Below, piece after piece: positions 1 to 24,000 of a DNA stretch of 24,000 bases. Position numbers and translations under genes: made by a program. Under the pieces are notes generated by a model that worked only from the letters and a program-made list of their open reading frames with translations, did no database searches and was not told where the DNA came from. Every line of letters starts with the position of its first letter. Position 1 is the first letter of the stretch. The stretch is from Litchfieldia salsa (lineage in GTDB: Bacteria > Bacillota > Bacilli > Bacillales > Bacillaceae_L), in assembly GCF_900104555.1 (NCBI RefSeq), contig NZ_FNJU01000011.1, forward strand, positions 126,540 to 150,539, written 5' to 3'.

Positions 1-370
1 CCATATCAGCTACAGTTGTCCCCACATCCTCTGCTGTGATATAGCGACCATTCAATCCTTGGATATAACGTCCAAATGCTCGAAACATTTCTTCATTTTT
101 ATCTTTACGTGGATCACCAATAATGACTGTTTTTCCCCCACCAAGATTCAAACCTGCGACAGCATTTTTATACGTCATGCCTTTTGCAAGGCGTAGGGCA
201 TCTTCGATTGCCGCCTCCTCTGTCTCATATGTCCACATACGTGTTCCACCTAGTGCTGGCCCAAGTGTTGTGTCATGGATTGCAATAATTGCTTTTAAGC
301 CTGATTGTTTGTCTTGGCACAGTACCAATTGTTCATAGTCATACATTTCCATATATTTAAACATTTCCAT
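1..370 (-). CDS. bcd: Leucine (branched-chain amino acid) dehydrogenase, N-terminal 123 codons. The 3' part lies beyond the window start.
   Basis: It is truncated, so it is not in the ORF track. Hand translation of the minus strand from ATG 370..368 gives [123 protein letters not shown], which fits the Glu/Leu/Phe/Val dehydrogenase family. An AAGGGGAGG RBS lies at 389..381. It follows ptb as in the bkd operon. Confidence 0.9.
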
Positions 371-408
371 TTTGTAATTTCCTCCCCTTACTATCTAAAC
401 CAGATGCA

Positions 409-1314
409 TTATTTCTTTGAACAGCATACAGCTAATGCTAATGAATATAGCTTACTTTCAGCTGAATCTGATCTTGATGTCAATACGATTGGTACTTTTG
501 CTCCCGCTACAACTGCCCCAACTTTTGCACCTGCAAAATAGATGAGCGATTTGTATAAGCTATTTCCTACTTCAATAGAAGGCACTAATAAAATATCTGC
601 TTCCCCAGCAACTTCACTCTCAATCCCTTTTTGTTTAGCAGCAGATAATGAAACAGCGTTATCTAACGCTAGTGGGCCATCTACAATACAATCCTTAATT
701 TGGCCTCTCTTGTTCATTTGCGTTAGAATTGCACCATCAACTGTAGCACTCATTGAAGGATTGATTGTTTCAAGGGCAGCTAATGGGGCTACCTTTGGCA
801 TGTGAACACCCAGAGCCCTTGCAATCGAAACTGCGTTGGCAACTATTTCAACCTTTTGTTCTAAGGTCGGAGATATATTCATTCCAGCATCTGTTACAAA
901 GATTAATCGGTCATAGCCTTGTACTTCAAACACAGCAATATGAGAAAGTACTTTTCCTGTTCTGAGACCGTAATCTTTATTTAAAACAGCCTTAAGCAAT
1001 GTCGAGGAATGCAAGTTTCCTTTCATAAGGATGTCTGCGTCCTGAGAATGTACTGCCTTTACAGCAAGTTCTGCTGATTTCTCTTTCGAGTTTGAATGAA
1101 TGACTTTTATGTCATCATGCTTCACAAACGTTGGTCCTTTTTCTCTTAACAGCTGATTTATTTTCTCCCGATCACCAAATAAAAGGAATTTACCTAACCC
1201 GTGTTCAACCGCTTCAAGGACAGCTGATAAAACCTCTTCATCCTCTGCCACAGCAACCGCAATTGTCCGTTGAGAATAATCTTTTGCGCTTTGTACTAGC
1301 TCATTTAAATTCAT
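409..1314 (-). CDS. ptb: Phosphate butyryltransferase (phosphotransacylase family)
   Basis: The 301-aa ORF is a full-length phosphate acetyl/butyryl transferase-like sequence. A GAAAGGAAAGG RBS lies upstream of ATG 1314. It sits between bkdR and bcd as in the B. subtilis bkd operon. Confidence 0.9.
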   Translation of the reverse strand: MNLNELVQSAKDYSQRTIAVAVAEDEEVLSAVLEAVEHGLGKFLLFGDREKINQLLREKGPTFVKHDDIKVIHSNSKEKSAELAVKAVHSQDADILMKGNLHSSTLLKAVLNKDYGLRTGKVLSHIAVFEVQGYDRLIFVTDAGMNISPTLEQKVEIVANAVSIARALGVHMPKVAPLAALETINPSMSATVDGAILTQMNKRGQIKDCIVDGPLALDNAVSLSAAKQKGIESEVAGEADILLVPSIEVGNSLYKSLIYFAGAKVGAVVAGAKVPIVLTSRSDSAESKLYSLALAVCCSKK

Positions 1315-1360
1315 TGAATATGAACCTTTCCTTTCTCATTTACCAGCTATCCTTATATCA

Positions 1361-1376
1361 TGCAAAAAACGTGCCA
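1361..1376 (-). promoter_or_regulatory. Sigma-54 (-24/-12) promoter of the ptb-bcd (bkd) operon
   Basis: The minus strand reads TGGCACGTTTTTTGCA, which is TGGCAC-N5-TTGCA and a perfect match to the -24 GG / -12 GC consensus. It lies 47 nt upstream of the ptb ATG and directly downstream of the sigma-54 activator gene bkdR. Confidence 0.85.
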
Positions 1377-1417
1377 ACTCCTGAATCTTATGTAAATAAA
1401 GAGATTATCATTTTTCC

Positions 1418-1467
1418 ATGCAAAACATTGCATGCATCTGCAGATTATTGCATGCTGTTATTTGCAA
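1418..1467 (-). promoter_or_regulatory. Putative upstream activating sequences (enhancer-binding-protein sites) for the sigma-54 promoter
   Basis: There is a perfect palindrome ATGCAA-AACA-TTGCAT at 1418..1433. A further TTGCA...TTGCAA pair lies at 1448..1467. Both sit 40-100 bp upstream of the -24/-12 element and overlap the 3' end of bkdR. Confidence 0.5.
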
Positions 1468-3511
1468 GGTTATATTTCTCAAGTTTATAGTAGAGACTCC
1501 TCAAGGAAATCTCCAATGATTTTGCCGTTAGGGTTTTATTCCCATTAAATTGAGCTAATTTTTTACTTATAACTTCAGCCTCGTATAACTCTAGTATCTC
1601 TGCGAGTGATCGTTCTGACTCAGCTTTCTCTACCTCTGTTTGCACTGTTTCTGGCTTGATGGCCTCCAATGATTTAAGGTGTTGAACATCAATTACAAAT
1701 TCATTGGATTTCATAAATATTACCGCTCGTCCCAAAACATTTTCTAATTCTCTTACATTTCCAGGCCATTGATAATTCATTAAGTGATTAACAGCATCTT
1801 GGGTCAACCCTTCAATATTCCGACCATAATCTTGGTTTATCTTGTACAATAAATGCTGCGTTAACTCTGCTATATCTTGTTTCCGTAAGCGGAGGGGAGG
1901 GATATGAATAGGCATCCGATTTAACCGATAATATAAATCTTCCCTGAAAACACCACTTGCGATTGCCTTTTCTAAATTCACGTTCGTAGCTGCAATTACC
2001 CTTACATTTAATGTAATAGATTTAGTTCCACCAACACGAACGATCTCATGCTCTTGTAATACTCTTAGTAGTTTTGCTTGTGTACCTGAAGATAATTCAC
2101 CGATTTCATCTAAAAAGATGCTACCATTGTTAGCTTCTTCAAACAAACCACGTTTCCCACCGCGCTTAGCACCCGAAAAAGCCCCCTCCTCATAACCGAA
2201 CAATTCACTCTCAAGTAATGACTCCGAAAGTGCCGCACAATTAACTCTAACAAATTTGTTGAACTTTCGATCACTCGCATTATGAATAGCGTGAGCAAAT
2301 AACTCTTTTCCTGTTCCAGATTCCCCTCTTAGCAAAACAGTTGCTGGGGTTTTAGCACCAAGCTTAGCCTGTTCAATTGCTACCTTCATTTCTTCCGATA
2401 TTGCAACGATGTCCTCGAATGAATATTTAGCTTCCAAGGTTCTAATAATTTGCCTAGCTCTATGTAATTCATTTGTTAATGTACGAATTTCAGACATATC
2501 GTGAATGACTGCTACACTACCTTTTAATTTCCCATCAACAATAATAGGTGCAACATTTACAACAACGTCCTTTTTATTTGGCCCCACTTTAAGTTGGACA
2601 CCACGAACGGCTCTTCTAGTAGTTAATACTTGCATATGCATACTTTCACCCTCAGATATATCTGCATCTGCTGGCTTGCCTATCACTTCTTGTTCACTTA
2701 ATCCTGTTATTCTAGTATATGCAGGGTTAATAATAATGCCTCTCCCCTGCTCATCTACAACTGAAATCGCGTCATCAGAAGATTGAATGACGGCTTCAAG
2801 CATTGTTTGAATTTCTCTTAAGTTTGTAATTTCAGCAGCTAATGTAACAACTTCAGTTATTTCTTTGAAAACTGCAAAAGCACCGAATAAAAGTCCTGAA
2901 TCATTAATCATTGGAATTCTTGTTGTAATAATCTTTTTTCCATTTTTCAGGACCAACTCTTGATTCACTTCAATTTTTCTTGAGGATAATACAGTTGGTA
3001 GCTTAGTCATAGGAATTACATCTCGAATATGCTTACCAAAAACATCTTCTTTCCTTAGTTCCGTTATCTTTTCTGCACTTTTATTAAATAAGATGACCTG
3101 GCTATTTTGATCTATGACAATCATTCCATCATGCGTCGAATTGAATATCAAATCATGTTTGTAGGATTCATCTTTCAATATTGATATAAGCGATTCTTTT
3201 TCTTCCATCAACTGTGCTGTTATTCTAGCAACAGCTCCAGGTATAACAACTGTATTCTTACCTCTAGATTCTCTTATTTCTTTAAAGACCTCTTCATCAC
3301 CAGTAGCTTCAACGACAATATCAATATCATCAGAAAGATATTGACTCCAATCATTGTCTTCACAAATATTCAATTGTTTAGCTAAAAGCCTGCCAGGAGC
3401 ATTTGGATTTGGGTCGATCACAGACACGATTTTCATCATTTTAGTATCATATAAATTTTTCAGGATGGCTGTCCCACCCTTACCTGCACCGACAATTAAT
3501 ACTCTTTGCAA
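1445..3511 (-). CDS. bkdR: Sigma-54-dependent transcriptional activator with PAS domains (BkdR type)
   Basis: The ORF is 688 aa with a TTG start at 3511 preceded by a GGGAGG RBS. The central AAA+ module has [15 protein letters not shown] (Walker A), GAFSGA (GAFTGA-type sigma-54 contact loop) and FLDEIGE (Walker B). There is a C-terminal HTH. Confidence 0.9.
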
Positions 3512-3604
3512 ACCATTAACCTCCCACTACTATCAATTTCCGAGTTAACACGGGATTTCATATATATATTGAACCATCTTAAACTCCTTCAAAAGCACAA
3601 CCAT

Positions 3605-3633
3605 TATTTATGTAGTTATGTAGCCGGAATCAA
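3605..3633 (-). promoter_or_regulatory. Candidate sigma-A-type promoter for bkdR
   Basis: The minus strand has TTGATT (3633..3628), a 17-nt spacer and TAAATA (3610..3605), about 95 nt upstream of the TTG start. This rests on the sequence pattern only. Confidence 0.3.
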
Positions 3634-3638
3634 TAATA

Positions 3639-3694
3639 TGCAATTTTTTGCAAATTTTGATTTATCCAACAACTCATTGTGCAATCTCTTGCAC
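3639..3694. promoter_or_regulatory. Two TGCAA-N4-TTGCA palindromes upstream of bkdR
   Basis: TGCAA-TTTT-TTGCA lies at 3639..3652 and GTGCAA-TCTC-TTGCAC at 3679..3694, with centres 41 bp apart. The architecture matches the palindrome at 1418..1433. Confidence 0.35.
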
Positions 3695-3792
3695 ATCTCT
3701 ATCATACTTAAATTTTTGTATCTTGACAAATCTTTTTTTTAGCATAACAATCGTTATAGACCTTATTTTACGTTGAAAGGAATTTTTTACTC

Positions 3793-4029
3793 ATGCAACG
3801 AATCATAGCCTTAATCATCATGTTAATCCCAGGTATTATTGCAGCTCTTGGGATCAAAATGATGAGAGACATGCTTTTTAATATCTTACACGCACCAATC
3901 CCAAATCTTTTTCTTCAATTTTTGATTGGATTTCTCTTTTTTGTTATAGGACTTGGATTTATAGCAGGGTTTGTCCTACACCGAGACCGTAAACGAAACA
4001 AAGTTCAACAACGATTTCAAAAAAAATAA
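3793..4029 (+). CDS. Small two-TM membrane protein with a basic C-terminus (hypothetical)
   Basis: The 78-aa ORF has two long hydrophobic segments (IIALIIMLIPGIIAALGI and FLQFLIGFLFFVIGLGFIAGFVL) and a tail HRDRKRNKVQQRFQKK. It is followed directly by a terminator hairpin. Confidence 0.6.
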   Translation: MQRIIALIIMLIPGIIAALGIKMMRDMLFNILHAPIPNLFLQFLIGFLFFVIGLGFIAGFVLHRDRKRNKVQQRFQKK

Positions 4030-4050
4030 GAGGCTGCATCGCAACCTCTT
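4028..4050. terminator. Bidirectional rho-independent terminator shared by the small membrane protein gene and the phosphodiesterase gene
   Basis: The hairpin AAGAGGCTGC-atc-GCAACCTCTT has 9 of 10 positions paired. The minus strand has a T8 run (plus-strand A-run 4016..4026) and the plus strand has CTTTT. Confidence 0.6.
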
Positions 4051-4054
4051 ACTT

Positions 4055-4783
4055 TTACCTCTTCTTCAATTTAAGAGCTTTTTCGGGATAGTCCGTGATG
4101 ATTGCATCACAGGAATACGAGATCATTTTTTTCATTCCTGCTTCATCGTTGATTGTAAAGGGACGAACACTAACATTATGTTGATGACATTCTTTTACAA
4201 TATCCTCCCTAACTGTACGGTGGTAAGGATGTATGGAACGAAGTCCTAATTTCTTTGCATATTCCCACGGCTCATATATTTTTTCCATGTAAAGAATAGC
4301 AGCTTCAATGGAAGGATCTATCATATTAGCTTTCACCATACTTTCGTGATTGAAAGACGACAAAAACACTCTTTGTTTTAACTGATATCTGTTAATAAAA
4401 TTAATCGTTTTCTGCTCAATGTCTGGATAATCAATTAAGCTGTTTTTGAGTTCAACATTTATGACAAGCTCATTTGATAGTGCCCATTCAAATACTTCCT
4501 CAAGAGTAGGTATCCCACAAAAACCATATTTATCACCAAACTTGTAACTTGCATCTAATTCTTTCAGTTCACTCGCCTTAAGGTCTTTAACCCAACCTGA
4601 ACCATTTGTTGTACGGTCTACCTTATCATCATGAATAACCATTAAAACATGATCTTTTGAGAGATGCACATCTAATTCAATACCATAAGCACCAACACGC
4701 TCCGCCTCTTTAAAAGAAATCATCGTGTTTTCCGGATGAGTTCCTGCAGCACCTCTATGCCCTATAATCTTTGTCTTCCTCAT
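4055..4783 (-). CDS. yqiK: Glycerophosphodiester phosphodiesterase (GDPD family)
   Basis: The 242-aa ORF has the N-terminal GDPD signature IGHRGAAGTHPENT and later ELDVHLSKD. A GGAGG RBS precedes ATG 4783. Confidence 0.85.
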   Translation of the reverse strand: MRKTKIIGHRGAAGTHPENTMISFKEAERVGAYGIELDVHLSKDHVLMVIHDDKVDRTTNGSGWVKDLKASELKELDASYKFGDKYGFCGIPTLEEVFEWALSNELVINVELKNSLIDYPDIEQKTINFINRYQLKQRVFLSSFNHESMVKANMIDPSIEAAILYMEKIYEPWEYAKKLGLRSIHPYHRTVREDIVKECHQHNVSVRPFTINDEAGMKKMISYSCDAIITDYPEKALKLKKR

Positions 4784-4802
4784 ATGATATGGACCTCCAA
4801 TT

Positions 4803-4811
4803 TGTTATAAT
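4803..4811 (+). promoter_or_regulatory. Candidate extended -10 promoter (TGTTATAAT) for the 46-codon ORF
   Basis: TGnTATAAT lies at 4803..4811, about 60 nt upstream of ATG 4874. There is no convincing -35. Confidence 0.35.
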
Positions 4812-4873
4812 ATATTTATATTTAAAATAATACAAAACGACAAACCATTTGGTTATCGCTTGGGAGGATAAAA

Positions 4874-5014
4874 ATGAAACCACTACAAATAAGTGCCGAT
4901 ACAGCCGTAAAACTCGCTAAGGCTTTAGGTGTTCCACTAGAACAGATTATGCACATGCCTCAACATATATTAATTCAAAAAATGATTGAGCTAGAGAAAA
5001 ACGAAGCAAAATAA
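4874..5014 (+). CDS. Hypothetical 46-aa protein resembling the C-terminal half of an XRE-type HTH domain
   Basis: It falls below the ORF-track cutoff. The hand translation is MKPLQISADTAVKLAKALGVPLEQIMHMPQHILIQKMIELEKNEAK. A strong GGGAGG RBS ends 7 nt before the ATG. It has its own terminator at 5025..5061. Confidence 0.5.
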   Translation: MKPLQISADTAVKLAKALGVPLEQIMHMPQHILIQKMIELEKNEAK

Positions 5015-5024
5015 GTTATTTAAA

Positions 5025-5061
5025 CGTTATATGACCATTTCATTGGTCTATAACGGTTTTT
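5025..5061 (+). terminator. Rho-independent terminator after the 46-codon ORF
   Basis: A 12-bp stem pairs 5025-5037 with 5044-5055, with one bulge and the loop TTTCAT. It is followed by GTTTTTATTTT. Confidence 0.6.
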
Positions 5062-5083
5062 ATTTTAAACGTTCACTAAATGT

Positions 5084-5123
5084 AAAAACACCCATACTTG
5101 TTGATTACAACAAATAATAGGTG
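5084..5123 (-). terminator. Rho-independent terminator of spo0A
   Basis: The minus strand reads CACCTATTATTTGTTG-TAAT-CAACAAGTATGGGTG. This forms a stem of about 15 bp with one bulge, followed by TTTTT. It lies 55 nt downstream of the spo0A stop. Confidence 0.6.
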
Positions 5124-5177
5124 CTTTTCCTCGTTATCATAAATTATTATTGCATGATTCCCTTAGTCCTTACCCTC

Positions 5178-5978
5178 TCAAGAAGCCTTATGTTCCAAAC
5201 GAAGTTTATCAGCAACCATCGCGATGAATTCCGAATTTGTCGGTTTAGCTTTTGACATGGATACAGTGTAGCCAAATAGTGAGGAGATGCTGTCGATATT
5301 TCCTCTGCTCCAAGCTACTTCAATCGCATGACGGATAGCACGTTCAACACGACTTGCTGTAGTATTAAATTTCTTAGCAATATCTGGATATAGAACTTTA
5401 GTTATCGAACCTAGAAGCTCAATATCGTTATAAACCATCGAGATAGCCTCTCGTAAGTATAAATACCCTTTAATGTGCGCAGGCACGCCGATTTCATGAA
5501 TAATGCTTGTTATATTAGCATCTAGGTTTCTCGGTCCATTGTTTTCAGAATTTGATCTATATGTGTTTGTTTGTGAAGCTCTTTTTATTACAGATGTTGC
5601 ATTACCACTTACTTGACGAATAGTAGCTCCAAGATTCTCCATATCAAACGGTTTTAAGATAAAATATGATGCACCTAAATCAACAGCCTTTTTTGTAACA
5701 TCTTCTTGACCAAATGCAGTGAGCATAATAACGTTCGGCTGATTACTTTTGTTTACTTCACGAAGCTTCTCCAAAACAGCTAAACCATCTAAATGCGGCA
5801 TAATGATATCAAGTAATAAAACATCTGGTTGTTGCTCCTGTAATAAATTCAAGCAATCCTGACCATTATAGGCAACGCCAAGTATCTCCATATCATCTTG
5901 GCTAGAAATATACTCTTCTAATAAATTTACAAGTTCCTTATTATCATCCACTACACAAACCTTAATTTTTTTCAACAT
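5178..5978 (-). CDS. spo0A: Sporulation master response regulator Spo0A
   Basis: The ORF is 266 aa. The receiver domain includes VVDDN and [13 protein letters not shown]. The Spo0A-specific C-terminal DNA-binding domain includes [19 protein letters not shown] and [24 protein letters not shown] is present. Confidence 0.97.
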
Positions 5979-6041
5979 ATGTTCCTCCTCGATCTAAGTC
6001 GCACTTTAATATCTTTTGGTTATATCTCTATTCTAAAGAAT

Positions 6042-6070
6042 GATTTCGACAATGCAATATAAAATCCTCT
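6042..6070 (-). promoter_or_regulatory. Candidate sigma-H-type sporulation promoter of spo0A (Ps-like) overlapped by a 0A box
   Basis: The minus strand has AGAGGATTT (6070..6062), an 11-nt spacer and GTCGAAATC (6050..6042). This resembles the sigma-H consensus RNAGGAWWW-N11/12-RNNGAATWW. TGTCGAA (6051..6045) overlaps the -10. Confidence 0.5.
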
Positions 6071-6182
6071 ATTTTTTTAAAAAAAACGTAAAAAAACATT
6101 GAAATCTAGATTTTCCTCCATTATACTTAATGATTCGACTAAAAACGCCATTTGACAAAGATTACCCCTTGACTTTGTCGAA
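6045..6182. promoter_or_regulatory. Cluster of Spo0A-box heptamers in the spo0A control region
   Basis: TGTCGAA lies on the minus strand at 6051..6045. AGTCGAA (6 of 7 positions) lies on the minus strand at 6140..6134. TGTCGAA lies on the plus strand at 6176..6182. A TATAAT (6125..6120, minus strand) lies between them. Confidence 0.5.
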
Positions 6183-6219
6183 TAATCTTTAATGGAAAAG
6201 CTAGAGAACAATACTAAGT

Positions 6220-6243
6220 AAAAAAAAGCTTTCTTTCAAAGCT
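6220..6243 (-). terminator. Weak rho-independent terminator downstream (minus sense) of the GC-rich element
   Basis: On the minus strand a hairpin AGCTTT-GAAAG-AAAGCT is followed by T7-8 (plus-strand A-run 6220..6227). The stem is AT-rich. Confidence 0.4.
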
Positions 6244-6280
6244 TGTTGTTTAGATATATACCATTCAAATGTAGTTACAA

Positions 6281-6398
6281 GCAGGCTGAATACACGTAGA
6301 CTCCTGCGGGATCAGTGGCCATAGTGAGACCCCGCAGGAGCATTAGCGACGAGGAGGCTCACTGGTCACCCGCCGGACGCGGAGTGTATTCAGCCTGC
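6281..6398. repeat. GC-rich nested inverted-repeat element (REP/MITE-like element or small structured RNA)
   Basis: A perfect 15-bp outer inverted repeat pairs GCAGGCTGAATACAC (6281-6295) with GTGTATTCAGCCTGC (6384-6398). A perfect 10-bp inner repeat pairs CTCCTGCGGG (6301-6310) with CCCGCAGGAG (6331-6340). G+C is 73/118 (62%) by hand count, in an AT-rich spacer. Confidence 0.6.
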
Positions 6399-6427
6399 GG
6401 CTTTAAAAGCAACAACCTATAGGAAAA

Positions 6428-6465
6428 CAGCCTAAAAAAAACAAAAAGCAAGCTCTTAGCTCGCT
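6428..6465 (-). terminator. Rho-independent terminator of spoIVB
   Basis: The minus strand reads GCGAGCT-AAG-AGCTTGC followed by TTTTTGTTTTTTTT. The hairpin overlaps the spoIVB stop codon at 6458..6456. Confidence 0.75.
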
Positions 6466-7751
6466 TTTTGTTTCTCGTCATTCTCATAAATATTAATACC
6501 CGCTTCGTTCAACATCCATTCAATGTGAACACCGTATCCACTAGTCGGGTCATTAACGAAAACATGTGTAACCGCACCAATCAATTTTCCATCTTGAATA
6601 ATTGGGCTCCCACTCATTCCCTGAACGATTCCACCAGTTTTACTTAATAATCTTTCATCTGTAATCTTTACAACCATTCCTTTTGTAGCAGGAAATTTCT
6701 GTGGGACTGAACTAACAACTTCGACATCAAATTCCTCAACTTTGTCATTTTCAACTACAGTTAAGATTTTGGCTGGTCCCTCTTTCACTTGGTGAGAAAG
6801 TGTAATCGGAATTGCTTTGTCCATAATTCCGTTATCTACTTGTTTAGATAGTTCACCAAAGATTCCAAATGGACTGTTTCTTGTAATATTACCGATCACT
6901 TCTTTATCAGCAGAGAAACGAGCTAATTTTTCACCTGGTTCTCCATTACTTCCTTTATGGATCGATGTTACCGTGGATCTAACAATTTGGCCATCTTGAA
7001 CAACGATCGGCTTTTTTGTATCCATATCAGAAATCACATGCCCTAACGCACCATATTTTTTTGAATTAGGGTGGAAAAATGTCATCGTGCCAATTCCTGC
7101 AGCAGAATCTCGAATATATAAACCGATACGATATGCATGATCATTTTTATCCTTCATCGGAATTAGTTTAGTTTTTATTTCTTCTCTTTCTCTTGCAATG
7201 ACAAGATCTAAAGGTTTTCCTGTCTTACCTGATTCTTGAACGAATGGAGTAACATCACTCATCTTCTCAATTTTTTTCCCGTTAATCTCCTTGATAATAT
7301 CTCCAACTTCTACACCAGCTATTTCTCCTGGTGATTGCTTTCCTTCAGCTGTATCAATTTGATGATGTCCGACAACCAATACTCCTAAAGTATTTAATTT
7401 AACTCCAATTGATTGTCCTCCAGGTATTACTTTAAAATCAGAAAGAACGTTAACATCCACTTTTTTAATAGGAATTCCTGCCATCTCAAGCATCATGTAA
7501 CCTTCACCACTTTCTTTCGCATCAATCGAAAGGGTGTCATTACTTTTTGTTGAGGAGAAAGCTTCCACTTCAGTTCCCTGTATATTAGCTGATACTGGTA
7601 ATGAAGTTTCAAATGAATATTCCTGTCCTTCAAATAAAGTTAATTGCTTCGGTATTTCAATCATCTCTTTTAAAGGCTGACAAAACCCTAAAGCTACAAG
7701 TGAAACAAGGAGAAATGCGCCTATTAATTTTCTTATTTTCTCTCTATTCAA
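6456..7751 (-). CDS. spoIVB: SpoIVB stage IV sporulation signalling serine peptidase (S55, PDZ-containing)
   Basis: The ORF is 431 aa with a TTG start. It has an N-terminal signal/TM segment ([15 protein letters not shown]), a PDZ-like region ([12 protein letters not shown]), and a peptidase S55 core with GALGHVISD and GMSGSPII. Confidence 0.93.
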
Positions 7752-7860
7752 ATCAAATCACTCTCCTCGCTCCTAACCCACACACCTTACTTGGCTACAT
7801 CCTTTAATTTGGCCTTAAAAGGCAACATTTATAACTATAAATCGATTTAAAAATGCTACC

Positions 7861-9576
7861 CTATTTGGATAGCATTACAAGTTTATTTTTTTGAGCTAGC
7901 TCTAACAGCTCTTTAGCATGCTCTGTTGTTAAATCTGTGATTTCTGCACCAGCGATCATTCGCCCGATTTCCTTGACTTTTCCATTTGATGACAATGGAT
8001 TAATTGATGTTTTAGTTCGATCATTTTTGATTTCCTTCGAAATATACAAATGAGTATCAGCCATGGCGGCTACCTGTGGAAGATGTGTTATACAAATAAC
8101 CTGTGATCCAACCGACACTCTGTACATTTTTTCAGCGATTGCTTGAGCAACACGTCCACTTACTCCCGTATCAACCTCGTCAAATATGATCGAAGTAATA
8201 CCTTGGTGAACTGAAAATATACTCTTCATCGCTAACATAATTCTTGATAGTTCTCCACCTGAAGCCACTTTCGACAGCGGCTTTAATGGTTCTCCAGGAT
8301 TGGTTGAAAGAAAGAACTCAATAATATCCACTCCATGATTTTTAAAGTTTCCACCATGATTAACATCTAATGTATTTGAAAAAACAATATCAAATGTAGT
8401 CTTTTCCATGTATAAGTCTTTTAGTTCCTGATGAATATTATCGATAAGAACTTTAGCAAATTGTTTCCTTAAAACTGTAATATTTTTAGCTTCAACTAAT
8501 AAATCATCTGTCAAAGATTGTAATTCTTTATTTAGTTGATCAAGTAAGCCATCTCTATTTTCAATTGTCTCTACCTCATCTTGAATTTTAGCTGAATATT
8601 GAAGTATTTCATTAACGTCTTGTCCATATTTTCTCTTCAATCCTGTAATTTCATTCAAACGACCTTCAATAAAATCCAATCTTTCAGGGCTAAAATCCAG
8701 ATTATCTAGTTCATCCCGAATTTTATATGAGATTTCCTCAAGTAAATAATAGCTATTAGAGACTGTCTCATGAATAGTCTTTAATTGGTCATCAAGGTCA
8801 GAAATCCCTTCAGTATGACTCATCGCAAGACCTACCCAATCAAGTCCCTTCTGCTCACCATGAAGCGCATCATAACTATTTTTTAACGTCCGGAATATTT
8901 TTTCATAATTTGAGATTTTTCGTTTTTCTTCCATTAACTCATGATCTTCGTTCGGTTGTAAACCAGCCTGTTCAATCTCCCTTAATTGGAATTGTATAAG
9001 ATCCAAACGATGAGCCATTTCTTGCTCACTTTCAGAGAGTTTCTTGATCTTTTTAGTTAACTCATTATAACTTTTAAAAATAGTTTGATACTCTCTTAAG
9101 CCATTTGAAATGGCTTCTCCCCCATATTGATCTAAAAGAGTAAGGTGCTGTTCCTGGAACAAAAGATCTTGATGTTCATGCTGCCCATGAATGTCAATTA
9201 ATGTTCTGCCGATTTCTCGGAGAATCGCAATAGTTACTAACTTTCCGTTAACTCGGCAAACACTCTTTCCACTAATTGAAATATCTCTTCTAAGAACAAT
9301 CATTCCATCAGTAATATCAATTCCAAACTCTGCTGCACGTTCAAAACAAGGATGTTGATCATCATCTAGTAAAAAAAGCCCCTCAATTTCCGCTCGCTTT
9401 TCACCATAACGGACAAACTCAGAAGAACCTCTTCCCCCAACTAGTAGATGGATGGCATCAATTATAATGGATTTCCCCGCACCAGTCTCTCCAGATAAAA
9501 CAGTTAAACCTTTCTCAAATGAAATGGAAAGTGATTCAATAATCGCAAAGTTTTTTATTGAAATTTCTGCTAACAA
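7861..9576 (-). CDS. recN: DNA repair protein RecN
   Basis: The ORF is 571 aa with a TTG start. It has Walker A GETGAGKS, a long coiled-coil middle, the SMC-type signature ASGGELSRIMLAMK, and Walker B IIFDEVDTG. Confidence 0.95.
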   Translation of the reverse strand: MLAEISIKNFAIIESLSISFEKGLTVLSGETGAGKSIIIDAIHLLVGGRGSSEFVRYGEKRAEIEGLFLLDDDQHPCFERAAEFGIDITDGMIVLRRDISISGKSVCRVNGKLVTIAILREIGRTLIDIHGQHEHQDLLFQEQHLTLLDQYGGEAISNGLREYQTIFKSYNELTKKIKKLSESEQEMAHRLDLIQFQLREIEQAGLQPNEDHELMEEKRKISNYEKIFRTLKNSYDALHGEQKGLDWVGLAMSHTEGISDLDDQLKTIHETVSNSYYLLEEISYKIRDELDNLDFSPERLDFIEGRLNEITGLKRKYGQDVNEILQYSAKIQDEVETIENRDGLLDQLNKELQSLTDDLLVEAKNITVLRKQFAKVLIDNIHQELKDLYMEKTTFDIVFSNTLDVNHGGNFKNHGVDIIEFFLSTNPGEPLKPLSKVASGGELSRIMLAMKSIFSVHQGITSIIFDEVDTGVSGRVAQAIAEKMYRVSVGSQVICITHLPQVAAMADTHLYISKEIKNDRTKTSINPLSSNGKVKEIGRMIAGAEITDLTTEHAKELLELAQKNKLVMLSK

Positions 9577-9612
9577 ATAGAATCACGCCCCCCTTCCTTT
9601 TATATCTATTTC

Positions 9613-10062
9613 TTAAAGCATATCTATAAAACGTTGTGAGATCTCGTCAGTCACTTGGTCTGTTCTGCATATAATAAGGATTGTGTCATCACCACAGATG
9701 GTCCCTAAAATTTCATCCCAATCCAAATTATCAATTAAAGCTCCAATCGAATTTGCATTACCCGGTAATGTCTTCATAACAATCAATTGCCCTGCTCCAT
9801 CAATCCTAACAAACGCATCCATCAGTGCGCGTTTTAATTTCTGTAGTGGGTTGAATCGTTGATCTGCAGGAAGACTATATTTATATCTTCCATCTTGCAT
9901 TGGCACCTTAACTAAATGAAGTTCTTTAATATCTCTAGAGACAGTCGCTTGGGTCACATTGAACCCTGCTTCCTTTAAAATATCAACTAATTCATCTTGT
10001 GTTTCAATATCGTTATTTGTAATAATATCTCTAATTTTAATATGTCTTTGACCTTTGTTCAT
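9613..10062 (-). CDS. argR: Arginine repressor ArgR/AhrC
   Basis: The ORF is 149 aa. The N-terminal winged helix reads [44 protein letters not shown]. The C-terminal oligomerisation domain includes [22 protein letters not shown] is present. Confidence 0.95.
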
Positions 10063-10305
10063 CTAGGCACCTCACAAAAAATAGATAACTCTGCTCACAA
10101 TGTATTTTTATACCTTTTATGTTATATGATTATGGCAAGAAAGTACATTTTTTTCGGGAGTTTTTTTAAGAATGTCGAAAAATTCATTTCTCAAACACAA
10201 ATAGAAGGATGACTTCCAGAAACCAGATAGCCGCATTTTAAAGTTACAGCTTTTTCCCTACAAGTGTAGAGTTGGTTCATTTCTGTTGGTCATCCTTCAA
10301 TCCCT

Positions 10306-11142
10306 TTATGCATCATGTTTATCTTTAAAAGCTCGATGAGCATTTAATACGACTTCATTCGCTGTTTGTTTAAGTTGATTCTCACCAACATGTTCTGAAT
10401 TGATCCATTTCATATGAAGTAAGAATTCTATATTACCATCTCCACCTGTAATTGGTGAGTAGGAGAGATTTACACAATCATATCCTTGTAATAAGGAAAA
10501 TTCAATCATCGTTGATAAGACAAACTCATGAACTTTTGGATCACGTACAATGCCTTTTTTTCCAACCTGCTCTCTTCCTGCTTCAAATTGTGGTTTAACA
10601 AGTGCAATAATATCACTGTTCTCAACTAAAAGAGTTTTAAGGACTGGTAAAATCAATTTCAGGGAGATAAAAGAAACATCAATTGATGCAAATTCTGGAA
10701 GTCCCTCATTAAGGTCAGCAGCTGTAACATATCGAAAATTAGTTCTCTCCATTACGACAACTCGTTCATCTTGACGAAGCTTCCATGCTAATTGATTGTA
10801 CCCAACATCAAGTGCATATGATAATTTCGCACCATTCTGAAGAGCACAATCAGTAAAGCCGCCTGTTGAAGAACCAATATCGATCATAATTTTATCTTGG
10901 ACTGTTACATCAAATTCTTTCAAAGCTTTTTCAAGCTTAAGACCACCACGACTTACATATGGCATGACCTTCCCTTTTATGGTGATTGGAAGTTCACGAT
11001 CTACTTTTTCACCTGGTTTATCCAAACGTACTTCATTTGAATAAACCAGACCTGCCATAATCGTTCGTTTTGCCTTCTCACGGGTTTCTATAAGTCCCCG
11101 TTCTACAAGAATAACGTCTAATCTTTCTTTTTTCGTACTCAT
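10306..11142 (-). CDS. tlyA: TlyA-family rRNA 2'-O-methyltransferase (S4 domain plus FtsJ-like methyltransferase)
   Basis: The ORF-track entry starts at TTG 11148. I prefer ATG 11142 (MSTKKERLDV...). The S4-like N-terminus reads RLDVILVERGLIETREKAKRTIMAG. The SAM-binding motif is DIGSSTGGFTD. Confidence 0.85.
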   Translation of the reverse strand: MSTKKERLDVILVERGLIETREKAKRTIMAGLVYSNEVRLDKPGEKVDRELPITIKGKVMPYVSRGGLKLEKALKEFDVTVQDKIMIDIGSSTGGFTDCALQNGAKLSYALDVGYNQLAWKLRQDERVVVMERTNFRYVTAADLNEGLPEFASIDVSFISLKLILPVLKTLLVENSDIIALVKPQFEAGREQVGKKGIVRDPKVHEFVLSTMIEFSLLQGYDCVNLSYSPITGGDGNIEFLLHMKWINSEHVGENQLKQTANEVVLNAHRAFKDKHDA

Positions 11143-11144
11143 AA

Positions 11145-13046
11145 TCAAGCCCTTTTTTGTTTCTTAGGTATTAATCGTCTAACACGACTTTTGACTTCAT
11201 CTGTTGTTAGATTGATTTCTTCTAGCAGTTCATTCACATTACCATGTTCAATGAATTGATCTGGTATGCCCATACGTTCAATTACAGTGTGATGATATCC
11301 TTGGTCATGTGCAAATTCTAGCACAGCACTACCAAATCCTCCTTGAAGGATCGCTTCTTCAATTGTTAAAACAGGCACTTCTGATGAAAATAACTCATGA
11401 AGCATTGCTTCATCCATAGGCTTGATAAACCTAGCATTTATTACTTTGACTGATAAATCCTCAGTCTGTAACATTTCAGCTGCCTCTAAAGCCATCGGTA
11501 TGGTTGTCCCAAATGTAAGAATGATCAAATCCTTACCTTCCTTAAGCACTTCCCATGAGCCTATTGGCAGTTCCTTTAACTCTTCATCCATTTTAACACC
11601 AAGCCCATTCCCACGCGGATAGCGAATAGCAATTGGACCACCATCATACTTAACAGCCGTGTTTACCATATGTTGTCCTTCATTTTCATCCTTTGGCATC
11701 ATCAGCACTAAATTTGGCATATGGCGTAGGAAAGCAATATCAAAAACCCCTTGGTGGGTTTCACCATCTGCTCCTACAAGACCAGATCGGTCTATTCCAA
11801 AGAATACGTTTAAGTTCTGTCTGCATACATCATGTAGAACTTGATCATATGCTCTTTGTAGAAATGTTGAATAAATAGCTAGAAATGGCTTCATATTCTG
11901 AGTTGCTAAACCAGCCGCCATTGTCGTTGCATGCTGCTCTGCAATTCCTACATCATACATTCTTTCTGGGAACTCCTTAGCAAAGTTCTCCAGTTTTGAA
12001 CCAACCGGCATAGCCGGAGTTATCGCAACGATACGTTCGTCCTCTCTTGCTAACCTACGAACTGTTTCACTAATTAGTGAACTCCATGCAGGAGCAACAT
12101 TAACAGGCTTTACAAAATCTCCAGTTTCGATTTTGTATGCTCCTGTACCATGCCAAGTTCCAACGGTATCAATTTCTGCAGGTTGATAGCCTTTTCCTTT
12201 TTTTGTTATTACATGTAATAACACAGGTCCTTTTGTTTTCTTGGCATATTGCAGATTTTCAATCAAATCCTCATAGCTATGACCATCAACAGGTCCCAGA
12301 TACGTAAAACCAAGTTCCTCAAAGAATACACCTGAAACAAGCAGATATTTTAGGCTATCCTTCACTCGTTCTGCAGTACTAGCTAACTTACCTCCAACAG
12401 CAGGAATTCTTTTAAGTAAATATTCAAGCTCATCTTTTACCCAATGATACTTACCAGCAGTTCTAAGTTTCCCAAGAACATTGTGAAGTGCACCAACATT
12501 TGGTGCAATTGACATCTCATTATCATTAAGAATCACAATCATATCTTTTCTTTCATGACCTATATGGTTAAGCGCCTCTAAAGCCATTCCGCCTGTTAAA
12601 GCTCCATCACCAATAATAGGTACGATAAACTCCCCACTCTTTTTGAGGTCTCTTGCAACGACCATACCCATAGCAGCAGATAAGCTAGTTGAACTATGAC
12701 CCGTTTCCCAAACATCATGTTCGCTTTCAATTCTTTTCGGGAAGCCACAAAGTCCTTTATACTGACGAAGTGAATCAAATTCAGATGCCCGACCAGTAAG
12801 AATTTTGTGCACATAAGATTGATGACCAACATCCCATATAAATTTGTCTTTCGGGCTACTAAATTCTTTATGAAGAGCTATTGTTAGTTCTACCACCCCA
12901 AGGTTAGGTCCTATATGACCACCCGTTACAGATAATTTTTCTATTAAGAATGTTCTTATCTCTTCACTTAGTAAATCTAATTCTTCATATGACATGTCCT
13001 TCAAAAAAGCCGGACTTTTTATTGCAGTTAGATCCAAGAGGACCAC
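11145..13046 (-). CDS. dxs: 1-deoxy-D-xylulose-5-phosphate synthase
   Basis: The ORF is 633 aa. It has [14 protein letters not shown] and the thiamine-diphosphate motif [15 protein letters not shown]. The GTG start at 13046 abuts the oapA stop. An in-frame TTG at 13037 is an alternative start. Confidence 0.95.
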
Positions 13047-13664
13047 TCACTTTCGCTTCGAATTTCTCTTTTTCTTTTTATCCTTTATTAACACTATATT
13101 AAACTTATCTTCAATAAAATGGAAGATGCGTCCTACCTGAAAGATAATCTCTGTCGATGATCTTATTGCAATCGATTTTCCAAGTGCTTTTCCACCAACT
13201 GTTAAAGCAGCCACCAAACTAGTAAAGACTACCGAAACGACATAATGAAAGACAGAACCATCTGTATAGTTATATGTAACAGTTAACTCTAAGACGACAA
13301 TCGCTGTTGCAGTCCCACTTATTATCCCAGATATATCACCAATTACATCATTACAGAAGCTGGCAAACCGATCTGCATTCCTTACAATGTGTATTGCACT
13401 CTTTGAACCATTCACTTTTTTAGATGCCATTGCATGAAAAGGTATTTCATCTGCAGCCGTGGCGGCGATGCCAAGCATGTCAAAAAAGATACCGATAAAA
13501 ACAATGATGAAAACGACAATTGTACCAATTGCCCAGGTTAACCCAGATAATGCATAGGTAGAGACAATAGTAAAAATAGCCGCTAACACAAAAGTGATAA
13601 CGGCAATACCCAAACTCCAGTTTATTGATTCACGTATATGTTGTTTCATAATGTATTCACACAT
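13047..13664 (-). CDS. oapA: OLE-associated membrane protein A-like: four-TM protein with a Lys/Arg-rich C-terminal tail
   Basis: The ORF is 205 aa. Four hydrophobic segments begin at about WSLGIAVITFVLAAIF, TWAIGTIVVFIIVFIGIFF, ISGIISGTATAIVVLELTV and FHYVVSVVFTSLVAALTV. The tail is KDKKKKRNSKRK. The gene lies immediately downstream of the large structured RNA and upstream of dxs. B. subtilis has no counterpart at this position. The start could be 13664 or 13649. Confidence 0.75.
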   Translation of the reverse strand: MCEYIMKQHIRESINWSLGIAVITFVLAAIFTIVSTYALSGLTWAIGTIVVFIIVFIGIFFDMLGIAATAADEIPFHAMASKKVNGSKSAIHIVRNADRFASFCNDVIGDISGIISGTATAIVVLELTVTYNYTDGSVFHYVVSVVFTSLVAALTVGGKALGKSIAIRSSTEIIFQVGRIFHFIEDKFNIVLIKDKKKKRNSKRK

Positions 13665-13684
13665 CCATCCGTTTTAAAGCAATA

Positions 13685-14299
13685 CCTATGTATAATAGGT
13701 GGTCATATGAAAAGTAAATTTTACGGCTTAGGTCCAGTAGGATTTCCCAAATAAGTACCAAGTGTTGCCACAATGGCGGTTTCCCATTAAACCTATCTTA
13801 GCACCGTCACCGAATGCTAGACTGGATTACCACTTAGTCCGTACTGCAATCCTATTCATATGTCCATTTAGAACAGCCTAGGAGTTTTCCTCAAACAGTC
13901 CTTAACCATTTCCTAGCCTCTTTTGCAGAGTTAATTTCATATGGGCTAACCTTTGACTCATATATCAATGGCCAACTGATGTATGAATCTCGAACCATAA
14001 TCCCCTTAACTCCACTCAAGGCAGGCTACGCTGTTTGAATCTCAACTACCAAAAACGAGACCAACACAGGTTCATACCCCATCCCATAGGATGAAATTCC
14101 TACATAAATGGGCCTCCACGGAAGCAGGGTCAACGCCCACATGCCATTGTGGATCGCCCTGCAACCTTAACCCCCAGCATCAACCCAAGGCTGGGCGCCT
14201 CAAGCCAACGCCAGGGACTTCATCGATGTGCCCTTTGACGGATTTTTAGGCCCGTCTTCAGAAACGGAGGACTGACTAGAATACTGCACCACCCAATTT
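13685..14299 (-). ncRNA. ole: OLE (ornate, large, extremophilic) RNA; boundaries approximate
   Basis: No ORF of 60 aa or more exists in any frame across 13665-14360. G+C is 59% (71/120) over 14101-14220 by hand count, against AT-rich flanks. There are many hairpins (plus-strand coordinates): CCACA/TGTGG at 14137-14152, CCGT/ACGG at 14252-14267, CATCC/GGATG at 14080-14093 and CCTAT/ATAGG at 13685-13699. The interrupted long-range helix pairs 13981-13996 with 14069-14077. The length is about 610 nt. The context ispA | RNA | 4-TM protein | dxs | tlyA matches the published OLE locus as I remember it. Confidence 0.8.
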
Positions 14300-14305
14300 A
14301 TAGTT

Positions 14306-14334
14306 ATTATATCATATTTTCATGTTTTCCTCAA
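14306..14334 (-). promoter_or_regulatory. Candidate sigma-A promoter with extended -10 directly upstream of OLE
   Basis: The minus strand has TTGAGG (14334..14329), a 17-nt spacer and TATAAT (14311..14306), preceded by TG at 14314..14313 (TGATATAAT). Confidence 0.45.
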
Positions 14335-14360
14335 TCTGAAGCCCTTACTAACATAATTGC

Positions 14361-15254
14361 TTAATTTTGTCTCGATCCAACCAATTGGCACAAATACTCT
14401 AGAATCTCTGATTCTATCCCAATTTCTTTTATAGTTGTCATCGCTTGATCTATGTGATATTCAAGCTTTGCTTTAGCTCCACTCATCGTCAATAATGAGG
14501 GATATGTATTTTTATGATTTGTAGCATCACTTCCAACTGGCTTACCAATGGCTTCTTCAGAACCTTCAATATCAAGTATGTCATCTCTAATCTGAAACGC
14601 TAAACCAAGATGGAGTGCAAAACTTTCCAACATTTCGAGTTTTTCGGCTGAAGCATTTGCCATAATTCCTCCTGCCATAATACTATATGCCAGTAATTTA
14701 CCTGTCTTATGCTTATGTATATACTCAAGTTCAGGAAGAGTTAATGCTTGTCCTTCTCCCTCAATATCAGCAACTTGACCACCAACCATCCCTTCTGCAC
14801 CTGCTGCTTTAGCTAGTTCTGTAATTAACTTTAGCTTAGTACTAGGAGGAACTAACTCTTCATTCATGTCAGCGATTAGTTGAAAGCTGTAAGTTAACAA
14901 ACCATCCCCCGCCAAAATGGCATTAGCTTCTCCGAAAATAATATGGTTTGTTGGTTTACCTCTCCGTAAATTATCATTATCCATGCTTGGTAGATCATCA
15001 TGAATAAGAGAATACGTATGAATCATTTCAATTGCACAAGCAACTGGCAAACCCATCTCCTCTTCTTTATTAAAGGCCTTTAAAGTTGATAGAAGTAGAA
15101 GTGGTCTTATACGCTTTCCCCCTGCTTCAAGGGAATAGTTCATTGCATCTTTTAGTATACTAGGTGCTTGAAGGTGATCTATATACAATGGCAATACTTG
15201 TTCAATTTTTTGCTTTTGCGAAGACAAATAGTGTGTAATATCATGTACAAGCAC
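14361..15254 (-). CDS. ispA: Farnesyl diphosphate synthase (polyprenyl synthetase)
   Basis: The ORF is 297 aa with a GTG start after an AGGAGGA RBS. The first Asp-rich motif is LIHDDLPSMDNDNLRRG and the second is FQIRDDILD. Confidence 0.93.
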   Translation of the reverse strand: MLVHDITHYLSSQKQKIEQVLPLYIDHLQAPSILKDAMNYSLEAGGKRIRPLLLLSTLKAFNKEEEMGLPVACAIEMIHTYSLIHDDLPSMDNDNLRRGKPTNHIIFGEANAILAGDGLLTYSFQLIADMNEELVPPSTKLKLITELAKAAGAEGMVGGQVADIEGEGQALTLPELEYIHKHKTGKLLAYSIMAGGIMANASAEKLEMLESFALHLGLAFQIRDDILDIEGSEEAIGKPVGSDATNHKNTYPSLLTMSGAKAKLEYHIDQAMTTIKEIGIESEILEYLCQLVGSRQN

Positions 15255-15255
15255 C

Positions 15256-15489
15256 CTATTCTTCCTCCTGAATTGAGAATGGCTCTAGCTTTCCATCTTC
15301 TTTTAAGATTTGATCCATTTGTTTCTCAACATTTTGTAGTTTATCATGACAAAGCTTAGACAACTTCATACCCTCTTGGAAGTAATTAATCGCTTGTTCT
15401 AAAGGAACATCTCCTTCTTCCAACTTTGATACAATTCCTTCAAGTTTCTTCATGGCTTCTTCAAAAGATATAGCTTGCTCTTCACTCAT
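15256..15489 (-). CDS. xseB: Exodeoxyribonuclease VII small subunit
   Basis: The ORF is 77 aa and includes [35 protein letters not shown]. It overlaps the xseA stop by 8 nt. Confidence 0.93.
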
Positions 15490-16843
15490 TTATTTGTCTC
15501 TCCTCTACCCTAATAACTTGGCAGTCTAACTGACCATCTTGTAGTCTTACTTTAACTGAATCTCCTGGTTCAACAGTATTTACTGTTTTTAATAAGGTGT
15601 TTTCTTCATTATAGACAATACTAAATCCTCGTTCCATAACCTTTAGAGGACTTAACGCATTTAATTTTGATAGAGTTGATGTGAACATCTGATTATGTTC
15701 CTTAATAATACCCTTCACTTCCTTTTGAAAGGATTTTTCAAGCTGCAGTAATTGTTCTTTTGCTTGTAATTTCTTTTCTTCAGGATGCTGGTGGGATAAA
15801 CGCAACATCAAGGTGTTAAATAAATCCTTCTTATTCTTAATCGTCTGATATGATTCACTTTTAAATTTATCATATAAGCGGTCTAACTGTTGCTCCTTTT
15901 GAGCATATAAGTTCTTCGGATAACGAAACGCATATGACTTTTGTAAGGAAGATAAGCGATCATGTTGAAGTGTTAACCTTTCCTTCATACTTCTCATCAA
16001 ACGAGCTTGTCTTACAAAAATCCTTTCAGCTAATTCAGTCATATGAGGGACTGCTAATTCTGCAGCTGCAGTTGGTGTGGGTGCACGAAGGTCTGCAACA
16101 AAATCAGCAATGGTGAAATCTGTTTCATGACCTACAGCAGAGATAATCGGTACGTCTGATTCAAAAATTGTCCTAGCGACAATTTCTTCGTTAAATGCCC
16201 ATAGCTCTTCAATCGAGCCGCCGCCACGACCAACAATTAATAAATCAATGTTCCCCATCTCATTTGCAATTGCAATTTGACGAGAAATCGACTCTCCCGC
16301 TTTAGTCCCTTGAACAAGAGCTGGGAGAATAATCACATTAACGATGGGATATCTTCTTTTAATCGTTGTTAAGATGTCCCTAACTGCAGCACCTGTTGGA
16401 GAAGTAATCACTCCAATGGTCTGTGGGAAAGAAGGTAATGGTTTTTTGTGTTTTTCTAAAAACAAACCCTCTTCTTCAAGGTTTTTCTTTAACTCTTCAT
16501 AGGCTAAATAAAGATTCCCAATACCATCCGGTTGCATTTCTTTCACATACATCTGATAACCACCAGAAGTTTCATAGACAGTAACTTCTCCGCGAAGAAG
16601 AACCTTCATTCCATTTTCGGGCGTAAAGTTTATTGAGCGATTTTGACTTGAAAACATTACAGCTTGAATTCTTGCATGTTCATCTTTAATAGTAAAATAC
16701 ATATGTCCACGACTATGAGATTTAAAATTCGAAATTTCTCCTCGTAACCAAATATCTTGTAGATGTGGATCATAATCAAATTTTCTTTTTATGTACTTTG
16801 TTAATGCAGTCACTGTTAAGTAACGTTTTTGGGAATCACTCAT
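15482..16843 (-). CDS. xseA: Exodeoxyribonuclease VII large subunit
   Basis: The track ORF begins at GTG 16861. I prefer ATG 16843 ([11 protein letters not shown]...), which is preceded by AAGGGAGGG. The N-terminus has an OB-fold and the catalytic region includes [15 protein letters not shown] and [11 protein letters not shown]. Confidence 0.93.
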
Positions 16844-16899
16844 GTTACCCTCCCTTAACACGATATATCGTATTTACCTAGTTATACAGTATGATACAA

Positions 16900-17289
16900 T
16901 TAATTCAACGCAGTAGTGACTTTTGATAAAACAGCATTAATAAAACGACTTGAACTCTCATCACCAAATGTTTTTGCTAACTCAATCGCTTCATCAATAC
17001 TAACCTTAGGCGGTACCTCGTCAACATGATTTAATTCAAAGATAGCTAATCTTAAAATAGAGCGATCAACATTAGCCAAGCGTTCTAAATTCCATTTCTC
17101 TAAGTTTCCTCGTAAAAGTGCATCGATTTCCTCTTTATGTTCAACCACACCTAATACAAGTTGAGTTAAAAACTCATCACCAACTTCATTTTCTAACACA
17201 CTTTCAATCGCTTCTCTAGGATCACTATCACTCATATCAATTTGAAATAGGGCCTGTAATGCTTTTTCTCGTGCTGTTCGTCTTTTCAT
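16900..17289 (-). CDS. nusB: Transcription antitermination factor NusB
   Basis: The ORF is 129 aa and includes [17 protein letters not shown] and [24 protein letters not shown]. An AAAGGAG RBS is present. Confidence 0.95.
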
Positions 17290-17365
17290 TCGTTTGTTCT
17301 CCTTTTACTTCGACAATTATTTTATCTACATCATAGCATATTTTTCATGTGCAATAAAATAGGAC

Positions 17366-17452
17366 ACAAAAAAAGCAAAATGCCAGTCATTAATTCAACC
17401 CTCAATACTGTCTTACGAAAAGTATTGAGGGTTTGAATAGTGACAGGCATTT
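17366..17452 (-). terminator. Unusually long-stemmed rho-independent terminator downstream of the Asp23-family gene
   Basis: The inverted repeat pairs 17378-17409 with 17421-17452. It has an 11-bp perfect core (CCCTCAATACT/AGTATTGAGGG) plus about 19 further pairs with bulges. On the minus strand it is followed by TTTTGCTTTTTTT. Confidence 0.65.
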
Positions 17453-17483
17453 CATGCTTATATCATCTTATGGTTATACCATT

Positions 17484-17891
17484 TTAGATTTCTTGATCAT
17501 ACGGTAATTCTTGTTTCTGGTTTTCAAACACGACACCAACAACATGAATATTCACTTCATCCACTTCTAGTGCAGTCATATTGAGTAAGGCTTGGCGGAT
17601 ATTATCCTGAATTTTCTGTGCCACGTTTGGAATTGAAATCCCAAAGTTCATTGCACAAAACACATCTACGATTACACCTGTTTCGGTAAGTTCTACCTTA
17701 ACACCTTTACCGTGATTTTTCTTGCCCAAACGTTCAACTACCCCAGCTGCAAAATTACCTCGCATTTGAGCGACACCTTCAACTTCTGAAGCAGCAATTC
17801 CAGCAATGACCTCAATCACCTCAGGAGCAATCTCAACTTTTCCTAAGCCATTATTCTCTTGATTCATTTCTAAGATATTATTTTCAGACAT
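17484..17891 (-). CDS. yqhY: Asp23/Gls24-family (alkaline shock protein-like) protein
   Basis: The ORF is 135 aa and includes KVEIAPEVIEVIAGIAASEVEGVAQM, which is typical of the Asp23 family. Its position between accC and nusB matches B. subtilis yqhY. Confidence 0.85.
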   Translation of the reverse strand: MSENNILEMNQENNGLGKVEIAPEVIEVIAGIAASEVEGVAQMRGNFAAGVVERLGKKNHGKGVKVELTETGVIVDVFCAMNFGISIPNVAQKIQDNIRQALLNMTALEVDEVNIHVVGVVFENQKQELPYDQEI

Positions 17892-17914
17892 TCAAAAGCA
17901 CCTCCTTCTATAGT

Positions 17915-19267
17915 TTACGACTTCATGACATCATATAATTCAAGAAATTTCGTATTAAATTGACCACTAACAAATTGTTCATGTTCCATCAATTTGATAT
18001 GAAACGGAATTGTCGTATGAATCCCTTCAATTACAAATTCACTTAATGCTCTTTTCATTCTAGAAACAGCTTCTTCACGTGTAGCACCATAAGTAATTAA
18101 TTTGGCAATCATTGAATCGTAGTACGGAGGAATTGTATATCCTGGATATGCTGCTGAATCAACACGCACACCAAACCCTCCTGGTGGTAGGTACATATTG
18201 ATTTTTCCTGCTGATGGCATGAAATTCTTTTCAGGATTTTCAGCATTAATTCTACACTCAATCGACCAGCCATTAAATTGAACATCCTCTTGTTTAAGAG
18301 AAAGTGTCTCACCTGAGGCGACTTTAATCATTTCTTTAATCAAATCCACACCAGTGACCATCTCAGTAACAGGATGCTCAACCTGAATCCTTGTGTTCAT
18401 CTCCATGAAATAAAATGTATCTTCATTATGATCATAGATAAATTCAATGGTTCCAGCACCTGAATAATTTACAGCTTTCGCTGCCTTCACAGCGGCGTCT
18501 CCCATTTTACTACGAGTTGCTTCACTGAGTACAGGAGATGGAGTTTCTTCAACTAGTTTCTGTAATCGACGTTGAATCGAGCAATCACGTTCTCCTAGAT
18601 GAATTACATTACCAAAGTTATCGGCCATTACTTGAATCTCAACATGGCGAAAATCTTGTATGTATTTTTCAATATAAACTCCAGGATTTCCGAATGCTGT
18701 GGCAGCTTCCTGCTGCGTGATATTAATGCCCTTAATTAAATCTTGTTCGTTATGTGCAACCCTTATACCCTTACCACCACCACCGGCAGTAGCTTTAATA
18801 ATGACAGGATAACCCATTTCATTTGCTAATTCAACAGCTGCAGTTGCATTCTCTACGATCCCTTGAGAACCTGGAACAATTGGTACCCCAGCCTCACGCA
18901 TGGTCTCTCTAGCAACATCCTTTGTACCCATTTTTGTAATTGCCTCTGGACTTGGACCAACAAAAATAATATTACACTCTCGGCAAAGCTCTGCAAAATC
19001 AGCATTTTCTGCAAGAAATCCATATCCTGGATGAATCGCTTGACTTTCAGTTAACTTAGCTACGGTAATAATGTTCGTGAAATTTAAGTAGCTATCCTTA
19101 GATGAGGTTGGTCCAATACAATAAGCTTCATCTGCTAATTGAACATGTAGTGATTCGCGATCAGCCTCTGAAAATACAGCTACTGTTTCAATTCCTAGCT
19201 CCTTACATGCTCTGATAATCCGTACCGCTATTTCTCCACGGTTCGCGATCAGTAACTTCTTTATCAT
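17915..19267 (-). CDS. accC: Acetyl-CoA carboxylase, biotin carboxylase subunit
   Basis: The ORF is 450 aa. It has an ATP-grasp fold and includes [27 protein letters not shown] and [14 protein letters not shown]. Confidence 0.97.
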
Positions 19268-19282
19268 ATTATTCGCTCCTTA

Positions 19283-19783
19283 CTATGCCTTAACAAGAAA
19301 TAGTGGTTGACCATATTCAACAAGTTGTCCATTCTCAACCAATACCTCAACAATTTCTCCAGCTACCTCTGCCTCAATCTCATTGAAAAGTTTCATTGCT
19401 TCAACAATACAAACAACTGTATCAGCACTTACTTTATCTCCAATATTTGCATATACTGGTGCATCTGGTGATGGAGACGAATAAAATGTTCCAACCATAG
19501 GTGAAGTAATTTTATGTAAGTTTTCTTTACCCGTTTCCTCTGATGGAGAAACCGGTGCAGTAGCTGATTGACTCTCCTTTTGAGATGCAGGAGCTGCTTG
19601 TGGCGTGTGTCCGACCATTGGTTGTGGAATTTGTTCAACAACTGTATTTACTGTCGGTTGTACAACAACTTCCTTTACTTTCTTCATTTTCAATTTTGAA
19701 CCTTCGTGTTCAAACGAAAATTCGTCAATGCTTGATTCATCGATTAATTTAATTAGTTCTCTAATCTCTTGTATTTTCAACAT
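19283..19783 (-). CDS. accB: Acetyl-CoA carboxylase, biotin carboxyl carrier protein
   Basis: The ORF is 166 aa with a Pro/Ala-rich linker. The biotinyl-lysine motif [12 protein letters not shown] is present. An AAGGAG RBS is present. Confidence 0.95.
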
Positions 19784-19914
19784 GATCTTACACTCCTTAT
19801 TATAAGTAAAGAGACCCCTTCACACCAATCCAATGGTATGTATTTAGGTGGTCATACCACTCCATCATACTTTATATTTCAGTAAAATACTATCAAAAAA
19901 TATAACTGTTAGTA

Positions 19915-19931
19915 TTAGTACCACATACTAA
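19915..19931. promoter_or_regulatory. FapR-operator-like 17-bp inverted repeat
   Basis: The plus strand reads TTAGTACCACATACTAA. It has TTAGTA / TACTAA arms with a CC after the left arm. From memory this closely matches the FapR box (TTAGTACC...TACTAA type). It starts 1 nt downstream of the candidate -10 at 19938..19933. Confidence 0.35.
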
Positions 19932-19932
19932 C

Positions 19933-19961
19933 ATGATACGCTAGAGTGTAATCTCATTCAA
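19933..19961 (-). promoter_or_regulatory. Candidate sigma-A promoter for accBC
   Basis: The minus strand has TTGAAT (19961..19956), a 17-nt spacer and TATCAT (19938..19933). Confidence 0.4.
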
Positions 19962-19992
19962 GCGATAGTAGGATGTTTTTAAATATAAGTAA

Positions 19993-20001
19993 ATTATACC
20001 A
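19993..20001 (-). promoter_or_regulatory. Second candidate accBC promoter (extended -10 TGGTATAAT)
   Basis: The minus strand has TGGTATAAT at 20001..19993. The -35 (ATGAAA) is weak. Confidence 0.3.
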
Positions 20002-20129
20002 TATAATTAAAGCGTTTTCATTGGTTGATATTTGTTATTTGTGCTTTTTCTGTAGGTTCAAATCCCTAATTTAATAATTCATTCGGTATAACAAAGAATT
20101 GAGTTCGGTGTGTTGTTTATCACGGTTGC

Positions 20130-20412
20130 TTTTGTCCGATCGCGAGACCTCTTATTAGACAAATCCTTTGCTGGCACCGTTCGTTTTGTCCGATAGAGAC
20201 CTCTTATTAGACAAAACCTTTGCTGGCGCCGTTCGTTTTGTCCGATAGAGACCTCTTATTGGACAAAACCTTTGCTGGCACCGTTCGTTTTGTCCGATAG
20301 AGACCTCTTATTGGACAAATCCTTTGCTGGCGCCGTTCGTTTTGTCCGATAGAGACCGCTTATTGGACAAACCCTTTGCTGGCACCGTTCGTTTTGTCCG
20401 ATAGAGACCTCC
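20130..20412. repeat. Tandem array of a 52-bp unit, 5 full copies plus 1 partial, each carrying a 33-nt imperfect palindrome
   Basis: Unit starts are at 20130, 20184, 20236, 20288, 20340 and 20392. The consensus is TTTTGTCCGATAGAGACCTCTTATTGGACAAAACCTTTGCTGGCRCCGTTCG. The first copy is 54 bp (CGCGAG instead of AGAG). Only 1-3 substitutions separate the copies. Confidence 0.95.
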
Positions 20413-20554
20413 TACAAACAAGGCCTATATGCTTTCACAGTCCGATTTGTGTTTTTTAACTCTTATTTCACGATTTGCAACAAAAATATATAACAAAGTC
20501 TTTATAGAACAAGAGCGCACCCATGATTTGGATACGCCCTACGTTGTTGATCAA

Positions 20555-21148
20555 TTATTTTGAATCAAATGTAACGACTACATTTTGTAGGTCTTCCATT
20601 TCACTTCTTACAAGTCTGATAATTTCGTTTGCAGCCGTTTTTGAATTTTCTTCAGCTTTAACTGTAATTTTCACTTCAGAACCATCCGCACGTACTAGTG
20701 CATCTTCATAACCCTTACCTTTAATTAGCATTTCTAAGAATGTTTCTTTTGCACTAACTTCTTGTAGTTCACGCATTTCTTCATATGCTTTACTCTTTTC
20801 TTCTGCAGATACATCTTTAGATGCTACGCGTGCTTGTAAATCACTTCTTACCTGACTTCTATAATCCTCGATTTGCATGCGAAGCTCCGTGAACAACTCA
20901 TCACTTGATACAGCAGAAATGAGAGAGCCATCTTCAGCTTCTTCAACTGTCACATCAACGCCATCTTCTTTAGCAGCCTCTTCATTCACTTTTTCATCAG
21001 CCGCTGTCTCTTTTTCAACTTCAGCACTCTCTTGATCGAAAGCTACATTTTCAGTTGTGATATCTGGTGAAGTAATATAGTAGACTGACAGAACCACCAC
21101 TAAGCTTAACATTGTTAATAACCATACTGTTTGTTTTTTCAATAACAT
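20555..21148 (-). CDS. spoIIIAH: Stage III sporulation protein AH
   Basis: The ORF is 197 aa. It has an N-terminal TM segment (KQTVWLLTMLSLVVVLSVYYI), an acidic linker and a C-terminal YscJ/FliF-like domain. It is the last gene of the spoIIIA operon. Confidence 0.88.
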   Translation of the reverse strand: MLLKKQTVWLLTMLSLVVVLSVYYITSPDITTENVAFDQESAEVEKETAADEKVNEEAAKEDGVDVTVEEAEDGSLISAVSSDELFTELRMQIEDYRSQVRSDLQARVASKDVSAEEKSKAYEEMRELQEVSAKETFLEMLIKGKGYEDALVRADGSEVKITVKAEENSKTAANEIIRLVRSEMEDLQNVVVTFDSK

Positions 21149-21817
21149 TTATGAATCCCCCTTAGTTTTTTTGGGCATTACTGCAACTTTATGAGCCGGT
21201 ACATCCAACCCCTTTGTTACAGCTTCAAGCACCATTTGTTTTATTTTAATGTTGTCAGCACCTGCAGCTACGACGAGAACACTTCTTATCACTGGTTTTT
21301 CAATTTTAATGATAATTGGCTTCTCATCATTTTCTGTTCTGACGATGACAACTTGTTCATCCATGGATGTATCCTCTACGTTTCGTTCACCACCATTAGG
21401 GTCTTTCTCCTTTGTTGATTGGCTTTGTGTGATTGTATTTTTTTCGAGAACCTTTGTTTCTGTTGCATCTACATTCACAACTACGGTCACATCATCAACG
21501 CCAATGATGGTTTCTAATGCTTCTTTCAAATCATTTTCATATTTAGTTTCATATTCAGAGATTGCTAGTGATTCAACATTATCTTTTTGCCCAAATGTCT
21601 CAACTTCTCCTTGTGAACTCGTCTCCTTCAAAACTGGAATTGATGATTGAGTAGTAGTTTCCTTTGAAAAAAGATTGCCCACTAACATAAAGACAATTCC
21701 AGCTGCCAAAACGATGAGGATATATCGATTCTTCTTTGTCTTTTTGTCAGGCGGATTTTCATTTGATTGAAAAAATAATTTTTTCATTGAATCTATAAAC
21801 CCTTTATCTTTATCCAT
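21149..21817 (-). CDS. spoIIIAG: Stage III sporulation protein AG
   Basis: The ORF is 222 aa with a single TM segment (YILIVLAAGIVFMLVGNLF). The conserved C-terminus reads VRSVLVVAAGADNIKIKQMVLEAVTKGLDVPAHKVAV. Confidence 0.88.
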   Translation of the reverse strand: MDKDKGFIDSMKKLFFQSNENPPDKKTKKNRYILIVLAAGIVFMLVGNLFSKETTTQSSIPVLKETSSQGEVETFGQKDNVESLAISEYETKYENDLKEALETIIGVDDVTVVVNVDATETKVLEKNTITQSQSTKEKDPNGGERNVEDTSMDEQVVIVRTENDEKPIIIKIEKPVIRSVLVVAAGADNIKIKQMVLEAVTKGLDVPAHKVAVMPKKTKGDS

Positions 21818-21820
21818 TTC

Positions 21821-22441
21821 CTACTCTTTCCCTCCTTCCACAGTAACTTCAATCATTTCTGTGTGAATTTCCCATTCAGTAGATAAATAAGTAACAATAG
21901 GTTTGGTGTCCATTTGCTGATCCTCTATTTTTGGCTGTTTGGAGGTATCAATCACTACTGGCTTGATGACTGGGATCTCATTTGAATCACTTACATTTTC
22001 AGATAATACTACTTTGATAGAGGCAATATCATTATGAGTGGGTTCTTCACCAACTTCCTCTTTTAATGCAATATCCACCCGCTCTACCCCTAACTCATAT
22101 TTATCCATCAACTCCTCTTCAACTTGAGATTTCATTTGGACAGCCATTTGTTCTAAAATATATGCACGGTTTGAGGCTTGTATTTCTATTTTTTTCATTT
22201 CTATCAAATTTTCCATATTTTTTTCATCAGATACAGGTGTAACACTTATCGAAGAAAGCACTTTTTCAAAGTCCTTGGATAAAATACTAAACAATGGTGT
22301 TAAAATGATGACAATTAGAATAAGTCCGGTAACCATCTTGACGTATTTCTGCATGCTTGAATTTGGGAGGAGCATATCTATGATCGTCGCAAGCAAAATA
22401 AATAAAATAATATTTGTTATCCATTCTGTTAAAAAGTTCAT
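21821..22441 (-). CDS. spoIIIAF: Stage III sporulation protein AF
   Basis: The track ORF starts at GTG 22462. I prefer ATG 22441 (MNFLTEWITNIILFILLATIIDMLLP...), which is preceded by GGAGGGGGGG. That gives 206 aa. Confidence 0.88.
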   Translation of the reverse strand: MNFLTEWITNIILFILLATIIDMLLPNSSMQKYVKMVTGLILIVIILTPLFSILSKDFEKVLSSISVTPVSDEKNMENLIEMKKIEIQASNRAYILEQMAVQMKSQVEEELMDKYELGVERVDIALKEEVGEEPTHNDIASIKVVLSENVSDSNEIPVIKPVVIDTSKQPKIEDQQMDTKPIVTYLSTEWEIHTEMIEVTVEGGKE

Positions 22442-22484
22442 TCCATCCCCCCCTCCAGTCACTCAATCTAACAACTTAGAATAC

Positions 22485-23654
22485 TTACCTGACCATCATT
22501 GTGAGGTTACCAGCTGCAATGATTACTGTAATGCTTAAAAAGAACATAAGAGAAACAATCGCAAGTGCAGCAAAAATGTAGATTACACTTTTACTAATTA
22601 CATCTAAACAAGCAATAACTGGTCCACCACCAATCGGCTGAAGGAGTGCGGCAGCAATTTTATAAATAATCGCTAGTGACAAAACCTTTAAAGCTGGAAA
22701 TGCAGCTAGTAATAATAAAATCACCACGCCAACAATGCCCACTGTATTCTTAAGTAAAACTGATGCACTAATCACAGTATCTGTGGCATCTGTAAACATA
22801 CGACCAACAACTGGGACGAAATTACCTGTAATAAATTTAGCTGTCCTGATTGTGATCCCATCGGCTACCGCTGCAGATGCACCCTGAACAGAGATGACAC
22901 CAAGAAAGATTGTTAAGAATGCACCCAATAAACCGATGCTCACATTTCTAATTAATTGTGCAAGCTGTGTCACCTTGTAATGCTCACTCATTGTACTTAC
23001 AATACTTAGCAACGCAGATAAAAACAGAAGTGGCAGAATAACAAACTGGATCAGCATGCCACTTGTATTCATTAAGAATAAAATCAATGGATGGAAGAAT
23101 GCTGCAGAAGCTAGTCCACCAGAAGATGCAATCAATGCCAGCAATAACGGAACAAGTGCTAAAATAAAATTGGTCATCGTAGTAATCGCTTCTTCTGTAT
23201 ACATAATGGCTAATCGGAAGCTATTCAAAGCGATAATGATTAACACCATATATACAAGAGCATAAGCGACCTTGCTAACTGCACTCTTTTCAAAGGAATT
23301 CTGTAATGTTTGTAAAAAAGTACTAAATATCGTTAACATAATTAACGTACTAAGAAGTTTACCGTTAGCAATCAGTTCGTAAAATAGGTATTTAACAAAG
23401 CCAAGTAGCCACTCTTTTAGTGATAGTTTTTTTTCCCCACTAATAAATTCAACTAATGACCCTTTTTGACTTTCCGGTAACACGCCTCCGTACTCTGAAA
23501 CGACTTTTTCCCAGTAAAGCTTGATTTCATCTAAACCTAGATTTTCTATTTGTTGCTCAACAAGTGTTTCATCTTGGGGAGAAGCTTGTACTATCTGTGG
23601 TAAAAATAAGAGAACGAGAAAGATTATAAAAGTCGAGAGTCCAAATCGATTCAT
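22485..23654 (-). CDS. spoIIIAE: Stage III sporulation protein AE (polytopic membrane protein)
   Basis: The ORF is 389 aa with a signal-like N-terminus followed by multiple TM helices. Its operon position is between spoIIIAD and spoIIIAF. Confidence 0.9.
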   Translation of the reverse strand: MNRFGLSTFIIFLVLLFLPQIVQASPQDETLVEQQIENLGLDEIKLYWEKVVSEYGGVLPESQKGSLVEFISGEKKLSLKEWLLGFVKYLFYELIANGKLLSTLIMLTIFSTFLQTLQNSFEKSAVSKVAYALVYMVLIIIALNSFRLAIMYTEEAITTMTNFILALVPLLLALIASSGGLASAAFFHPLILFLMNTSGMLIQFVILPLLFLSALLSIVSTMSEHYKVTQLAQLIRNVSIGLLGAFLTIFLGVISVQGASAAVADGITIRTAKFITGNFVPVVGRMFTDATDTVISASVLLKNTVGIVGVVILLLLAAFPALKVLSLAIIYKIAAALLQPIGGGPVIACLDVISKSVIYIFAALAIVSLMFFLSITVIIAAGNLTMMVR

Positions 23655-23675
23655 TGTTTCACCCCTTAGGTATAA

Positions 23676-24000
23676 CTACCTTGGTATCAAATTTATAACC
23701 GTTTCGATAATTACGGTCAGGATTGGTATCGCCATTGCTAAAATAAGTATTTTTCCACCAAGCTCTATCTTGGAAGCAATGGCACCTTGTCCAGCATCCT
23801 TTGTAATTTGAGCACCAAATTCAGCTATATAAGCAATTCCAATAATCTTCAAAATTGTTTCAACATAAACCATATTTACATTTGCATTAATCGCAATTTT
23901 TTCAAGCATGCGGATAATGTCCGATATTTGATCAACTAGGAAGAGGAAGATCACACAACCGACAAATACCACTAACATGAAAGCAAAAGTAGGTTTTTGT
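23676..24000 (-). CDS. spoIIIAD: Stage III sporulation protein AD; the 5' end lies beyond the window
   Basis: The reading frame stays open upstream of Met 23978 to the window edge (...QKPTFAFMLVVFVG...). It contains IIRMLEKIAINANVNMVYVETILKIIGIAYIAEFGAQITKDAGQGAIASKIEL, which is near-identical to B. subtilis SpoIIIAD as I remember it. Confidence 0.92.
   Translation of the reverse strand, partial: QKPTFAFMLVVFVGCVIFLFLVDQISDIIRMLEKIAINANVNMVYVETILKIIGIAYIAEFGAQITKDAGQGAIASKIELGGKILILAMAIPILTVIIETVINLIPR

Follow-up and report, generated by a model that had tools for sequence, protein, structure and literature searches.

Which RNA occupies the long spacer downstream of ispA in Litchfieldia salsa, and what might it do together with the membrane protein encoded next to it? 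We addressed this question in a stretch of 24,000 nucleotides of contig NZ_FNJU01000011.1, referred to here as the window, in which positions are counted from the first letter. The initial annotation had assigned the spacer and the adjacent gene to the published arrangement of OLE RNA and its partner OapA. OLE RNAs are a class of membrane-bound bacterial RNAs of about 600 nt. Typically they are highly abundant and stable and form a particle at the membrane with OapA, OapB and OapC, and their deletion leads to stress phenotypes. L. salsa is halophilic, and as a member of the Bacillaceae (Bacillota) it fits the phylum of typical OLE hosts, which are extremophilic or anaerobic Bacillota.

The ispA-oapA spacer harbors a full-length OLE RNA

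Searches with Pfam and NCBIfam confirmed the proposed gene order xseA, xseB, ispA, spacer, membrane ORF, dxs, tlyA-like gene, argR and recN; the ispA product was recognized as FPP synthase and the tlyA-like product as FtsJ/S4. The spacer (13665-14360) comprises 696 nt and, as had been stated, is devoid of ORFs of at least 60 amino acids. Its only ORF of at least 50 amino acids runs antisense (14091-14249; 52 amino acids) and was considered as a gene but rejected. An earlier hand count of 59% G+C for positions 14101-14220 agrees with the calculated value of 59.2%. The minus strand of the region is indeed rich in hairpins, with a minimum free energy (MFE) of -215.8 kcal/mol (z = -4.23) that was reached by none of 20 shuffled sequences.

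The Rfam covariance model of OLE (RF01071) matched the minus strand from 13683 to 14308 with 520.3 bits (threshold 50; E = 3.8e-150). The match covers model positions 1-616 of 616 and is not truncated. RNA ends had been proposed at about 14299 and 13685, in agreement with this match and with a promoter whose -10 box ends at 14306. The match has a G+C content of 45.2% compared with 36.9% for the whole window, and the core closed by helix P1 (14295-13696) measures 600 nt. All RNA elements described below, the promoter and oapA are likewise located on the minus strand. Apart from a chance microRNA match to a terminator hairpin, no other RNA family, riboswitches included, was found in the whole window with Rfam at E values up to 0.5. 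An unrelated tandem array of 52-nt hairpins is located at 20130-20411.

The ole gene directly precedes oapA, has the same orientation and is embedded in a cluster of housekeeping genes. oapA begins 33 nt after the Rfam match, no terminator-like site was found between the two, and the oapA stop codon adjoins the dxs start codon. For comparison we used the best 80 loci, one per genome, obtained in a genome scan by OapA similarity; Halalkalibacterium (Bacillus) halodurans is not among them. In all of these 80 genomes OLE is situated directly upstream of the OapA homologue, and the order xseA-xseB-ispA-ole-oapA-dxs-tlyA-argR-recN is common to all. Both argR and asp23/yqhY are part of the conserved cluster, in the window as well as in 62 of the best 80 loci. 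The 11 most distant loci of this set reached Rfam OLE scores of 457-518 bits.

All these results identify the region as an ole-oapA locus of the standard kind, carried by a halophilic bacterium of the Bacillaceae, and to this reading we assign a probability of about 0.96. The layout given in the initial annotation was borne out, and so was its view that the system is not new: OLE RNA, OapA, their adjacency, the neighbourhood and a proximal promoter are all present in the literature. Since the RNA class has already been described, the locus is an ordinary one. The name Litchfieldia is absent from one supplement of Fernando and Breaker (2024).

Covariation supports the OLE secondary structure

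The OLE RNA of the window contains the 19 helices of the Rfam model plus P1, P2, P3 and P3.1, and 147 of its 155 consensus pairs (95%) are canonical. In the alignment of the 80 sequences from the best 80 loci, 88.9% of the cells were paired compared with 39-46% in slid controls. Compensatory changes were detected in 111 of the 155 pairs, and none of 500 shuffles reached the observed values. Furthermore, about 230 columns of this alignment are invariant. The near-invariant unpaired blocks, namely L4 CUAAAAAU, J4a/5 CAUCGAUGAAG, L5.1, L6.1, L9 GGCC and J12/J14, are all present in the window; counts of conserved motifs range from 72 to 78 of the best 80 sequences. Full-length OLE RNAs are distinguished from variants 1 and 2 by P7, P8, a long P9 and the OapB site (PMC11332333). 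The RNA of the window possesses all four and thus belongs to the full-length type.

P1 closes the entire RNA. Its 5′ strand UGGGUGGU (14288-14295) pairs with ACCACCUA (13696-13703) in eight canonical base pairs, which were recovered in the MFE fold. Among the best 80 sequences 94.5% of the P1 cells are paired, and six of the eight pairs exhibit compensatory changes. P2 is composed of UAGUC (14278-14274) and GGCUG (13878-13874). These pairs never vary in the best 80 sequences, so that covariation speaks neither for nor against this helix. The P2 region includes a CUAG palindrome (14276-14279), which by analogy to the description in PMC12265935 is a candidate for the first OapA contact. The 5′ strand of P3 and P3.1, AGUCCUCCGUUUCU (14260-14273), pairs with 13897-13913 to form 14 canonical base pairs interrupted by a 3-nt UUA bulge, and this helix, too, was recovered in the MFE fold. 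It has been proposed in the literature that P3/P3.1 spans the membrane. RNAduplex folding of each sequence separately gave 11-14 bp (median 14) in all of the best 80 homologues. The low pairing of P3 in the MAFFT columns (55.6%) is therefore an alignment artefact caused by the 3′ bulge. In P3.1, seven of eight pairs show compensatory changes in the same set.

The P4 hairpin (14237-14256) was located by alignment to the Rfam model. It is 99.8% paired with compensatory changes in five of six pairs, and its loop L4, CUAAAAAU, occurs in 77 of the best 80 sequences. L4 has been reported to form an A-A bridge in the OLE dimer (PMC12265935, PMC12286853). The adjoining P4a/J4a-5 block AAAGGGCACAUCGAUGAAG (14218-14236) harbors the palindrome AUCGAU (14227-14222), a candidate for the second OapA contact. 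OapA is described as binding OLE cooperatively in the form of a dimer and as bringing it to the membrane. Two palindromes have been reported as its binding sites (PMC12265935); these, CUAG and AUCGAU, are both present in the window and invariant in the best 80 sequences. The P4a/J4a-5 block would also include one half, the 5′ one, of the k-turn bound by OapC (C84, loop GAU, followed by G-A). The k-turn of OLE and its recognition by OapC were mapped in PMC9723947, and carrying this mapping over to the block of the window suggests a putative OapC site. CAUCGAUGAAG is identical in 72 of the best 80 sequences, and its columns are invariant.

In the P5/P5.1 hairpin (14171-14217) all 20 base pairs are canonical. 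The loop is GCCCA; CGCCCAG is found in 78 of the best 80 sequences and 96.7% of the cells are paired. According to published work, the L5.1 loop contacts L6.1 in a loop-loop interaction of the dimer. P6/P6.1 (14120-14166) lies where published work places the bS21 site, at which an anti-Shine-Dalgarno (anti-SD) mimic in P6 binds this ribosomal protein in H. halodurans (PMC12054373). The GGG:CCC core of P6 is kept and the 3′ shoulder reads CCCUGCUUC; the mimic CCUCCU is absent from P6 of the window. Even CCUCC appears in the P6 shoulder of only three of the best 80 loci, in the sequence CCCUCCUAC. A perfect anti-SD mimic characterizes the model species and is not a defining trait of the family.

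Relative to the Rfam consensus, P7 (14112-14078) is 9 nt shorter and P8 (14069-14031) 11 nt longer; in the alignment of the best 80, neither stem is constant in length or sequence. The long P9 arm (13916-14022) ends in the loop UUGGCCA, whose palindromic GGCC acts as the kissing loop of the published dimer. This core is conserved across the best 80 sequences. P13 (13799-13819), a hairpin capped by a GUGA tetraloop and bearing a single bulged U, represents the published primary OapB site. P14.1 (13757-13777), with the GNRA loop GCAA, corresponds to the weak second site; the requirements of both were defined in PMC7936274. The G and A of the P13 GNRA loop are invariant, and 95.4% of the P13 cells are paired in the best 80 sequences.

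Just 3′ of P1, a UACAUA box (13687-13692) is enclosed in a small hairpin, CCUAU/AUAGG, which competes with the outer four base pairs of P1. TACAT was found between P1 and oapA in 70 of 76 related loci, mostly within about 15 nt of P1.

A conserved promoter is predicted for the ole gene

The spacer between ispA and ole contains the sequence TTGAGG-17-TG-n-TATAAT (14306-14334), which consists of a -35 box (TTGAGG), a 17-nt spacer and a TG-extended -10 box (TATAAT). With 10 of 12 matches plus the TG extension it is the top σ70-like site between 12900 and 15400. Transcription is predicted to start at about 14299, 3-5 nt before P1. An equivalent site with a score of at least 10 was present in 51 of 78 related loci compared with 1 of 234 control windows from ispA coding sequence, and the TG extension was kept in 73 of the 78 loci. 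A proximal ole promoter has been demonstrated experimentally in B. halodurans (PMC3413148). The ispA-ole spacer carries the conserved consensus of a σA-type promoter, predicted to be dedicated to ole and placed to start transcription shortly before P1. The RNA had been regarded as part of the xseAB-ispA-dxs operon. Its position between ispA and oapA stands, but with this promoter it would not merely sit in that operon.

OapA is a predicted four-helix membrane protein with weak similarity to CNNM domains

The membrane protein had been described as 205 amino acids long. The longest ORF, starting at 13664, indeed has this length, but translation probably begins at the ATG at 13649 since this second ATG is the start in each of the 15 aligned homologues. 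oapA (13047-13649) would thus encode 200 amino acids. Its product is 100% identical to a protein on record for L. salsa. Over 189 amino acids the protein displayed 54% identity and 77% positives (E = 2e-66) to the OapA of Supplementary Table 4 in Kretsch et al. (2025), a reference sequence closest to Halalkalibacter loci, which confirmed the suspected homology. Four transmembrane segments, as claimed before, were predicted from hydropathy peaks at residues 13-31, 44-62, 102-124 and 133-151, and long helices were modeled by AF2 at 2-34, 39-65, 92-125 and 133-163. The expected tail KDKKKKRNSKRK forms the lysine-rich end of a basic region (156-200; 13 K+R and 4 D+E, net +9), in keeping with the cluster of positive charges expected on the cytoplasmic face of OapA; loops 1 and 3, which are short, carry no net charge or a negative one. 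OapA proteins are described as lacking the conserved proline of CNNM domains, and P70 is the only proline here. The DxxxD motif, distinctive of OapA (PMC11332333), is represented by D101-V-I-G-D105, and both aspartates are invariant in alignments of 16 and 94 OapA sequences.

The sole Pfam match of OapA was CNNM, with 20.8 bits (E = 3.3e-4) below the cut-off of 28.4; no CBS or CorC_HlyC domain was detected with Pfam. The same combination of a sub-threshold CNNM score without CBS and CorC was observed in 13 of 16 homologues. An AF2 monomer model based on 94 sequences (mean pLDDT 77) was used in preference to one based on 16 sequences (mean pLDDT 60). In a Foldseek search with this model, the top four PDB matches were membrane domains of CNNM/CorB/CorC proteins, among them 7M1T, 7CFG and 7CFF. 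The CNNM-type matches had probabilities of 0.8-1.0, E values of 0.035-1.2 and TM-scores of 0.41-0.52. When the protein or a profile of 16 sequences was searched against the PDB, only chance matches to spike proteins appeared, and CorB was not detectable by sequence. The PDB holds no OapA structure and NCBIfam no OapA model. Taken together, the model weakly suggests that OapA adopts a CNNM/CorB-like fold lacking CBS and CorC domains.

In public records OapA homologues are labeled 'hypothetical', 'CBS domain containing-hemolysin-like protein' or 'CorB', and a confirmed annotation of such a protein is one use of this analysis. Any Rfam-based annotation would flag the OLE copy itself, which therefore carries little weight as a discovery. 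Of value to the OLE field are the observations from the best 80 genomes, namely the complete OLE-OapA linkage, the conserved extended -10 box, the steady 11-14 bp of P3/P3.1, the restriction of the anti-SD mimic to few loci and the conservation of the UACAUA box just 3′ of P1.

A model for the OLE/OapA particle and its alternatives

From what has been published on the OLE RNAs of H. halodurans and Clostridium, the particle might be assembled as follows. Two OLE RNAs would dimerize via the A-rich L4 loops, the L5.1/L6.1 contacts and the GGCC kissing loop of L9. OapA, as a four-helix CNNM-like membrane protein, would bind in the form of dimers to the palindromes flanking P3/P3.1. Its basic cytoplasmic face probably assists binding, and the RNA would thereby be held at the membrane. 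OapB at the GNRA loop and bulge of P13 and OapC at the k-turn beside P5 would complete the particle; the genes oapB (ybzG-like) and oapC (ybxF) lie outside the window. We tentatively propose, at slightly less than even odds, that OapA serves as a module that transports divalent cations, either Mg2+ or Mn2+, with the OLE dimer as its large regulatory or sensor domain. The dimer would then stand in for the CBS pair and CorC domains of the related MpfA/CorB, which consist of protein only. Ions and partner proteins might change the shape of the RNA and so tune ion flux and the way in which the cell copes with cold, alcohols, an excess of Mg2+ and poor carbon sources. The background of this model is provided by PMC12265935, PMC11332333, PMC7936274, PMC9723947, PMC12054373 and PMC12286853.

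The lack of a perfect anti-SD mimic in P6 implies that the set of partners may differ from that of H. halodurans. As the mimic is confined to three of the best 80 loci, bS21 is perhaps not recruited through it in most Bacillaceae, L. salsa included. The UACAUA box might be an undescribed signal that could set the 3′ end of OLE or couple its maturation to oapA-dxs expression. That the particle of these bacteria departs from the model species in both respects is a doubtful proposition at present.

Two alternatives concern the identity of the locus. The spacer might be an ordinary cis-regulatory leader of oapA-dxs, such as a riboswitch or attenuator, or else a functionless OLE relic. Its location upstream of oapA and dxs on the same strand, with no terminator-like site in between, would suit a leader, but neither a leader nor a relic agrees with a full-length covariance match, 147 of 155 intact pairs, the retention of all conserved blocks and strong covariation. 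Moreover, a conserved promoter of its own is predicted for the RNA, its Rfam score is on a par with those of the 11 relatives, and no riboswitch family matched even at an E value of 0.5. We consider the chance of this explanation negligible. Hardly more probable is that the 200-residue protein is a truncated autonomous Mg2+ transporter of the CNNM/MpfA type unconnected to the RNA. CNNM as the only Pfam match, CorB/CorC proteins as the top four PDB folds and the database labels that mention CorB or CBS-domain hemolysins point in this direction. However, the Pfam match is below the cut-off, CBS and CorC_HlyC domains are missing, the identity to published OapA amounts to 54%, and OLE is located directly upstream in all of the best 80 homologous loci.

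The remaining alternatives accept an OLE/OapA locus and differ from the sensor-transporter model in function. OLE RNA could mainly be a scaffold or signaling hub ('bTOR') that gathers ArgR, bS21, OapB, OapC and other proteins at the membrane, with OapA as a non-transporting component. Several protein partners have been mapped (PMC7936274, PMC9723947, PMC12054373), broad stress phenotypes are described (PMC12265935), and argR and asp23/yqhY share the conserved cluster here and in 62 of the best 80 loci. Such a hub would leave unexplained both the CNNM-like fold of OapA with its invariant intramembrane DxxxD and the anticorrelation of OLE with the Mg2+ transporter MpfA noted in PMC11332333, and we regard it as rather unlikely. 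A further idea, favored by the discoverers of OLE (PMC11332333, PMC12265935), holds that the RNA is a ribozyme for a membrane reaction and OapA a mere anchor. In its size, its roughly 20 covarying helices and its many unpaired nucleotides that never vary, the RNA is reminiscent of known large ribozymes. On the other hand, catalytic activity has gone unreported over nearly 20 years, and the conserved L4, L5.1, L6.1 and L9 are accounted for by dimer contacts in cryo-EM structures (PMC12265935, PMC12286853). Self-splicing in particular is unlikely because a single product was observed on Northern blots (PMC3413148). All in all, a catalytic role appears improbable.

Comparison with known systems

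GOLLD, ROOL and raiA are likewise large, highly structured noncoding RNAs that form homo-oligomers. They are unrelated to OLE in sequence and fold, are not known to have a membrane protein partner and gave no Rfam match in the window. In its modeled transmembrane fold, OapA is similar to the CNNM domain of the Mg2+ transporters MpfA, CorB and CorC. In contrast to these proteins, OapA has four instead of three membrane helices, lacks the CBS pair and CorC_HlyC, contains DxxxD and is always paired with an OLE RNA (80 of the best 80 loci); with its CNNM score below the cut-off it falls outside that family.

The experimental model, H. halodurans C-125 (ole, BH2780), possesses an OLE RNA of the same Rfam family and of the full-length type with P7, P8 and P9. 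Both species share the OapB site (GUGA tetraloop and bulged U in P13), the k-turn block beside P5 and, as predicted for L. salsa, a proximal promoter with the transcription start beside P1. The neighbourhood of ispA, dxs, tlyA, argR and recN is also common to both, with oapA immediately downstream of ole, and L. salsa OapA has DxxxD, four helices and a basic tail in common with published OapA. L. salsa is a halophile of a different genus. Its OLE RNA has a shorter P7 and insertions in P8 and distal P9. P6 of H. halodurans carries the CCUCCU anti-SD mimic that binds bS21, whereas the 3′ shoulder in L. salsa is CCCUGCUUC. P3 and P3.1 comprise 14 bp compared with 'typically 12' in the literature.

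The OLE RNAs of Clostridium acetobutylicum and C. botulinum, whose dimers were resolved by cryo-EM in 2025, belong to Clostridia rather than Bacilli and differ in the lengths of the variable stems. All four of their dimer-contact elements are shared in sequence by L. salsa OLE, namely the A-rich L4 loop, the L5.1 and L6.1 loops and the L9 GGCC palindrome, which suggests that the L. salsa RNA dimerizes as well. The P3 helix with its two flanking palindromes is likewise found in both the Clostridium and the L. salsa RNAs.

OLE RNA and its genomic context

Between the ispA stop codon (14361) and the start of the longest downstream ORF (13664) lies a spacer of 696 nt, which the initial annotation had described as lacking ORFs of at least 60 aa, rich in G+C and packed with minus-strand hairpins. 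An ORF scan of the 696 nt bore out the first point and displayed an antisense frame of 52 aa (14091-14249) as the sole ORF of at least 50 aa. The G+C content over 14101-14220 was measured as 59.2%, in exact agreement with the hand count of 59%, and that of the whole window is 36.9%. Folding of the minus strand gave an MFE of -215.8 kcal/mol (z = -4.23 versus shuffled controls). Pfam and NCBIfam agreed with the proposed neighbours xseA, xseB, ispA, dxs, tlyA, argR and recN, the ispA product being an FPP synthase and the tlyA-like product an FtsJ/S4 methyltransferase. Farther out in the window are spoIVB, spo0A, nusB, asp23/yqhY, accBC and spoIIIA genes. All checkable details of the initial observation are confirmed.

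When the whole window was scanned against Rfam 15, the suspected OLE-type RNA was recovered as RF01071 (minus strand, 14308..13683) with 520.3 bits (E 3.8e-150; curated threshold 50 bits). The match is untruncated, covering all 616 model positions (1-616), and is the only one in the window at the curated threshold; a permissive scan of the whole window revealed no further genuine RNA family. After mapping of the Rfam consensus structure, 155 of 159 pairs were present, 147 of the 155 being canonical. Helices P1 (14295-14288 with 13703-13696), P2 (14278-14274 with 13878-13874) and P3 with P3.1 (14273-14260 with 13913-13897), all on the minus strand, are left unpaired in the Rfam model and were added by hand; their pairs are canonical throughout (27/27). 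An unconstrained MFE fold yields P1, P3/P3.1, P4, P5, P6, P7, P8 and P9. Compared with the Rfam consensus, P7 is shorter by 9 nt, whereas P8 and the distal P9 are longer by 11 and 8 nt, respectively. As P7, P8 and P9 are all present, the RNA is of the 'full-length' type and not variant 1 or 2 (types according to PMC11332333).

Other structures were observed in the window. The asp23/yqhY-nusB gap (17290-17483, minus strand) contains a long, highly stable hairpin with seven consecutive U residues after it (z = -5.3), which looks like an intrinsic terminator closing the accB-accC-asp23 unit; a weak Rfam match to MIR169_2 at this place (E 0.13) was dismissed as a chance match to the terminator-like hairpin. 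The nusB-xseA gap measures only 38 nt (16862-16899), and hence there is no folD between these genes, the position that we take it to occupy in B. subtilis. The ORF-free accB-spoIIIAH gap of 771 nt harbors 5.4 tandem copies of a 52-nt unit at 20130-20411 (94% matches, without indels), an array that could reach 20092-20466. Every unit, GGTCTCTATCGGACAAAACGAACGGTGCCAGCAAAGGTTTTGTCCAATAAGA on the minus strand, includes a perfect 9-bp inverted repeat (GGACAAAAC/GTTTTGTCC) with a 17-nt loop, so that identical hairpins follow one another along the array. The permissive whole-window scan gave no Rfam match to it.

The membrane protein encoded downstream of OLE

The gene following OLE had been annotated as encoding a membrane protein of 205 aa, namely OapA. 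The ORF from 13664 and the membrane type stood; the start probably did not. All aligned homologues begin at the second ATG, and oapA therefore most likely extends over 13649..13047 (200 aa). By sequence, the protein is OapA, because it shares 54% identity (E 2e-66) with the OapA printed in Kretsch et al. 2025, which in turn was closest to Halalkalibacter loci, as expected of the H. halodurans protein. An identical sequence is on record for Litchfieldia salsa as a 'hypothetical protein'. Four hydrophobic segments with short, neutral outer loops are followed by a strongly basic C-terminal region (net charge +9), and the DxxxD motif (D101-VIG-D105) is invariant in homologue alignments.

The sole Pfam match, CNNM, is below threshold (20.8 vs 28.4 bits), as in 13 of 16 homologues and as reported for OapA by Fernando and Breaker (PMC11332333). 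An AlphaFold model from 94 sequences (mean pLDDT 77, pTM 0.65) was compared with the PDB using Foldseek. CNNM/CorB/CorC membrane domains filled the first four ranks (7M1T chains A and B, 7CFG and 7CFF), with probabilities of 0.8-1.0, TM-scores of 0.41-0.52 and weak E-values; beyond these, no PDB match exceeded a probability of 0.2. An identity as MpfA/CorB transporter was rejected since a CBS or CorC domain is missing and the CNNM score is below threshold. Homologues are publicly labeled 'hypothetical protein', 'CBS domain containing-hemolysin-like protein', 'Mg2+/Co2+ transporter CorB' or 'CNNM transmembrane domain-containing protein'. The name OapA was found in none of the public annotations of the examined homologues, and no NCBIfam model for the family was found.

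Conservation of the OLE-oapA locus

An alignment of 16 OapA homologues was used to scan one genome per species, and the best 80 of 545 confirmed relatives, all Bacillaceae in the broad sense, were compared. With the window RNA as nhmmer query, an OLE homologue was detected in all 80 loci (E 1e-73 to 1e-162), in each case just upstream of the oapA homologue and on the same strand. In Rfam, the 11 most distant of these 80 scored 457-518 bits, all at full length. The order accC-asp23-nusB-xseA-xseB-ispA-OLE-oapA-dxs-tlyA-argR-recN was present in 62 of the best 80 loci; in the remaining ones the same order was interrupted by contig ends or by one gene under the search threshold, and it was rearranged in none.

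In the 80-sequence alignment, 88.9% of the cells in consensus pairs were paired, compared with 39-46% when the partners were slid by 1-3 columns. Changes on both sides occurred in 111 of 155 consensus pairs, and none of 500 shuffles matched the observed covariation values. P1 (94.5% paired) and P3.1 (86.6%) showed compensatory changes in 6/8 and 7/8 pairs, respectively. P2 is invariant, which makes covariation uninformative on this helix. Pairing of P3 was poor by alignment columns; when each of the 80 sequences was folded as a duplex on its own, P3 plus P3.1 came to 11-14 bp in every one (median 14; 14 bp in the window), interrupted by a bulge of roughly 3 nt.

Expression signals

Within 12900-15400, the top σ70-like site is a TG-extended TTGAGG-17-TATAAT (14334..14306, minus strand), placing the predicted ole start near 14299, a few nucleotides ahead of P1. 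Of 78 loci, 51 have an equivalent site (at least 10/12) upstream of P1, versus 1 of 234 control windows within ispA, and the TG extension is conserved in 73 of 78 related loci. The site agrees with the published proximal promoter of B. halodurans OLE, which has a more than 100-fold effect; 5′ ends there adjoin P1, with some read-through from upstream genes (PMC3413148).

Between ole and oapA no terminator-like site was found. The spacer between P1 and oapA contains a UACAU(A) box in 70 of 76 related loci, mostly no more than about 15 nt from P1. In the window, UACAUA (13687-13692, minus strand) lies inside a small hairpin (CCUAU/AUAGG) that competes with the four outermost P1 pairs. The box might be a 3′-end or processing signal. 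Furthermore, oapA ends in a TGA stop (13049-13047) immediately followed by the GTG (13046) opening the dxs frame, an arrangement that suggests translational coupling; by comparison with B. subtilis Dxs, dxs translation could instead start at TTG 13037.

Candidate functional sites and possible role of OLE

From setting sequence features against the literature, we infer several functional sites. Cryo-EM of the OLE dimer revealed an A-A bridge in L4, loop contacts of L5.1 and L6.1 and a kissing loop in L9 (PMC12265935, PMC12286853). Candidate counterparts are CUAAAAAU in L4 (14250-14243, minus strand), GCCCA in L5.1 with AAUGGCAU in L6.1, and the palindrome UUGGCCA in L9. Two of the related loci (L056 and L059) lack the distal P9 with its GGCC kissing loop (columns ~375-420 of the OLE alignment) and still score 507-518 bits in Rfam; of the four dimer contacts in the literature, they would lack one. 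The palindromes CUAG (14279-14276) and AUCGAU (14227-14222), both on the minus strand, flank P3/P3.1 and may represent the two reported partial OapA sites (PMC12265935). CAUCGAUGAAG and UUAAGG across P5 correspond to the part of OLE forming the OapC k-turn (PMC9723947) and are a candidate site for OapC. P13 (13819-13799, minus strand) carries a GUGA tetraloop and a U bulge of one nucleotide, and P14.1 a GCAA loop; both are candidate OapB sites, as these features are what OapB binding requires (PMC7936274).

This analysis shows that the two genes are ole and oapA, that their linkage and the promoter consensus are conserved, and that OLE has kept the motifs for partner binding and dimer contact. 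According to published work, OLE is bound by OapA dimers, which bring it to the membrane; OapB and OapC are needed, and the RNA forms dimers (PMC12265935, PMC12286853). Sensitivity to cold, alcohols, Mg2+ and poor carbon sources has been described for knock-outs, and it has been suggested that P3/P3.1 crosses the bilayer (PMC12265935). We tentatively propose, at a probability of about 45%, that OapA is a putative divalent-cation transport module with the OLE dimer as regulatory or sensor domain. OapA would move divalent cations and the dimer would regulate it or sense on its behalf, the RNA fulfilling the role that CBS and CorC domains have in MpfA. That OLE is a scaffold or signalling hub appears rather unlikely to us, and we consider a ribozyme more doubtful still.

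Comparison with known OLE systems

The 3′ shoulder of P6 (P6: 14120-14166) reads CCCUGCUUC in the window, in contrast to CCUCCU in H. halodurans OLE, an anti-SD mimic which binds bS21 (PMC12054373). CCUCC occurs here in only 3 of the best 80 loci, the invariant part being the GGG:CCC core; judging from these sequences, the mimic is not general to OLE. The interpretation of the locus in the initial annotation is supported, including its view that the system had already been described: class, partner, synteny and promoter are all published, and any Rfam annotation would catch this copy. What the 80-genome comparison adds is the OLE-OapA linkage in 80/80 loci, conservation of the promoter with its extended -10, little variation in the length of P3/P3.1, the restriction of the anti-SD mimic to few loci and the conserved UACAUA box.
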